Virus record (IMG/VR): IMGVR_UViG_3300009158_000031
Coordinates: 186,001 to 250,000 of that record
Length of the DNA stretch: 64,000 nucleotides
Reading direction: 5' to 3' (one strand)
Part shown: positions 1-64,000 of the stretch, in pieces
Position numbering within the stretch: position 1 is the first letter of the stretch
How the letters are laid out: the number at the start of each line of letters is the position of its first letter
Program-made: the position numbers and the translations under genes
The notes under the pieces: generated by a model
The model's input: the letters and a program-made list of their open reading frames with translations, nothing else
Told to the model about the DNA's origin: nothing
Database searches by the model: none

Positions 1-957
1 AAGAAATCCGGTGCTGGTTTTGAAATCGATGTTGAAAAACTATCTAGTCAAGAACAAGATGATTTATTAAAATATTTACACTCACAAGATTATTTAGAAG
101 AATCTGTTAATGAAGCTTGGAGTAATATAGACACCGACAAAGCTGCCGATCTAATCAATAAAGAAATTGGAGTTAATCCTGGTTATTTCTTTATTGGCGA
201 TGAAGATTTATGCATCAAATTTGATAAATTATGGACTGAAAAGAAATACAAAGTAGCTCTTAATATGTTATTTTTTATTGAAAATCTAAAAGATCTTAAA
301 GACTTCATAAAACAAAACCAAAACGAATCGGTTAATGAAGCAGTATCACCAGAAGTACATCGTATGGTTAATAAATTTGTAACCGGTATGGCTGATAAAT
401 ATGATTATTCTTTACAAGATGCAGTTTATGCAATACTAGACGTTTTAAAAAGTCAAAAATATAAAGGATTAAAAGAATCTGTTAATGAAGGTGAAACTTT
501 AATATTTGATGAGATCGGAGAAAACCTAACCAAACTTCAGGATCAAATAGATGCAATGCTTAAATGGGAAATCACCGATCAAAAATGGATCGTTGCACTT
601 AAAACAATTCAATCTGCCTGTTCTAAATTGGAAGATACTGTCGCTAAAGCTGATCAGAAATTAGGTGCTATTGAATATAATGAATCCATTAGTGAAGGTC
701 TTTTAAAATTAGATGAAGGTGCTGTTAAACAATTTGAGATCGATTATAAAGACATGGAAAGTAGTATCAAACGAGGTATTGGTTGGATTGATCCTGAATA
801 TGTGGCTGAAACTTGGGAGAATTCTTCAGATACTATTGATTATGAAATAGTTAGAAATGAAATTCTTACTCGTCTAATTAAAGCCGATCTTCTTTATACA
901 TCACTAGATGGAGAAACTAAAGGTAAAAGAATTACCAACATAAGTCAAATTAAATAA
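1..957 (+). CDS. 5'-truncated putative virion polyprotein with repeated ESVNE-like protease sites
   Basis: Frame 1 is open from base 1 (KKSGAGFEID...), so the ORF begins upstream of the window. Repeats EESVNEA, NESVNEA, KESVNEG, NESISEG, LDEG separate short helical modules. Confidence 0.7.
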   Translation, partial: KKSGAGFEIDVEKLSSQEQDDLLKYLHSQDYLEESVNEAWSNIDTDKAADLINKEIGVNPGYFFIGDEDLCIKFDKLWTEKKYKVALNMLFFIENLKDLKDFIKQNQNESVNEAVSPEVHRMVNKFVTGMADKYDYSLQDAVYAILDVLKSQKYKGLKESVNEGETLIFDEIGENLTKLQDQIDAMLKWEITDQKWIVALKTIQSACSKLEDTVAKADQKLGAIEYNESISEGLLKLDEGAVKQFEIDYKDMESSIKRGIGWIDPEYVAETWENSSDTIDYEIVRNEILTRLIKADLLYTSLDGETKGKRITNISQIK

Positions 958-1859
958 TGCTAAAATTTAATCAATTTGTTAACCTGATTCTTAATGAAGG
1001 AGGTAATGCGATTGAGGATGCTCGTCCTATTTTGCAATCTGAAATAGATGCAACGTATGCATATGTTATTAAAAACATATATCCTCTTATTGGTCTTGCC
1101 GAAGATTTTGCTAAACCAATAGGATCTTTTAAGAAAAAAGCACCTGATCAAACATCTGGTGATATCGATATTGCCGTTCTTGCTGATAGAATTGCCGGAG
1201 AAAATGGAATTGATTTATCTCAGGTTCTTGAATTCATCGCATCTAAATTGAGTGATTATTCTCCGGTCGTTAGTAAAGGGTTTCAACAAGTTTCTATAGG
1301 TGTTCCAATTGAAGGTGATAAGAAAAAAGGTATTGCACAAATTGATTTGATGCTAACAGATAATCTGAATTTTTCCTCCTTCATGTATCATTCACCAGAC
1401 TTTACTCAAGCAGAATCCAAATATAAAGGACTTTACCGTAATATTCTACTAATGAATATCATTAGCAATTCGAAACGAGAAACTACCAAGCTAACCGACA
1501 AAGGTGAAATTGAAGAATATCGTTCATATGTACTTCGTCTAAATCAAGGTGTTGTTGCGGTAACCAAATCGTTTATAGGTAAGAAAGGGTTAGTTAAGAA
1601 TCCTACATTACTCAACGATCAAGATAAATTTATGTCTAATACTCCAGAAGTTATTGCGGAATTGGCATTCGGTCCGGATGTTCCCATTTCAGAAATAATG
1701 ACTTTTGAAGATACTTGGAGACATACAATGGATTCTAAATTTATTCACCAAGATAAATTAGATGCAATTCTAAAAGATTTCAGAACTAGATTACTTGCTG
1801 CTAAAGTTCCTTTCCCTATTGAATGTGTAGAACAATACCCAAATATATTTACATCATGA
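957..1859 (+). CDS. Pol-beta-superfamily nucleotidyltransferase with N-terminal capsid-targeting-like tag
   Basis: PIGS...SGDIDIAV and AQIDLM catalytic motifs; N-terminus MLKFNQFVNLILNE|GGNA. Confidence 0.75.
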   Translation: MLKFNQFVNLILNEGGNAIEDARPILQSEIDATYAYVIKNIYPLIGLAEDFAKPIGSFKKKAPDQTSGDIDIAVLADRIAGENGIDLSQVLEFIASKLSDYSPVVSKGFQQVSIGVPIEGDKKKGIAQIDLMLTDNLNFSSFMYHSPDFTQAESKYKGLYRNILLMNIISNSKRETTKLTDKGEIEEYRSYVLRLNQGVVAVTKSFIGKKGLVKNPTLLNDQDKFMSNTPEVIAELAFGPDVPISEIMTFEDTWRHTMDSKFIHQDKLDAILKDFRTRLLAAKVPFPIECVEQYPNIFTS

Positions 1860-3382
1860 TGTTAAAATACAATCAATTCGTTCAATGGTTAAATGAATCA
1901 GCTATGGCTCCAGTTGAATGGAATGAGAAGCCTAAATATCGAGTACAATTTCTTAGTTTCTTAGAAGATAAAAATAAAGAACTTATAATTGATGGTAAAT
2001 ACAAATCCTCATATCCATTTCTAACTTTCAAAGTTTCTGATATTTCTAATTTAGAAGATATACAATCGTTTATAAAAAGTGATAAAGCGGTTTCATCTAA
2101 AGAACCTTTAATGGATGTTGATGCAGTTAAAATACCATTAACACATTTGCTAAAAACTGGATTATTTACTAATCAATCAAAGACTTCAACTGATACCGAT
2201 ACTAAAGAAGGTATGGTTGTTTATTTCTACTACAATCAAGACGCAGACATTCTTTCTATAAAAAATTCAGAAGCAGTTGCATTAGTAGATAACATTCCGA
2301 ATGGAGATTTACATCCAAAAGCTATGGATAAAATTAGATTATGGTTATCTGATTTTGATAGAGAAAATGAAGAACAAATCGCTCAATGGAAATCTACCGG
2401 TAATGTAATGGCTGAATTTTTATCGAATGGATATCATTTAGACCGAAATGATATACTTATAAAAGTTAGAGATAGGGCAAGAATACTTTCTGGTTTAGCA
2501 CCGGATAATTGGTGTCCTGGAGACGTTTACTTAGTAGATCCTTCTGCTAAATCTACCATACTTGATTATGTAAATAATGCAAAAACCATAGGAGAATTAA
2601 ATTTATTATTCAATGATTCATTCACACCAAGAGAAACCTCAGCTGAACCTATGGGATCTCTTGTAGCGGTTTCTCTTAAACAACAAGTAGCTAGATTAGG
2701 TAGAGCAAAAGAATTCCTAAAAACAATATCCACAAAAGATTCAGTATATAACCTTACAAAAGAAGAATTGGTTAAATGTAAAACTGATGAATCTTGGGCA
2801 AAAGCAGAAATTTCTAATTATCAACAACTCTTAGGAACTATCGCTTCTAAATCAGAGATAACCGTTCATTATAACCCTGGAAGTGTAGATCGTATTAAAC
2901 CGGCTTTATTACCTAGTAAATTGGCTGCCATAAAATTAACTTATCATCTACTTACTTTACCAAAAGAATCACCGGAAGATCTTGATGATAATCTTCTAAG
3001 TGTTCTTCAATTTGGACTTAAGCAAGCCGACAAATCAACAAATCCTCCATATTTCAAAATCACCGGAAGTATAAAAGGTGAAGGTAGTTTAGAGTTCTTT
3101 CATGGAGGAGATACTTTAAAGTTATTAATTGGAGGAATTGGTAACAAAGAAGCCAAGCTAGTTATTTTAGATTTACCTAGTAGATTAGATATTGTTCTGT
3201 TTTATTACGTTTCAATTGGCGATACTGCATATGAAATTCGTTTAAGGTCGGCAACTACCAATAGTAAACAAGCCGGATTAGAATTTGAAAGAAAAGATAT
3301 TATCGGAAATCTTGTAGAAGATCCTCAAGGAACAACATCTAAAATAGATAAATTATTCCATCAAAGATCCTCGATGAAATAA
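1856..3382 (+). CDS. Tagged protein with PD-(D/E)XK restriction-endonuclease-like motif
   Basis: Start moved to ATGA overlap at 1856 (MMLKYNQFVQWLNE); DNWCPGDVYLV...VSLKQ motif. Confidence 0.55.
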   Translation: MMLKYNQFVQWLNESAMAPVEWNEKPKYRVQFLSFLEDKNKELIIDGKYKSSYPFLTFKVSDISNLEDIQSFIKSDKAVSSKEPLMDVDAVKIPLTHLLKTGLFTNQSKTSTDTDTKEGMVVYFYYNQDADILSIKNSEAVALVDNIPNGDLHPKAMDKIRLWLSDFDRENEEQIAQWKSTGNVMAEFLSNGYHLDRNDILIKVRDRARILSGLAPDNWCPGDVYLVDPSAKSTILDYVNNAKTIGELNLLFNDSFTPRETSAEPMGSLVAVSLKQQVARLGRAKEFLKTISTKDSVYNLTKEELVKCKTDESWAKAEISNYQQLLGTIASKSEITVHYNPGSVDRIKPALLPSKLAAIKLTYHLLTLPKESPEDLDDNLLSVLQFGLKQADKSTNPPYFKITGSIKGEGSLEFFHGGDTLKLLIGGIGNKEAKLVILDLPSRLDIVLFYYVSIGDTAYEIRLRSATTNSKQAGLEFERKDIIGNLVEDPQGTTSKIDKLFHQRSSMK

Positions 3383-3390
3383 GATAAATA
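3383..3390 (+). promoter_or_regulatory. Putative late promoter GATAAATA
   Basis: GATAAATAACATAA also precedes the endolysin (20911); resembles T4 late consensus TATAAATA. Confidence 0.5.
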
Positions 3391-3412
3391 ACATAACAAA
3401 AACAAACAAAAC

Positions 3413-4000
3413 ATGTATACTAGAGAACAGATAGAAGGAGCCGTAAAGGCTAAAGGATACGTTTGGTTTGAAGGGGAAAAAGATTACGATGTTAATATCG
3501 TGGGAGTTAGAAATTCAGCCACTGGCCAAAAAGTTACTAATGTATTTGATGATACATTAACACTATCCTATAAGATTGCCGGTCAATGGAAATTCCATAC
3601 CTGGATATGTACAACTGACCCTGGTAAAAAGGGTGTTATGGAATATCATAATGCTGCTGGTGTTGCAAGATTAGTCGAAGGACAATATCGTGGATCTCAT
3701 ACTATCAGATTACATCAAGGAAAATATGAAGCTTTAGGGCAAGCTAAAAACGTAAAAGTTTATAGAGATGCTAACCGAGATTTAACTTATAACGAAGATA
3801 AAATTCAAGAAGGAGTTTTTGGAATTAATATTCATAAAGCCGGTGCCGATTCAACATACGTCGAGAATTGGTCAGAAGGTTGCCAAGTATTTAAAAAATC
3901 AGCAGACTTTGAAGAATTTATGACTATAATCAGAAAATCAAGAGATATTCATGGTAATTCTTTTACCTATACTCTAATTGAATCTACTGATATCGCCTAA
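3413..4000 (+). CDS. L,D-transpeptidase (YkuD)-like peptidoglycan-active protein
   Basis: GINIHKAG...WSEGCQV matches H-x-x-G...S-x-G-C catalytic pattern. Confidence 0.6.
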   Translation: MYTREQIEGAVKAKGYVWFEGEKDYDVNIVGVRNSATGQKVTNVFDDTLTLSYKIAGQWKFHTWICTTDPGKKGVMEYHNAAGVARLVEGQYRGSHTIRLHQGKYEALGQAKNVKVYRDANRDLTYNEDKIQEGVFGINIHKAGADSTYVENWSEGCQVFKKSADFEEFMTIIRKSRDIHGNSFTYTLIESTDIA

Positions 4001-4014
4001 CAAATATATACATT

Positions 4015-4449
4015 ATGATACTAAACTACCAAGAATATCTTGCTTTAGAAGAAGCCGCTAAGTACTCAATCGATAAAAATCATTCTCTAATTGCCGTTCA
4101 TGGTCTTTCATTGAGAGATCAAATACACGTTTGGCATTGGCAAACCGAGGTTGGCGATCAACATAAAGCCTTAGGAGAATTTTACGAAAACTTATTAGAA
4201 ACTCTCGATCAATTAGTAGAAGCTATAATGGGAAAATACGGAAGAATTTCTGTTAAGACGGTTGGATCTCCTAAACCTCTTGTTGATCTACAAGATCTAA
4301 AAAACATTGACGCTTTTGTTGATGAATACATAAAACTTTTTGACAATTTCAGAAACACAACTTTCAAAAATGATACAGAAATTCAGAATATCATAGATGA
4401 AATCGTTGCAGAAGCTCTTAAATTGAAATATCTCCTAACAATGTCTTAA
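4015..4449 (+). CDS. Ferritin/Dps-like protein (DUF5856-like) with N-terminal tag
   Basis: HWQT...HKALGEFYE...LVEAIMG...KYLLT; N-terminus MILNYQEYLALEE. Confidence 0.7.
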   Translation: MILNYQEYLALEEAAKYSIDKNHSLIAVHGLSLRDQIHVWHWQTEVGDQHKALGEFYENLLETLDQLVEAIMGKYGRISVKTVGSPKPLVDLQDLKNIDAFVDEYIKLFDNFRNTTFKNDTEIQNIIDEIVAEALKLKYLLTMS

Positions 4450-4466
4450 AAATACTTAATTACAAA

Positions 4467-4850
4467 ATGTTTGTACCAAATCACATTCACGTCCTTATTA
4501 AAGGTTATGTCAAAAATCCACCTCGAACAGAGGAACATCTAAATGATTGGTTTCGACGATTGGTCGAACGTGTAAGAATGGTAGTAGTTGCTGGTCCAAC
4601 TTCTGTATATGTTAATGAACCCGGAAATGAAGGTTTAACTGGAACCGTTACATTAGCAACCTCACATGCATCTATTCATGTATGGGATAACATTGAACCT
4701 GCAATGTTCCAATTCGATCTATATTCATGTTCAGAATTTACTCCACAGGAAGTTATCGAACACTTAGAAGAATTCGATCTAGTTTCATGCGAATATATGT
4801 TCATCGATCGTAATACTGAAATGAAAGTCGTAGAAACTGGAAATGTTTAA
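4467..4850 (+). CDS. speD: S-adenosylmethionine decarboxylase proenzyme-like
   Basis: GLTGTVTLATSHASIHVW...FDLYSC pyruvoyl-enzyme motif. Confidence 0.75.
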   Translation: MFVPNHIHVLIKGYVKNPPRTEEHLNDWFRRLVERVRMVVVAGPTSVYVNEPGNEGLTGTVTLATSHASIHVWDNIEPAMFQFDLYSCSEFTPQEVIEHLEEFDLVSCEYMFIDRNTEMKVVETGNV

Positions 4851-5187
4851 AGCTCTAAAAAATAAATTACACATCATATCATGGGTGTTAACTGATATTG
4901 TCTGGTACTCAGGCAATTCTGATTTAACTCTGATTATGATTATACCTACGTTACTCTTAACCGGATATGCTCTAATAGCACAAAAGGATAAAAGAGAAGA
5001 AAACTTTGTACTTGCCTCATGGGTTCTTGCGAATACTATTTGGTTGTTACATGAAATACGAGATTGGTCTATTCTTCCAGTTTTTCTTTTCATGACGATT
5101 GGAGTCGTATTCTCTTTTCTCACTATGAGATCTTGTTTACATATCCAATGCAAAAAACCAACACCTATAAAAAATGGCAAAGTCTAG
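4843..5187 (+). CDS. Membrane protein
   Basis: Several hydrophobic segments. Confidence 0.6.
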   Translation: MFKALKNKLHIISWVLTDIVWYSGNSDLTLIMIIPTLLLTGYALIAQKDKREENFVLASWVLANTIWLLHEIRDWSILPVFLFMTIGVVFSFLTMRSCLHIQCKKPTPIKNGKV

Positions 5188-5303
5188 TACCAGCGAGGTT
5201 AGAAATTTCCACGCTAAAACTAAAAAGAAAAATCCTGGAGTACATTCGAAGACAAAATCTTCAAGAGCAAAAACTTCTAAGAATTACAGAAAAGCTTATG
5301 TAG
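5064..5303 (+). CDS. Hypothetical basic protein (start probably internal, MQKTN)
   Basis: ORF fills gap before ClpP-like gene. Confidence 0.4.
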   Translation: MVYSSSFSFHDDWSRILFSHYEILFTYPMQKTNTYKKWQSLVPARLEISTLKLKRKILEYIRRQNLQEQKLLRITEKLM

Positions 5304-5322
5304 GACAGGGGAAATAATCCCT

Positions 5323-5850
5323 ATGGCAAAACGTAGAATTCAAAACCGAACCATAATGTTTTTTGGTCAGGTTACAGAAAACAATGTATCTAAAGTCATC
5401 GATCAAATTGATGCCATTTTAGAAGAAGATCCGAATGACAATGGTCCCATCAAAATCATTCTGTCTAGTGAAGGTGGAGATGTGTATGATGGATTTGGCC
5501 TTATAGGTTATATGGAATCTATACCAATAAAATTCCATATTCATTGTGTAGGTAAAATCATGTCAATGGCATTACCAATCGCTCTATCAGGAGATTTAGT
5601 TACTGCATCTCCTTATTGTACTTTCATGTATCATGAAATATCCCATTCCGTACCATATCACGAGAAGATACAATATCACAAACAAGAATTAAAAGAATGT
5701 GACCGTCTACAGAAGATGTACGATGAGTATATAGTTAATCACACCAAGTTCGATAAAGTGTTCCTAGATGATATTAAGGATAAACGAGCAGAGTTCTATT
5801 TTTCACCGAAAGAAGCCATTAAATATGGTGTCATATCTAAAATAGTTTAG
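5323..5850 (+). CDS. clpP: ClpP-like protease
   Basis: LSSEGGDV, IMSMA (catalytic Ser), FMYHE, FSPKEAIKYG motifs. Confidence 0.8.
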   Translation: MAKRRIQNRTIMFFGQVTENNVSKVIDQIDAILEEDPNDNGPIKIILSSEGGDVYDGFGLIGYMESIPIKFHIHCVGKIMSMALPIALSGDLVTASPYCTFMYHEISHSVPYHEKIQYHKQELKECDRLQKMYDEYIVNHTKFDKVFLDDIKDKRAEFYFSPKEAIKYGVISKIV

Positions 5851-5875
5851 ATAGATATTAAAATCAAATTATCAA

Positions 5876-6157
5876 ATGGAAAACAAATCAAATACCGTCT
5901 TTGGAAAACTTAAATGGTTCTTTACCGAACTTATGAAAATGTACAGCAGTGAAAAATCATATTTCTCTAAGAAGAGAGTTGAATCTGGAATTGCTTTTGT
6001 CATATCTCAATGGGGTATGATTTGGTTCTTAATAAAGAAAATCGATGTACTAACTGCATCCGATATGTTAATTTGGGCAGGTATTGAATTTGCCGTTGCT
6101 GGATATATGATTAATCAAATCCAAAAAGAGAAGAAGACCGAAGATACTTCTAATTAA
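5876..6157 (+). CDS. Small two-TM membrane protein (holin-like)
   Basis: FSKKR followed by two hydrophobic helices and a charged C-terminus. Confidence 0.45.
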   Translation: MENKSNTVFGKLKWFFTELMKMYSSEKSYFSKKRVESGIAFVISQWGMIWFLIKKIDVLTASDMLIWAGIEFAVAGYMINQIQKEKKTEDTSN

Positions 6158-6163
6158 ATTTTA

Positions 6164-6171
6164 CATATAAT
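6164..6171 (+). promoter_or_regulatory. Recurrent intergenic CATATAAT motif (putative second promoter class; representative copy)
   Basis: CATATAA(T/A) shortly upstream of starts at 6164, 7615, 9011, 14265, 22797, 23879, 24935, 28809, 30962, 46319, 51052, 54233, 59777. Confidence 0.55.
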
Positions 6172-6195
6172 TACTATATTCTAAATAGTAATAAT

Positions 6196-6606
6196 ATGCA
6201 AACATCAGCCGGAATACTTTTCATATTAGACAACAAAGCGCTATTAGCACATTCAACTAATTCAAGATGGTGGAATTCATGGATGCCACCTAAAGGTCAT
6301 GTTGAAGACGGGGAGTCTTTACCACAAACAGCAGCCAGGGAAACCGAAGAAGAAATTGGTTGGCGAATAGATCCTAAATATCTTAAAGAAAGTTTTCTAG
6401 TAGAATATCAAAAATCTAATATGGTTTGGAAACAAATACACATATTTCCGATTTATCTAGATTCCATTAATGACGATAGATTAAAAATTGTAGGAGATCT
6501 TCAAAAAGAAGAAGTTGATGCTATTGAATGGATGGATCATGATATGATTATTAAAAGATCTAATCGAGGTTATGTTACACATATATTAAACGCAATAAAA
6601 AAATAA
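6196..6606 (+). CDS. NUDIX hydrolase
   Basis: Nudix box GHVEDGESLPQTAARETEEEIG. Confidence 0.9.
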   Translation: MQTSAGILFILDNKALLAHSTNSRWWNSWMPPKGHVEDGESLPQTAARETEEEIGWRIDPKYLKESFLVEYQKSNMVWKQIHIFPIYLDSINDDRLKIVGDLQKEEVDAIEWMDHDMIIKRSNRGYVTHILNAIKK

Positions 6607-6611
6607 AAATT

Positions 6612-7586
6612 ATGCACGAAACACGCATTCCTAAAGTTAAAGGTTTCATTGATTCACGAGAAGTAAAAGTACATGGAACATTCGTAAAAGGTTGGGTTTG
6701 TCCTCTTGATCGAAGAACTCCATACGAAATGAAGTTACTCGTTGATGGAATCGAAATGCCAATCGCATCAGGTATGGAAAGACCAGATGTATCAAAGGTA
6801 TATTACAAAAAAGAAAAACAATTTGGATTTCAAACCGTATTTCCTAATACTGCAAAAACCGCAATAGTACTTATTAAAAATGAATATGGTACATGGGATG
6901 AGGTATTCGATTTATTAGGAATTCCCGAAGCAGTAACTCCTAAAGCAGAAACCTCTAATGAAGATCTAGATAAAATATTTAAAACGACTAACGAATGGAA
7001 AACGTTCTTATGCGTTGATAATTTTTATGACGATCCTGATGCAGTTAGAGAATTTGCATTGAATCAAGATTTTCAAATACACAAAGATTATCATAAAGGA
7101 AGACGAACTGATGTAGTATATCGTCCTGAAGGTTTAAGAGAAAAATTCGAAAAGATCATTGGTAGAAAAATCACTTCATGGGACAAATATGGAGTTAATG
7201 GATGTTTTCAACATTGTATAGCCGAAGATCAAGTGGTTTATCATTTTGATTCGCAAAATTATGCAGGTGTAATTTATCTAACACCAGATGCACCACCCGA
7301 AAGTGGAACTACATTCTATCGCTCTAAGAAAAACAAACTAACAAAAATCATGGATAATCCTCATGCAACAGCAACCGGAAAATCATTTGATGAATTACAT
7401 AAGGAAACTTTCGAAAGAGGATTCTATGATTCTACTCAATTCGATGTAGTGGATGTTGTTGGTAACGTTTACAATCGATTAGTTATATGGGATGCATTAA
7501 CACTCCATGCAGCTACTAAATATTTTGGAACAGATCTACATAATTCCAGACTATTCCATCTATTCTTCTTCGACGTAGAGAAATAA
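6612..7586 (+). CDS. 2OG-Fe(II) oxygenase-like protein (DUF6445-like) with N-terminal accessory domain
   Basis: VDNFYDDPD, HFD, AGVIYLTP, YNRLVIW..LH..RLF motifs. Confidence 0.7.
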   Translation: MHETRIPKVKGFIDSREVKVHGTFVKGWVCPLDRRTPYEMKLLVDGIEMPIASGMERPDVSKVYYKKEKQFGFQTVFPNTAKTAIVLIKNEYGTWDEVFDLLGIPEAVTPKAETSNEDLDKIFKTTNEWKTFLCVDNFYDDPDAVREFALNQDFQIHKDYHKGRRTDVVYRPEGLREKFEKIIGRKITSWDKYGVNGCFQHCIAEDQVVYHFDSQNYAGVIYLTPDAPPESGTTFYRSKKNKLTKIMDNPHATATGKSFDELHKETFERGFYDSTQFDVVDVVGNVYNRLVIWDALTLHAATKYFGTDLHNSRLFHLFFFDVEK

Positions 7587-7642
7587 AATAGATATTCTTC
7601 ATTAATGCGTAGTTCATATAATTTAAAATACACATTAATCAA

Positions 7643-8338
7643 ATGAAAAAAGTAGAAGCTCTGTTTATATCAGATGTACATCTAGGAAGTAAAGGATCTA
7701 ATGCCGCAAAGTTATTAGAAACTTTAAAACAATATGAACCGGAGAAATTATTTATTGTCGGTGACTTCATTGATGGTTGGCTGCTAAAGAAGCGACATTA
7801 TTGGACACAGGATTATACTAACGTAATTCGTAAAATTTTATCATACTCAAAACGAGGAACTCAAGTGATTTATATAACAGGAAATCATGACGAGTTCCTT
7901 CGTCATTATGCACCAACCGATCTAGGTGACAATATACAAATTGCTGATGAATGGATTTGGAATGGATATTTCATAACACATGGAGATTTATACGATGGAG
8001 TTGTTAGCCTAAAATGGTTAGCTCATTTAGGATCTGCTGGTTACGAATTAGCAATTACCATTGATCGATTCATGAAACGTTTTGGTTATAAGAAATCTTT
8101 ATCTAAATGGGCTAAAGATTCAGTAAAAGATGCAGTAAAATTTATCACATCGTTCGAATCTCAATTAGCTTTTCAAGCAGATAAACGCAATTGTACTGGC
8201 GTAATTTGCGGACATATACATAAACCAGAGAATAAAATAATTGATGGTATACATTATCTCAATTGTGGAGATTGGATAGAAAACAATACATACATAGTAT
8301 ATGATAAAGGAACATTTGACAATCGTCATTCCGTGTAA
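7643..8338 (+). CDS. LpxH-like UDP-2,3-diacylglucosamine diphosphatase (metallophosphoesterase)
   Basis: SDVHLG, VGDFIDGW, GNHD, THGD, CGHIH, NCGDW motifs. Confidence 0.85.
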   Translation: MKKVEALFISDVHLGSKGSNAAKLLETLKQYEPEKLFIVGDFIDGWLLKKRHYWTQDYTNVIRKILSYSKRGTQVIYITGNHDEFLRHYAPTDLGDNIQIADEWIWNGYFITHGDLYDGVVSLKWLAHLGSAGYELAITIDRFMKRFGYKKSLSKWAKDSVKDAVKFITSFESQLAFQADKRNCTGVICGHIHKPENKIIDGIHYLNCGDWIENNTYIVYDKGTFDNRHSV

Positions 8339-9005
8339 AAACGAAGAGAATTACATATTAGAAACCCTATATTCAATAGAAAAACAGGAGTGGATCGTTG
8401 GAACTCGAGTAATTATTGCCGATGCAAATTCTACGGATTCTACTCGACAAAGAATAAAAGAATATCAAGAACATTCTTTACTTAATATTGAGGTAATTGA
8501 TGGAGGTTCCGTTTCATTTGGTAGAAATGCCGGTGCCAAATTATGCGATACTCAATACGTTCTTTTTATGGATGCAGATTCTCATCTTTTTGAAACGGAT
8601 ATTATATTCGAAGCCATCTTTCAAATATTACATTATGCAGATCTAGTAACATGCAAATTAAAATGTACACAAAAAATACTTAAAGCAAATATCATATACC
8701 GAACATTTAATATCATACAAAGTCTTATGCCAGAAACATTTTCGACTGGAGTTTTTATGATGGTTAATATGGATGAATATCGAAGAATTGGTGGATTCAA
8801 TGAAGATCTACATCAATCCGAAGATTATATCTTCTCTAGAAATATTCCTAAAAAGAGATTCCAGATTATAGATAGATTTACCGGACAAGACGATCGAAGA
8901 TTTAAGAAGACCGGATATTTAGGTATGTTAAAGCTGGTATTCAGTAATTACCTTAATCGTAATAACATAGAACACTTTAAGAAAGACGTAAATTATTGGA
9001 AATAA
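8301..9005 (+). CDS. Glycosyltransferase family 2
   Basis: IVIPCKNEE, DANSTD, GRNAGA, FMDAD, SED motifs. Confidence 0.9.
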   Translation: MIKEHLTIVIPCKNEENYILETLYSIEKQEWIVGTRVIIADANSTDSTRQRIKEYQEHSLLNIEVIDGGSVSFGRNAGAKLCDTQYVLFMDADSHLFETDIIFEAIFQILHYADLVTCKLKCTQKILKANIIYRTFNIIQSLMPETFSTGVFMMVNMDEYRRIGGFNEDLHQSEDYIFSRNIPKKRFQIIDRFTGQDDRRFKKTGYLGMLKLVFSNYLNRNNIEHFKKDVNYWK

Positions 9006-9036
9006 TGAATCATATAATAACTTTAAATTAATAAAC

Positions 9037-9897
9037 ATGAGTAAAGAAACAATCGGAATCATCGGTCAAGGCTTTGTTGGATCAGCCGTTCGAGAAGGAA
9101 TGCAAAATTATTTTGATATTTTAGCATTTGATAAAGATCCAAATAAATACAGCAATGTAGAATCAATATATCATATGATTGAATCTACCAGTATTGCTTT
9201 TCTTTGTGTACCTACTCCAATGAAAAAATCAGGTGAATGTGATTTATCAATCGTTAGAAATGCATTAACAGAAATCTCTAATATAGCAAAGTCGCTATCC
9301 GTTGAAGATTTTATCGTGGTTATGAAATCTACGGTTCCACCAGGAACAACTGATAAATTGAATAGTGAATATTCCAATTTAGATATCCTATTCAATCCTG
9401 AATTTCTAACAGAAGCTAATGCAACCGAAGATTACAAAAATCAAAATCGTATTATTGTAGGTGGTGAAAGACCTGGATCTACAAAAGTTAAAGCAATTTT
9501 CGCTAAAGCATTTCCGAAAGTGCCTATCATCAAAACATCTTCCACTATCGCGGAAACTATTAAGTATGTAACTAATACATTCTTGGCAATGAAGGTTTCG
9601 TATGCAAATGAAATCTTTCAAATGTGTCAAGCTCTTAATGTAGATTACGATAAAGTAATTGAATATGCTCGATACGATGACCGTTTAGGTAATTCACATT
9701 GGTCAGTACCCGGACCAGATGGTGATTATGGATTTGGTGGACATTGCTTCCCAAAAGATATTGCAGCACTACAATATGTTGCAAAAAACCTTAACGTAGA
9801 TTCCACTATGTTAACCGCTACAATTAATAAAAATAACCTTGTTCGCACTGATTTAGATTGGACTAAACAAATCGGTAGAGCAGTATCTGCAGAATAA
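9037..9897 (+). CDS. UDP-glucose/GDP-mannose dehydrogenase family (lacks C-terminal domain)
   Basis: GIIGQGFVG, CVPTP, KSTVPPG, NPEFL, GFGGHCFPKD. Confidence 0.9.
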   Translation: MSKETIGIIGQGFVGSAVREGMQNYFDILAFDKDPNKYSNVESIYHMIESTSIAFLCVPTPMKKSGECDLSIVRNALTEISNIAKSLSVEDFIVVMKSTVPPGTTDKLNSEYSNLDILFNPEFLTEANATEDYKNQNRIIVGGERPGSTKVKAIFAKAFPKVPIIKTSSTIAETIKYVTNTFLAMKVSYANEIFQMCQALNVDYDKVIEYARYDDRLGNSHWSVPGPDGDYGFGGHCFPKDIAALQYVAKNLNVDSTMLTATINKNNLVRTDLDWTKQIGRAVSAE

Positions 9898-9898
9898 T

Positions 9899-10156
9899 AT
9901 GAGTATATTAAAAGATCAAAAAGTAAATTGGATCCAATCTAAAGAAGATACCAAGAAAGTTGAAGATAAAAAAGCAATGAGTGGTAAAGAAAGACTTAAA
10001 ACCATCACTGCAATTATTACTGCTCAACAGACAATAAATGAAAAATGTAAGTTGGTATATGAAAGTAAACCAACTTCTGAATTGTATAGCATCATCATAA
10101 TGAACGATGTTAATTTAAGCGTATTAGAAAAAATAAAAGTACAAAATGAAGGTTAA
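9899..10156 (+). CDS. Hypothetical protein
   Basis: ORF in operon context. Confidence 0.55.
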   Translation: MSILKDQKVNWIQSKEDTKKVEDKKAMSGKERLKTITAIITAQQTINEKCKLVYESKPTSELYSIIIMNDVNLSVLEKIKVQNEG

Positions 10157-10496
10157 TACTAATAAGATTGATGGAATGGTTATTCGTGATAACGAAACCT
10201 ACATCGTAGAAGACAATCGTTTTTTGAAGAATATGGTTCTATCAAAAACTACATTACATCCTGGTAAAGATACTTCAGGACATTCACATCCTGGTCTCGA
10301 GGAAGTTTACTTCTTCAAAAAAGGAAGTGGTGTTATGCAATTAGATGAAGAATTTATCGATGTTGCTGAAGGCGATATTGTTCTAATTCCAGACGGTGCG
10401 TTTCATAAAGTATACAATTCAAAACATCCTTCAGGATGGAGTCAACATTCACTTGAATTTGTATGTGTATTTCAATCATACGAAAGAGAAGATTAA
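10146..10496 (+). CDS. Cupin domain protein
   Basis: HSHPGLEEVY...GDIVLIPDGAFH. Confidence 0.85.
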   Translation: MKVNTNKIDGMVIRDNETYIVEDNRFLKNMVLSKTTLHPGKDTSGHSHPGLEEVYFFKKGSGVMQLDEEFIDVAEGDIVLIPDGAFHKVYNSKHPSGWSQHSLEFVCVFQSYERED

Positions 10497-10508
10497 CAGA
10501 TAAAATAT

Positions 10509-10808
10509 ATGAACTTAACAAACGAATTTATGCCTATTCGAGAATGGGCAAAAGACAAAGGAATCTACGAGAAAGGCGATCCTCTAACACAATTCGCTAA
10601 GCTATCCGAAGAAATGGGTGAATTAGCTATGTCATTGCTAAAGAAGAATGATGCGGAATTTCAAGATGCTATTGGTGATTGTGTAGTGGTACTTACGAAT
10701 CTAGCAAAACTTAAAGGTTATAACATTGAGGATTGTATCAATGGATCTTATGAGGTTATTGCAAAACGTAAAGGACAAATGGTTAATGGAACTTTCGTAA
10801 AAGAATAA
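10509..10808 (+). CDS. MazG-like NTP pyrophosphohydrolase
   Basis: KLSEEMGEL...DAIGD...RKGQMVNGTFVK. Confidence 0.85.
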   Translation: MNLTNEFMPIREWAKDKGIYEKGDPLTQFAKLSEEMGELAMSLLKKNDAEFQDAIGDCVVVLTNLAKLKGYNIEDCINGSYEVIAKRKGQMVNGTFVKE

Positions 10809-10856
10809 TGTTAATAACTTTCAATAATTAAATTTTTTTATTCCGCAAAAAAGTAT
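10809..10856 (+). promoter_or_regulatory. Early-type promoter copy lacking the -7 element
   Basis: TGTTAATAACTTT...TTTTTTATTCC...AAAAAAGTAT followed directly by a coding ATG instead of TATATTT. Confidence 0.55.
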
Positions 10857-11079
10857 GACAAAAGAAAAATTAGATAAGGAATTACGAGAGCTTGCCGTGG
10901 GCGCAATCGATGCTGGAGACATAGACGATTCAATGGCATTCGATATTGCGGATGGCTGGCTAATGGATAATCCAACCGCGAATGCAGCGATCAAGAAGTA
11001 CTATGGCGCAAGCGATGCACAAGGCTTTGTGGCCAATCGAATCTGTTGGCCTAACGTCCGAAACTTACTTAACCCTTAA
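10855..11079 (+). CDS. Hypothetical protein, locally GC-richer
   Basis: ORF track; visibly more G/C-ending codons than neighbours. Confidence 0.55.
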   Translation: MTKEKLDKELRELAVGAIDAGDIDDSMAFDIADGWLMDNPTANAAIKKYYGASDAQGFVANRICWPNVRNLLNP

Positions 11080-11106
11080 AACCAATTAACATGACAACCC
11101 AGGAGA

Positions 11107-11706
11107 ATGATAGACAATCTAGAAATAATAAAGAGCATTCTTAATTTCCAGAAGCGAGGTGACTTCTATATGTTATACGTTTTCAAACGCAAGAAAGATC
11201 AACCTGAAGGAGAACGTAATAATCATCAATCAGTAAGAACTATTAAAACTTATTGCATCGAAAGTATCGATCATCTAGAAAGACGATACGATGAAATCCG
11301 TCAAATGTGCGAAATGTTTAAAGCCCGAGCATATATACATGTACAAAAGCAAAATCACTTTGATGTTTCTCTTAATATGATGGTTGCACTTGCTCAACGA
11401 ATTCAAGATGGAAACGTCAATCAAAAAGGTTTATTCGATTCGGTTGTTGGTCAAATCAAAACGCAAGAAAAACTTTGGATAGTCGATATCGATACACAAG
11501 ATCTACAAGAACTAAGAAACATTCAAGTAACTATTAATCAATGCAAACCAGAAGGACCAAAAACTAAATACATCGTTCCAACTAAAAACGGATGGCATTT
11601 AATTACTGATCGTTTCGACGTATTAGAATTTTCAAAGAAACATCCTGAAGTAGATATCCAAAAGAAGAACCCTACTTTATTATATTTACCTAATAGCTTA
11701 TCTTAA
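11107..11706 (+). CDS. Hypothetical protein, possible primase-polymerase (AEP)-like fold
   Basis: WIVDID and PTKNGWHLI motifs. Confidence 0.45.
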   Translation: MIDNLEIIKSILNFQKRGDFYMLYVFKRKKDQPEGERNNHQSVRTIKTYCIESIDHLERRYDEIRQMCEMFKARAYIHVQKQNHFDVSLNMMVALAQRIQDGNVNQKGLFDSVVGQIKTQEKLWIVDIDTQDLQELRNIQVTINQCKPEGPKTKYIVPTKNGWHLITDRFDVLEFSKKHPEVDIQKKNPTLLYLPNSLS

Positions 11707-11708
11707 AT

Positions 11709-11770
11709 TGTTAATAACTTTTTACGAAAACAGTTTTTTATTCCACAAAAAAGTATTATATTTATACTAT
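11709..11770 (+). promoter_or_regulatory. Early-type promoter with DnaA-box-like element
   Basis: TGTTAATAACTTT...TTTTTTATTCC...TATTATATTTATACTAT. Confidence 0.75.
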
Positions 11771-11787
11771 AATTAAATACTCAAAAT

Positions 11788-12078
11788 ATGAAAAACTTTC
11801 GAATCGTTATTAAATGTCAAGGTGGTTTCTTAACTATCATCGATAAAAAAACTGAATCCGTAATGGATATTATGAAATCTTTCGTAACACCAAAAACTAT
11901 TCTAACAATCGAACAAAAATCCGAAGCATCTGATAATTACTTTACGGTATTCGCAACTAAAGGTTCTAAAGTACATATCGCTTCAAAAGAAATTTACGAT
12001 TCAAACTATATTCAATCATATTGGCCAACAACCGATATGAACAGAATTGGTAAACCAGTAACCGAATGGAGAAACTAA
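11788..12078 (+). CDS. Hypothetical early protein
   Basis: First ORF after promoter. Confidence 0.6.
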   Translation: MKNFRIVIKCQGGFLTIIDKKTESVMDIMKSFVTPKTILTIEQKSEASDNYFTVFATKGSKVHIASKEIYDSNYIQSYWPTTDMNRIGKPVTEWRN

Positions 12079-12091
12079 AAACAAAACATAT

Positions 12092-12292
12092 ATGCTAAAA
12101 TTCGAAAATCTAAAAACCGGCGATCGCTTTACTGCGAACACAAATTTTGAAAGTAATGTTGTAAAAATCATTGAGGAATTAACCTATTATGGAATATCCG
12201 AAACTGGATTACATATAGGATTAACCAAAGATGGTGAACGAATGGGATTCTATGATTTTGACATTATTGATATTATTCACGTAGAAAAATAA
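12092..12292 (+). CDS. Hypothetical protein
   Basis: ORF in operon. Confidence 0.55.
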   Translation: MLKFENLKTGDRFTANTNFESNVVKIIEELTYYGISETGLHIGLTKDGERMGFYDFDIIDIIHVEK

Positions 12293-12296
12293 AAAT

Positions 12297-12521
12297 ATGA
12301 TATGTAAATGTAACTCGGAAATACATCCGAAAAGAATTGAATTAGGTTATAAAACGTGTACTGGATGTTCAACCGAAGAAATGAAAGCCGTTATACAAAT
12401 TAACAATCACAAGACCGGGAACGAAATCCAAATCGTTGATCAGGAAACAGCAAGACAATTTAATTTCTTAGCTAGCCGATCATCATTTGGCGTATCAACC
12501 GGTGTAAAAGGAAGAAGATAA
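12297..12521 (+). CDS. Small zinc-finger protein (DksA/TraR C4-like)
   Basis: CKC..EIHPKR.....CTGC. Confidence 0.55.
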   Translation: MICKCNSEIHPKRIELGYKTCTGCSTEEMKAVIQINNHKTGNEIQIVDQETARQFNFLASRSSFGVSTGVKGRR

Positions 12522-12525
12522 AACT

Positions 12526-13533
12526 ATGGAAAGAAAATTAGCAAGCATTCAAGTCATTCGAGACATTCGTCCTATTGAAGGAGCAGATGCAATCGAATTA
12601 GCAATCATTAATGATTGGCAAGTAGTAGTCGCAAAAAGCGTAGGTCATCAAGTTGGCGATCATGTTGTTTATTGTGAAATTGATTCATTCTTACCTATAA
12701 GAGAAGAATTCGAATTCTTGCGAAAAAGTTCTTATAGGAAGATGGATGATCTAGAAGGATTTCGTCTTAGGACTATAAAACTTCGAGGACAAATATCACA
12801 AGGACTTATCGTACCAATAAGTATATTTGGTGATTTTGGATGGACCGCATATGAAGGTCTTGATGTTACCGAAAGATTAGGAATTATAAAATACGAACCA
12901 CCTATCCCTGCAGAATTAGCCGGTAAAGTAAAAGGAAACTTTCCTTCATTTATACCAAAGACTGACGAAGAAAGAATTCAAAATCTAACTGACAAATATG
13001 AGACTTGGAAAACTCAACCATTTTATGTTACTGAAAAATTAGATGGATCATCCGCAACCTACTACTTCCGCAATGGAGAATTTGGAGTGTGTTCTAGAAA
13101 TCTAGATCTTGAAGAAACTGAAGGTAATACCTTTTGGAAGATTGCTCGAGAATTAAAGATAGAAGAATGGTTAGGAACACAATCAATTAATTATGCCATT
13201 CAAGGTGAGTTAATTGGTGAAGGTATTCAAGGAAATCCTTATAAGATCAAAGGACAAACGGTTCGCTTCTTTAACGCATTCAATATAGACAAATATGAAT
13301 ACTTAAGTTTAGAAGAATTCGAATCCCTAATCACTTCAATGAAGTTAAAAACCGTTCCAATTATCGATCGTGCATTTACTTTACCTAATACAATCGAAGA
13401 ACTTCTTAATTATGCCGATAAGAAAAGTGAATTGAATAATCAATTTGATCGTGAAGGTGTCGTTATTCGTAGTATCGATCGAAAAATCAGTTTCAAAGTA
13501 ATCAGTAACAAATTTCTACTAAACGAAAAATAA
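12526..13533 (+). CDS. RNA ligase, DRB0094 family
   Basis: N-terminal OB-like domain (IEGADAIE, KLRGQISQGL), PKTDEERIQN, TEKLDGSS, QGELIG, REGVV, FKVISNKFL. Confidence 0.9.
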   Translation: MERKLASIQVIRDIRPIEGADAIELAIINDWQVVVAKSVGHQVGDHVVYCEIDSFLPIREEFEFLRKSSYRKMDDLEGFRLRTIKLRGQISQGLIVPISIFGDFGWTAYEGLDVTERLGIIKYEPPIPAELAGKVKGNFPSFIPKTDEERIQNLTDKYETWKTQPFYVTEKLDGSSATYYFRNGEFGVCSRNLDLEETEGNTFWKIARELKIEEWLGTQSINYAIQGELIGEGIQGNPYKIKGQTVRFFNAFNIDKYEYLSLEEFESLITSMKLKTVPIIDRAFTLPNTIEELLNYADKKSELNNQFDREGVVIRSIDRKISFKVISNKFLLNEK

Positions 13534-13874
13534 TGAGAAACCTACTAATAGCACTCCTATGTATTGTTCTAGGACAATCAATTTCCTTTATACAACTACA
13601 AGGACAATTCATAAACGAATGGATGAAGAATAACATTTGGGCATCAGTTCTTCTTGGATTACCTATTAGTTGGTTGCTTATAACCTTTACTCGATATTGT
13701 AAAGACGCTTTCGATGGTCAAATATGGCCAGGGAGATTAATTGGATTTGCAATAGGTGCTATCGTATTTACGATAATGTCGCAAATTATTTTCAAAGAAA
13801 CATTAACTGCCAAAACCGTTTCCTGCTTATTTTTAGCAGTTTGTATTTTGGCAATTCAATTATTATGGAAATGA
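13533..13874 (+). CDS. Four-TM membrane protein (DMT/EamA-like)
   Basis: Hydrophobic helices, FKETLT..T..C pattern. Confidence 0.55.
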   Translation: MRNLLIALLCIVLGQSISFIQLQGQFINEWMKNNIWASVLLGLPISWLLITFTRYCKDAFDGQIWPGRLIGFAIGAIVFTIMSQIIFKETLTAKTVSCLFLAVCILAIQLLWK

Positions 13875-14245
13875 AATTAGAAGTATTTAAAGAGACGATC
13901 AACCGATTAAAGGAACAAAACGAATCTATTGATAGAGCTTACAAAGCTGGTATAGATTTGATAAATTTCTTAGATCCAATAGAAAGTGCAGTATCTCATT
14001 TGATTGGATCTATCTATGGTATTGAAGGTAAAGAAGTTTTTGATTGGTGGTGTTATGAAAAAGAATGGGGAACTAGAAAGGATTTTAATATGACAGATCG
14101 TGAAGGAAATGTAATGTGCGAAACTATAGAAGATCTACATACTTGGTTAGAAGAAAATGCATCAAATGATTATATTCTACCTAGAAGATTAAGTGATGAG
14201 GAGCGAGAAGAGGCAATAAAGATTGCATTCGGATTTGGTGCCTAA
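13871..14245 (+). CDS. Hypothetical protein
   Basis: Start moved to ATGA overlap at 13871; DWWCYEKEWG motif. Confidence 0.6.
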   Translation: MKLEVFKETINRLKEQNESIDRAYKAGIDLINFLDPIESAVSHLIGSIYGIEGKEVFDWWCYEKEWGTRKDFNMTDREGNVMCETIEDLHTWLEENASNDYILPRRLSDEEREEAIKIAFGFGA

Positions 14246-14291
14246 ATTAATAACATTCAACATACATATAATTAATAATAAAAACTCTCAC

Positions 14292-14519
14292 ATGAAAAAA
14301 CCATTATCTAAAATTGCTTATTTTCTACTACTATTTTTTGTTGCACATCAATTAGGTAGATTAGGATTTAATTGGATGGAATCCCATAATTCATTTTTAA
14401 GTTGGACTGGAGCTCTATCTATAATTGTTTCTATTACTACATGTCTTATATGTGGTTGGAATATTGGATCAAACTTGGCTGACATCGTAATCCATTGGAG
14501 ATCTAATAGAAAGAAGTAA
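14292..14519 (+). CDS. Membrane protein
   Basis: ATG at 14292 after CATATAAT; two hydrophobic helices. Confidence 0.55.
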   Translation: MKKPLSKIAYFLLLFFVAHQLGRLGFNWMESHNSFLSWTGALSIIVSITTCLICGWNIGSNLADIVIHWRSNRKK

Positions 14520-14521
14520 AA

Positions 14522-14584
14522 TGTTAATAACTTTTAGACTCGAAATTTTTTAATCTCAAGTTTTTGTATTATATTTGTTATATT
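14522..14584 (+). promoter_or_regulatory. Early-type promoter with DnaA-box-like element
   Basis: TGTTAATAACTTT...TATTATATTTGTTATAT (Bacteroidota -7 TAnnTTTG). Confidence 0.75.
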
Positions 14585-14606
14585 AAATTCATATAAAATA
14601 TACAAC

Positions 14607-14906
14607 ATGAAAAAATCATTAATTATTGCTTTATTAGCACTTCCTATTTTGAGTTACTCACAAACGGAAATGGGAAACTTTGCACAAGTAAACTCTAAAA
14701 AAGATACGCTATTTCTTTTAGAAAACGATCCATTAACGAAGTTAACTTTCAAAATTTGGAAATCCGATTCTACTTGGAATGGACAAAATCCCACTATCGT
14801 TTTCGTCAAAGCGAAAGAAATGGAAGAAATTAAATTTGCTTATTTTAGAAAATCTAATGAATTCGTAAGAATGAGAAAAACTCCCATCAAAACTAAAAAC
14901 AAATAA
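14607..14906 (+). CDS. Secreted hypothetical protein
   Basis: Signal peptide MKKSLIIALLALPILSYSQ. Confidence 0.6.
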   Translation: MKKSLIIALLALPILSYSQTEMGNFAQVNSKKDTLFLLENDPLTKLTFKIWKSDSTWNGQNPTIVFVKAKEMEEIKFAYFRKSNEFVRMRKTPIKTKNK

Positions 14907-14914
14907 ACCATACA

Positions 14915-15163
14915 ATGAAAAACTCAGCAATGTTAATAACTGGTCTAGTAACCGTAGTATTTACCATCCTATTCGTATCAGCAATCTTTGCATGGCCAAT
15001 TCAATTACTTTGGAATCACTGCTTAGTTGGTGCAGTAAATGGCGTTAACCCTATTGGTTTCTGGCAAGCGCTAGGAATTCTAATCTTATTTACTCTTTTA
15101 TTCACACCTAAAACCAGTCAAATAACCAAAGATGAAAAACCAAATACTCCAAAAAATAGCTAA
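14915..15163 (+). CDS. Membrane protein
   Basis: LWN...IGFWQALG motif between hydrophobic helices. Confidence 0.65.
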   Translation: MKNSAMLITGLVTVVFTILFVSAIFAWPIQLLWNHCLVGAVNGVNPIGFWQALGILILFTLLFTPKTSQITKDEKPNTPKNS

Positions 15164-15497
15164 TGTAATTGATACATTACCTAAAGATTTAGATAATTCT
15201 GAAATGATTAAACTTTTAGGTGATGCTCATTGGGAAATAGAAAACCTTTCTAAAGTATCCGATTCCTCTAAGAAAAATCAAAAAGTTATTATGAACTTCT
15301 TTGAAGAATATCAGAATATGGCTATTGATGCTGAATATATCTTGATGGATTATGTAGAAACTTCATGGTGGCATTTTTCTAAAAGACGTTCGCAAATGGC
15401 AAAGTATATTTGGTTAAGTAATAAACGAGTTTCTCTCTTTCAAGAATTGCTAATGAAAATCAAACCTGCAAGATTAGATGAAATGCTTAATAACTAA
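15132..15497 (+). CDS. Hypothetical protein
   Basis: ORF in operon. Confidence 0.55.
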   Translation: MKNQILQKIANVIDTLPKDLDNSEMIKLLGDAHWEIENLSKVSDSSKKNQKVIMNFFEEYQNMAIDAEYILMDYVETSWWHFSKRRSQMAKYIWLSNKRVSLFQELLMKIKPARLDEMLNN

Positions 15498-15909
15498 GGA
15501 AGATTTTCTAATTGCAGCAGAATTCGCAAATTCGGCTTATCAATACCATACTTCACACGGAAGAACGGATAAACAATTAATACATGATATTGTTATTGGT
15601 AAGCTCGGTGAAATTGCATACAAGAAAATTCTCGGCGATGCTATCAATGATACAGACTTAACGGTACATGAAGATCCCGATCCAGGTTGGGATTTTGAAT
15701 TGAAGAACGGTGATCGTATACAAGTAAAAACCGTTCAATCAAATTATCCATGGGTTTCCTTTGGTAATTTCTATTGGGATCGGTTAGCAATTATTCAAAT
15801 TGAAGGAAATGAATGTACTCTTATTCGAGATATGCATATAACAGAAGTTAAACCGATAGCAGAAAAATCTAAATTTAAAGGATGGTACATTCCATCATAT
15901 AAAATATAA
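15478..15909 (+). CDS. PD-(D/E)XK nuclease-like protein
   Basis: GKLGE...DPGWDF...IQVKT. Confidence 0.6.
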   Translation: MKCLITKEDFLIAAEFANSAYQYHTSHGRTDKQLIHDIVIGKLGEIAYKKILGDAINDTDLTVHEDPDPGWDFELKNGDRIQVKTVQSNYPWVSFGNFYWDRLAIIQIEGNECTLIRDMHITEVKPIAEKSKFKGWYIPSYKI

Positions 15910-15910
15910 T

Positions 15911-16162
15911 ATGAAAAAGAAATCTGAATTTTGCACATACGATTCATCAATGATTCGTACATCTCGTTATAACTTTGAAACTAAGGATTTAGAAGTAGAA
16001 TTTAATGGAGGTACCACTTACAAATTCGAAAATGTAGATACCGTAGATTATCTAGCATTTGCAAATAGTGAGGAATCTATCGGAAAATCATTCAATCAGC
16101 ACATTCGTAAATACGAAGGTAAAAAAACCTCAATAGAAAATCACTCACCAACACATGACTAA
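15911..16162 (+). CDS. KTSC domain protein
   Basis: SSMI...Y.....LEVEF.GGTTY...V......F...ESIGKSFN. Confidence 0.85.
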   Translation: MKKKSEFCTYDSSMIRTSRYNFETKDLEVEFNGGTTYKFENVDTVDYLAFANSEESIGKSFNQHIRKYEGKKTSIENHSPTHD

Positions 16163-16397
16163 AAAACGTAAAACCGTTAAAATGAAAAAGGTCGATATGG
16201 AAAATCGACTCAAATGGTACTTCCATAAAAGATGGAACACTATGTACAAAAAATTCTACATTATTCCTTCTTTGTCTTGGACTTGGAGTGCTAGTGGAGA
16301 TTTTATCGAACAAGGAGTATATGCTCCCATGTTTATTCTAAAATTAGAATGGTTGCATTTTGAAGTAGGTGTTTACAATTATCACGAAATGTACTAA
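16155..16397 (+). CDS. Hypothetical protein
   Basis: ORF in operon. Confidence 0.5.
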   Translation: MTKKRKTVKMKKVDMENRLKWYFHKRWNTMYKKFYIIPSLSWTWSASGDFIEQGVYAPMFILKLEWLHFEVGVYNYHEMY

Positions 16398-16400
16398 TCT

Positions 16401-16757
16401 ATGAAAAGACTAATAAAAGCTTGGTTGCAGAAAAAATTAAAATCTTGGGTCTTTGATAATAAGAGTCCTTATTATAAAGAGCATAGGGTTATACAAACTC
16501 CAACCGAAACTTTAAAACTTAGATCTACTGCTAGATGGTCGATTCAGGATTTACAAGAGATGCATACAGTACAAGGCTTAAGCGAAGCTCGTATAATAGA
16601 GATGATTAAAATGGATTTGATACAAGATCTATTTAATCATGTTAAAGATTCTGGTGCTATTGAGATTGTTCAATATGACGAGCCTCCTGGAATTTCAATG
16701 AATGGTCAAGGAATTCATTTTGACGCTAAATTAACAGTGGTAAAATCTAAACAATAA
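16401..16757 (+). CDS. Hypothetical protein
   Basis: ORF in operon. Confidence 0.55.
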   Translation: MKRLIKAWLQKKLKSWVFDNKSPYYKEHRVIQTPTETLKLRSTARWSIQDLQEMHTVQGLSEARIIEMIKMDLIQDLFNHVKDSGAIEIVQYDEPPGISMNGQGIHFDAKLTVVKSKQ

Positions 16758-16963
16758 TGGCAAACGTAATAATAAACATAACCTTAAATGATAAACAACA
16801 AAAGAGTTTAGATATTTGGGGTAAGCATTTAACGGCTATATTTAGATCACGAGGCGATCTAACTTGGACAGTATCATCATGTGGAATTGGAGATACCATC
16901 ACGGTAACCAGTTCGCATGCACCTAAACATCCTTTAGATTTAACAGATGTTGACTCATGGTAG
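16757..16963 (+). CDS. Hypothetical phage protein
   Basis: C-terminal LDLTDVDSW motif. Confidence 0.6.
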   Translation: MANVIINITLNDKQQKSLDIWGKHLTAIFRSRGDLTWTVSSCGIGDTITVTSSHAPKHPLDLTDVDSW

Positions 16964-16973
16964 AATTTAAGAT

Positions 16974-17225
16974 ATGATAAAGCCTAATCTAAATTTTTAC
17001 AACGAATATTATGCATTAATAGATGTTAAAGATCGTGAGAAACTTATATCATTAACAAATAAAATGTCGGAATCAAAACCGGGTTTGCTACAAGAATCTA
17101 AATTTGAGCTAAAGGATAGATTGAATGGCGATATAGAAGTTTGGATATCTAATACAGCAGCATTTGATTATGCAACAAAGAGAATAATTTTCAACTTCAT
17201 TAATGCTCTTAACAAGTTTTATTAA
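16974..17225 (+). CDS. Hypothetical protein
   Basis: ORF in operon. Confidence 0.5.
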   Translation: MIKPNLNFYNEYYALIDVKDREKLISLTNKMSESKPGLLQESKFELKDRLNGDIEVWISNTAAFDYATKRIIFNFINALNKFY

Positions 17226-17253
17226 TGATAATATCAAATCAGAAAAAGAAAAT

Positions 17254-18231
17254 ATGCAAAACAAACCAATTAAAATAATCGATGATGTTGAAGGACAGAT
17301 TAGATTTATAGTAGAAAATCCAGTAGATAAAACCTATACCATGTACGCTAGAGACGTAGCTACTGGTTTATTAAGAGGAAAAACCAAAATCGATTGTAGA
17401 ATAAAATCACCTGAAGGACATTGGGTATGGTGGAATCCGCATCCTGGAACAGGACAAAGTAAAAGAAAAAACCTAGGTGACATTATTGTAGAAATCAAAG
17501 ATGGTGATAAAATGATTCAAACCGAATATCTTTATCGTCATGGACCAGGAAAAAAATTAATCGTAAAAGACCGAGAGGTTAGATATCCCGGAAACCTTAC
17601 TGACATATATCCTACGGTTTGGGAAATATTCATGGTAGATGATTATTACTCTGAATTTTTAAACATTGACAAAGGTGGAATTGTTGTTGATATTGGATTT
17701 AATTACGGAATCTTCTCGCTATACGCAATAGACAATTTTGATCCCAAGAAAATATATGCGGTTGAACCAATGCCTTCTTGTGTAAAGATTGGAAAAAGAA
17801 TTATGAACGAACAATCTGTTTTAGTTGATATTACCGAAGCCGCAATAACGCTTGAAAATGGTACGGTTTTCATGGACAATTATGAAAATCAAACTAATTG
17901 TGCAACGGTAGTAGGTTCTAATATACGAACTGCAAAATTCTTAGAATCCGGACAAATACCAGTAAAAGGAATAAACATCAACGATTATCTAGCAACGATA
18001 TCCGAAGATGAAATTGAATTAATGAAGATTGATTGTGAAGGTGGTGAAGAATTCATATTTGATACTATCTCACGCCAAAACCTAAGACGAGTAAAGAATT
18101 ACATTATCGAATATCATAGTGAAGATATTTCCCAAAAGATTATTAATGTACTTAATTCGGTAGGATATTCAGTTTATCAAAGACCTTCTTGGAATAATCA
18201 TATAGGTACAATTGAAGCATATAAATTATAA
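17254..18231 (+). CDS. FkbM-family methyltransferase with N-terminal extension
   Basis: VVDIGFNYGIFS, AVEP, MKIDCEGGE, IIEYH; start moved to ATG 17254. Confidence 0.85.
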   Translation: MQNKPIKIIDDVEGQIRFIVENPVDKTYTMYARDVATGLLRGKTKIDCRIKSPEGHWVWWNPHPGTGQSKRKNLGDIIVEIKDGDKMIQTEYLYRHGPGKKLIVKDREVRYPGNLTDIYPTVWEIFMVDDYYSEFLNIDKGGIVVDIGFNYGIFSLYAIDNFDPKKIYAVEPMPSCVKIGKRIMNEQSVLVDITEAAITLENGTVFMDNYENQTNCATVVGSNIRTAKFLESGQIPVKGININDYLATISEDEIELMKIDCEGGEEFIFDTISRQNLRRVKNYIIEYHSEDISQKIINVLNSVGYSVYQRPSWNNHIGTIEAYKL

Positions 18232-18243
18232 TAACATGAAAAC

Positions 18244-18501
18244 ATGAAAACCCAACTACCTAAAATTGAACTTCTTAATTTTGAAGGACCGGTATTACAA
18301 GCCGTAAAACATAAAAACCTATACATCATTGTAGATGAATGGAAAGAAATTATTTCGGTTCTTCTAGAAGAAGAATTTCTTGAATTTTTCGATGGCGCAT
18401 TTTCCGTAATAGATTCTGATGGAAGAAATTGGAATATGAGCGAACATCATCGAGATGCCAAACAAACAGCAGAAAAAATACATAAATTTGTAAACTTATA
18501 A
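18244..18501 (+). CDS. Hypothetical protein
   Basis: ORF in operon. Confidence 0.55.
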   Translation: MKTQLPKIELLNFEGPVLQAVKHKNLYIIVDEWKEIISVLLEEEFLEFFDGAFSVIDSDGRNWNMSEHHRDAKQTAEKIHKFVNL

Positions 18502-18502
18502 T

Positions 18503-18712
18503 ATGCAAGACTTAATAGAATCTTTTGAATCGGTTAAGTATCGAATCAAAGCCGAAGGTATGGATTATTGCTTTAAGCATTACTCTAACTTCGAAGAAAT
18601 TGAAGATAAAGAATTTCATAAACTAAGAAAGGCTTATATAAAAGCATCAGAGAACATTGAAGAGTATGTGAATTGTAAAATACAAGAACTCCAAAACGAA
18701 GATGGCGAATAA
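18503..18712 (+). CDS. Hypothetical protein
   Basis: ORF in operon. Confidence 0.55.
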   Translation: MQDLIESFESVKYRIKAEGMDYCFKHYSNFEEIEDKEFHKLRKAYIKASENIEEYVNCKIQELQNEDGE

Positions 18713-19877
18713 CTCAATAATCAATTGGGAATTATATCAAAAGACTCTAAAACCTTCACATATACATATTGCAGAATTAGATTTTAAAATGAAAAACAAA
18801 TTAGATATACAATATCAAGAACTTTTACAAACCATATTAGAACACGGGATTGATAAAGCAGATCGAACCGGAACAGGAACTCGTTCAATATTCGGTTATA
18901 CTATTCGTCACAACATGTCAGATGGATTCCCTCTTCTCACAACCAAAAAGATGGCATGGAAATCTATCGTTACCGAGTTATTATGGTTCTTAAAAGGTGA
19001 TACTAATATCAAGTACTTAGTTGATAATGATTGTCATATTTGGGATGGTGATGCTTATAAGAATTATGACAAACTTTGTATTGACACAAAGTGGATGGAA
19101 CCGGTTAAAAAGGAACTAAATGGCGAAGTTTATGATATGGGAAGAAAATACGATCAAGAAGGGTTCATCAATCGTATCAAAACAGATGATGAATTTGCTA
19201 AACAATGGGGAGATCTAGGTCCAATCTATGGTAAACAATGGAGAAATTGGGTTAGAAAAACTACACGAGACGAAAAGATTGTTGAACCTGGAGTATATGA
19301 AACGAGTATAGATCAAATCACAAACCTAATCAATGACATTAAAACAAATCCTGATTCACGAAGATTAATGGTCACTGCATGGAATCCTGCCGAATTAGAT
19401 CAAATGGTTCTTCCACCTTGTCATTATGGGTTTCAAATGTATACAAGAGAATTAGATCAAACGGAAAGAGTTATTCTAATGGATAAAAAATTAGGCGTTA
19501 CGGAAAACCTTCCTGCATATTATACCGAAGATGAAATGATAAAACATAACATCCCAAAACGAGCAATCTCTCTTATGTGGAATCAACGAAGTGTAGATAC
19601 CCTTTTAGGTTTACCATTCAATATTGCAAGTTATGGTTTACTATTAATGATGATTGCCGATGAAGTTAATATGGTTCCTGATCAGCTAATAGGTAATCTT
19701 GGAGATACTCACATATACAACAATCACGTCGATCAAGTAAAAGAACAAATCACTAGAACTCCATTTGAACTACCAACCGTTCATGTTAGAGATGGTATTT
19801 TTTGTAGTTCTCATAATGATGTTATACTTCAAAATTACAATTCACATCCGGCAATCAAAGCACCTTTAAGTAATTAA
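18702..19877 (+). CDS. thyA: Thymidylate synthase
   Basis: DRTGTGT, FPLLTTKK, ELLWF, LPPCH, QRSVD.LLGLPFNIASY, GDTHIY; alternative start at 18789. Confidence 0.95.
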   Translation: MANNSIINWELYQKTLKPSHIHIAELDFKMKNKLDIQYQELLQTILEHGIDKADRTGTGTRSIFGYTIRHNMSDGFPLLTTKKMAWKSIVTELLWFLKGDTNIKYLVDNDCHIWDGDAYKNYDKLCIDTKWMEPVKKELNGEVYDMGRKYDQEGFINRIKTDDEFAKQWGDLGPIYGKQWRNWVRKTTRDEKIVEPGVYETSIDQITNLINDIKTNPDSRRLMVTAWNPAELDQMVLPPCHYGFQMYTRELDQTERVILMDKKLGVTENLPAYYTEDEMIKHNIPKRAISLMWNQRSVDTLLGLPFNIASYGLLLMMIADEVNMVPDQLIGNLGDTHIYNNHVDQVKEQITRTPFELPTVHVRDGIFCSSHNDVILQNYNSHPAIKAPLSN

Positions 19878-19881
19878 CCCA

Positions 19882-20097
19882 ATGCAAATAATTCGTAGTA
19901 TATTTCCATTTAAAATCGATCAACGAGTAGTAGATAGATTTATAGAAACCGGTGAAGTAGATGAACTTTACTTAAGAGTAATTTGCTTTAAGATTATAAA
20001 AAATAAAGAACTGAACGAATTTGAAGATGTAATATTTCGAGGAAAAACCAAAGAAATAAACGAACTTATAATAGACATATCAAATTCAATTGACTAA
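19882..20097 (+). CDS. Hypothetical protein
   Basis: ORF in operon. Confidence 0.5.
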   Translation: MQIIRSIFPFKIDQRVVDRFIETGEVDELYLRVICFKIIKNKELNEFEDVIFRGKTKEINELIIDISNSID

Positions 20098-20102
20098 TTA
20101 AT

Positions 20103-20738
20103 ATGGGATTTGTAACAAGAACACTCAGAAAAACAATGTTGGCTACCACAAATTACGTGGATCCAAAAGAATCAATTCTTTTAGAATTAGGAACTCAAAA
20201 CGCATTCAATGATTTGACTGAACCTGAGAAAATAGACAAATATCCTATACGAAATATACTACATCGATATTTCAAAGCCTATCATACACTAGATCTTCAA
20301 AAAGAAGATGGCGTAACAATCGTCGATTTATCCATATATCAACCTGGTTTATTTACAGCAAACATCATTACTAATATAGGAACAACAGAACATGTTGAAT
20401 ATGAACAAGGCCAATTGAATTGTTGGAAGAATATACATAGTTGGTTAAAGATCGGTGGAATTATGATACATGAACTTCCTGAACTTGGCAGTTGGCCTGG
20501 TCATGGTAGATATTATGCAACTCGAGAATTCTTTCAAAGTTTAGAAGATTATGGATATCAAATTCTAGAATTAGACGATCATAAATTTAACATAGGAAAT
20601 TCTTTATGGTGTGTAATCCGAAAGGTAGAAGATGTTCCTTTTATGGATTACGATACATTCTTCTCTACTATGGCATTCGATCAAAGTGTTCCTCCTGCTG
20701 GGGTAATATCAAGCAATAACCCAAAAAACCTAATATAA
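20103..20738 (+). CDS. SAM-dependent methyltransferase-like protein
   Basis: LLELG, NIGTTEHV, LKIGGIMIH. Confidence 0.65.
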   Translation: MGFVTRTLRKTMLATTNYVDPKESILLELGTQNAFNDLTEPEKIDKYPIRNILHRYFKAYHTLDLQKEDGVTIVDLSIYQPGLFTANIITNIGTTEHVEYEQGQLNCWKNIHSWLKIGGIMIHELPELGSWPGHGRYYATREFFQSLEDYGYQILELDDHKFNIGNSLWCVIRKVEDVPFMDYDTFFSTMAFDQSVPPAGVISSNNPKNLI

Positions 20739-20882
20739 ATGATACGACGTTTAACCGCATTTATCGTGCTACTATTTTCTTTATTTACCTTTTTTCCTGC
20801 GATTTTTTTGCTTATTGATGCAATGATTAATGGAGATAATTGCGTTGCTAGAAGATTGTTCCTAATAATAGCCGAAGATTGA
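20739..20882 (+). CDS. Small membrane peptide (47 aa, not in ORF track)
   Basis: MIRRLTAFIVLLFSLFTFFPAIFLL..., translated by eye. Confidence 0.4.
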   Translation: MIRRLTAFIVLLFSLFTFFPAIFLLIDAMINGDNCVARRLFLIIAED

Positions 20883-20910
20883 TATAATCATCAAGAAGAC
20901 AAAGTACGAA

Positions 20911-20918
20911 GATAAATA
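20911..20918 (+). promoter_or_regulatory. Putative late promoter GATAAATA
   Basis: Directly upstream of endolysin; same context as 3383. Confidence 0.55.
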
Positions 20919-20933
20919 ACATAAACGAATATT

Positions 20934-21758
20934 ATGTTATTGAAAAATGGATCTACTGGAGAAGACGTAAAAAAGCTTCAGACTAAATTAGGCTTAAATG
21001 CCGATGGTTCTTTTGGACCTGGAACAGAAGCTAAAGTTAAAGAATGGCAAAGTGCTAATGGTTTAACTGCCGATGGTATTGTTGGCGATGCTTCATGGGC
21101 TAAAATGTTTGGTACTACTCCGATTGCTTCTGCACCAATTGTTATACCGGCTTCTTCTTTTAAATTAGCCGCTCTTAAAGGACATGTTCCTGATGCAGTT
21201 ATTGCACAAATCCCTGATACGGCTGTAAAATTTAATATCACAACTCCTCTTCGTTTAGCTCATTTCTTAGCTCAATGCGGACATGAATCAGGTGGATTTA
21301 AAGCAGTTAATGAAAATCTAAATTATGGAGCAAAAGGTCTTCGAGGTACATTTGGTAAATACTTTCCAACCGATGCACTTGCTTCACAATATGAAAAAAA
21401 GCCAGAAAAAATAGCTAATCGAGTTTATTCATCTCGTATGGGTAATGGTGATGAGGCTTCTGGTGAAGGTTGGAAATATAAAGGTCGTGGATTTATTCAA
21501 TTGACTGGAAAATCTAATTATGCAGCATTCGATAAAACCGTGGATGAAGATATTATTGCTACTCCGGATTTAGTTGCTACTAAATACCCTTTAATGTCTG
21601 CAGCATTCTTCTTCAATAATAACTCTCTTTGGACTATATGTGATAAAGGTGCTGATGTTGCAACGGTAACTGCAGTTACTAAACGAGTGAATGGTGGTAC
21701 AATCGGTCTTGAAGATCGCATCAAACATTTCAACGAATACTATAACCTACTTAAATAA
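20934..21758 (+). CDS. Endolysin: peptidoglycan-binding domain + GH19 muramidase
   Basis: GEDVKKLQ..ADGSFGPGTE PG-binding repeat; AHFLAQCGHES, ENLNY, KGRGFIQLTG, VNGGTIGLEDR. Confidence 0.92.
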   Translation: MLLKNGSTGEDVKKLQTKLGLNADGSFGPGTEAKVKEWQSANGLTADGIVGDASWAKMFGTTPIASAPIVIPASSFKLAALKGHVPDAVIAQIPDTAVKFNITTPLRLAHFLAQCGHESGGFKAVNENLNYGAKGLRGTFGKYFPTDALASQYEKKPEKIANRVYSSRMGNGDEASGEGWKYKGRGFIQLTGKSNYAAFDKTVDEDIIATPDLVATKYPLMSAAFFFNNNSLWTICDKGADVATVTAVTKRVNGGTIGLEDRIKHFNEYYNLLK

Positions 21759-21760
21759 TT

Positions 21761-22045
21761 ATGGCAGACGAAAAAAATTCTACTTCAGGATTTACTGATA
21801 CCTTCTTTTCTAAATTAAAAGAGCAATCATTTACTATCATACTTATGATAGCCGTCATTTGGTATCAAGGTAAATTGATGGAAGAGAGAGTTGCGTATTG
21901 GCAAAAATTATATGAAGAGCAAAAAGCTTATACTGAGCAAAGTGTAAAAGAAGATAAACAAATTATGTTAGATCGAATTCGGTATCTTCAAGAACAACGA
22001 GATAAGTATGTTGAAGATGCAATAAACGAATTAAAAACAAAATAA
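21761..22045 (+). CDS. Single-TM coiled-coil protein (holin/spanin candidate)
   Basis: Directly after endolysin; TM followed by coiled coil. Confidence 0.45.
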   Translation: MADEKNSTSGFTDTFFSKLKEQSFTIILMIAVIWYQGKLMEERVAYWQKLYEEQKAYTEQSVKEDKQIMLDRIRYLQEQRDKYVEDAINELKTK

Positions 22046-22052
22046 TACTAAT

Positions 22053-22793
22053 ATGCAAACTTACAACAGTTTAAAAGAATTTCAAGATGCAGTATACGCA
22101 GCTGCGGTAGGAAAACAAAGCCTTAATGCAATGTGTTCTACTCAATGTAAAAAAGGAACGGTAAAATCTAAAGTTAGATCTTCCAATGATGATGGATCGT
22201 CGATGAATATGACTTCATCTAATCTAAGTTCAGTTGCACAAGATTATGTAGATAATCACCTTAAAGCAACTAAAAAAGTAAAACAAACTATTCAATTGAC
22301 TGGTGATACGGTATCATATACATTTCATAAAATAGATCAATCTAGTTCTAGAACAACTTGTAATATTTCTGTTGATCGAAGTTTTTCAATTACTGGTAAT
22401 GTACAATATGGTGCTGCGAGTGTTACAGCAACTGCAGCATACTCAGATCATACCGATACGACAACAGATGATTATGAAAGTCATTATTCCGAAGATACTT
22501 GTACAATGACATTCAGTGGTTCAACTGGTACTGCCATAATTTATTACAACGCTTATACATGTAGTGATGCACCGACATTAAATGTTACTTATACATTTGA
22601 TACCATCACAATTAAAGCATCATGTACTTACAAAGGTGATACTGGAATTCCATTTGATAATGGTAATGCTCGTCATGAAACAAGAACTTATAATCTAGCA
22701 GATCTAGGTTTTAGCGGACCAGTATGTATTAAAACTCCTACCGTTTTCGATGTTAGTTGTTCTGACGAATGGGTAAGTAAAGAAATGAAGTAG
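22053..22793 (+). CDS. Ser/Thr/Cys-rich beta protein, possibly aerolysin/ETX-MTX2-like
   Basis: Alternating polar/hydrophobic hairpin FSITGNVQYGAASVTATAAYS flanked by S/T-rich strands. Confidence 0.35.
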   Translation: MQTYNSLKEFQDAVYAAAVGKQSLNAMCSTQCKKGTVKSKVRSSNDDGSSMNMTSSNLSSVAQDYVDNHLKATKKVKQTIQLTGDTVSYTFHKIDQSSSRTTCNISVDRSFSITGNVQYGAASVTATAAYSDHTDTTTDDYESHYSEDTCTMTFSGSTGTAIIYYNAYTCSDAPTLNVTYTFDTITIKASCTYKGDTGIPFDNGNARHETRTYNLADLGFSGPVCIKTPTVFDVSCSDEWVSKEMK

Positions 22794-22808
22794 TAGCATA
22801 TAATAAAT

Positions 22809-23831
22809 ATGCAAATCTCTAATTATTTTAGTAAAGACAATCACCAAAGAGAAAGTAAACTCTTTGGTGAATTGTTATATTGTGGACACACTCAGCTAGT
22901 CCCACGAAATTTAGATTATTCAGTTTTAGCTAATACTGATAATCGATGGACTCTCATCAATAGAGATTATCAATATTTCATACAATCAAATGTTTGCTTA
23001 CATCGACAAGGTGAAATTTGTAGTGGAAGCGGAAGCGGTAAAACGATGATGTGTAAAGCTCATTGTTGGACATATGACGTTGATGGTAAAATAAAAGGAA
23101 CTCCTCATTTTGAAGAGAAGGTTGTTGGTGCACTAGAAAGAAAATCCCTAATCAATTTGAATGGTGCTCTTTTTTCAGGTCATGTGAATAATCTTATAGA
23201 TCTAAAAGAAACTGGAGTAGATCATCTTATAGACCTTCATAAATATGATTTTGATAGCTCATCAAAGACAGAATATGCATTTAATTGGAAAACTTTCGCT
23301 GAGGTTTATTTAGAAAATCTTCACATCTATGCAATGCATCCTGGATTACGTAAATTTGTAGATCCGCAAATACTCGAATGGCAATTTGGTCAACAATGGT
23401 CACTACAAAAAATTGGTATTCGTCCTGATCTAAATGGTAATGATTCTGCATCATATACTGATATGATAGACTCTCTTAAACGAGACGGTATCACACCGGA
23501 ATTTGGAGCAGTTTGGATTTACATATATCCTAATATCATGATTGAATGGTACCCTAAAACAATTGCCATCTCTACCATTTATTCACCTGAACCAGAAGTT
23601 ACCACCAATTATGTAGATCTTTTCTTTGAGAAAGGAACCACTGAAGAATTTAAAGAGATATTCAAACGAGTATACGCTGAAACGGCATTAGAAGACGAAG
23701 AAGCCTGTAGTATTATACATCGTGGTCGAAGAGCACTTTGGTTAAATGGAGAAACTGAAGGTGGACCCGTTCAACCTAAGCTAGAAGCCGGAGTAAAACA
23801 CTTTTGGGATTGGTATAGCGATCAATCATAA
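22809..23831 (+). CDS. Rieske ring-hydroxylating oxygenase alpha subunit-like
   Basis: CLHR...CKAH Rieske ligands; NWK...ENLHIYAMH; ED mononuclear Fe site. Confidence 0.85.
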   Translation: MQISNYFSKDNHQRESKLFGELLYCGHTQLVPRNLDYSVLANTDNRWTLINRDYQYFIQSNVCLHRQGEICSGSGSGKTMMCKAHCWTYDVDGKIKGTPHFEEKVVGALERKSLINLNGALFSGHVNNLIDLKETGVDHLIDLHKYDFDSSSKTEYAFNWKTFAEVYLENLHIYAMHPGLRKFVDPQILEWQFGQQWSLQKIGIRPDLNGNDSASYTDMIDSLKRDGITPEFGAVWIYIYPNIMIEWYPKTIAISTIYSPEPEVTTNYVDLFFEKGTTEEFKEIFKRVYAETALEDEEACSIIHRGRRALWLNGETEGGPVQPKLEAGVKHFWDWYSDQS

Positions 23832-23898
23832 CTTATTAACAATCAAATAAATAGTCGATCTTAATGATTGACTTTTGTCATATAAATAAAAAATCAAT

Positions 23899-24228
23899 AT
23901 GTATAATAACCGTAGAAAATCATCAATGAAGAATTTGTTACTAATTGGATTAGTCTTGTGGATTGCGTTGTTAGGGTTTGCTTGGTTTGCCGATCAAGGT
24001 GAATTAGTTATTATGAATCGTAAATATCTAAAAACTCAATTTACTTTGGATTCGATAAATATGGAACGCCAAAAATATATACAAACAATATCCGAATTAG
24101 AAGAAGATCTTCAAGATATACAAACTTCCATGAAAAAAACCGAAGATCAATTGATGCGATTGAATAAATTATATTGGATTGAAAAAAGTAAAAACGACAC
24201 AACTATAAAAACCGAAACAAATGAGTAG
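23899..24228 (+). CDS. Membrane-anchored coiled-coil protein
   Basis: N-terminal TM followed by heptad region. Confidence 0.55.
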   Translation: MYNNRRKSSMKNLLLIGLVLWIALLGFAWFADQGELVIMNRKYLKTQFTLDSINMERQKYIQTISELEEDLQDIQTSMKKTEDQLMRLNKLYWIEKSKNDTTIKTETNE

Positions 24229-24460
24229 ATACCAATCACAAAAAGACAATTTACAAATAGCCTATGGATTCGATCATGCATTAGGTTATTGGTACGACAT
24301 GTGGGATACCAACCAACGAGAATCCGATGGATCTCCTCGACATATAGAAGAAGGATCTTCTATGAGGCGAATGTCTAGAGATACATTCGCTAGTCGACTA
24401 ATGGAATTTCCCATATCACCTGATCATCTGCAAGCAATTGCACTAGATCTTCCCTTTTAA
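24221..24460 (+). CDS. Hypothetical protein
   Basis: AYGFDH motif; ORF in operon. Confidence 0.55.
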   Translation: MSRYQSQKDNLQIAYGFDHALGYWYDMWDTNQRESDGSPRHIEEGSSMRRMSRDTFASRLMEFPISPDHLQAIALDLPF

Positions 24461-24494
24461 CTCCTTCTCACCTTAAAAAATAAATACAACAAAA

Positions 24495-24884
24495 ATGGAA
24501 ACGACAACAATCGTAGTGTTAAGCGTAGCAAGCACTCTAGTAATCATTGGACTAATAGCAATGGTAAACGGGTTACGTAAGGCACACAAACAAATCACCC
24601 ACCTATTAGAAACTTCAAATTCAAGTATTCGCCATCATGAAGAAATTCACGATCGAATAAGTGAAGAGAATGAAAACCTGAATCGAATCATTTGCACTAT
24701 GGAAAATAACATCCATCGTCGTATAGATGAAACTCTACAACAAGCCGACCAGCAATATGCAAATATTTCTCGTCACGCTGAAGAAACCTGGAAAGAAAAT
24801 CAATCCGATTTAGATCGTCGATTTGATCGTCTTTATAATAAAATATACGAGGCATTACCTCAATTGAAAGAAAAAACTAATTAA
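24495..24884 (+). CDS. Membrane-anchored coiled-coil protein
   Basis: N-terminal TM, coiled coil ending LDRRFDRL. Confidence 0.65.
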   Translation: METTTIVVLSVASTLVIIGLIAMVNGLRKAHKQITHLLETSNSSIRHHEEIHDRISEENENLNRIICTMENNIHRRIDETLQQADQQYANISRHAEETWKENQSDLDRRFDRLYNKIYEALPQLKEKTN

Positions 24885-24905
24885 CAATTAATCGAGAAGG
24901 AGTTC

Positions 24906-24934
24906 AGAGAGGGTTCTAACGAACCCTCTCTTTT
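24906..24934 (+). terminator. Intrinsic terminator
   Basis: AGAGAGGGTTC-TAAC-GAACCCTCTCT then TTT. Confidence 0.8.
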
Positions 24935-24960
24935 CATATAAATTAAATATTCCTTATAAA

Positions 24961-25716
24961 ATGAAATCTATACTAATTGTAATTATGTTCTTGGCATCTA
25001 CTGCCTTTGCACAAGATACTTCAAAGATCAATCCAATCAAAATACAAATTGGTCTTGGCGGAAATTATACTGATGGAAATGCTAAAATACTTGGATTCAA
25101 TACCAACAATTCTATTACATATACCTCACTAAATCGTGAGTGGTCTTTGCTGCCATCATTTATTTACTCACAAGTACAACAAGATAATGAGTTCAAACCC
25201 AGACAGCGAGAACTATACATAACCGGTGCTGTTCAAGAAAGACGAGGTTCCGACAAAATTATTTCGGCTTTTGAACTAGAGACTTCATTAGTAAAACAAA
25301 TCCGATTAAGAACATCAATTGGTCTTGGATGGAGTTTCGATATAATTCGAACACCTAAAACTAAATTCATCATATCCGAAGCCGCTGTATATGAATCATA
25401 TTTATCAGATTTGATAATTGATAAAAACCTACAATCGCTTAGAGCATCTACTCGAATTAGATTTTCCACTAATGGGAAAGTCAATACCGATTTTGTAGCA
25501 CTTATACAACCTTCAATATGGAATGATCGAGGAGTTAGTGCAGCTAATAATACAAATTCTCGCATATCTGCAACGATTGCTATACCAGTTACCAAGAAAT
25601 TACAATTTGGAATAACCTCTACATTTATTGGATCTACCTATTCAAATTTCATTAATTCTGGAATCAATCCCGCTGACATAAATACAACTTTTTCACTCAT
25701 ATATAAAAATCTATAA
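24961..25716 (+). CDS. Outer-membrane beta-barrel protein (DUF481-like)
   Basis: Signal peptide (..STAFAQ), GGNYTDGN, alternating strands, aromatic near C-terminus. Confidence 0.7.
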   Translation: MKSILIVIMFLASTAFAQDTSKINPIKIQIGLGGNYTDGNAKILGFNTNNSITYTSLNREWSLLPSFIYSQVQQDNEFKPRQRELYITGAVQERRGSDKIISAFELETSLVKQIRLRTSIGLGWSFDIIRTPKTKFIISEAAVYESYLSDLIIDKNLQSLRASTRIRFSTNGKVNTDFVALIQPSIWNDRGVSAANNTNSRISATIAIPVTKKLQFGITSTFIGSTYSNFINSGINPADINTTFSLIYKNL

Positions 25717-25718
25717 AC

Positions 25719-25949
25719 ATGATAATATCAATAATTGGCTTAATCGCTACACTCATCACAATAGGATCATTCCTATTTAAAGAAATCAAAGACATTCGAA
25801 TGGTTAATTTCATTGGCTGTTTGGTTTGGTTATTATATGGATCGTTAAAGCTCGATTTTCCGGTCATAACGGTAAATTCTGCTATTGCTCTGATACACCT
25901 ATATTCATTTATAAAATCCGAAGATGATAACAATTCTATCGGTAGCTAA
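25719..25949 (+). CDS. Small membrane protein (YgjV/PQ-loop-like)
   Basis: IRMVNFIGCLVWLLYG...PVITVN. Confidence 0.6.
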   Translation: MIISIIGLIATLITIGSFLFKEIKDIRMVNFIGCLVWLLYGSLKLDFPVITVNSAIALIHLYSFIKSEDDNNSIGS

Positions 25950-26127
25950 TTTAGTTAATTATATTGTAATTGGTGCCATTTTGGCATTCATTTCCGATAT
26001 AACTATGAGATACATTATCAAAAAACCTGAACTAGAATTTACTAACGTCGAAAGATGTGCCATCATTGCGCTTTGGCCTATATACGTGGCAATCATTATA
26101 TTAGGAAATTCAAAATCAAAAAAATAG
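25924..26127 (+). CDS. Membrane protein
   Basis: Two TM helices, LWP motif. Confidence 0.55.
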   Translation: MITILSVANLVNYIVIGAILAFISDITMRYIIKKPELEFTNVERCAIIALWPIYVAIIILGNSKSKK

Positions 26128-26131
26128 AAAC

Positions 26132-26350
26132 ATGCTAAATTATTTCAAACAACCTAAAACCCGAGCTATCATTTCCACTATATTGGTAGTTGTGGGAACC
26201 ACTCTTTCCATCGAAGCTGCTCTATGGTTAGTATTCAATTATGGACGAGAGCTAATGGCCTTCACGGTTATTCTCGCTATGGCTTGGTTAAGTCGTAGTA
26301 TATACTTTTCGTATTTGGAAAAATATCGCAAAGAAAAAGAAACAAAATAG
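26132..26350 (+). CDS. Membrane protein
   Basis: Two TM helices. Confidence 0.55.
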   Translation: MLNYFKQPKTRAIISTILVVVGTTLSIEAALWLVFNYGRELMAFTVILAMAWLSRSIYFSYLEKYRKEKETK

Positions 26351-26356
26351 TCAATC

Positions 26357-26590
26357 ATGCAATATTATATAGGCATATTACCAGAAGATCGAGGTCGACT
26401 TAGATCCACGATAGAGTTTTTAAATGACAATCCCAATTGGCGATGGCAGGTTAAAGTCTTATCAGAATTTGACGATCCTGATGGATATTATACATTCCAA
26501 ATGGAAGGGAATGAGGAGACTTATCGACACTTTCTTCGACTCTCTACTAACGAAGGATTTGTCAAATCTCTTAATCATTATGAAGAGTAG
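26357..26590 (+). CDS. Hypothetical protein
   Basis: ORF in operon. Confidence 0.5.
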   Translation: MQYYIGILPEDRGRLRSTIEFLNDNPNWRWQVKVLSEFDDPDGYYTFQMEGNEETYRHFLRLSTNEGFVKSLNHYEE

Positions 26591-26837
26591 TTGGTTCGTT
26601 TATATAGTTCGTTGCTCTGATGGAACTCTGTATACCGGAATCACCGTTGACCTTCAAAAACGAGTGGCCTCTCACAACTCCAAGAAAGGAGCTAAATATA
26701 CTGCGACTCGAACTCCTGTCGAGTTAGTTTGGTCTCAACCTTCAGAAACGAGATCCACTGCCGCGAAAGAAGAGTGGAGAATAAAACAGCTTTCCCGTAC
26801 AGAAAAACTCGCCTTAATAGATAATCTTATATTATAA
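26580..26837 (+). CDS. GIY-YIG nuclease (UPF0213/YhbQ-like)
   Basis: WFVYIVRCSDGTLYTGIT...HNSKKGAKYT; start moved to ATG 26580. Confidence 0.9.
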   Translation: MKSSWFVYIVRCSDGTLYTGITVDLQKRVASHNSKKGAKYTATRTPVELVWSQPSETRSTAAKEEWRIKQLSRTEKLALIDNLIL

Positions 26838-26994
26838 TAATCTAGTACAGATCACTCCCTTGCAAGTAGAGTAAATAAAAAGTTTGCTCACTCTAAACAC
26901 ACTCTTCTAATATAATCTACTACATCTTATATAGGATAAACCGCTTTATATAGAAGGTAATACGCTATATAAGGTAATAATCTATATAGATAAC

Positions 26995-27240
26995 TCTCCT
27001 CCTCGTCTGACTAGTCGTGGTGTTGTGAGCGGAGAAATCCGGTAAGCCACGGAGGAAGCCGGTATTTGCAGATCCGCTTATAGTGACACCTTTTGTTTTC
27101 CGCATTCTCACAAAGATTTGCCGCATATACCAACGAGCCGTTAAGTACCGAGGAATCCATAATCGTAATGGCTCTCAATCACCCAGGGCTCGTTGCTAAC
27201 TCCCATCACCAAAGCTACTCCGTCCACAACCCGCCTACCC
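26995..27240. ncRNA. Putative structured non-coding element
   Basis: GC-rich intergenic island with several complementary stems (see findings). Confidence 0.4.
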
Positions 27241-27314
27241 TTATATAGTGATAATTGGATCCGGTGGTAATTCCGCCTTACCTTATATAAGGAATATTGA
27301 ATCCAGTAGCGATT
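27231..27314. repeat. Imperfect 42-bp tandem duplication
   Basis: CCGCCTACCCTTATATAGTGATAATTGGATCCGGTGGTAATT / CCGCCTTACCTTATATAAGGAATATTGAATCCAGTAGCGATT. Confidence 0.7.
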
Positions 27315-27318
27315 AAGA

Positions 27319-27380
27319 TGTTAATAACTTTCTCACAAAACATTTTTTTATTACAACCTTTTTTATTATATTTGTATATA
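27319..27380 (+). promoter_or_regulatory. Early-type promoter with DnaA-box-like element
   Basis: TGTTAATAACTTT...TTTTTTATT...TATTATATTTGTATAT. Confidence 0.75.
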
Positions 27381-27400
27381 CATAATAACTAATACACTAT

Positions 27401-27679
27401 ATGGAAGAACAAGAAGATTTTAATCAGGAACTCGATCCTGTACAAAAGGCCGAGTTAGAATTACAATATCAAGAAGAAATAGGAAAGGCCATGAGAAGTG
27501 CATTTGCTTATATAGAGGAAGATCTAGGCTGGGAGGCTTGGATCGAGAATCGAGTGATTGGTGACGCGGCCAAGAAGCGGAGAATCCTCGATAATATGAT
27601 GAAATGGTTTGCTTCTCCAGAGGTGGAGGAATATGAGAAATCCGCTCGCATCAAAAGGGCTATTGATACTCTCGTATAG
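27401..27679 (+). CDS. Acidic hypothetical protein with UVR-like EEYE motif
   Basis: EEYEKSARIK C-terminal motif. Confidence 0.6.
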   Translation: MEEQEDFNQELDPVQKAELELQYQEEIGKAMRSAFAYIEEDLGWEAWIENRVIGDAAKKRRILDNMMKWFASPEVEEYEKSARIKRAIDTLV

Positions 27680-27681
27680 GT

Positions 27682-27764
27682 TGTTAATAACTTTGTTAAT
27701 AAGTTTTGAAACAAATAGTAAAATAAATTTTTTTATTCCACAAATAAGTATTATATTTATATAT
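27682..27764 (+). promoter_or_regulatory. Early-type promoter with two DnaA-box-like elements
   Basis: TGTTAATAACTTTGTTAATAA...TTTTTTATTCCAC...TATTATATTTATATAT. Confidence 0.75.
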
Positions 27765-27791
27765 TATTTAATTAACTTAAAAAAGATCTAT

Positions 27792-28046
27792 ATGCAAATC
27801 AATCAAATTAAAACCGGTTCCTTTATTCGTAACAGCGGTGGATTTACCTTCCACGTAACACTTACCGAGAAGTTCGCTCACCTTCACCCTATCGATGATA
27901 ACACATCTACCTCAACGAAGGTACTACCTATAGCGGTATTCAATCAGTTAATTCGTAATCACAACTTCGTTACCGTTACCAATCCCAATAACGCACACGA
28001 AAGAATTCTTACTAAATCATATGGATCAAGATTATTAACACAATAA
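27792..28046 (+). CDS. Hypothetical early protein
   Basis: Start moved to ATG 27792, downstream of promoter. Confidence 0.55.
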   Translation: MQINQIKTGSFIRNSGGFTFHVTLTEKFAHLHPIDDNTSTSTKVLPIAVFNQLIRNHNFVTVTNPNNAHERILTKSYGSRLLTQ

Positions 28047-28108
28047 TGTTAATAACTTTCCCATCAAACATTTTTTTATACCAAAAAAAAGTATTATATT
28101 TATACTAT
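28047..28108 (+). promoter_or_regulatory. Early-type promoter with DnaA-box-like element
   Basis: TGTTAATAACTTT...TATTATATTTATACTAT; inverted copy TTATTAACA at 28032. Confidence 0.75.
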
Positions 28109-28142
28109 ATTTAAAAATCAAATAAAACAAAAAAAATCAATT

Positions 28143-28460
28143 ATGGCAAAATCATCTAGAGGCGGATTAACAGTTTACGATAAACAAGATGTGGTAATAT
28201 CACAATTCGCAAAAATCGTACGTAACGAACAATACAGAAAAGAACCAACATGGTTCGAACAACAGGTAATCGATTCTAAACAACGTACTGCGGATTATCA
28301 AAAACGTATGGTGAACAACCCACCTCAACCCCGTATCTCACACTATAATCCAGACAATATCTTAAATCGCACCAGACACTTATCTGCGGAAGATCGTAAA
28401 ATCGCAATCAAACAATTTCTTAAAGAAGAAAAGGCTGCTAATAATTTAATCAATCAGTAA
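28143..28460 (+). CDS. Hypothetical early protein
   Basis: First ORF after promoter. Confidence 0.6.
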   Translation: MAKSSRGGLTVYDKQDVVISQFAKIVRNEQYRKEPTWFEQQVIDSKQRTADYQKRMVNNPPQPRISHYNPDNILNRTRHLSAEDRKIAIKQFLKEEKAANNLINQ

Positions 28461-28480
28461 TCTCTAAATAAAAAAAACAT

Positions 28481-28804
28481 ATGTCAGCAAGACCACACTC
28501 CCTAAATGATGAATTACCTTCTAATCCAAATATTAGAAGAGATCAATACAAACGTATACTTGGTATTCTTAAAATACATCGTGATCGTCCTCAATTAGCT
28601 TTCGATCTTATAAGAGATTACGCTAAAGGTGTAGATAAGGTGAAAACCGTTTTCCTATACCCCAATGGTACTGGTGATATCCCAACCGAAATTCGAGTAG
28701 TTTCTGAAGGTTCACATACCGAATCTATGGCTACACAAATCATGACTACCGTTTATTCATTTCCTTTCGAACGTCCTGAAATCGTTGAACCACCCGTATT
28801 GTAG
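28481..28804 (+). CDS. Hypothetical protein
   Basis: ORF in operon. Confidence 0.55.
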   Translation: MSARPHSLNDELPSNPNIRRDQYKRILGILKIHRDRPQLAFDLIRDYAKGVDKVKTVFLYPNGTGDIPTEIRVVSEGSHTESMATQIMTTVYSFPFERPEIVEPPVL

Positions 28805-28866
28805 AATACATATAATAATAAACCACTCCACTCTCACACAGACGGTGGACTAAAAACAACCAATCA

Positions 28867-29955
28867 ATGACAATATCTCAAAAGCAATTTAGTGACTTCC
28901 GAGAAGACGCACTAAAAAATCAACCACTCCGCAAGGAAATCGCACTAGCCGATATTCGTTTCGTCACTATGGATGCAATCGAATATGCCGGTTTAAACTT
29001 TGGACTTGCTCGTCCTGCACTTAAAGATCTAATGCGTATATTAGGTGTAAACATGAATATCGAATCTCGCTTATCTGAATCTATCGGTGAGGATGGTGCG
29101 AGGAACTTCCTTAATGGTCTAAGATCTGCACTATCTAAATCAGCCGGATCTATTATCTTATCGGTTACACCAGATCGCATCATTCAACGTATCACTAAAG
29201 GTGGAAAAGAAACTTCACTCTTTACTGCACCTACCTACTTCAATACAGTAGATCGCTTTATGAATACCAACTCCGGTATGGAAATAAAGGATATGCACTT
29301 CAATCGCGAAACAGGTGGAATATCGCTCTCTGCGGCTTCACCCAAATCAGAATTTAACGTGGGTAACTTTAACGATGAGGTTTTCCATGGAGGATTAAAT
29401 CTCTCTATCACTGCCGATGGAATTAAAGCCGCTCCTTATCTACACCGTCTAGTGTGTACGAACGGAATGGTAACACGTTCTTTCGAGGAATCCTTTAATC
29501 TTAATCGCAACACCACTGAAAGTTGGACTTCCTTCTGGCAGAATCTAGAAAGAATCGAACACTCTGGATTTCAACCCATCGCCTTTACCAACAAGGTACT
29601 CGCTGCGAAAAACACTACTGCTTCTTTCGCTGAGATGGAAAGATCAATGAACCTCATCCTAGGTAATTCAAAATGTGATCTAGACAATCTACCCCAATTC
29701 ATCAATTACCGTCCGACCTTCAATCGTCTACACTCTACAGGAATCGATACCCTGAAGTTAACACCAGGACAGAAACGCAATCTACGTACTGGCTTAACCA
29801 TGTGGGATTGCATTAATGGAGTTACCGATTTTGCCTCACACAATTATGGTTTTGAAAAAACAGCTAACTGTGATCGCCACTTACAGTTACAAGCTGGTGA
29901 TATCCTCACTAAGGACTTCGACACACAAAACCTAATCCTGAATCAACCTTACTAA
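28867..29955 (+). CDS. DUF932-like phage protein
   Basis: RLVCTNGM motif and C-terminal TMWDCINGVTDFASH. Confidence 0.6.
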   Translation: MTISQKQFSDFREDALKNQPLRKEIALADIRFVTMDAIEYAGLNFGLARPALKDLMRILGVNMNIESRLSESIGEDGARNFLNGLRSALSKSAGSIILSVTPDRIIQRITKGGKETSLFTAPTYFNTVDRFMNTNSGMEIKDMHFNRETGGISLSAASPKSEFNVGNFNDEVFHGGLNLSITADGIKAAPYLHRLVCTNGMVTRSFEESFNLNRNTTESWTSFWQNLERIEHSGFQPIAFTNKVLAAKNTTASFAEMERSMNLILGNSKCDLDNLPQFINYRPTFNRLHSTGIDTLKLTPGQKRNLRTGLTMWDCINGVTDFASHNYGFEKTANCDRHLQLQAGDILTKDFDTQNLILNQPY

Positions 29956-30006
29956 GAGTAAGGAACTGCGAGTGGAGAAAACCACTCTAATTTGATAATA
30001 CCACTA

Positions 30007-30032
30007 AGGCTGCTCACTAGAGTGGCCTTTTT
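30007..30032 (+). terminator. Intrinsic terminator
   Basis: AGGCTGCTC-ACTA-GAGTGGCCT then TTTT. Confidence 0.65.
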
Positions 30033-30424
30033 GTGGTTTACACAGCGAGACTGCCCTATTACTCACCTTTACCACCTAGAAGAGACTAGATACCTTCTAG
30101 TCTCACCTAATAAGGGCCTGTACAGATCTAGACCAGCAAAACAACATCCTACTAGATCTAGATCTTAACAAGAAGAGCCTAGATAGACTAGATGAGTACT
30201 AGCAGTGTACTAGTAGGATCTATTAAGGCTAGAAGCAGACTAGAAGAGCTCAATATATCCACATATAGGACAGAAGAGTGCTATAAAGACTCATATATAC
30301 TCATTATATCACCGATAGATCATCTAGAAGCCGCTGAGGTGAGCTATAGGGACTAGAAAGTCAAAAAAAGGTCACAAAAAGCCAAAAAGGATCACTTTTA
30401 GCCAAAAAGGATCAAAAAGGCCAC
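30017..30424. repeat. CTAG-rich and A-tract repeat region (candidate origin/packaging/terminus)
   Basis: 15 CTAG in about 340 bp, several 9-11 bp apart; GCCAAAAAGGATCA twice (30381, 30401). Confidence 0.6.
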
Positions 30425-30976
30425 ATGTGCTCCTCGTAATCCATGTCTTGTCCGCGTTAACGTCCCGTGGAAGTCCAGTCCTGGCTAGGGCCCATGAAAT
30501 TCCGGACATTTTTGACCCTCGAAACTTTGGGCCGGAAATAAGGCGACGCACATCCCACTCTATACGGAAAGCCCTTTCTGGTAACGCGAGTAAGAGAAGC
30601 CCAAAGGCCTTTTTAAAAAAATTTTCCAGACTATATAGGATCTCTCGAAACTCATTGACTAATATATAGAGTAGCCGGTGAGTCTTTTTAAACCTTTCTG
30701 ACTCTTTGTTTTGCTCGAAGGAGAAGGTACTGACAGAGTGAAGACGGCTACTTTGTTTACAGTAATCTGTTAATAGTAAACTCTTACCCGACGCAAACGA
30801 CGAGGGGCCATCCAGACTTCTCTGATGGTTTATTTCGCATCCCTCTTTTATACTCTCGGTATAAATTCGAGACCTCGATTGAACTGCCGATACCGCGACT
30901 CGCATCTGATAACCACGATAAATAAACCATATACTCGATCTTACCGGCGAATCGTGTAAGTCATATAAAAACTAAT

Positions 30977-31303
30977 ATGGAAATGAAAACTGTAATGTAC
31001 TGTTCAACTATTGAAGATGCACGAGAGTGTATTGAAGATGATACGACGATATTTCCGCTTCTCGAAAGAGCTCTGATTACCATGTGGAAGACAACCTCTC
31101 ACTCTGAGGAAGTTCTAGAAATCCGTTGTATGGATGTAGGTGCTTCTATGTGGGTAACTCTCCGTCGAAGTGAGTGTGATGAAGTATGGGAGAAGATCAT
31201 CACTTGGAGAAGTGGAAGAGAAGAGTGGGAAGAACTGACGGTACTTAAAGATATTCGAGATGAGTGGTTCAACTCTAAGAAGGTTGTGGAGCCAGTCCAT
31301 TGA
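30977..31303 (+). CDS. Hypothetical protein
   Basis: ORF after CATATAA motif; EEWE motif. Confidence 0.6.
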   Translation: MEMKTVMYCSTIEDARECIEDDTTIFPLLERALITMWKTTSHSEEVLEIRCMDVGASMWVTLRRSECDEVWEKIITWRSGREEWEELTVLKDIRDEWFNSKKVVEPVH

Positions 31304-31409
31304 AAAAAAAAAGCCCTCCAGCGTTCAAACTCTGAGTTTCAGGAATAAATAGAAATATAAACGAACAAAAAAGCGCGCAGCGGCTTCCACCTCTGAGTAC
31401 CAAGAATAA

Positions 31410-31787
31410 ATGAAATCAATACCTACATATCACGAATTCCTTAATGAGACCGTCTCATTTAATACCGATACTACTGGTCGTGAAGATTGGGATGATGATC
31501 TAAAGAAACATTCTAGAGATTTTACTCAATCTATAGTAATAATGAGTCCGATGGATTTCTTGAAGAGAGTTCAATATCACCGATTTGAGATTAATAAATC
31601 TAAAGTGGCTAATTATGTTAAAGAATTTCGTGGTAATGTCAAAGGAATTCCAGCACCAACCATGTGGTTCTCTGATAAGTTTCAATACGATAAAGGACTT
31701 GCTCCTGCTTTTCATGATGGATCTCATCGCATGCTAGCTCTACAAGAAGTAGGGATACGAGAAGTTCCGGTTAAAATTATATACTAA
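31410..31787 (+). CDS. ParB/Srx-like domain protein with N-terminal tag
   Basis: MKSIPTYHEFLNE; MSPMDFL...HDGSHRMLALQEVGIREVPV. Confidence 0.7.
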   Translation: MKSIPTYHEFLNETVSFNTDTTGREDWDDDLKKHSRDFTQSIVIMSPMDFLKRVQYHRFEINKSKVANYVKEFRGNVKGIPAPTMWFSDKFQYDKGLAPAFHDGSHRMLALQEVGIREVPVKIIY

Positions 31788-31788
31788 G

Positions 31789-32409
31789 ATGAAAAACATT
31801 CAAACATACGAAAGCTTCTTAAATGAACTTCGACATTCAAAAGAGTTTTTAATAGACCTATTTTCTAAAATGGATATTTTAGATAATGATGTATACAAAA
31901 ACATTTTAATCCATTACATTGAACAACCACAAAATTTAGAAAAACAAGAGTTCATTGATTTAGTTTCATGGTTGATCCAGAATAAAAACAAGTACAGTGA
32001 AGTACTAAAGCCTAAAAATGGATATGCATACAGAGGAACTTCAATAACTCCTGATATGTTTCATAAATTAAAAAATGGATTATCAAAAAAAGAAGGTGGT
32101 ATAAGCATATTTAACTTTCCTTATACCAGCGAATCAGAAGCACAAAGTTGGACATATGATTATAAAGTAGCAATGAGGTTTGCGGATAAAGGTCTTTTAA
32201 ATAACCCTAGATTAGAAAAAGGAGCTAGACCAGCTATTTTAAGAGCTAAGATAGATGATACATTTGTAGGTAATCCTAAGTTGACTGGTCCCATAGCTGA
32301 CCGATTAAGTCTGAAGTCCGAAAAGGAAATATTTCATTTAGGGAATTCTATAAAAGATGCTGAATGGATGATATTCTCAGCCGATATAGAATTAGGAAAA
32401 TTTAATTAG
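31789..32409 (+). CDS. ADP-ribosyltransferase-like protein with N-terminal tag
   Basis: MKNIQTYESFLNE; R-S-E pattern AYRG...QSWTYDYKVAMRFA...SEKEI. Confidence 0.6.
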   Translation: MKNIQTYESFLNELRHSKEFLIDLFSKMDILDNDVYKNILIHYIEQPQNLEKQEFIDLVSWLIQNKNKYSEVLKPKNGYAYRGTSITPDMFHKLKNGLSKKEGGISIFNFPYTSESEAQSWTYDYKVAMRFADKGLLNNPRLEKGARPAILRAKIDDTFVGNPKLTGPIADRLSLKSEKEIFHLGNSIKDAEWMIFSADIELGKFN

Positions 32410-32419
32410 TATAAAGACT

Positions 32420-32818
32420 ATGAAATCAATATCGACATATGATGAATTCTTAAATGAGTCTATTCGTGCAGAAGAGGCTTATCGAGATACAGGAGCTATT
32501 CAAACCGTCATTGATGGAAAGAGAGATATGGGATTCATTACCATCAAATCATCGGTTGATGTGAGCGAAAAAGAATTCTGGACATTGGTGAAGATACACG
32601 ATCTGAGTACCATTCACCTATCTGGAAATGAATATGATGCCTATATCTATTATCATAAAGGAGCCGAGCGAGGTGCCAGAGAGCTAGCGAAGATTGCTAA
32701 CAAATACGGTGGATATCTATCACATGAAGCGACTGAACGAGAATCTCGTCGAATAGGCGAACTTCTAGGTTACGATCGACGAGACATAGATGATTATATA
32801 AAGAAAAACTACAAATAA
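32420..32818 (+). CDS. Tagged hypothetical protein
   Basis: MKSISTYDEFLNE; IGELLGY motif. Confidence 0.65.
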   Translation: MKSISTYDEFLNESIRAEEAYRDTGAIQTVIDGKRDMGFITIKSSVDVSEKEFWTLVKIHDLSTIHLSGNEYDAYIYYHKGAERGARELAKIANKYGGYLSHEATERESRRIGELLGYDRRDIDDYIKKNYK

Positions 32819-32975
32819 TGGATAATGGAAAACGTAATCAATTAAAACCTGTGAGAATCGCTGATGTTAATAAGTTGGTGGCTAATGATCCGAGGATTCT
32901 TATTAAAGTTAATCATAAAGGTGGAAGTGGAGTTTCTCTTATGAACACTAATAAAATTAAAGACCGAAAATAAGA

Positions 32976-33680
32976 ATGAGAAAGATAGCCTTATATGAGC
33001 AATGGATAAATGAAATTGGTGATTCATCAGCCAAGCCATTCAAATGGAGTAGTCCTGTTATCGCTGTTAATATGAAGAGATGGATAGATGATTGTATCGA
33101 AGGAGCTGCAGACAAGAAGATGAGTGGAACTCAAGAAGATATTTACTATAAAACTAAAACATTTAGATATGAATTCCGATCGGATGTGACTAATACAAAT
33201 TATCATGTACACATCGGTGGATTTGTTGGTAGAAATATCTGGATTGCCTTTCAAGGAGAAAAACCTAAAGATTGGGTTGGATATCATATAATTGCCGGAT
33301 TAGGATTTGGTGTTGAAGGAGATTTCGATAAAACTACTAATCTTAATGAACAATTCCGAGTAATGGCAACCGTTACCGAATGTGCCATTGATTTTCTACA
33401 ACGATTCTTGGATGATGGACGAATCAAGATTGATAAATTTCACATGAAACCTAAGGCCGATCACGAAGAACAAAAAGGAATAGATTCTCGTCGAGCTAAA
33501 CTATATGCCCCTTATATTAAAGCCGCATTCCGCAAACTCAAAACGAAGAAGGATTATTACATAGATCAAGAGGCAGATGGATTCGTTCTTCATTTCGGAA
33601 AGGTCATAATGAACTCTCCTTATTCCACTTCAGTATTAGCATCAACCTTTGAAAATGAAGAATCCAATGAAATCAATTAA
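32976..33680 (+). CDS. Tagged hypothetical protein
   Basis: MRKIALYEQWINE; FRVMATV...RRAKLY motif. Confidence 0.65.
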   Translation: MRKIALYEQWINEIGDSSAKPFKWSSPVIAVNMKRWIDDCIEGAADKKMSGTQEDIYYKTKTFRYEFRSDVTNTNYHVHIGGFVGRNIWIAFQGEKPKDWVGYHIIAGLGFGVEGDFDKTTNLNEQFRVMATVTECAIDFLQRFLDDGRIKIDKFHMKPKADHEEQKGIDSRRAKLYAPYIKAAFRKLKTKKDYYIDQEADGFVLHFGKVIMNSPYSTSVLASTFENEESNEIN

Positions 33681-34737
33681 GCTATATGAAGCCTTCTTAA
33701 CAGAAGGAGGCTGGGCAACAACCAAAACACAAGGAACCGTTCTGACTCCAGCTGTTATCGCTGAGGTTGTGAAGGTTATGGATCTGATCAATACGGGATT
33801 CAATGGACATTTGAGAGAGCTTGAACTTCCCACTCTAGATATTCTAAAACCTATTGGCAGTGGAACTTGGTGGAGTGAAGATGTGACCGAACAACCAGAC
33901 AAAACTTATGGAGATGTCGATTACATGGTTGCCTATCCCACTTTGAAGCTCACTGCTGGTCGTGATAGAGAAGATGAGATTGCTACGGTGAAGCTATACA
34001 ATACCGAGCTGCTCATGTGGTTAGAGGAAGAAGGTATCACCGATGTAGATATTGATGAGACGAAGAAAATATCTTCGGATGTTTCTCTTAAGTTAATTGC
34101 GATCGTTCCCTTTAATGGAACTGATGCATATGTTCAGGTTGATATGGTTGTTACTCACAAAGAGTATAGTGATTGGGCAGTATTCCGTATGACTCCTATT
34201 CGTAACGTTAAAGGTTTTGTGCTAGGAAATCTCTACTCTTCATTTGGTGAAGTTCTAGATTTGTCTATTCAGGCAAGAGGAGTAAGAGCTAAATTTGAAG
34301 GTCAGGTTATGAAGCCTTATTCTAAACGAGCTAATGTTGAGGATCGCATCATCTCACAAAATGCTGAATCATTCATGACCGATATCGCTCGTTTCTTTTG
34401 GGAACAGAGCGGAACAGATATTCCATTCACCGCTACTCCTATCGAATCTTGGAAGGGAATGGATCGCAACTCTCCTCGATTCGAAGATCTAGCCGAAGGA
34501 ATTCGTCTGGTTGCCGAGACACTAGGTCAGCTAGACGAATTTGGAACTACTATTAAATACAAATCAGCTGCTGATCTACTAAATGCAGTGATTGCTCAAT
34601 ATACGAAGAAGATGATGGAAGCTTATAATTCTGCTAAATTTGATAAGGCAGAAACTCCAGCAGCAAAAGCCATTATCACTAAAGTTAGAGCAACCATTGA
34701 CGAATATATCAGTCTGGCTAAATCACTACTTACATAA
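33667..34737 (+). CDS. Pol-beta-superfamily nucleotidyltransferase with N-terminal tag
   Basis: Start moved to 33667 (MKSIKLYEAFLTE|GG); KPIGSG...YGDVDY...VQVDMV. Confidence 0.7.
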   Translation: MKSIKLYEAFLTEGGWATTKTQGTVLTPAVIAEVVKVMDLINTGFNGHLRELELPTLDILKPIGSGTWWSEDVTEQPDKTYGDVDYMVAYPTLKLTAGRDREDEIATVKLYNTELLMWLEEEGITDVDIDETKKISSDVSLKLIAIVPFNGTDAYVQVDMVVTHKEYSDWAVFRMTPIRNVKGFVLGNLYSSFGEVLDLSIQARGVRAKFEGQVMKPYSKRANVEDRIISQNAESFMTDIARFFWEQSGTDIPFTATPIESWKGMDRNSPRFEDLAEGIRLVAETLGQLDEFGTTIKYKSAADLLNAVIAQYTKKMMEAYNSAKFDKAETPAAKAIITKVRATIDEYISLAKSLLT

Positions 34738-34744
34738 AAGTAAT

Positions 34745-35119
34745 ATGTTATACTATTCACCAAAAATTGCAGTCGGAGAATCGACTGTAGCAGGCAGAGG
34801 TGTATTTGCCATAGCCGATATAGAGGCTGGAGAGGTACTTGAAGAGTGCCACTTCTTTTTACTAACTAATGGTAATCATTCAGCTATGGATGATACTTTA
34901 AAAGAGATGGTATTCGCATGGCCGGCATATAATGATGTTCATCAATTTGCTGTTGTACTAGGCAGTGGAACTGTTTATAATCATTCATATGAAAACAATG
35001 CAACCTGGGATACTGATGAAGCTAAATGCTGTTTCAGATTTTCTTCTACTCGAGACATAAAGGCCGGTGAAGAGATATTCACAAATTATAACCGAAGCGG
35101 AGGAAATCACTTTGATTGA
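34745..35119 (+). CDS. SET domain protein-lysine methyltransferase
   Basis: GRGVFAIADIEAGE...YNHSYENNA...RDIKAGEEIFTNY; start at 34745. Confidence 0.9.
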   Translation: MLYYSPKIAVGESTVAGRGVFAIADIEAGEVLEECHFFLLTNGNHSAMDDTLKEMVFAWPAYNDVHQFAVVLGSGTVYNHSYENNATWDTDEAKCCFRFSSTRDIKAGEEIFTNYNRSGGNHFD

Positions 35120-35145
35120 TAAATATAAAAACACACAAAAGCTAA

Positions 35146-36063
35146 ATGGCTAATTCAACATACACAGATCTTCAAGTTCTTATTCAACGAATAAGAGGTA
35201 AGCGAGTTCTTCTTCTTACAACATCTAATAGATGGAGTGGTGATGAAGGAGGAAAACCTAAATCTACTCAATTGGCTGAGTTAATAGCCAGATCTTTATA
35301 CGACGATTCAACGGATTCTACTCTTTGTAAAGTAATAGATATTCCATCTCTCAATATTCACAACTGTGAAGGTAATGTATCTTCCGGAAGTGGTAATGGT
35401 TGTGGAGTTAAGGCTGCTGCCCTAAAGGATACCACTAAAAATCCTACTGGTAATCTTCGTTGTTGGGCTTCTATTAATAATGCCGATGATGAGTTATGGA
35501 AAGTTAGTAATGCTATATTCGAATCAGATGTAGTCCTCTTCTTTGCTTCTACAAGATGGGGTCAGGCAAATGCATTCTATCAAAAACTTATCGAACGTCT
35601 AACTTGGTTAGAGAATCGTCACACTACTCTTGGTGAATCTAATCTACTAGGAAATATTGAAGCTGGTGGATTCTTCATTGGACACAATTGGAATGTAGAA
35701 GATGTAATGAATACTCAAAGAACGGTACTTCAGTATTTCGGATTTCAAGTTCCACCTCAACTTTTTCTTCACTGGCAATGGACTAATAGTGATACTAACG
35801 AAACTCAGAAAGGATATGAAGCTGATGCTAAAGACTTCAAAGAGGTTTGGAAAGTTGGAACATATCCTTTAGAGGAAAGTTTTAATCGTTGGTTGAATGA
35901 AGCTGGTTATGATGCTGGTTCTAGAAAACCTACTCCGGAAGAGGTTGAAATGTGCAAATCTCCAGAAGGATTTAATCAGATAAACCACTGCAAAGCTTTA
36001 GGACTTACTCCTCGTGAAGATGGAACCAAAGCCAAATCTAAAAAATATGGTGGTGACGCATAA
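35146..36063 (+). CDS. Flavodoxin-fold NADPH-dependent FMN reductase/Fe-S flavoprotein-like, with C-terminal tagged extension
   Basis: TTSNR, HNCEGNVS, RCWAS, ESDVVLF..STRWG...YQKLIERL; internal EESFNRWLNE. Confidence 0.7.
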   Translation: MANSTYTDLQVLIQRIRGKRVLLLTTSNRWSGDEGGKPKSTQLAELIARSLYDDSTDSTLCKVIDIPSLNIHNCEGNVSSGSGNGCGVKAAALKDTTKNPTGNLRCWASINNADDELWKVSNAIFESDVVLFFASTRWGQANAFYQKLIERLTWLENRHTTLGESNLLGNIEAGGFFIGHNWNVEDVMNTQRTVLQYFGFQVPPQLFLHWQWTNSDTNETQKGYEADAKDFKEVWKVGTYPLEESFNRWLNEAGYDAGSRKPTPEEVEMCKSPEGFNQINHCKALGLTPREDGTKAKSKKYGGDA

Positions 36064-36845
36064 TGAAACCGATAAAACTTTTTGAAGATTTTATTAATGA
36101 ATTCGATACAGGTAAAGTATTACTAGGTGATCCTTCTTTATTGGGTAGACCTAATAAATGGGAAGATCTCGGAATAGAGTTTGAACCTAATACTGCTGAC
36201 AAAACTCAATTAATACAATTGATAAAAGATTGGATTTTTAAAGTAAAGGCAGATCCAAAGATGGGACATATCCTTAAAGAATTGCTGCCCTTAAAAAAGA
36301 AGTTTCCGAAAATATTAGAACCATCTGAAGGTAGATCCGTCTATGAAGGTACTTCTCTTTATAGAGGAACTATAATACCATTTAAAGAAGTGTTATCACT
36401 AAAGGGTAAATGGAAACGTAACGACGCGGTTGATATTTTTGGTGGTAGCCTAAATCTCAGTACATCATATAATTGGGAAAGTATTAATAGAAAGGGATTC
36501 ACTTCGTTTACACCATCTATCGAAATAGCGGCCACTTTTGCAGGAAGCCTTAGTTCAGAAAATTATAACGAAATTGTAGCATCTAAAACGGTTGTTAAAA
36601 GATTATTAGATGGATCCATTGATGGTATGATTCCGATGATTATTAAAATTAAAGACACACATCCCTTAGCAATTATGAATCCGGTGTTTACTCAATCAAT
36701 TCACGAATTCATGAATGAATTTGAGGTATTTGTTGTTGGAAATAAAATCCGGGTTGATGAAGTTATAATTCCAGGATGGCATTACTACGAAAGAGATGCT
36801 AAAGAATTAGGAGTAGATCTTACAAAATATTTTAACATACAATGA
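36063..36845 (+). CDS. ADP-ribosyltransferase-like protein with N-terminal tag
   Basis: MKPIKLFEDFINE; LYRG...FTSFT..IEIAATFA...NEFEV. Confidence 0.55.
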   Translation: MKPIKLFEDFINEFDTGKVLLGDPSLLGRPNKWEDLGIEFEPNTADKTQLIQLIKDWIFKVKADPKMGHILKELLPLKKKFPKILEPSEGRSVYEGTSLYRGTIIPFKEVLSLKGKWKRNDAVDIFGGSLNLSTSYNWESINRKGFTSFTPSIEIAATFAGSLSSENYNEIVASKTVVKRLLDGSIDGMIPMIIKIKDTHPLAIMNPVFTQSIHEFMNEFEVFVVGNKIRVDEVIIPGWHYYERDAKELGVDLTKYFNIQ

Positions 36846-37450
36846 AACATATCCAAGGTTTTAATACATTCCTTAATGAAGGCGAAGGTTTATTTGCTGA
36901 TGCCGGTAAAGGATCTACTAAAGGAATTGGATATGGAACGCCAGAAAAAGCTAAAGAGACTATTAAGATCGCTGACAAAATGAAGGCAGACGATCCAGGA
37001 AAAGCCGTTCAAATCGTTAATGCCATGCTCAATCGAGCTAAATACTCAAATGGTCAGAATGATGGCATGAGAGCAGCAATTCCCATCTTTCAAAAATGGT
37101 TAAAGGCCAATCAAGCATCTGAATCATTTTTAGGAGTTGATGAATTCATTCTAGAAAAACTTTGGCAAAAGGAAGTAGAATCTTCTCACCTTAACGAAAT
37201 TGAATATGACTCATCAACTGAAGAACTAACTATTACTTTTAACAATGGAGACCGCTACAGATATTATGAAGTTCCTAAATCCATCTTCCGAGAATTTGCC
37301 AATGAGAAAACTATTCTAGGAAAGATTGGTGGAGGAATTGTCAAAGGAGCCAAGAAGCTATTTGGTAAGGATATTGACGAAGGTACATATGGTAAAAAAT
37401 TCTGGTCACTCATTCGTCGAGGTGGCTATCAATACGAAAAACTCTCATGA
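36842..37450 (+). CDS. Tagged two-domain protein with C-terminal KTSC domain
   Basis: MKHIQGFNTFLNE; VESSHLNEIEYD....LTITFNNGDRYRYYEVP. Confidence 0.7.
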   Translation: MKHIQGFNTFLNEGEGLFADAGKGSTKGIGYGTPEKAKETIKIADKMKADDPGKAVQIVNAMLNRAKYSNGQNDGMRAAIPIFQKWLKANQASESFLGVDEFILEKLWQKEVESSHLNEIEYDSSTEELTITFNNGDRYRYYEVPKSIFREFANEKTILGKIGGGIVKGAKKLFGKDIDEGTYGKKFWSLIRRGGYQYEKLS

Positions 37451-38112
37451 AAGAAATAAAATTATATGAGCAATGGCTCAATGAAATCGATGGTCCTGCA
37501 GATGGATCTCTATTCGGTACATCCGGAGTAGATTTTGGATTCATCGGTCTGCAAGATCCAGGAGACACACCAAATTCGTTTGAACCTAATATGGTTGAAT
37601 CCTTTATTATTGATCTTCTTCAAAGACACAATAATACCGTTCCTTCTCCTGGCACACTTACCGTCGAGTATCTTGAAGATATCGAAAAGGTACAAACCGG
37701 AATGAGTGATAAAGATCGATCATTTGTTCAGGCAGTTAATAATAATCCTATGGCTTTTCATGTTGAAGATGCCAAGAAAGCTGGTATTGATCTAGATGGT
37801 AAATGGTTAACTGAATGTTGGGATTATGCTACCAGTGTAGCAGGTACTGCAAAAGATATTTGGAAAGTAAAACGTCCATTTGAATTAAGCTCAAAAGTCA
37901 AGGGGTTGGTTCCTACTAAATCCTTCTCATTTCCTTCAACTAATGCGGCCGGATCTTTTTATGTAGCAAAAAAGGTTGCAGAGAAATATCCTCAATTGAA
38001 AGAATCTCAAATGGAAGTGGCTACTCAAATAGCAAATTCACGAGTTGTTGCCGGTGTGCATCATCCATTAGATATTGCCGTTGGAAAAATGTTAGCCTTA
38101 GGCTTATTATAA
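37447..38112 (+). CDS. PAP2/acid phosphatase-family protein with N-terminal tag
   Basis: MKEIKLYEQWLNE; K......RP, PSTN (for PSGH), SRVVAGVHHPLD. Confidence 0.75.
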   Translation: MKEIKLYEQWLNEIDGPADGSLFGTSGVDFGFIGLQDPGDTPNSFEPNMVESFIIDLLQRHNNTVPSPGTLTVEYLEDIEKVQTGMSDKDRSFVQAVNNNPMAFHVEDAKKAGIDLDGKWLTECWDYATSVAGTAKDIWKVKRPFELSSKVKGLVPTKSFSFPSTNAAGSFYVAKKVAEKYPQLKESQMEVATQIANSRVVAGVHHPLDIAVGKMLALGLL

Positions 38113-38666
38113 TGTTCAAGAAATTTAGACAATTCATTAATGAAGATATTCATATACCTTCCGGTAAATGGATAGACACTGACCTTAAAGGTCAGGATGA
38201 TGATATGATGCAACTCATATGGACAATGTATACTGACACATACTCTAAACAAGGATTAGATTTCTCTGCCGATGATTATGCTGAACTTAAAACTAAATAC
38301 CAAGCAACATTCTTAAAGGATGTTGACCATGATCGTATTCCAGATGCCTTTATTATATACAAGAAAACGAAGTATGGAAATAAGATTGCTCTTCTAGGAA
38401 CTAATGATAAGAAGACTGCAAAACGAGATCTTCTAGAAAAAACTATTTCATTACTTAAAAATCCTGGTTGGTTGTTAGAGGCCTCTCGTAAAATGGAAGA
38501 GATTCTTTCAAATTCAAATGTTCCTTATATTGAAGATCCTGAAATCATTGCTGATATTGTCGGTAAAGACAAGAAACCTGAAATGGTTAAACATGGATAT
38601 TATACAAGACTTCTTTCAAAAACACCAAAGCGTATCTTAAAACGCATGTATGGTAAGGTCAAATAG
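38112..38666 (+). CDS. Tagged hypothetical protein
   Basis: MFKKFRQFINE. Confidence 0.65.
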   Translation: MFKKFRQFINEDIHIPSGKWIDTDLKGQDDDMMQLIWTMYTDTYSKQGLDFSADDYAELKTKYQATFLKDVDHDRIPDAFIIYKKTKYGNKIALLGTNDKKTAKRDLLEKTISLLKNPGWLLEASRKMEEILSNSNVPYIEDPEIIADIVGKDKKPEMVKHGYYTRLLSKTPKRILKRMYGKVK

Positions 38667-38750
38667 ACCAAAATGACCTAGTAGTTATTCGGCGGATCCC
38701 GTCGGTTATTAAGTAAACCCACTTTTAGGAGATATGTTCTTATAAATAAT

Positions 38751-41700
38751 ATGAGAAACAAACATATGAAAAATCCTATTTTAATTTGCCTGTTACTATT
38801 TAATTTAATTGTAATTGGACAAACAACACCTAAAGAAAGATACATAAACAATTCTGATTATCTTTCTAAAAACTCCTTAGTCGATTACAAAAGCTATTAC
38901 GGAGATTCCATACAAGGATTCGACGAAGCAGCTATGAAAGTTGAACTACTAAGACGAAACGTTTTTGGTTCAGAATACATCAACTACATTGCTCTTGTAA
39001 AAAGAGAATGGGTAAATCAAAAGTACGGTATCAAACCTGTACTACCTATCAATTCAAACAACCGACCTATTGGAGGTCCTAACTCAGTTAATTCACCTGG
39101 TAATGCTTGTGTGAATGAAGACTTTGAGCTTACTGCACCTGGAGCTTATAATGGAATGAATTCTGTTTTAGGATGGACAATTCAAAGTGGACAAAATACT
39201 TCCAATATCTGTTGTGGAAATCCTACATATGGTGCTGGCTGTGTTGCTAATCCTATTGCTAATTGGAATGCAGGTAGTCCTGAATTTTCTATTGTTGCTA
39301 CTCCAATACTACCTGCTCCTAGTTGTGCTAATCCTCCTGGATTTAGTATTGACAATGTATCAATACCTAATTCACCTCTTGGCGGTAACCGAGTTGCAAG
39401 ACTACAAAACTCATGTCCAACCGGTTTGATGACTCGAATTATGACACAATTTCCTGTTTCAAATTCTAATACCTTATTTCAATTTTGTTATGCTGGTTCA
39501 TGGGATGGTGTTCATGAATGTTGTGGACAACCTGCTTTTAGAATCGATATGTATAATTGTACAGGTTCATTAATCCCAATACCATGTGCCAATGTAAGCC
39601 TAACTCCTTCCGGACAATCTTGTCAAAGTGGAGTTCCTGGATATCAGGTAACCAGTGGAGTTTCATGGGTTAATTGGCAAACAAAATATATTGACTTAAC
39701 TCCTTATATTGGTCAGTGTATTAGAATTGTGGTAACTTGCTCAGATTGTTCTTATTCTGGACATCATGGAACTGCTTATTTTGATGCAAGATGCGGTGGT
39801 CAATTAGTTGGAGTTGGATTAGGTGGAGTTGGTGGAAACATTGCAGGACCTGTTAGTTATTGTGCTGGTTCAAATCAAGCTATTATTGCCGCACCATTGG
39901 GATACTCGTCATATCAATGGATATCTCCTATCACAGGAACAATTCCTGCTAATGCAGGAGGTACAGCTCCAGTATTAACCATAAGTCCAGTAGTTGCAGG
40001 TTTAGTGTATACAGTTCAGTTAAACTCACCATCAGGGTGTTCTTATATTGCAACCAATACAATCATGCCTACTCTTGTAAACATTGCAGGTATTGGTTCA
40101 GGCACAAGTTGTGCAGGAGGATCAAGTGGAACGGGTACTGTTCAAGGTAATGGCAGTGGCACAGGATACAATTATACTTGGGTAAATTCAAATAATGCTG
40201 TAGTTGGTACCTCAGCAACAGTAAGTGGACTGCTTCCAGGAACATATAGCGTAACTATAACTGGTCTTGGCGCTGCAGGATGTGGTTCAGCAACATCAAC
40301 TATATCAATAGGAGTTGGAATACCTCAAATGCAAAATCTATTAAAACCGTATTGTGGTTCTCAAGCCTATTTAAGTGTAACGGGTAATAGTGTTCAGTGG
40401 TCTACCAACAATACAGCTATCTCCGCTCCATTAGGAGTGGCAATGGGATACACAGTAAACAATCCAGTACAGGCTTCAGTATACACAGTTACCTATACTT
40501 CATTACAAAATTGTAATGAAGCAGCTTCATTCACCCTAATACCATCTCCGCCGGGCAGTATATCATTACTAACTACTTCTGTTTGTTTAAACTCGACAAA
40601 TGGCAGTGGAACTATTAATCTAACTCCTGCATCTGGTTCTCCTCCTGGAGCTAATTCATATTCAGTATGGAATTCTAATAATACTCCGGTTTACAATTCA
40701 TCATTGTCTCCTACTAATCAAAATAATTATTTGTTTGGAAACATGGGAACCGGTAGTTATCAAGTAAGAGTATTTGATGGTTCCTGTGCATACACAACTT
40801 CCTTTATTATACCTACTCATGTATTTTCTCCTACATTAAGTCCAACCTCAACAACTCTATGTCCTGGTGGAGGTATTGCAGCCGGAGTAGTATTTAGTAT
40901 TCCACCATCATTATCTCAATACACTTACTCTTGGACACCTAATATCTTTTTAGCAGGAAACACTCAACAATCAACGATTATCATACCAAATCTTGCAGTA
41001 GGTACGCAATCAAATATAACTTACTCAGTTGTAATTACTCCTACTGCTATTAATTGTCCGATGACTCGTACATTAAATTTATGGGCAATCAATCCACCAA
41101 TTCCAACTATTACTGCAATACCTAATATGTGTAACAATATGCTTCCATATCAAGTATTGGCTAATCCCAGTGGTGGTATCTTTACCGGAGTTGGAATGAG
41201 TACATTAGGTTTAATCTCTCCGACTGCTTCACTATTAGGAATCAATAACTTTACATATGCCATTTCAATTAGTACTTGCGCATCATCTAATACTGGAAGT
41301 TATCAGGTATCATATTTCAATACTTCATCATTAAGCTCTTCAATAAATCCTATATGTTCTACTAATTCAACAATAAATCTTATGACTATTGTTCAGAATA
41401 CCTTAGGATCTTGGTCAGGTAATTATATAACGAATAACATATTCAATCCAGCAAATCTAAATGGAGTATACTCATTAACCTACAATAATTTATCAACACC
41501 AAATCCTACAGTATGTCCTTCATCTACTCAAATGAATATATCGGTTACTAATACAATAATTCCGACTATTGCAAATTCCAATCCATTCTGTACGAATGCC
41601 TCCTCTTTTGTATTGATCGCTAATCCAAATGGAGGAATCTGGTCTAACAATTCTGCAGTGAGCGGTTTAGGTATTGTAACTCCTTCATTGACATCTCCTA

Positions 41701-43718
41701 CAAATACAACGGTTAATTATGTCGTTAATGTTGGTCCATGTATAAACACAAACACATTCAACATATATCCATCAACTTTCAATACGGCTTCTTTAACTGG
41801 ATCTATCCCTAATTTATGCGTAACGAGCTCATCAATAAATCTAATGTCAATCGTACAAAATACGACTGGATCTTGGTCAGGAATGAATGTTACTCAAAAC
41901 ATATTCAACCCTTCAGGATTACCGACCGGAAATTATACTTTAACATACAATACCAACTCGGCTCCTAATGTTACTCTATGTCCAGATAACCGAACAATAA
42001 ACATATCGGTTCTTAATCCGGCATCTCCGAACATTACTACATTCGGACCTATATGTAGCAAAGATGCTATTATGCAAATGACCGTTACTCCTAATTCTGG
42101 TAGTTGGATTTCTACTCCATATCTAAACATTAATGGAATATTAAATCCTTCGCTATGTCCTATTGGAATTAATGCCATTCAATATGTAATAGGAACTAAT
42201 ACTTGTTCGGCTCAACAAACAAAAACCTTTGTGGTTGAGATGTTCATTCCATCAACGATAACAAATCAAATACCTGACTTGTGTAATACCAGCTCTCCCA
42301 TAAATCTTAATTCATATTCTGGTTTTCCTGGATCTTGGTCAGGATTAGGAATCAATGGTTCAATGTTTACTCCATCGAATTCAGGAACATTAATTCTAGT
42401 ACATACCACATCATCATCTAGTGGTTTATGTCCTAGTACGTCAAGCATATCAGTTAGAGTATATTCATTACAATCTCCAGTAATAATCAAGCCAAATTCT
42501 GTATGTAACACATATGCGCCTTTCCAATTACAAGTAAATCCAATCGGTGGTATATTCGGAGGTAATGGATCTAATACTAACGGAATTTTTAATCCAGCAT
42601 ATGGAGCGATAGGAAACAATATAATTAATTACAGCATTTCTGCCGGTCCTTGTATAGCATATGCACAGACTACTGTTAATATTGAGAAATTTATATCGGC
42701 TGATCTAGATCGATACCCTAAAACCGTTTATTGTAAAGGTACTGAATATCCTTTTAATCTGAATTCGTTAGTCAAAAATCCAAATTATAATTGGTCTGGT
42801 CCTGGAGTAAATGGTTATATGTTCGATCCACAAATGGCAAACATCGGAAACAACCTAATATATTATCGAACGCATTCTGCACCAACGGCTTCATTATGTC
42901 CGGATGAAAAATCATTTAACATAAGGGTTGCTCAAATAAGTAAACCCATCATATCGCTATCTGATTCAATTGGTTGTGTTCCTCTTAGAGTAATTCTCAA
43001 TTCAAACGAAAATACTGGATTATCTTCTTGGAAATTTAGTAATGGATATTCTAGTGAAGCCAATTCTCTTGCATATACATTTACTTCAAGCGGAATACAT
43101 TCAATAATATTCTCATATATCAATGATGAAGGTTGTGTATCGCCAAATCAAATGATTACTCTTATTAGAGTTGATGAGGTACCTTTTCCCAAGTTTCAAT
43201 TACCAAAATCCATTTATGCAGGAGATTCAGAAATCCAAGCAATAAATCTAACTCCTAATGTAGGAAGTTACACTTACACATGGATGGTATCTAATGGATA
43301 TTCAGTAAACACAATTAATCTTGCATACGATCCCAAGAAAATAGGCAAGTACGAAATAACATTAATTGCAAAGACGGTTAATGGATGCACGGCATCTACT
43401 AGAAAAATGATAGAGATACAAAACGAATTTGAAGTACATATCCCAAATACTTTCACTCCTAATAGAGATGGTCTCAACGATTATTTTCTTCCAGTATTTT
43501 CTGACTATGGAGTTGAGTTATCTTTTTATACACTAGAGATTTTCGATCGATGGGATCACTTAATTTATAGATCAATCGATCCTAAAAAAGGATGGGATGG
43601 AAAAGCCAAAAATGAATTATGTCAACAAGGATCCTATGTATACAGACTTAAGTTTTCTGATAAAGAGAAGAATGTGTATGAGAAGATTGGACATGTTCTC
43701 CTTTTAGGATCCGATTAA
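38751..43718 (+). CDS. Large secreted adhesin-like protein with T9SS type-B (gliding-motility-associated) C-terminal domain
   Basis: Signal peptide (likely start MKNPIL); repeated Ig/SprB/PKD-like modules (GSWSG...FNP); IPNTFTPNRDGLNDYF...IFDRW...WDG...YVY...GHVLL CTD. Confidence 0.85.
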   Translation: MRNKHMKNPILICLLLFNLIVIGQTTPKERYINNSDYLSKNSLVDYKSYYGDSIQGFDEAAMKVELLRRNVFGSEYINYIALVKREWVNQKYGIKPVLPINSNNRPIGGPNSVNSPGNACVNEDFELTAPGAYNGMNSVLGWTIQSGQNTSNICCGNPTYGAGCVANPIANWNAGSPEFSIVATPILPAPSCANPPGFSIDNVSIPNSPLGGNRVARLQNSCPTGLMTRIMTQFPVSNSNTLFQFCYAGSWDGVHECCGQPAFRIDMYNCTGSLIPIPCANVSLTPSGQSCQSGVPGYQVTSGVSWVNWQTKYIDLTPYIGQCIRIVVTCSDCSYSGHHGTAYFDARCGGQLVGVGLGGVGGNIAGPVSYCAGSNQAIIAAPLGYSSYQWISPITGTIPANAGGTAPVLTISPVVAGLVYTVQLNSPSGCSYIATNTIMPTLVNIAGIGSGTSCAGGSSGTGTVQGNGSGTGYNYTWVNSNNAVVGTSATVSGLLPGTYSVTITGLGAAGCGSATSTISIGVGIPQMQNLLKPYCGSQAYLSVTGNSVQWSTNNTAISAPLGVAMGYTVNNPVQASVYTVTYTSLQNCNEAASFTLIPSPPGSISLLTTSVCLNSTNGSGTINLTPASGSPPGANSYSVWNSNNTPVYNSSLSPTNQNNYLFGNMGTGSYQVRVFDGSCAYTTSFIIPTHVFSPTLSPTSTTLCPGGGIAAGVVFSIPPSLSQYTYSWTPNIFLAGNTQQSTIIIPNLAVGTQSNITYSVVITPTAINCPMTRTLNLWAINPPIPTITAIPNMCNNMLPYQVLANPSGGIFTGVGMSTLGLISPTASLLGINNFTYAISISTCASSNTGSYQVSYFNTSSLSSSINPICSTNSTINLMTIVQNTLGSWSGNYITNNIFNPANLNGVYSLTYNNLSTPNPTVCPSSTQMNISVTNTIIPTIANSNPFCTNASSFVLIANPNGGIWSNNSAVSGLGIVTPSLTSPTNTTVNYVVNVGPCINTNTFNIYPSTFNTASLTGSIPNLCVTSSSINLMSIVQNTTGSWSGMNVTQNIFNPSGLPTGNYTLTYNTNSAPNVTLCPDNRTINISVLNPASPNITTFGPICSKDAIMQMTVTPNSGSWISTPYLNINGILNPSLCPIGINAIQYVIGTNTCSAQQTKTFVVEMFIPSTITNQIPDLCNTSSPINLNSYSGFPGSWSGLGINGSMFTPSNSGTLILVHTTSSSSGLCPSTSSISVRVYSLQSPVIIKPNSVCNTYAPFQLQVNPIGGIFGGNGSNTNGIFNPAYGAIGNNIINYSISAGPCIAYAQTTVNIEKFISADLDRYPKTVYCKGTEYPFNLNSLVKNPNYNWSGPGVNGYMFDPQMANIGNNLIYYRTHSAPTASLCPDEKSFNIRVAQISKPIISLSDSIGCVPLRVILNSNENTGLSSWKFSNGYSSEANSLAYTFTSSGIHSIIFSYINDEGCVSPNQMITLIRVDEVPFPKFQLPKSIYAGDSEIQAINLTPNVGSYTYTWMVSNGYSVNTINLAYDPKKIGKYEITLIAKTVNGCTASTRKMIEIQNEFEVHIPNTFTPNRDGLNDYFLPVFSDYGVELSFYTLEIFDRWDHLIYRSIDPKKGWDGKAKNELCQQGSYVYRLKFSDKEKNVYEKIGHVLLLGSD

Positions 43719-43721
43719 AAT

Positions 43722-43782
43722 TGTTAATAACTTTCCCGTAATAAATTTTTTTATTCCAAAAAGTTTTATTATATTTGTATAT
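43722..43782 (+). promoter_or_regulatory. Early-type promoter with DnaA-box-like element
   Basis: TGTTAATAACTTT...TTTTTTATTCC...TATTATATTTGTATAT. Confidence 0.75.
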
Positions 43783-43802
43783 ACAATTTAAACAAATATA
43801 CT

Positions 43803-43997
43803 ATGGAAAATAATTTTGAAGTATCCGATCTTGAATTACTCACAACATCGGAATTAAAAACTCTACTAATCGATTTATTCGATGGTAATGCAGGTGAAAT
43901 TCTTTATGGTTTTCGAGAAATGGGAATTACCAAAGATGCTAATCTTAAATCGGCAATAATCCGATACATCATTCGTAAACAACCCATCAATGCATAA
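43803..43997 (+). CDS. Hypothetical early protein
   Basis: First ORF after promoter. Confidence 0.55.
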   Translation: MENNFEVSDLELLTTSELKTLLIDLFDGNAGEILYGFREMGITKDANLKSAIIRYIIRKQPINA

Positions 43998-44310
43998 ACG
44001 AAGAAGCGATCGTAACCATCTCATCTACAAAATAGAAAATCTCTCAACCGGAGAATTCTATATAGGAGTTACAGTCGTAACCGGTAGAGCATATCTTAAA
44101 TCTCTTAAATCTCGATGGAAGCGACATATCTATAAAGCAATGGTGCTTCGTGAAGAATGGTTATTTCCAAAAGCGATTCGCGAATATGGCGAATCTCAAT
44201 TTAAACCTGAGATTATCGAAATTGTACGTGGTAAATCTACCGCATTCGGAAGAGAATCTCAACTTATTAACGAAATCCGACCAGCATACAACACACGAAT
44301 GAAATGTTAA
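43990..44310 (+). CDS. GIY-YIG nuclease-like protein
   Basis: LIYKIEN...FYIGVT...RWKRH...AIREYG...E..LI...P.YN. Confidence 0.8.
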   Translation: MHKRRSDRNHLIYKIENLSTGEFYIGVTVVTGRAYLKSLKSRWKRHIYKAMVLREEWLFPKAIREYGESQFKPEIIEIVRGKSTAFGRESQLINEIRPAYNTRMKC

Positions 44311-44387
44311 TAACTTTTTTACATTTAGCCAAAAATAAGTTTCAAAAAATTTTTTTATTCCAATAAAAAGTATTATATTTGTTATAT
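44305..44387 (+). promoter_or_regulatory. Early-type promoter with DnaA-box-like element
   Basis: TGTTAATAACTTT...TTTTTTATTCC...TATTATATTTGTTATAT. Confidence 0.75.
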
Positions 44388-44420
44388 CAATTTAATATTA
44401 ATCTTTTAAACTCAAAAAAT

Positions 44421-44732
44421 ATGAAATCTAAATCAAGTATCGAAAAAATTGCTGCAATTCAATCATTAGTATCGAAATCATTTAACATCGAACTACCTAA
44501 ATTACTTTCACCATCTCGTACTGGTGAAATTGCATACATTCGCCAAATATCAATGTATCTATGCAGATTCAACACAACCGCTTCTCTTAAAATAATTGCG
44601 GCCGAACATAATCGTACTAATCACGGTACCGTTATCCATGCTTCCGAAGTAATTGGATTCGATTATCGCAAAAACGAAAAAGTACGTAATCAAATCATCG
44701 CATTAGAAACCCAAATTAAAACAATAGCATAA
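44421..44732 (+). CDS. Stand-alone DnaA C-terminal (domain IV) helix-turn-helix protein
   Basis: LLSPSRTGEIAYIRQISMYLCR...SLKIIAAEHNRTNHGTVIHA matches DnaA domain IV (R.....RQ.AMYL...SL..IG..F..RDHTTV.HA); start at 44421. Confidence 0.85.
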   Translation: MKSKSSIEKIAAIQSLVSKSFNIELPKLLSPSRTGEIAYIRQISMYLCRFNTTASLKIIAAEHNRTNHGTVIHASEVIGFDYRKNEKVRNQIIALETQIKTIA

Positions 44733-44734
44733 TC

Positions 44735-44989
44735 ATGAAAGTACACGAAAAAGCAAAATTATACGATTCACTCATAAAAGATTATGAGGAACTTATCACC
44801 GAAATGCAAAATCATTCAAACTCTATTAAAGAAATTGAAACTCGAGAAGATCTTAAAGAAATGAAGGAAAATAACGTTTCAACTTATTATCCTCTTTTAG
44901 CCGGAACCTATCAAGGTTCTAACTTTGGTTTAGATCTTAAAATCTCAAGAGCTCAATCTAATCTTAAATGGTATAAAGGCATAAAATAA
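44735..44989 (+). CDS. Hypothetical protein
   Basis: ORF in operon. Confidence 0.55.
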   Translation: MKVHEKAKLYDSLIKDYEELITEMQNHSNSIKEIETREDLKEMKENNVSTYYPLLAGTYQGSNFGLDLKISRAQSNLKWYKGIK

Positions 44990-44991
44990 AT

Positions 44992-46194
44992 ATGGCAACA
45001 TTAGTTTGGTTAACCCATTCATTTCGTACAGACTCTAGGCTAACATCTAAATTATCCGGTCCTTGTACATTCGTATATTATTCACCATACTACTTTGCTG
45101 GTGATCGGGAAAAACAAATTCTGAAACAATGTTCAACGGCTAATCTTGAAGCATTTTACGAATCCCTTGATATTATGCGTAAATCGCTTAAGGCTATTGG
45201 CCACGAGTTTTACGTCTTCAAACAATCAAATCCTATTGAACATATCAATAGCCTAATTGATAAACATGGATTTGATCGAGTTGTAATAGATCTTCCTCTT
45301 TTTGGAATGTGGAAAACAACCGATCCAATGCAAATCAAAGTTCCTTTTGAATTAATCGATTCTGATCTTGTCGACGATACTTGTTTTAATATGACGGCTA
45401 AATCTAGGTGGATGTCACATACTCGCAAAATATCTACACACAAACCAAATCAATGGAATTCTGAAATTGTACCAAATCCTATTAATGAAGCAATCAAAAG
45501 TTATCCGCAATACACTAAGAATAACTTGATTATGCCTCACATCATAACATCTCGTGCATCGGCTATGGCTCCTACATATGCTCAAACTCGAGATAAACAT
45601 AATGGCCAAACTCGTTTATCTACTGCATTTCAAAATGGTACGGTAGATCCTTGCAATATGTTCTATAGCATCGCAAACGATTTTCTAAAATCTGGCGCAG
45701 ACTTCTCGATAAATGAAGGTGCCCATGCTGCAATGCTTCGTCAATTTGCTTTTCGTGAAATGACAATCATTCAAACTCGTCGAGCTAACCTAACCATGGA
45801 AGATTCCCCAATGCAATGGGCACAACAATTTATAACAGCAACCTCTCTACAAAATCTAAAGAGTCAAACAAATCCAGATAGCACTTTAACATTTGAACAA
45901 ATCAAAACGGCTAGTACCAGCGATACATTAATAAATACAATTCTCGCTGAATCGTTTCAAGTTGGTGTAATGCCAAATCGTGCTAGAATGTTCTTTGCCG
46001 GATGGATGTTTTACAATGCACCAACTGGTCAACAAGCACTTGAATGGTTAATCGATACATTTGATCTTCTTCTCTTAGATGGTCAATGTCCTACAAATTA
46101 TACACAATGTACATCCGCTATGAATATGCAATATGGTAAAGTAATGTTGCTTAATCGTCATAACGTTAAAGCATTACTTGCCTACGAAAATTAA
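44992..46194 (+). CDS. Divergent photolyase/cryptochrome-family protein
   Basis: VWLTHSFRTD, TRLS, LRQFAFRE, GVMPNRARMFFA, LLDG..PTN. Confidence 0.65.
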   Translation: MATLVWLTHSFRTDSRLTSKLSGPCTFVYYSPYYFAGDREKQILKQCSTANLEAFYESLDIMRKSLKAIGHEFYVFKQSNPIEHINSLIDKHGFDRVVIDLPLFGMWKTTDPMQIKVPFELIDSDLVDDTCFNMTAKSRWMSHTRKISTHKPNQWNSEIVPNPINEAIKSYPQYTKNNLIMPHIITSRASAMAPTYAQTRDKHNGQTRLSTAFQNGTVDPCNMFYSIANDFLKSGADFSINEGAHAAMLRQFAFREMTIIQTRRANLTMEDSPMQWAQQFITATSLQNLKSQTNPDSTLTFEQIKTASTSDTLINTILAESFQVGVMPNRARMFFAGWMFYNAPTGQQALEWLIDTFDLLLLDGQCPTNYTQCTSAMNMQYGKVMLLNRHNVKALLAYEN

Positions 46195-46369
46195 TCAAGC
46201 AACCTTTATTACTGAATCTGACCTGTGATTTTTAACATATAACCTTTATCTAAGGTGATCGAGGAAATAATATAGTTCTTCAGGCAGATTAGGTAATTCA
46301 AGGTTACTCCATCATACTCATATAATTTATACATTTATCTATAGAATTACGACTAATCAAAAACAAAAT

Positions 46370-46834
46370 ATGGCAAAGACTAAAAAACAAATCGTTGAGC
46401 TTACTCCGGTTGAACGAGTATTCGCTGCATTCATGGAAGATTTCAATGATACTGAATTACAAGAAAGACTAGATGGATTTGAAAGAACTCTTAAATCTCT
46501 AAAGGCTCGTTACAATGAATTAGTTCCTAATTTGAATGATGCTTTGAGAGATCAAACAATTTTAAACAAAATGATTTTGGATTCGGCTAAAATGAGTTTC
46601 ATTAATAACGATGCTTTCAAGAGACTTAAGATTGTGGATTCATATCTAGACGAGAACATGGAACTTGCCAATGATCTTAAAAGTAAAATACAATCCGAAG
46701 AAGATCTTATCCGAAAATATAAAGAGAATTCACATGATCGTCTTTTTCGATGGTGGCAATCTATTAAAGCCGTAGAACCTAACACTATCCCTTGGTTAGA
46801 ATGGAAAATCATGTATGATTCCAAGATAATTTAA
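46370..46834 (+). CDS. Coiled-coil hypothetical protein
   Basis: Heptad-rich ORF after CATATAAT. Confidence 0.6.
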   Translation: MAKTKKQIVELTPVERVFAAFMEDFNDTELQERLDGFERTLKSLKARYNELVPNLNDALRDQTILNKMILDSAKMSFINNDAFKRLKIVDSYLDENMELANDLKSKIQSEEDLIRKYKENSHDRLFRWWQSIKAVEPNTIPWLEWKIMYDSKII

Positions 46835-46837
46835 AAA

Positions 46838-46898
46838 TGTTAATAACTTTCCATCAATAAATTTTTTTATTCCACTTATTTGTTTTATATTTGTATAT
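46838..46898 (+). promoter_or_regulatory. Early-type promoter with DnaA-box-like element
   Basis: TGTTAATAACTTT...TTTTTTATTCCAC...TTATATTTGTATAT. Confidence 0.75.
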
Positions 46899-46917
46899 AC
46901 AATTTAAAACAATATAT

Positions 46918-47178
46918 ATGCGAACACATGCTTCAACAACTTACTTCGAAACGCAATCATCCGCTTTAAACGAAGCATTTCAACACGTTCAATCTCGAGG
47001 TTATTTGGTAAACGAACCCGATAATCTATGGACTGAACATGTTTCATACGGAACAACCGTTCACTATAATCTTCCTCTTATTCTCGAACGAACAGGTAAT
47101 CCTGCTCGTAAATGGTTGCATGTAAATCTTCATCGTATGGATTCAGGAAGATATGAATTAAACTACTACTTAAATTAA
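46918..47178 (+). CDS. Hypothetical early protein
   Basis: Start moved to ATG 46918; RMDSGRYELNYY motif. Confidence 0.6.
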   Translation: MRTHASTTYFETQSSALNEAFQHVQSRGYLVNEPDNLWTEHVSYGTTVHYNLPLILERTGNPARKWLHVNLHRMDSGRYELNYYLN

Positions 47179-47184
47179 TAAATC

Positions 47185-47412
47185 ATGATAAGAAAAAAAG
47201 AAGAACAAACCGGACCTATCGTTATCGATCTTACTGGTCCTGATGGTAATGCATTCGCCATAATCTCATATGCAAATCGTTTCGCAAAACAAATGGAAAT
47301 GCAACCAAACGATCGAGCACAAATGAATACCGATCTTATGTCTGGAGATTATGAACATCTCCTTCAAGTATTCGATAAGCACTTTGGTGAATTCGTTATT
47401 CTTGAACGATAA
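47185..47412 (+). CDS. Conserved phage hypothetical protein
   Basis: IDLTGPDGNAF...MSGDYEHLL motif. Confidence 0.7.
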   Translation: MIRKKEEQTGPIVIDLTGPDGNAFAIISYANRFAKQMEMQPNDRAQMNTDLMSGDYEHLLQVFDKHFGEFVILER

Positions 47413-47417
47413 AAAAA

Positions 47418-47479
47418 TGTTAATAACTTTTTGTCAAAATATTTTTTTATTCCACAAATTTGTTTTATATTTGTTATAT
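47418..47479 (+). promoter_or_regulatory. Early-type promoter with DnaA-box-like element
   Basis: TGTTAATAACTTT...TTTTTTATTCCAC...TTATATTTGTTATAT. Confidence 0.75.
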
Positions 47480-47503
47480 CAAATTAATTAAAAAATCATA
47501 TAC

Positions 47504-48598
47504 ATGGAAGCAATCCAATTAACAAATGCTCAAATCCTCAAAGCTGAAAAACGTCATGAACGTTCGAGATTTGCAGATAAGTATCAGCTAAAAAACCCAT
47601 ACAATGGAACTGAATATTTGTTCCGTGGAATATGGCGTTCAAATCGAGAATTTATTATTTCTCGAGGAACAGAAACTTATTTGGTACCATTTGATAATGT
47701 GAATCCAAATCCAACAAACGCAAAAATCGAATCTGCTGAGAATCGCAAAATCGAATTGGTACTTATTGATGATCTACATTATGATGATCGTATCTTTCAA
47801 CCAATGCGAACCGGAACCCCAATCGATTACATGTTTTCAAACGATGGTGGAATTTATCCGGCTACAAATTACATGGTTATCGGTGATCCTGGCATTGGGA
47901 AATCTACACAAACACTTGATCTCCTTGCAAAAATCAAAAAGAACGAACCTCATCGAAAAATACTTTTCATCTCTGGCGAAATGAATCAAATCGATATGTA
48001 TGGTTATGTTAAACGTTATCCATCATTCGGTAAAATACCTACTCTCTTCCTTTGTGATTATCTAGACGAGGATCCTAAAGAAATCATCGAACAAACATTT
48101 AATCAAGGTTGGGATATCATCCTTATCGATTCATTTATCGAAGTTCAAGAATCCGTTCAAGCTTCTTCAAATATGACAAGAACTGCAGCAGAAAAATGGT
48201 TAATCGATATGATGGTCACTCAAAATAAAGGAAACAATGAAGCAAATCTATTTACATCCGTACTTGCAATTCAACAAGTAACTAAGGGTGGTAATTTCGT
48301 TGGTTCCAATAAATTAAAACATAATACAACCGGTATGATCGAATTAAGATACTCATCCGAATTTACCGGTGATCGTTATGCTAAGGTAACTAAAAATCGT
48401 CGAGGTTTCAAATACGAAAAAATATACTTCTCTCTTGATAATCCACTCGAAGTAGAATACGATCAAAAACGACTTGAACGAGATGAAGAAATTCGTAAAC
48501 GTTTACAACGTGAAAAAGAAACTCTTCTTTCCGAGGAAGAGAAATTCAATAAGATTTTCGGTATCATACAACCGGAATTAACCGAAACAGAAAATTAA
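47504..48598 (+). CDS. RadA/Sms-like RecA-family ATPase
   Basis: GDPGIGKST Walker A, FISGE, ILIDS Walker B, VTKGG.F.G...LKH, KNR. Confidence 0.8.
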   Translation: MEAIQLTNAQILKAEKRHERSRFADKYQLKNPYNGTEYLFRGIWRSNREFIISRGTETYLVPFDNVNPNPTNAKIESAENRKIELVLIDDLHYDDRIFQPMRTGTPIDYMFSNDGGIYPATNYMVIGDPGIGKSTQTLDLLAKIKKNEPHRKILFISGEMNQIDMYGYVKRYPSFGKIPTLFLCDYLDEDPKEIIEQTFNQGWDIILIDSFIEVQESVQASSNMTRTAAEKWLIDMMVTQNKGNNEANLFTSVLAIQQVTKGGNFVGSNKLKHNTTGMIELRYSSEFTGDRYAKVTKNRRGFKYEKIYFSLDNPLEVEYDQKRLERDEEIRKRLQREKETLLSEEEKFNKIFGIIQPELTETEN

Positions 48599-48638
48599 TC
48601 AATAATCCATAAACAAACAAAATCAAAAATAAATAATT

Positions 48639-49151
48639 ATGCAAGCTACAAAAGCAACACCAGTAAGAAAAGATCGCGATCTAATGCGTCAAAAATCTAA
48701 TGCCAGTCCTGTTCTCCTTAAACATTGGGAAGCTAATTACACACATTTTCATCGTAATGTAATTAATCCATCATTGTTAAAACAGGAAGATCTTGGCCTT
48801 GAATTTAAACATAAAGAAAGAACTTTTAAAATTATCGGAATGACTTCTATTTGGACAATGATCGTCGAAGAGATTCGCGAACCAGGAATGAAACCGGTGT
48901 ATTGGGAATGTTCTCGACATTTTGTTCAATTCGCATTAGGCCGTAAAATTCAAGAGTACTTCAAAATTAAAGGAAAGATACATGAACGTCCTAGAGATTA
49001 TGATGCAGTGCAATTATATCTTCCACCAATTTCCGTTCTTAGAAAATTGAAAATTGATAAGGATGAAGATGAAATTCAAGAAACTAAACCTAAATTCGAG
49101 ATCTTTCAAGAAGACAACACAAAGGACGATTACAATAACGAATACGAATAA
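48639..49151 (+). CDS. Hypothetical protein with acidic tail
   Basis: ORF in operon. Confidence 0.6.
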   Translation: MQATKATPVRKDRDLMRQKSNASPVLLKHWEANYTHFHRNVINPSLLKQEDLGLEFKHKERTFKIIGMTSIWTMIVEEIREPGMKPVYWECSRHFVQFALGRKIQEYFKIKGKIHERPRDYDAVQLYLPPISVLRKLKIDKDEDEIQETKPKFEIFQEDNTKDDYNNEYE

Positions 49152-49152
49152 T

Positions 49153-49794
49153 ATGAAATATCTATCAATCGACATAGAAACATCTGGCTTAGATCCGGAA
49201 AACAATCAGATACTTTCAATCGGAGCAATCATTGAAGATACGGAAAACCGGCTACCATTCGATGAGATTCCTAAATTTCATGTATGCATATTGACTGATC
49301 AATTAACCGGATCTCCATTTGCACTCGACATGAATCGTGAACTCATCGAATCAATGGTTCATTATCAAACTGCCGAGGATCAAGATGAAAAGAATGATTT
49401 AGTAAACATGACTGGCATGCAATTCTTACAACGAGATAATGTGGTTGAATCTTTCTACGATTTCTTATTTCGTAATGGAGTCGTGGAAAATGTTGATTTT
49501 CCTATTAATCCAGGATTAAGTTCTAAAATGAAACCGGTAACAATCAATGTAGCCGGTAAGAATTTCGGTACATTCGACAAGTTATTTCTTGAACGTTTAC
49601 CTCGTTGGAAACAAGCAATCCGAATCCGTCAACGAATTATCGATCCATCAATACTTTTCATTGATTGGAAAGCCGATAATGCAATGCCTTCATTAAACAC
49701 CTGCAAAGTTCGAGCAAAAATTGGTGGTATCGTAACTCATAATGCTATCGAAGATGCATGGGATGTAATTCAATTATTAAGAACTCAATATTAA
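49153..49794 (+). CDS. DnaQ-like 3'-5' exonuclease
   Basis: SIDIETSGL, N..FD, HNAIEDA (DEDDh); start at 49153. Confidence 0.85.
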   Translation: MKYLSIDIETSGLDPENNQILSIGAIIEDTENRLPFDEIPKFHVCILTDQLTGSPFALDMNRELIESMVHYQTAEDQDEKNDLVNMTGMQFLQRDNVVESFYDFLFRNGVVENVDFPINPGLSSKMKPVTINVAGKNFGTFDKLFLERLPRWKQAIRIRQRIIDPSILFIDWKADNAMPSLNTCKVRAKIGGIVTHNAIEDAWDVIQLLRTQY

Positions 49795-49816
49795 TTAAAC
49801 CTTAAATAAAATCAAA

Positions 49817-50158
49817 ATGGAAATCTACACTGAAAAAAACGAAAAAACTGCATTTAAAAATCTATTGGAGCCAACTCGTAAATTCTTCCTACAATTAGGA
49901 AATTACCTACTAATCATCATTGCAATTACTGCCGGTTTTTTTATTGGAAAGTATTATGATGAAGTGTTCTCTAAGGATAAACCTGATGCACAAAAGTTAA
50001 TCATTACTCAATCAAAAAATGTATCCGTTGCAATCTCACAAAACAGCGAATTGATTATTCTTGATCGTAACACCGGAAGCATCGCAATGTTCTCGGATAC
50101 GGTAGGAATAAATATATTCAAGTTATATGCGAATCAAATCGCTGGTTCTATAAAGTAA
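49817..50158 (+). CDS. Membrane-anchored protein
   Basis: Single TM; upstream of SLT gene. Confidence 0.6.
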   Translation: MEIYTEKNEKTAFKNLLEPTRKFFLQLGNYLLIIIAITAGFFIGKYYDEVFSKDKPDAQKLIITQSKNVSVAISQNSELIILDRNTGSIAMFSDTVGINIFKLYANQIAGSIK

Positions 50159-50192
50159 ATTAATTCATAAAATCTAAAAAAACGTAAGTAAT

Positions 50193-50729
50193 ATGAAGAA
50201 GCTAAAATTTTTAACCGTTATTGTACTAGGTCTTATCGTTGGCCTAATCCATTTAAGAATGGAAAGTAAAATGTACCCAAAAAACGAAAGCCTATCTCTA
50301 CTTGATTCTGCTAAATCTCTAGGAATTCCACGGAATGCGGATTGCATTCAAATGTTTGAATCTATCGAGAAATGGTCAGAATTCTATAAGATACCTAAAA
50401 GTTACGCTTATGGAATTGCTTACGAAGAAACTAGATACGAAGGACCCTTTCATTGGAACTATCAATCGGAAAGAATTAGTCCAGTAGGTGCAGTTGGTCC
50501 TATGCAAATTATGATTGCAACTGGAAAATCTATGGATCCATCTGCAAATCGCAAAAGACTTCTAACTGATATTGATTTCAATGTTAGATTATCAATGAAA
50601 TTACTTCGCCATTTACATGATCGTTATGGTGATTGGCACAAGGTATTCGGTTGCTACAATACCGGTAGACCTATGGTAAATCAATATTCAAAAAATGTAG
50701 CATCACACAAAATAGATTGGTCATTATGA
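50193..50729 (+). CDS. Lytic transglycosylase (SLT domain)
   Basis: EET, SPVGAVGPMQIM, N......LL, YNTG; N-terminal TM. Confidence 0.85.
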   Translation: MKKLKFLTVIVLGLIVGLIHLRMESKMYPKNESLSLLDSAKSLGIPRNADCIQMFESIEKWSEFYKIPKSYAYGIAYEETRYEGPFHWNYQSERISPVGAVGPMQIMIATGKSMDPSANRKRLLTDIDFNVRLSMKLLRHLHDRYGDWHKVFGCYNTGRPMVNQYSKNVASHKIDWSL

Positions 50730-50953
50730 AAATTAAAATGTTAAGAATAACAGTCGATCAAGCATCAACAATGGCTTGGTTGCATTCATTCATTAAAGAA
50801 TCTACCCAAAACAAAGTAGATACTAGAAATGATTACTTAGAGATATACTCTGAGAAGGAATTAGAAATCATAGTTCATACTACTGAAAAGATTGATTTAG
50901 CTTTATGGCGAAAAAACCTTAATATAGTAATTAAAGAGATACCTTCTGCATAA
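50717..50953 (+). CDS. Hypothetical protein
   Basis: ORF in operon. Confidence 0.5.
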   Translation: MVIMKIKMLRITVDQASTMAWLHSFIKESTQNKVDTRNDYLEIYSEKELEIIVHTTEKIDLALWRKNLNIVIKEIPSA

Positions 50954-50967
50954 CAAAGATAGCCGCC

Positions 50968-51040
50968 TGTTGATGTGTATATTACCTTATTAGGAATCTA
51001 TTATATGTGATATGCACATCAACACTGGTCTTCTTTTTTT
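50968..51040 (+). terminator. Long hairpin with downstream U-tract
   Basis: TGTTGATGTGTATATTAC / GTGATATGCACATCAACA 18-bp stem with two G-U pairs, then T-run. Confidence 0.6.
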
Positions 51041-51063
51041 AATTCATCTTACATATAATAAAT

Positions 51064-51828
51064 ATGAAAACATTAACGATAGGGGATATTCATGGTAGAC
51101 GAGATTGGAAGAAATTCTTATTCGGAAGCAATGATTTATACCGAGAATGGCGAAGAGCCGCAGATATTGGTAAAGTAGATATTGTAAAGAATTTACTTCC
51201 TTTATATGATTATGATAAAGTTATCTTTGTCGGTGATTATGTAGATTCTTTCACGATAGAAAATATTGATATGAAGGAAAATCTACAGGATATCATTAAC
51301 CTAGCTAGATTTGAAAGAGATCGAGTTGTTCTTCTTTTAGGAAATCATGATGTTCAATATTTCATACCTAAGGTTTCTGGATGTTCCGGATTTAGACCGG
51401 AAATGATGTGGGATTTTCAAGAGTTATTTCAAAGAGATCGAGACCTATTTCATTTAGCATTTCAATACAAAGATTGGTTATGGACGCATGCCGCAATTAA
51501 CGAAAGATTCTATTCAGATCATATGGAAAACCGACCTCGTCATGGAACAGACGATTGGGCTCAAGTACTCAATGATATGATGATGAGAGAAGAGCCTCAA
51601 GTATTTCAAGTGTCTTTATATCGAGGAGGTGCATCTCTTTATAGCGGTCCTTTATGGACTGATCGAAAAGAATTAGAAAAGGAACCTATGCCTGGAATCA
51701 ATCAGATTGTTGGTCATACTCCAGTAGATGATATTATTGAGATTGAAACTCCTAATGCAAACCTAGTATTTGTTGATACTCTAGAAAGAGGATCTAATCG
51801 ACCATTCGAGAAAGTTTTTGATTATTAA
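51064..51828 (+). CDS. Calcineurin-like metallophosphoesterase
   Basis: GDIHG, GDYVD, GNHD, THA, VGHT. Confidence 0.9.
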   Translation: MKTLTIGDIHGRRDWKKFLFGSNDLYREWRRAADIGKVDIVKNLLPLYDYDKVIFVGDYVDSFTIENIDMKENLQDIINLARFERDRVVLLLGNHDVQYFIPKVSGCSGFRPEMMWDFQELFQRDRDLFHLAFQYKDWLWTHAAINERFYSDHMENRPRHGTDDWAQVLNDMMMREEPQVFQVSLYRGGASLYSGPLWTDRKELEKEPMPGINQIVGHTPVDDIIEIETPNANLVFVDTLERGSNRPFEKVFDY

Positions 51829-52662
51829 ATGGATAGAATTAAAGTTTGGGCATATTGTTTAGCTTGGAATGAGGAGAAGATGCTCACTTATTATTTGAGA
51901 CATTACACCACTTTCTGTGAGCGAGTAATTGTATATGATAATGAATCAACCGATAATTCTAGAGAAATTTGTTCACGATTCCCTAATGTAGAATTCCGAA
52001 CATTTAGCACAAATAATACATTCGACGATTTTGCACACATTGAAATTAAAACTCGATGTGTGCATGAAGCTCGTAATAAAGCAGATTTTGTTATTGTCAC
52101 GGATTGCGATGAATTCGTCTATCATGAAAATATATTGGAATTCTTAAATGCAGCTAAAGGGAAATATTCGGTACTCTATCCTGCAGGTTTCGATATGGTA
52201 TCTGATAAATTTCCTACAACTACTGGATCTATATTCGATGAGGTTAAATCTGGAGTTCCTAATCCCTGGTATTCAAAACCTGTTATACTAGATCCTAATT
52301 CAGTTTTCGAATTTTCTTGGGTTGAAGGCTGTCATGAATTAGTTAATGATACTCTAATATCATTTGGTGATATTCATCATGTCGTTGAAGAACATGAGAT
52401 ACCTACAGAAAAACCTTACCGAGGACATATGTGGCCTAGATATAAAAAACAATTTGAGATTCTCGATCGATTCTTTGACCATCCTCTTAAATTACTACAT
52501 TGCAAATTCTTAGGTATTGATTATGTTGCTGAAAGGCACGAGGCATATTCTGCTAGATTGAGTGACGTGAATATTAAGTCAGAGTTAGCAAATCATTATT
52601 CAGATGATCTTCAAAATAAATTTAATGAGTTGAATTCTCAAGTTAAGTCTATTTTAAATTAG
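51829..52662 (+). CDS. Glycosyltransferase family 2-like
   Basis: WNEE, YDNESTD, DCDEF. Confidence 0.8.
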   Translation: MDRIKVWAYCLAWNEEKMLTYYLRHYTTFCERVIVYDNESTDNSREICSRFPNVEFRTFSTNNTFDDFAHIEIKTRCVHEARNKADFVIVTDCDEFVYHENILEFLNAAKGKYSVLYPAGFDMVSDKFPTTTGSIFDEVKSGVPNPWYSKPVILDPNSVFEFSWVEGCHELVNDTLISFGDIHHVVEEHEIPTEKPYRGHMWPRYKKQFEILDRFFDHPLKLLHCKFLGIDYVAERHEAYSARLSDVNIKSELANHYSDDLQNKFNELNSQVKSILN

Positions 52663-52680
52663 ATCTCGGTAATAATTAAA

Positions 52681-52741
52681 TGTTAATAACTTTTTTCAAA
52701 AAGATTTTTTTATTCCGCAAAGATTTATTATATTTGTATAT
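52681..52741 (+). promoter_or_regulatory. Early-type promoter with DnaA-box-like element
   Basis: TGTTAATAACTTT...TTTTTTATTCC...TATTATATTTGTATAT. Confidence 0.75.
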
Positions 52742-52760
52742 ACCATTTAATAATAAACAT

Positions 52761-53012
52761 ATGAAAATCAAAAACCAAACCAAAACCGTAATCAAATCTG
52801 AAATTTTATCAATCGCCGAAGAAATGTCTGCTAATGATTTTATCAACGAATTTAGTAGTCTATTAACATTTGAAGATATTGATAATTTACTCGATGTAAA
52901 TGAAGGATTTACTAATGTTTCTATCGAAGTAAAAGATGGTAAAAAATATTTAAAAAATGAAACCATCTTCATCTTATTTTGCGATGGTAAATTCGATTCA
53001 TACTCAAATTAA
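52761..53012 (+). CDS. Hypothetical early protein
   Basis: Start moved to ATG 52761, downstream of promoter. Confidence 0.6.
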   Translation: MKIKNQTKTVIKSEILSIAEEMSANDFINEFSSLLTFEDIDNLLDVNEGFTNVSIEVKDGKKYLKNETIFILFCDGKFDSYSN

Positions 53013-53117
53013 TAATCTAAACTCGAAAAAAATGAAAAAGTTAAAACAAAACTGGCCAATAGTAGCTATACTAATTTGGTTTACTTTAATTGGCATAATT
53101 GCAGTTAAATTAGGATA

Positions 53118-54221
53118 ATGGAATTAACAAAAGAAATACTAATCCAATACGAAGAAGAAGGATGGATTCGTTCACAATCGCATCCTACTCTCCCATTGAG
53201 AATTCTTAACTATACTCAGAAAACTCAGTATGAATCTCATTGGGATGAAGTAACTCTCAGTTGTCGAGGACTTATCATCGATTCAGAATATAAGGTAATC
53301 GTTCAGCCATTCGGTAAATTCTTCAATTATGAAGAGGTCGAAAACAAAGGAGAAATTCCTTTGTCTGGTGATTATGTCTATGTCCAAGATAAAATGGATG
53401 GTTCTCTTGGTATTTTATTTTGGTATGAATCCGAATGGATAATGGCTACTCGAGGATCTTTCACTTCAGATCAAGCAATCCGAGGATTAGAAATTGCAAA
53501 TCGTCTATTTAATTTAGAGGCTTGGGAAAAATCCATTGCTTATGCATGTGAAATCATTTATCCGGAAAATCGAATTGTAGTTGATTATGGAATTGATGAG
53601 AAACTCATTTTTCTTAGTGCCTTTTATAACCGTGCATTTTATAATAACAATACAAAAGATTCAGAATTACATTGGACTACTGCAAAAGCATTCTTCAATG
53701 TAAATGGAATTCCTTACAAGTACATCGTTCACACCGAACAGCATTTCGTATTTGGAACTTCTCTTTATAAAGCACTAAAGGAAATGAATCAACGAAATTC
53801 TGAAGGTTTCATTCTTCGATTCCATCCTTCTAATTATCGAATGAAAATCAAATTTGAAGATTATGTTAGACTTCATCGAATAATCACCAGCATCTCATCA
53901 TATGACGTTTGGGAAAACCTAATGAATACTGGTGAAATGTCTGAAAAGGTTTTAGTCGAAGTTCCTGATGAATTTTATTCATGGGTTCGTAAAACAGAAG
54001 AGGATATTCGTTTAGCATATTCCAAATTAGAAACCGAGTATCTAGATCATTTTGATTCCATCAAACGTTTAGGAACTCGAAAGCTATTTGCTCAATCCGC
54101 CAGAAACTTTAGTTATCCTGGAATTTTGTTCAATATGCTAGATGGTCAAGATTATTCAAAAGGAATTTGGTTAATAATCAAACCTAAATATGAGAAGCCT
54201 TTTAGTAATAATGAATCTTGA
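53118..54221 (+). CDS. T4 Rnl1-like RNA ligase
   Basis: CRGLI, KFFN, KMDGSLG, ATRGSF, EIIYPENRIVVDY, EGFIL, KIKFEDY. Confidence 0.9.
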   Translation: MELTKEILIQYEEEGWIRSQSHPTLPLRILNYTQKTQYESHWDEVTLSCRGLIIDSEYKVIVQPFGKFFNYEEVENKGEIPLSGDYVYVQDKMDGSLGILFWYESEWIMATRGSFTSDQAIRGLEIANRLFNLEAWEKSIAYACEIIYPENRIVVDYGIDEKLIFLSAFYNRAFYNNNTKDSELHWTTAKAFFNVNGIPYKYIVHTEQHFVFGTSLYKALKEMNQRNSEGFILRFHPSNYRMKIKFEDYVRLHRIITSISSYDVWENLMNTGEMSEKVLVEVPDEFYSWVRKTEEDIRLAYSKLETEYLDHFDSIKRLGTRKLFAQSARNFSYPGILFNMLDGQDYSKGIWLIIKPKYEKPFSNNES

Positions 54222-54260
54222 TAAATGAACATCATATAATATTAAACTAATTAACACAAA

Positions 54261-54476
54261 ATGGAAAAACGATACGATAGAGTAATAATCGAATTTCAGA
54301 AAGATGATAAATGCGTAATATCTGCTGCATTATCTGATGCCGATTTAGATTTGCTGCAAAATATGCATGGTCAAGAAAAACATGTTGTTGTTGCAATGAT
54401 ATTTCAAGAGATGGAAGAATCTTTAAAAGAAATGGATCAAAAAAATAGTGTCTCGGTACGCTCTGACGAAAGTTAA
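54261..54476 (+). CDS. Hypothetical protein
   Basis: ORF after CATATAAT. Confidence 0.5.
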   Translation: MEKRYDRVIIEFQKDDKCVISAALSDADLDLLQNMHGQEKHVVVAMIFQEMEESLKEMDQKNSVSVRSDES

Positions 54477-54521
54477 CGATGAGGTCTCAGTAGGCAGAAG
54501 GCCTCTGATCCTACTCAACAT

Positions 54522-54601
54522 GCCCTTATGGTGGAATTGGTAGACATGCCAGACTTAGGATCTGGTGCTTAGGCGTGTAGGTTCGAGTCCTACTAAGGGT
54601 A
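54522..54601 (+). tRNA. tRNA-Leu(TAG), CCA not encoded
   Basis: Acceptor GCCCTTA/TAAGGGT, anticodon arm CCAGA-CTTAGGA-TCTGG, T arm GTAGG-TTCGAGT-CCTAC. Confidence 0.95.
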
Positions 54602-54618
54602 CTTAAAATAACTATATT

Positions 54619-54933
54619 ATGAAAAACCAATTAATGATTGCCGGACTTATACTAACTCTAGGGAGTTGTTCAGTCGATAAAGAAATTATCAGCAAAGCTG
54701 AATTTGTAAAATGGTCAACAAAAAATGATACCATCTTTTATAACATTAATCCAGTTGCTTATTATGACCATTCAGAATATGAGTTAAATCCAGGTCACGG
54801 TAAGTATGCTAAACCAATTCAGGAATTATCCATAACGCAATTGCGTTTTGATGTTAAGACCGATGAACTAATTAAATATATACATACAATACATCTTAGA
54901 CAAAAGGTAGAAATTGTAGTACCTCGTCATTAA
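54619..54933 (+). CDS. Lipoprotein
   Basis: Lipobox LGSC. Confidence 0.65.
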   Translation: MKNQLMIAGLILTLGSCSVDKEIISKAEFVKWSTKNDTIFYNINPVAYYDHSEYELNPGHGKYAKPIQELSITQLRFDVKTDELIKYIHTIHLRQKVEIVVPRH

Positions 54934-54941
54934 AAATATAT

Positions 54942-55013
54942 TGCGGGATAGAGCAGTGGTAGCTCGGCGGGCTCATAACCCGTAGGTCGCAGGTTCGAAT
55001 CCTGCTCCCGCTA
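54942..55013 (+). tRNA. Initiator tRNA-fMet(CAT), CCA not encoded
   Basis: TGCGGGA/TCCCGCT acceptor with 1:72 mismatch, GGG-CTCATAA-CCC anticodon arm, GCAGG-TTCGAAT-CCTGC T arm. Confidence 0.95.
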
Positions 55014-55015
55014 CT

Positions 55016-55090
55016 AAAGATGTAGCTCAGTGACATTAATGAGAGCAATCCGTGAGGACGTGACGGTAGGTTGGATTCCTCCCATCTTTT
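55016..55090 (+). ncRNA. tRNA-like RNA lacking an anticodon loop
   Basis: AAAGATG/CATCTTT acceptor, TA, GCTC/GAGC D stem, TCC-GTGA-GGA mini arm, T-like arm with TTGGATT loop. Confidence 0.6.
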
Positions 55091-55096
55091 ATTTTG

Positions 55097-55241
55097 GCTA
55101 CCTTAATATGTCCCTGGCCAGGAATCGTAAACCCGAGATGCCTATCGCCCGAAGCACACTAGCTCGTTTGGATCGTAAGCCAACAAAGTTTTTGCCGAGT
55201 TTCCTTAAGGGTAGTATCATCTAAATAAACTCGGCTTTTTT
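55097..55241 (+). ncRNA. Putative attenuator/riboswitch-like structured leader ending in a terminator
   Basis: GCCGAGTTT/AAACTCGGC + T6; competing pairings GCTACCTTAA/TTAAGGGTAGT and AGCTCG/CGAGTT. Confidence 0.45.
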
Positions 55242-55246
55242 GAATT

Positions 55247-56011
55247 ATGAATATACTAATTAACTATGCTGCATTAGGAAGTAACTATGCAAGAAACCAA
55301 CCTAATGGAGGATATTTCGAATCTCAAAGAAGGAACACTCAAACTGGATTAGATGTTGGTGGATTTGATCGATGTATTAATTATGGATCTCATTCTTTAC
55401 CCGAAGATTTTTTTAACAAACACAAAGAACATTTTCAATATACTAGAGGAGCAGGATATTGGATTTGGAAACCTTATATAATTTTAGATGCATTATCTAA
55501 AATGGGACCTAATGATTTCTTAATGTATTCTGATTCAGGGTGTTATTTCATAGATAAAATAGATCCAGTAATAGATCTAGTAAATTCTACAAAATATGGT
55601 GTTGCTGTTTGTGAAATGCCTCATATAGAAAAATTTTGGACTAAACGAGATAGTTTTATCCAAATGAATTGTGATGAACCAGAATTTACCGACACTACTC
55701 AAAGATCCTCTTCGTTTTTCTTTTGTAGAAAGACAGAATTTGCTCATCATATTGCTAGTGAATGGTATCGTTGGATGTCTCATATTAATTTAGTAGCTGA
55801 TGAATTCGTTGCACCATCAAAGAAACCATGTTATCCTGAATTTATCGAACATCGACACGATCAATCTATTCTTAGTTTAGTTTGTAAATTAAATGGAGTT
55901 GAGGCAATACCTGATCTTGCTTCATTTGATGAAGGCGGTCATCCAGTGATAGATAATACATATAATAGAAAATTTCCTCAAGTAATTTTCCATAACCGAA
56001 CACAACATTAA
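55247..56011 (+). CDS. Glycosyltransferase-like protein
   Basis: RGAGYWIWKPYII, YSDSG, HRHDQSILS. Confidence 0.7.
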   Translation: MNILINYAALGSNYARNQPNGGYFESQRRNTQTGLDVGGFDRCINYGSHSLPEDFFNKHKEHFQYTRGAGYWIWKPYIILDALSKMGPNDFLMYSDSGCYFIDKIDPVIDLVNSTKYGVAVCEMPHIEKFWTKRDSFIQMNCDEPEFTDTTQRSSSFFFCRKTEFAHHIASEWYRWMSHINLVADEFVAPSKKPCYPEFIEHRHDQSILSLVCKLNGVEAIPDLASFDEGGHPVIDNTYNRKFPQVIFHNRTQH

Positions 56012-56013
56012 AT

Positions 56014-56694
56014 ATGAAAGCCACTAAAATTTTTACCGATACTATAAATGGTATTGATTTGTCTATAATTGATGAGGAAAATTCAGAAACTCCTATTTGT
56101 GTATTCCGAGAGCTAAAGGAAGATTTATTCTATGGAATATCTAATTTAGATATTAAACCTGAAGATACTATAATTGATGTAGGTGCAAATACCGGAATCT
56201 TTTCAATATATGCAAAAAAACTATATGGCTGCAAAATAATTGCATTCGAACCAGTTCCTGCAAATTTCGAGAATTTCAAAAAGAATATTGTTTTGAACGG
56301 ATTTTCCCTAGAAGATTTTGAAATACATCAGGTAGCAATAACCGGTAAAGATGGAGATATTATAAACATAGGAACTCCAACAAATAATAGCGGAGCATCT
56401 TCCACGTTTATTCAATCTGATTCAAGTCATTTTTCTATAGGTTATACATCTGAATGTGTTACCGAAACTTTAGGTAAATATATCAATTCTACCTGTGTTT
56501 ATTTAAAAATGGATTGTGAAGGAGGAGAATATGATATTATTCCGACAATCCTAGACAAGCTGAATTTCTTTAAATGGATTGGTGCCGAAATTCATATATA
56601 CAATCCTAATCAAGATCCAGGAGGATTAATAAACTTGATTAATACAAATTTCAATGGTAAATTATTCTACGGAGTAATTATACCTGGACAATAA
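56014..56694 (+). CDS. FkbM-family methyltransferase
   Basis: IDVGANTG, AFEP, LKMDCEGGE, EIH. Confidence 0.9.
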   Translation: MKATKIFTDTINGIDLSIIDEENSETPICVFRELKEDLFYGISNLDIKPEDTIIDVGANTGIFSIYAKKLYGCKIIAFEPVPANFENFKKNIVLNGFSLEDFEIHQVAITGKDGDIINIGTPTNNSGASSTFIQSDSSHFSIGYTSECVTETLGKYINSTCVYLKMDCEGGEYDIIPTILDKLNFFKWIGAEIHIYNPNQDPGGLINLINTNFNGKLFYGVIIPGQ

Positions 56695-56710
56695 TTTAAT
56701 AAACCTCAAT

Positions 56711-58288
56711 ATGCCAGAAATTACTGCTCAAAAGACATTAGTTATATATGGATCTCATGATGCATCCGTTACCTTCATAGATAAAAATAATGAACTTCGA
56801 GTTTTTGAATATGAAAGATTTGTTAAACGAAGATATTCTATGCTTTCTTCATCTTTCGATTCTCGAGAATATCTAGGATCTAATGAAGATGAGCGTAAAC
56901 AATTCTTTACCTTAATAAAAGAGAATTTAGCAGATCCAGAAATAACAAATATCTTCTATTTAGAACTAGATGGAAAAGATCTAGATTTCATTCGAGGATT
57001 TTTTCCTTTAGCACAATTCTCTACATTCCCTCATCATTTAGCACACGCAAATGGAGCTTATCATCTATCCAAATTTGATAATGCTCTAATTTTTTCAGTT
57101 GATGGAGGTGGAATAGATTACGAAGCAGTAAGTACAATTAATGTTTATCTAGCAAATCACGGAGAGATATCCGGCATACATAAAACATCTATTGATTATG
57201 GAAGAGCCTATCAATCGATTGGTGATGTGTTATCTGATATAAGGAAAGATTCTACTCATATGACATATGCTGGTAAAATCATGGGTCTGTGTGCATATGG
57301 AAAAATTAGAGAAGAATGGTTACATCATTCAATAGAGTATTTTACGAGCGGTGCCGGTGCTGGATTAGAATCATATATCAGTAATCTTGGTCTTCCTCAA
57401 GGAGATCTATCCGGAAATGATGCATGGGATTTAGCCGCAACGCATCAGAAAGCTTTTGAAATGGTAATGATGGACTTGATAAAGACCTATTATAATGTTT
57501 ATCCAATGGATATTGTTTTAACTGGTGGATGTGCTTTAAATGTTTTATTCAATCAAAAAATATCAATGGATATCGCTGCAAGAAATCACTCAGTTTTCGT
57601 TCCGCCAAATCCCAATGACTGTGGTTTAACTCATGGATGGTTCCTTCATTTATTTCCTGAATATAAAAATCAAGAATCCGTGTATTCCGGCATGCATATC
57701 TTAGATGAGCTAGAATTAGGAAAATATCTAAACGAATATACTCATGAAGAAGCAACCATTGAAAGGCTAACGGATCTTCTTCTCGAAGGTAAGATTTTAG
57801 GATTCATTACAAACAATTCAGAAATTGGTCCTAGAGCTTTAGGCAATCGAAGTATTGTTTGTTATCCAGCATTCGAAGGAATGAAGGATACTCTAAACGC
57901 AAAGGTTAAATTTAGAGAATGGTATCGACCTTTTGCACCAGTATGTAAAATGGAAGATATGCATACATTTTTTGATGATGCTATCGAATCTCCATACATG
58001 AGTTATGCGCCAATAGTTAAAACTGAATACATCAAAGATCTTTCTGCAATCGTTCATGTTGATAATACTGCTAGATTGCAAACCGTAACTTCAGAAAGTC
58101 ATGAAAGATTTTACGATATCTTAACTGAAATAAATTCAAGATCAAAAATACCGGTAATCCTAAATACATCTTTTAACATTAGAGGAAATCCAATCTTAAC
58201 CACATATGAGGATGCATTCTATGTATTAGATACCACTCAATTAGATTGTGTCGTTACTGAGAATTACATATTCTATAAAAAATCATAG
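56711..58288 (+). CDS. Carbamoyltransferase (NodU/CmcH family)
   Basis: HDAS, HHLAHA, DGGG, GKIMGL, GGCALN, EIGPRALGNRS, KFREWYRPFAP, LNTSFN. Confidence 0.92.
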   Translation: MPEITAQKTLVIYGSHDASVTFIDKNNELRVFEYERFVKRRYSMLSSSFDSREYLGSNEDERKQFFTLIKENLADPEITNIFYLELDGKDLDFIRGFFPLAQFSTFPHHLAHANGAYHLSKFDNALIFSVDGGGIDYEAVSTINVYLANHGEISGIHKTSIDYGRAYQSIGDVLSDIRKDSTHMTYAGKIMGLCAYGKIREEWLHHSIEYFTSGAGAGLESYISNLGLPQGDLSGNDAWDLAATHQKAFEMVMMDLIKTYYNVYPMDIVLTGGCALNVLFNQKISMDIAARNHSVFVPPNPNDCGLTHGWFLHLFPEYKNQESVYSGMHILDELELGKYLNEYTHEEATIERLTDLLLEGKILGFITNNSEIGPRALGNRSIVCYPAFEGMKDTLNAKVKFREWYRPFAPVCKMEDMHTFFDDAIESPYMSYAPIVKTEYIKDLSAIVHVDNTARLQTVTSESHERFYDILTEINSRSKIPVILNTSFNIRGNPILTTYEDAFYVLDTTQLDCVVTENYIFYKKS

Positions 58289-58290
58289 CA

Positions 58291-59184
58291 ATGGATTTTG
58301 ACTTAATACACATAACTGAAACAACTGGTGAAAATCCAATTAATCCAATAGATGGAATATATCTGTCATTGAGAAGTGACTTGAAAGATGCTGATATAAC
58401 AACCATAATACCATCAAAGGGTAGACATGGACAATTAAGAGCAACGATCGATTCGTTAAGAGATTCGGTTGCAATTACTTCTGATTATAAGGTGTCTATT
58501 ATTGTAGTTGAGATATCTGTTAATATGGAACATCTTAATATTTGTAGAGAAAAATCATGTTCATATATTTGGATAAAGGAAAATTCTCCAAGATTCAATA
58601 AATGCTTAGCTCATAATATAGGCTATTGTTTTTCGGATTCAACGATTTTACATTTTCATGATTCAGATATATTAGTTAATGATTCATTTTACTCGAATAT
58701 CAAAAATCGTAAAATTGATTCTATTAGTGCAGTTCATTGTTTACGAGAAAGATGCGTTAGATCTATGAGCGAAGGAGATGCTAATAGAATTATGGTTGAT
58801 GGAGCACATATCAAAGATGTTATTAGCGAAACAAATCCTCCTATGCCAGAAGAATTTCAAAGAAAAGCTCCTGGAGGATCAATAATCGTAGGAAGATCTT
58901 TGTTTGAATTAATCGGTGGTTTTGATTCGCATTTATTCGATGGATATTCCGTAGAAGATCAATTCTTCTGGGATAAACTTTCATCAATCGTAGAAATCCC
59001 TTCAATGAATGAAAATGATCTAGTACATATTTGGCATGAGGCAGAAAGATCTCATAATAATCAAGATCACATGATTCCGATACAGGCTTTTAAAAATCTA
59101 GAAGCTAGGGGAAAATACTTTGCCGCGGCCAAGAAACTTCTCTTTAAATTAAAATCTAAGGTGAATGAACTTCAAGGACTTTAA
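58291..59184 (+). CDS. Glycosyltransferase (GT2/GT7-like)
   Basis: IIP, FNKC...NIG, FHDSD, GGFD..F.GYSVED, HIWH. Confidence 0.8.
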   Translation: MDFDLIHITETTGENPINPIDGIYLSLRSDLKDADITTIIPSKGRHGQLRATIDSLRDSVAITSDYKVSIIVVEISVNMEHLNICREKSCSYIWIKENSPRFNKCLAHNIGYCFSDSTILHFHDSDILVNDSFYSNIKNRKIDSISAVHCLRERCVRSMSEGDANRIMVDGAHIKDVISETNPPMPEEFQRKAPGGSIIVGRSLFELIGGFDSHLFDGYSVEDQFFWDKLSSIVEIPSMNENDLVHIWHEAERSHNNQDHMIPIQAFKNLEARGKYFAAAKKLLFKLKSKVNELQGL

Positions 59185-59767
59185 TATTTATTGCATATCA
59201 CTTAAGCGTAGAGAAGATCGTAGATCTTCCATCAAAAATCATCTAAATTCTCTAGGAATCGAATTCGAATTTGTGGATGCCATCGATTCACGAGATATTG
59301 AAGGAGAATTCACAATACCTAAAGGAGCTATCGGTTGTAATTTATCTCATCTAAAAATCTACAAACAGATTATAGGATCCGATAAGCCTGTACTTATTTT
59401 AGAAGACGATGTTGAATTTTCTTCGGATGTTATCGATAAAATAAGAGACATTCAAATCCCTGAAGATTGGGCTCTTCTCTATTTTGGAGGAAATCACAAT
59501 GAACAAGAATTAGATATGATTGATTCTAATCTACATCGTCTAAAGAAAACCTTTACCACTCATTGCTTTGCAATCAATCCTAAAATCATAGCAGAAATAA
59601 TAGAGAAGTTTTCTCTCTGTTACGATCGATTTGTTATTGATGAATTTCTAGCATATGAGATACAAACCAAATACCCTTGCTATGGAATTCATCCTCATTT
59701 AGCTTGGCAAACTACTGGCTTCTCAGATATACAGAATGCTAATGTAGATTATGGCTTTCTAAAGTAA
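59165..59767 (+). CDS. Glycosyltransferase family 25
   Basis: ISLKRREDRR, GC.LSH, ILEDD, LLYFG. Confidence 0.88.
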   Translation: MNFKDFNIYCISLKRREDRRSSIKNHLNSLGIEFEFVDAIDSRDIEGEFTIPKGAIGCNLSHLKIYKQIIGSDKPVLILEDDVEFSSDVIDKIRDIQIPEDWALLYFGGNHNEQELDMIDSNLHRLKKTFTTHCFAINPKIIAEIIEKFSLCYDRFVIDEFLAYEIQTKYPCYGIHPHLAWQTTGFSDIQNANVDYGFLK

Positions 59768-59800
59768 TATGTCATTCATATAATTACTAAATCGTAATTA

Positions 59801-60781
59801 ATGAAAAAGGCTCTTATTACCGGGATCAACGGTCAAGATGGATCTTATCTCGCATCTTTTCTTTTAGATAAAGGGTATGAGGTATGGGGTACTCTTAAAC
59901 GTAATTCGGTTGCAGAAAATCAAACCGTTCGTATTGAACATATATTCGACAAATTAAATCTAGAGTATTGTGACGTTACGGATTTAGCTTCGATTATAAG
60001 CGTGGTTTCTAAAGTTCGACCGGATGAAATTTACCATTTGGCAGCGCAATCGCATGTTCGTATCTCATTCGATCAACCTATCTACACAGCAAATGCAACT
60101 GGTATTGCATCTCTAAATATTTTTGAAGCGGTTAGATTGATCGATCCAAAAATCAAAATTTATCAAGCATCATCTTCAGAGATGTTTGGAAATTCAATTG
60201 ATCCTGATGGATTTCAACGAGAAACAACTCCGCTAAATCCTGTATCACCTTATGGTTGTGCTAAAGTATTTGCATATAACATTGCAAGAAATTACCGAAA
60301 CTCATATGGAATGTTTATCTCTAATGGAATTCTATTTAATCATGAATCTCCTTTTAGAGGAACTAACTTTGTAACCAACAAAGTATGTAAGGAAGCCGTT
60401 AAAATTAAAATGGGATTATCAAACAAATTAAAATTAGGAAATTTAGATGCATCAAGAGATTGGGGCCACGCAAAAGATTATGTTAAAGCAATGTGGGCGA
60501 TTCTTCAAAATAACAAAGCAGACGATTTCGTTTTTGCTACCGGAATATCACATACAGTTAGAGATCTTGTGGAATATGTATTTGGAAGCCTTGATTTGGA
60601 CTGGAATCAATACGTTGAAGTCGATGAAAAATTCCTTCGTCCGGAAGAGTTACATCACCTCAAAGGCGATCCAACGAAAATTCAAAGCATAATTAAATGG
60701 GAGAAAGAGTATACATTTGAAACAATGTTAGATGAAATGATCGAGTACTGGGAAAATTATTATTCTCCAAAAAGCTTATAA
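59801..60781 (+). CDS. gmd: GDP-mannose 4,6-dehydratase
   Basis: ALITGINGQDGSYL, LAAQSHV, QASSSEMFG, SPYGCAK, FNHES, RDWGHAKDYV. Confidence 0.95.
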   Translation: MKKALITGINGQDGSYLASFLLDKGYEVWGTLKRNSVAENQTVRIEHIFDKLNLEYCDVTDLASIISVVSKVRPDEIYHLAAQSHVRISFDQPIYTANATGIASLNIFEAVRLIDPKIKIYQASSSEMFGNSIDPDGFQRETTPLNPVSPYGCAKVFAYNIARNYRNSYGMFISNGILFNHESPFRGTNFVTNKVCKEAVKIKMGLSNKLKLGNLDASRDWGHAKDYVKAMWAILQNNKADDFVFATGISHTVRDLVEYVFGSLDLDWNQYVEVDEKFLRPEELHHLKGDPTKIQSIIKWEKEYTFETMLDEMIEYWENYYSPKSL

Positions 60782-60801
60782 TAAATATAAATCTAAAAAT
60801 A

Positions 60802-61026
60802 ATGAGTTTTAATAAACGATACCTAAGCGAAGATTCTATTAGATCTCATGCAAAATCAAATCCAGATTCATTCCATTGGTTTGAAAGATACATGGTTTAT
60901 GCCGATGCATATATCATTGATACCACTAAAGGAGATTTTGCCGAAAAGATATACGAGAAATTCGGTGAAGGAAATGAAGAAGTAAGAAGAGAAATACACA
61001 GACAATTAGTAAATGACGAAATATGA
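60802..61026 (+). CDS. Hypothetical protein
   Basis: MSFNKRY N-terminal motif; ORF in operon. Confidence 0.55.
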   Translation: MSFNKRYLSEDSIRSHAKSNPDSFHWFERYMVYADAYIIDTTKGDFAEKIYEKFGEGNEEVRREIHRQLVNDEI

Positions 61027-61781
61027 AAATAACAAAACCTATCGTATTCTTCGATATCGAATCAACCGGAATTAATACTACCCGTGATCGTATTGTAGAA
61101 TTACAAATGATTAAAGTTACTGCCAATGGTGAAGAGGAATGGTATTCTAAATTCAATCCTCATCCAGTAGTAATTTCTGATGAAGCTGCATCTGTTCATG
61201 GTATCTCAAATGAAGATGTTATGGATGCTCCTAAATTCGAAGAACGAGCAAAAGATATTTTAGCCTTTATTGAAGGTTGTGATTTAGCTGGATATAACAT
61301 TCAGAATTTTGACATTCCTATGTTATTCGAAGAATTTTGTAGAGCTAATACTTTATTCGATTGGAAGAAACATCGTCTTCTAGATTCATATGCACTTTGG
61401 ACTTATTTCGAACCTCGAACTTTGACTGGTGCAGTTGAACGTTTTCTCGGTGAGAAATTTGAAAATGCTCACTCTGCAAAATGGGACGTGGATGCAACTA
61501 AACGAGTATTCTTTAAACAAATGGAAACTTACAAATTTACTGAATCGGATTTCGACGACGTTATTGAAAAATCTAAAAAAGACAATCGAATAGATTTGAC
61601 CGGTAAATTCGTTAAGAAAGATAATAACGTATTCTATGGATTTGGTAAATATAATGGAAAATCCGTAATGGAAATTAATAAAGTAGATCCAGGATATCTT
61701 GATTGGATTGCCAATAAATCTGAGTTATCTATGGATTGTAAAATGATTGCTAAAAAATTAATCACTCACATAAACAAATAA
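61023..61781 (+). CDS. dnaQ: DNA polymerase III epsilon-like 3'-5' exonuclease
   Basis: FFDIESTG, VHGIS, GYN..FD, AHSA..D, C-terminal FGKY.G...DPGY..W. Confidence 0.85.
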   Translation: MKITKPIVFFDIESTGINTTRDRIVELQMIKVTANGEEEWYSKFNPHPVVISDEAASVHGISNEDVMDAPKFEERAKDILAFIEGCDLAGYNIQNFDIPMLFEEFCRANTLFDWKKHRLLDSYALWTYFEPRTLTGAVERFLGEKFENAHSAKWDVDATKRVFFKQMETYKFTESDFDDVIEKSKKDNRIDLTGKFVKKDNNVFYGFGKYNGKSVMEINKVDPGYLDWIANKSELSMDCKMIAKKLITHINK

Positions 61782-61782
61782 T

Positions 61783-62148
61783 ATGGAAGATATACAATTA
61801 TCAAAATCCTTTTCAGATGATGGAAATACTCCTAATGCATCTAAAGCTCTTAGCTCATACTTGAGTATATGGGTTACCAGTGAACCAATTGGAATTAAAA
61901 TTATTCCTTCAGGTTGGACCGATCCTAGAATGTATCATGTTCTAGTTGAATGGGGTGATACAAACGAAACGGATTATCATTTTCTAGATGCGGATCAAAT
62001 CAAAGAACAAATGGGTATTGATATATCCGAAAATGATTTTGTTTCGTATATAGTAACAAATGATGAGCTATTAGAAAACTCAAATGATTATGACTTAGGA
62101 TCGAAAATTAGAAGCACTCTATATAAAAATGATAAAACCGGTAAATAA
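61783..62148 (+). CDS. Hypothetical protein
   Basis: ORF in operon. Confidence 0.55.
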   Translation: MEDIQLSKSFSDDGNTPNASKALSSYLSIWVTSEPIGIKIIPSGWTDPRMYHVLVEWGDTNETDYHFLDADQIKEQMGIDISENDFVSYIVTNDELLENSNDYDLGSKIRSTLYKNDKTGK

Positions 62149-63202
62149 TATAAGACGTAGCATTGAACTCACTAATCTCTATGATATGGGTGAAAAAATG
62201 TGGTGGAAAGATAATGACCATATGTTTTCCAATTGGAGACGTAAGAATTTCATAGTAAATGAAAAGGTCTGGAATGATTGGGTAGATAAAAATGTCGATA
62301 TTGAATGTTGTGAATTGAAGACTCGTGATGTCGTAGAGAATTATGCCGGTAGAACTAAAACCGTAAATTCTACAATTTTTACATGTGGAGTTTCTACTCC
62401 AAGTGAAGGTGAAATCGAAATTGAATATGTTCATCTTCGTTGGGATTTGAAGAGAGGAAACGATGCAGTTAAGAAAATGATTACGGAAATAGAAGATATG
62501 TGTATTATACACAAAGAAAAATCTTCTGTTCAATTGCTAGTTAAAGATAATGGAGATCTTGATCTTCGAGCTTTTGAAATTCATAAACCGAATATCGATC
62601 TAAAAATGAATTATGATGATGAATGGAATGATAAACATAATTATCTCATGAATCAACTTAACATGAAGGAAAAAAAAGGAATTGTTCTTCTTCATGGACA
62701 TCCTGGAACTGGAAAGACAATGTATATTCGACACCTTATTTCTTTGTTATCTGAAAAGAGAACCGTCATATATCTTCCTAATCAGCTAATCGATTCATTA
62801 ACAGATCCTTCATTTATTCCTTTGTTATCTGATTATAGTGGATCTATTATAATTATTGAAGATGCCGATGAAGCTATTCGATCTAGAAAAACTGGTGGTG
62901 CATCAGTTGATAAATTACTTAATCTAGCCGATGGTATACTTTCAGATTTTCTAGGCATTCAATTTATCTGTACATTTAATTGCCCTATTACTACAATCGA
63001 TGATGCTCTACTTCGTAAAGGTCGCCTAATCTTCCGACATGAATTTGATAAACTTCCAATCGCGAAAGCTCAGGCATTAAGCGATCATTTAGGTTTTGAT
63101 ACTAAAATTGACAAAGCCATGACACTTGCCGAAATCTATAATCAAGAGAAGAAATTTAGCGAAGAAGATAAATTAGATAAAAAACGAATAGGCTTTTATT
63201 AA
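62129..63202 (+). CDS. AAA+ ATPase
   Basis: LLHGHPGTGKT, IIIEDAD, LLNLADG, DDALLRKGRL. Confidence 0.9.
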   Translation: MIKPVNNIRRSIELTNLYDMGEKMWWKDNDHMFSNWRRKNFIVNEKVWNDWVDKNVDIECCELKTRDVVENYAGRTKTVNSTIFTCGVSTPSEGEIEIEYVHLRWDLKRGNDAVKKMITEIEDMCIIHKEKSSVQLLVKDNGDLDLRAFEIHKPNIDLKMNYDDEWNDKHNYLMNQLNMKEKKGIVLLHGHPGTGKTMYIRHLISLLSEKRTVIYLPNQLIDSLTDPSFIPLLSDYSGSIIIIEDADEAIRSRKTGGASVDKLLNLADGILSDFLGIQFICTFNCPITTIDDALLRKGRLIFRHEFDKLPIAKAQALSDHLGFDTKIDKAMTLAEIYNQEKKFSEEDKLDKKRIGFY

Positions 63203-63203
63203 T

Positions 63204-63265
63204 TGTTAATAACTTTTTGTCAATAAAGTTTTTTATTCCACAAATTTTTATTATATTTGTTATAT
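63204..63265 (+). promoter_or_regulatory. Early-type promoter with DnaA-box-like element
   Basis: TGTTAATAACTTT...TTTTTTATTCCAC...TATTATATTTGTTATAT. Confidence 0.75.
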
Positions 63266-63284
63266 CAAATTAATTAATACATCT

Positions 63285-63611
63285 ATGGAAAATCAAAAAA
63301 CTTTTATTGATGGTAGAATTCCATCTAACCATCCTGATCTAGAAATTCTTGCCAAGAATTGCGAATGTGAAAATTTCTTAAGATCTTCAATGGGAAATTA
63401 TGAAACTCATAGTTACGAAGGACATTACTTCCGAGTAAACTATCTTCGAGATTGGTCAAACGATTCGGTTGAAGGACTTAAAAATTCCTTTGCAAAAACT
63501 AACGAACAAACTTCTGAATATCGTTTCGAATTACTTCATGTATCTGATTGGGAATCCGATGATGATCGATATTGGGAAGCTTCATTTACATTTTTAGCGC
63601 ATATAAAATAA
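63285..63611 (+). CDS. Hypothetical early protein
   Basis: First ORF after promoter. Confidence 0.6.
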   Translation: MENQKTFIDGRIPSNHPDLEILAKNCECENFLRSSMGNYETHSYEGHYFRVNYLRDWSNDSVEGLKNSFAKTNEQTSEYRFELLHVSDWESDDDRYWEASFTFLAHIK

Positions 63612-63614
63612 AAT

Positions 63615-64000
63615 ATGGAAATTCATAAACGAATAGGTTATTGTTGTATTAATCTCGAGCTACAAGGTAGTGAAGGAATTTCTACCAATCGTCACATGAT
63701 TAAGAAAACGTTTGAAGCTCAACGTTCAACTCTCGAAGGTGTATCAAAACTTGCTCTTGCAAACGTACAAGATCTAGTAAAAATCATTCAATGGAATGAA
63801 CGTCGTGGTATCAAATTCTTTCGTATGTCTTCTAACATGTTTCCATGGATGTCTGAATATGAATTAACCGATCTACCAAATTGGCCAATTATCGAAAAGA
63901 CTCTTCTACTTGGTGGTACTCTTGCAACCAACTATGGTCAACGTTTAGAAATGCATCCCGGCCCTTTTAATGTTCTTGCATCTCTAAATGGTTTTGTTGT
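63615..64000 (+). CDS. uvsE: UV-damage endonuclease, 3'-truncated (not in ORF track)
   Basis: Translated by eye: RIGYCCIN...IKFFRMSSNMFPW...QRLEMHPGPFNVLAS. Confidence 0.9.
   Translation, partial: MEIHKRIGYCCINLELQGSEGISTNRHMIKKTFEAQRSTLEGVSKLALANVQDLVKIIQWNERRGIKFFRMSSNMFPWMSEYELTDLPNWPIIEKTLLLGGTLATNYGQRLEMHPGPFNVLASLNGFV

What the first reader, a model, noticed from the sequence alone, without database searches (positions are those of the whole stretch)
44421..44732. Stand-alone DnaA domain IV as an early gene
Seen: 103-aa protein with only the DnaA DNA-binding domain; the signature reads NRTNHGTVIHA instead of GGRDHTTVLHA. Inference: a dominant-negative inhibitor of host oriC firing and/or the regulator of the phage's own TGTTAATAAC promoter boxes; the substitutions may shift box specificity.
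Basis: partly seen in the sequence, partly recalled or inferred. Interest (0 to 1): 0.65.

Follow-up and report, generated by a model that had tools for sequence, protein, structure and literature searches.

The report
Phage stand-alone DnaA DNA-binding domain
A freshwater jumbo phage encodes a 103-residue protein that is only the DNA-binding domain of the bacterial replication initiator DnaA, with altered base-reading residues, and its early-type promoters each carry a DnaA-box-like site (TTATTAACA) that this protein probably reads, although binding has not been shown.

Summary
ORF 44421-44732 (+) is a complete, stand-alone DnaA domain IV (Pfam 1.3e-18; model 1 A rmsd from DNA-bound DnaA domains). 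It keeps R399, H434 and H439 (E. coli numbering) but has K, N and G at P423, D433 and T435.

The window lies in a 254-kb T4-like jumbo phage of a type IX secretion (T9SS) Bacteroidota host. TGTTAATAAC is real: 26 copies, all on the + strand, each at the 5' edge of a host-sigma-A-type promoter. It starts 48 nt before the -7 element, or 58 or 69 nt, which are whole helical turns.

Its invariant part is a 9-mer, TTnTTAACA, in the register of the DnaA box TTWTNCACA, with C6 replaced by A. The same box heads promoters in three other jumbo phages whose DnaA-IV homologues are only 36-43% identical. In those three phages the homologue's own promoter carries a rare TTAACA-N5-TTAACA double box.

Best reading (about 0.45): a DnaA-derived transcription factor retargeted to the phage's own promoter boxes. 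Blocking host oriC is less likely. Stand-alone DnaA_C proteins are already annotated in Bacteroidota phages, so only the promoter link is new. No binding has been shown.

The parts
44421..44732 (+). 103-aa stand-alone DnaA domain IV protein (P0001). R33, H68 and H73 keep R399, H434 and H439; K57, N67 and G69 replace P423, D433 and T435.
44305..44314 (+). TGTTAATAAC box of the gene's own promoter. It overlaps the stop codon of the upstream GIY-YIG ORF and starts 69 nt before the -7 element, the standard 48 plus two helical turns.
44350..44361 (+). T-rich block TTTTTTTATTCC, the conserved -33-side part of the promoter cassette
   Evidence: alignment of the 26 cassettes
44371..44382 (+). Conserved core TATTATATTTGT holding the Bacteroidota-type -7 element TAnnTTTG (44374-44381). 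The predicted transcription start is near 44386.
   Evidence: the consensus is from own knowledge
43722..43731 (+). Box of the neighbouring upstream promoter (drives ORFs 43803-43997 and 43990-44310), standard spacing
46838..46847 (+). Box of a downstream promoter, standard spacing
47418..47427 (+). Box of the promoter of the 364-aa P-loop ATPase gene (47504-48598)
10809..10818 (+). Box followed by a truncated cassette with no -7 core, before ORF 10855
11709..11718 (+). Box promoter of the operon that ends in an RNA ligase (12526-13533)
14522..14531 (+). Box promoter, standard spacing
14931..14940 (+). Box copy inside ORF 14915-15163 with no promoter core downstream; probably not functional
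27319..27328 (+). Box promoter, standard spacing
27682..27691 (+). Box promoter with the +2-turn spacing (67 nt to the core)
28047..28056 (+). Box promoter, standard spacing
52681..52690 (+). Box promoter, standard spacing
63204..63213 (+). Box promoter, standard spacing

Best explanation
The gene encodes a sequence-specific DNA-binding protein derived from DnaA domain IV. It has lost the initiator's ATPase and oligomerisation domains and has been retargeted from the canonical box TTATNCACA to TTnTTAACA. That 9-mer, written TGTTAAnAA on the coding strand, marks the upstream edge of the phage's host-sigma-A-type promoters. Its centre lies about 55 nt before the predicted transcription start, or one or two helical turns further. 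The promoter of the gene itself is one of these. Bound there as a monomer, the protein would modulate these early promoters. Most likely it touches or positions RNA polymerase, as a class I activator does. Alternatively it occupies the place of the alpha C-terminal domain and shuts early transcription off. Shown: the fold, the residue changes, the box, its position and phasing, and the co-occurrence across phages.
For: (1) The DNA-binding fold is intact, with the minor-groove R399 and the backbone and major-groove residues R407, H434, T436 and H439 kept. The residue roles come from PMC5742627, PMC7561715 and PMC2533591.
(2) The box resembles a DnaA box. The reverse complement of TGTTAATAA is TTATTAACA, which matches 7 of the 8 specified positions of TTATNCACA. 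A random 10-mer of this composition does so with P about 0.0035-0.004.
(3) Among 92 phased boxes in six phages, found allowing 2 mismatches anywhere, variation falls almost only on box position 7 and position 10. Position 7 corresponds to DnaA-box position 3, the W of TTWTNCACA. Position 10 lies outside the 9-mer. The invariant block is therefore a 9-mer in the DnaA-box register.
(4) The kept TTA part is the part R399 reads. The changed centre lies in the TnCACA part read by helix 434-451, where the protein has its changes N67 and G69, plus K57 at residue 423 on the neighbouring helix. Helix-5 N-terminal residues are held responsible for box differences in other bacteria (PMC5043019).
(5) The box start lies 48 nt before TAnnTTT in 15 G000, 20 G002 (47 or 48 nt), 9 G001 and 9 G003 promoters. 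The other spacings are 58 nt (7 in G002; 58 or 59 nt in 2 in G000) and 69 nt (1 in G000, the DnaA-IV promoter). These are whole helical turns.
(6) The same 10-mer is among the top two intergenic 10-mers in G000, G002, G001 and G003 (26, 35, 11 and 11 copies). Their core promoters differ and their DnaA-IV homologues are 36-43% identical, yet they share R..NH[GA]TV[IL]H.
(7) The rare TTAACA-N5-TTAACA double box (11-bp period) lies directly before the homologue's gene in G001 (the only copy in the record), G002 (1 of 3) and G003 (1 of 2). This echoes dnaA autoregulation (PMC8203912).
(8) The box is not a host-genome motif. Candidate host genomes of 3-4.3 Mb hold 11-19 copies, fewer than the reversed control. 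None of 20 sampled copies has the promoter spacing.
(9) There is precedent: the DnaA-like HTH of GafA activates gene transfer agent promoters (PMC9638019).
Against: No binding data exist. The pairing of residue 433 with box position 6 is recalled from the 1J1V paper and could not be checked, because that paper is not held.

G004 is as close to G000 as G002 is, and it has the same recognition helix (DNHATVLHA). Yet it uses mostly another upstream element, ATGTAATAT-N3-TGTA, and has only 2-3 exact boxes. So the box class and the protein do not simply co-vary.

A box invariant among phages whose proteins are about 40% identical could equally point to a more conserved reader, such as a host factor or RNA polymerase. 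Promoters used at time zero cannot depend on a protein that is not yet made.

GTTA-A-TAAC is also a 4-1-4 palindrome, which could suit a dimeric reader of another family. Co-occurrence could not be tested negatively, because all relatives without the gene are fragments.
Confidence: 0.45

Rival explanations
1. Host-directed competitor. The isolated DNA-binding domain occupies the host's DnaA boxes at oriC, the dnaA promoter and DnaA-regulated genes. It would block initiation or derepress the DnaA regulon without being able to oligomerise.
For: It is a complete domain IV lacking domains I-III. It is expressed from an early-type promoter. R399, H434 and H439 are kept. Pieces of the gene occur in contigs of three lake metatranscriptome runs. 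TTATTAACA lies about 40 nt before the dnaA start codon in eight Fluviicola genomes, so a host target of this sequence is conceivable.
Against: Three of six base-specific residues differ from canonical DnaA. The candidate host DnaA has D433, H434 and A435, against N, H and G here. N433 is fixed in most of the phage subfamily rather than drifting. Canonical boxes are at chance level in the window, 24 against 23.8 expected. A host-directed role does not explain why a DnaA-box-like 9-mer sits at a fixed, phased place in up to 35 phage promoters. The host is not known and its oriC was not found.
Confidence: 0.15
2. Phage origin-binding protein. It marks a phage replication origin made of its boxes, as DnaA_C proteins of small Bacteroidota phages are usually annotated ('replication initiation protein DnaA').
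For: Such annotations exist for Cellulophaga, Tenacibaculum and Polaribacter phages. In G002 one double-box promoter heads an operon with a clamp-loader-like gene. In T4-type phages, origins are promoters (own knowledge).
Against: There is no iteron-like cluster. The densest 300-bp windows of TGTTAA/TTAACA hold 4 sites in G000, and those inspected lie inside genes. Nearly every box has its own promoter and gene. The protein has no extra domain to recruit a helicase. No neighbour is conserved between phages.
Confidence: 0.1
3. The box is read by something else: host RNA polymerase alpha, a host factor, or another phage protein. The DnaA-IV protein then has an unrelated DNA target, and the resemblance of the box to a DnaA box is chance.
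For: The box is invariant across phages whose DnaA-IV is only 32-43% identical. G004 keeps the protein but largely changes the upstream element. The box has a palindromic core, GTTA-A-TAAC. Early promoters must fire before phage proteins exist. The phage also encodes a sigma factor.
Against: The chance of the resemblance is about 0.004. The conserved block has the length and register of a DnaA box, with the tolerated position where the canonical box is degenerate. The box is rarer than its control in candidate host genomes and is not promoter-linked there. TTAACA boxes precede the protein's own gene in three phages.
Confidence: 0.3

Closest known systems
DnaA domain IV (E. coli 1J1V, M. tuberculosis 3PVP)
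   Same: Same fold (TM 0.85-0.92, rmsd about 1 A) and a gapless alignment. R399, R407, H434, T436 and H439 are kept. The predicted target is a 9-mer of the same register.
   Different: It has no domains I-III, so no ATP switch, oligomerisation or helicase loading. P423K, D433N and T435G are changed, and G426A and F429H are fixed in the subfamily. The proposed box has A instead of the universal C at position 6.
GafA / GafY-type activators of gene transfer agents (DnaA-like HTH)
   Same: A DnaA-domain-IV-like HTH is used as a promoter-upstream transcription factor of phage-derived genes. In Hyphomicrobiales it is a separate small protein (PMC9638019). NCBIfam PRK06030 small proteins give weak hits.
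   Different: GafA/GafY work with a sigma-like, RNA-polymerase-omega-binding partner. No conserved partner gene is found next to the phage gene. Sequence similarity of GafA to DnaA is remote, whereas here it is plain.
Stand-alone DnaA_C proteins annotated in phages (Cellulophaga phi19:1 and phi19:3, Tenacibaculum Gundel_1, Flavobacterium tooticki6-1, many uncultured freshwater phages)
   Same: Proteins of 92-200 aa with the same fold in Bacteroidota and freshwater phages. Many short relatives occur in metagenomes.
   Different: They are named 'DnaA' or 'replication initiator' by homology only, and no function or target site is described in the papers searched. The subfamily here is the minimal form with the NH[GA]TV signature, in T4-like jumbo phages.
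Full-length DnaA acting as a transcription factor
   Same: It binds boxes in promoters, activates or represses, autoregulates its own gene, and stimulates lambda pR through RNA polymerase (PMC8203912).
   Different: Those effects depend partly on the nucleotide state and on oligomerisation, which this protein lacks.
Class I activator sites, P2 Ogr sites at about -55, and T4-type early promoter cassettes (own knowledge, not tested here)
   Same: A single upstream site centred near -55 with alternatives one and two helical turns further. Repeated promoter cassettes precede small early genes of a T4-like phage.

Membership tests
Bac_DnaA_C (PF08299) / DnaA domain IV fold | Profile match above the curated cut-off over the whole domain | tested here: met
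   67.2 bits against a cut-off of 31.5, profile positions 2-67 of 69
Bac_DnaA_C (PF08299) / DnaA domain IV fold | Helical fold with HTH and basic loop superposable on solved domain IV | tested here: met
   pLDDT 92.7; TM 0.85/0.92 and rmsd 0.9-1.2 A to 3PVP and 1J1V
Bac_DnaA_C (PF08299) / DnaA domain IV fold | Minor-groove arginine (R399) | tested here: met
   R33; invariant in the subfamily alignment
Canonical DnaA-box reader (TTATNCACA) | All six base-specific residues: R399, P423, D433, H434, T435, H439 | tested here: not met
   Three of the six are kept. K57, N67 and G69 replace P423, D433 and T435 (residue list).
Canonical DnaA-box reader (TTATNCACA) | Canonical boxes present in excess in its genome | tested here: not met
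   24 matches with up to 1 mismatch against 23.8 expected
DnaA replication initiator | AAA+ domain III and domain I | tested here: not met
   103 aa with a single Pfam domain. TIGR00362 matches only model positions 346-437, at 67 bits against a cut-off of 343.9.
GafA/GafY-type DnaA-like transcription activators | DnaA-like HTH that binds upstream of target promoters | not testable with these tools
   The HTH is present and a box-like site lies upstream of promoters. Binding was not measured.
GafA/GafY-type DnaA-like transcription activators | Sigma-like / RNA-polymerase-binding partner domain or adjacent gene | tested here: inconclusive
   The downstream genes (84 aa and a 400-aa photolyase-like protein) have no such domain and are not conserved next to the homologues. 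A sigma factor exists elsewhere in the genome.
Promoter-upstream activator site (class I type) | Fixed position upstream of the core promoter with alternatives differing by whole helical turns | tested here: met
   Spacings of 48, 58 and 69 nt to TAnnTTT in G000 and G002, and 48 nt in all G001 and G003 cases

The most novel reading that the evidence does not exclude
A clade of T4-like jumbo phages of freshwater Bacteroidota has turned the DNA-binding domain of the host replication initiator into a minimal transcription factor. A recognition switch (D433N, with T435G/A and loss of P423) moved its target from TTATNCACA to TTnTTAACA. That retargeted box became the common upstream element of the phages' host-polymerase promoters. 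Orientation and copy number then define regulatory classes: a single reversed box, or a double forward box before the factor's own gene.
Probability: 0.4. Interest if true: 0.7.

Novelty: new variant of a known kind. Interest (0 to 1): 0.6.

Why it matters
If the link holds, it gives a natural specificity switch in one of the best-studied bacterial DNA-binding domains. One lineage has N at 433 and A at box position 6, which is directly testable by swapping residues and bases. It would also provide the first regulatory logic for promoters of uncultured Bacteroidota jumbo phages. It would assign a function to a phage protein family that databases now label 'replication initiator' by homology alone. 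If the link fails, the finding is an ordinary, already annotated kind of phage HTH protein beside an unexplained but very clear promoter element.

Tried and rejected
1. The 1J1V paper, needed for atom-level contacts, is not held. Contacts are taken only at the level given by reviews.
2. No nucleotide match was found in the phage collection. The tblastn hits there were mostly unannotated records, possibly host dnaA contamination.
3. Covariation in more distant homologues failed. The contigs encoding P0011 and P0012 (T or Q at 433, N at 439) are only 0.6-2.6 kb, so no promoters could be read.
4. The negative co-occurrence test failed. Nine portal-related records lack the gene, but they are 23-59% complete fragments around the structural module, so absence means nothing.
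5. The host oriC and host box consensus were not found. The dnaA flanks of 80 Crocinitomicaceae-like genomes show no box cluster. TTATTAACA occurs 36 times against about 20 expected, and the genomes are related. TTATNCACA genome-wide is at control level.
6. Origin-like box clusters in the phages: none were found outside genes.
7. The box as the -35 element of the phage ECF-like sigma factor was rejected, because nothing is conserved 16-17 nt downstream.
8. RNA evidence is weak. Only contigs from RNA libraries were available, which may contain DNA. One starts at 44331, upstream of the predicted start, so no transcription start can be read.
10. Complex prediction was not used, because no protein-protein claim is made.

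Full report
WHAT IS THERE

The ORF 44421-44732 (+) starts with ATG and encodes 103 aa. The upstream in-frame TTG at 44379 lies inside the promoter core, so it is not the start. Pfam finds one domain, Bac_DnaA_C, at E 1.3e-18. PHROGs gives only a weak hit to a family of unknown function.

A profile of the family aligns without gaps to the solved DnaA domain IV of E. coli, B. subtilis, Aquifex, M. tuberculosis and Thermotoga. The AlphaFold2 model (pLDDT 92.7) superposes on the DNA-bound domains 3PVP and 1J1V at about 1 A rmsd.

Papers that cite the 1J1V structure name six residues that make base-specific contacts. R399, H434 and H439 are kept, as R33, H68 and H73. P423, D433 and T435 are K57, N67 and G69.

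CONTEXT

The window is bases 186001-250000 of a 254,393-bp virus record estimated 83% complete. Nearly all genes lie on one strand and GC is about 33%. The record encodes:
- a T4-type portal and a UvsX-like recombinase;
- an NAD-dependent ligase, RNA ligases, thymidylate synthase and a sigma factor;
- a 1655-aa protein with a type IX secretion signal.

It is therefore a T4-like jumbo phage of a Bacteroidota host. It recurs in freshwater metagenomes.

The only hint to the host is a 567-nt contig (P0009). Its product is the phage protein up to RQISMY and thereafter 100% identical to the DnaA C-terminus of lake Crocinitomicaceae. That host DnaA has D433, H434 and A435.

THE BOX

TGTTAATAAC occurs 26 times in the record, always on the coding strand. 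An alignment of the copies shows a cassette in this order:
- the box;
- a variable spacer, in some copies a terminator-like hairpin;
- the T-rich block TTTTTTTATTCC;
- the core TATTATATTTGT, which holds the Bacteroidota -7 element TAnnTTTG (consensus from own knowledge);
- the start codon about 35 nt further on.

The core resembles the candidate host's own dnaA promoter. Every exact core in the genome has a box, with 0-2 mismatches.

The genes behind these promoters are mostly small and poorly conserved. They also include the NAD ligase, an RNA ligase, a phosphoesterase, the phage sigma factor and the DnaA-IV gene itself. A second, unrelated promoter type, TCATATAA 14-53 nt before the start codon with nothing conserved upstream, precedes about 27 other genes. 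The box promoters therefore look like the host-polymerase (early) class. This supports 'early gene' by inference only.

POSITION

The box starts 48 nt before TAnnTTT in most promoters. The exceptions lie at 58 and 69 nt. The DnaA-IV gene's own promoter is the 69-nt case. If the TA of the -7 element is at -12, the box centre is near -55, -65 or -76. Steps of one helical turn are what a protein needs if it must face the polymerase from one side of the helix.

RELATION TO DnaA BOXES

The reverse complement of TGTTAATAA is TTATTAACA. Against TTATNCACA it differs only at position 6, apart from the free position 5. Random 10-mers of this composition reach that match with P about 0.004.

I collected 92 phased boxes from six phages, allowing two mismatches anywhere. 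Variation falls on box position 7, which is DnaA-box position 3 (the W of TTWTNCACA), and on position 10, outside the 9-mer. TGTTAA and AA are essentially invariant. The constrained block thus has the length and register of a DnaA box.

According to the review read, R399 reads TTA in the minor groove, and both are kept here. Helix 434-451 reads TnCACA, and here both the DNA centre and residues 433 and 435 are changed.

An Asp-to-Asn change paired with a C-to-A change would fit the usual preferences of these side chains. That is my inference. I could not verify which base D433 touches.

COMPARATIVE EVIDENCE

Homologues of 93-102 aa, 32-43% identical, occur in five other large virus records, G001-G005. 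They share the signature IA..H...NH[GA]TV[IL][HN]A. About half of G000's genes have counterparts in G002 and G004, at about 50% identity.

The identical 10-mer is among the top two intergenic 10-mers in G002 (35 copies), G001 (11 in 66 kb) and G003 (11 in 31 kb). It is always on the coding strand and at the same 48-nt spacing, although the core promoters differ. TGTTAA is the first or second hexamer of the promoter-upstream zone in these four phages. It ranks 13th in G004, and TTAACA ranks 20th in G005.

G005 mostly uses the same hexamer in the other orientation, single or as TTAACA-N5-TTAACA. That double box, with an 11-bp period, is rare. Yet it lies directly before the DnaA-IV gene in G001, G002 and G003. 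This is reminiscent of dnaA autoregulation. One of the two other G002 copies heads an operon with a clamp-loader-like gene.

The box is also frequent in closer portal relatives and absent from the more distant ones.

CONTROLS FOR A HOST READER

Five Crocinitomicaceae genomes hold 11-19 copies each, fewer than the reversed-pattern control. None of 20 sampled copies has a -7 element at the phage spacing. This weakens the idea of a common host motif, but not of a rare one, and the true host is unknown.

WHAT SPEAKS AGAINST THE LINK

- G004 has the same recognition helix as G003 but mostly uses another upstream element, ATGTAATAT-N3-TGTA. Its reverse complement contains TATTACA, one base shorter than TATTAACA. 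G004 has only a few TGTTAAWAA boxes.
- A box that is invariant while the protein diverges to about 40% identity might have a more conserved reader.
- GTTA-A-TAAC is also a short palindrome.
- A promoter used at the moment of infection cannot need a phage protein, so the protein could only modulate it.
- No clusters that would suggest an origin were found.
- No binding has been measured.

COMPARISON WITH WHAT IS KNOWN

Stand-alone DnaA_C proteins are common in phages of Bacteroidota and in freshwater viromes. They are annotated as DnaA or replication initiator. Short relatives abound in metagenomes, and N at position 433 occurs in 21 of 149 relatives, some of them full length. The protein as such is therefore not new.

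The nearest functional precedent is the DnaA-like HTH of GafA, which activates gene transfer agent promoters and is a separate small protein in some lineages. Full-length DnaA is itself a transcription factor.

New here is the promoter-linked, helically phased, DnaA-box-like element shared by several jumbo phages, and its plausible pairing with the altered recognition residues.

VERDICT

- Best explanation: a retargeted DnaA-domain transcription factor acting on the phage's own boxes, confidence about 0.45.
- The box is read by something else: 0.3.
- Host DnaA-box competitor: 0.15.
- Phage origin binder: 0.1.

Novelty: a new variant of a known kind. Interest: 0.6.

No alternative genetic code was used.

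Noticed in passing
window 38751-43718 (+): A 1655-aa phage protein with a PKD domain and a CHU_C type IX secretion signal at its C-terminus. It appears to be phage-encoded cargo for the host's T9SS and marks the host as a Bacteroidota.
   Followed up: partly
genome-wide; in the window e.g. 7614, 9010, 14589, 15895, 23878, 24934, 30961, 54232, 59776: A second promoter-like motif, TCATATAA(W), lies mostly 14-40 nt (up to 53 nt) before about 27 start codons. Nothing is conserved upstream, so it looks like a late class, perhaps served by the phage sigma factor.
   Followed up: partly
G000:C1:157936-158535 (outside the window; locus L148): A 199-aa sigma factor (regions 2 and 4_2), conserved in G001, G002, G004 and G005, sits behind a TGTTAATAAC-box promoter.
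   Followed up: partly
window 43990-44310 (+): A GIY-YIG homing-endonuclease-like ORF lies directly upstream. Its stop codon is the TAA inside the box of the DnaA-IV promoter.
   Followed up: no
protein P0009 (567-nt ENA contig); host loci L059, L060: The product is a chimera. Residues 1-45 are the phage DnaA-IV, and residues 46-102 are 100% identical to the Crocinitomicaceae DnaA C-terminus, joined at the shared RQISMY. It is either an assembly artefact or a real phage-host recombinant, and it is the only host hint.
   Followed up: partly
window 45057-46164: A contig from an RNA library joins 45057 to 46164. It skips 1106 nt, most of the 400-aa photolyase-like ORF 44992-46194, so a strain without that gene circulates.
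   Followed up: no
G001, G002, G003 (loci L004, L006, L008, about 80 nt before the homologue's start codon): The rare double box TTAACA-N5-TTAACA (11-bp period, forward orientation) precedes the DnaA-IV homologue's gene. G000 has none and uses a single reversed box two helical turns further out.
   Followed up: yes
G004 (record of L009), 13 promoters, e.g. 163345, 175695, 188667, 203415 in the orientation used: A close relative uses another upstream element, ATGTAATAT-N3-TGTA (two TGTA units 11 nt apart), at the same place as the box, although its DnaA-IV recognition helix is unchanged. This is unexplained.
   Followed up: partly
window 54522-54602 and 54942-55014: tRNA-Leu (anticodon TAG) and tRNA-Met genes.
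   Followed up: no
L012:4904-5004: Another viral contig encodes a 146-aa DnaA_C protein and has three near-canonical DnaA boxes within 100 bp. This hints that other phage DnaA_C proteins also have cognate sites in their own genomes.
   Followed up: no
host loci L086, L092, L106, L109, L117, L120, L123, L134, about 40 nt before the dnaA start codon: TTATTAACA is conserved in the dnaA leader of eight Fluviicola genomes. It could be a host site of the same sequence or chance in AT-rich DNA.
   Followed up: partly
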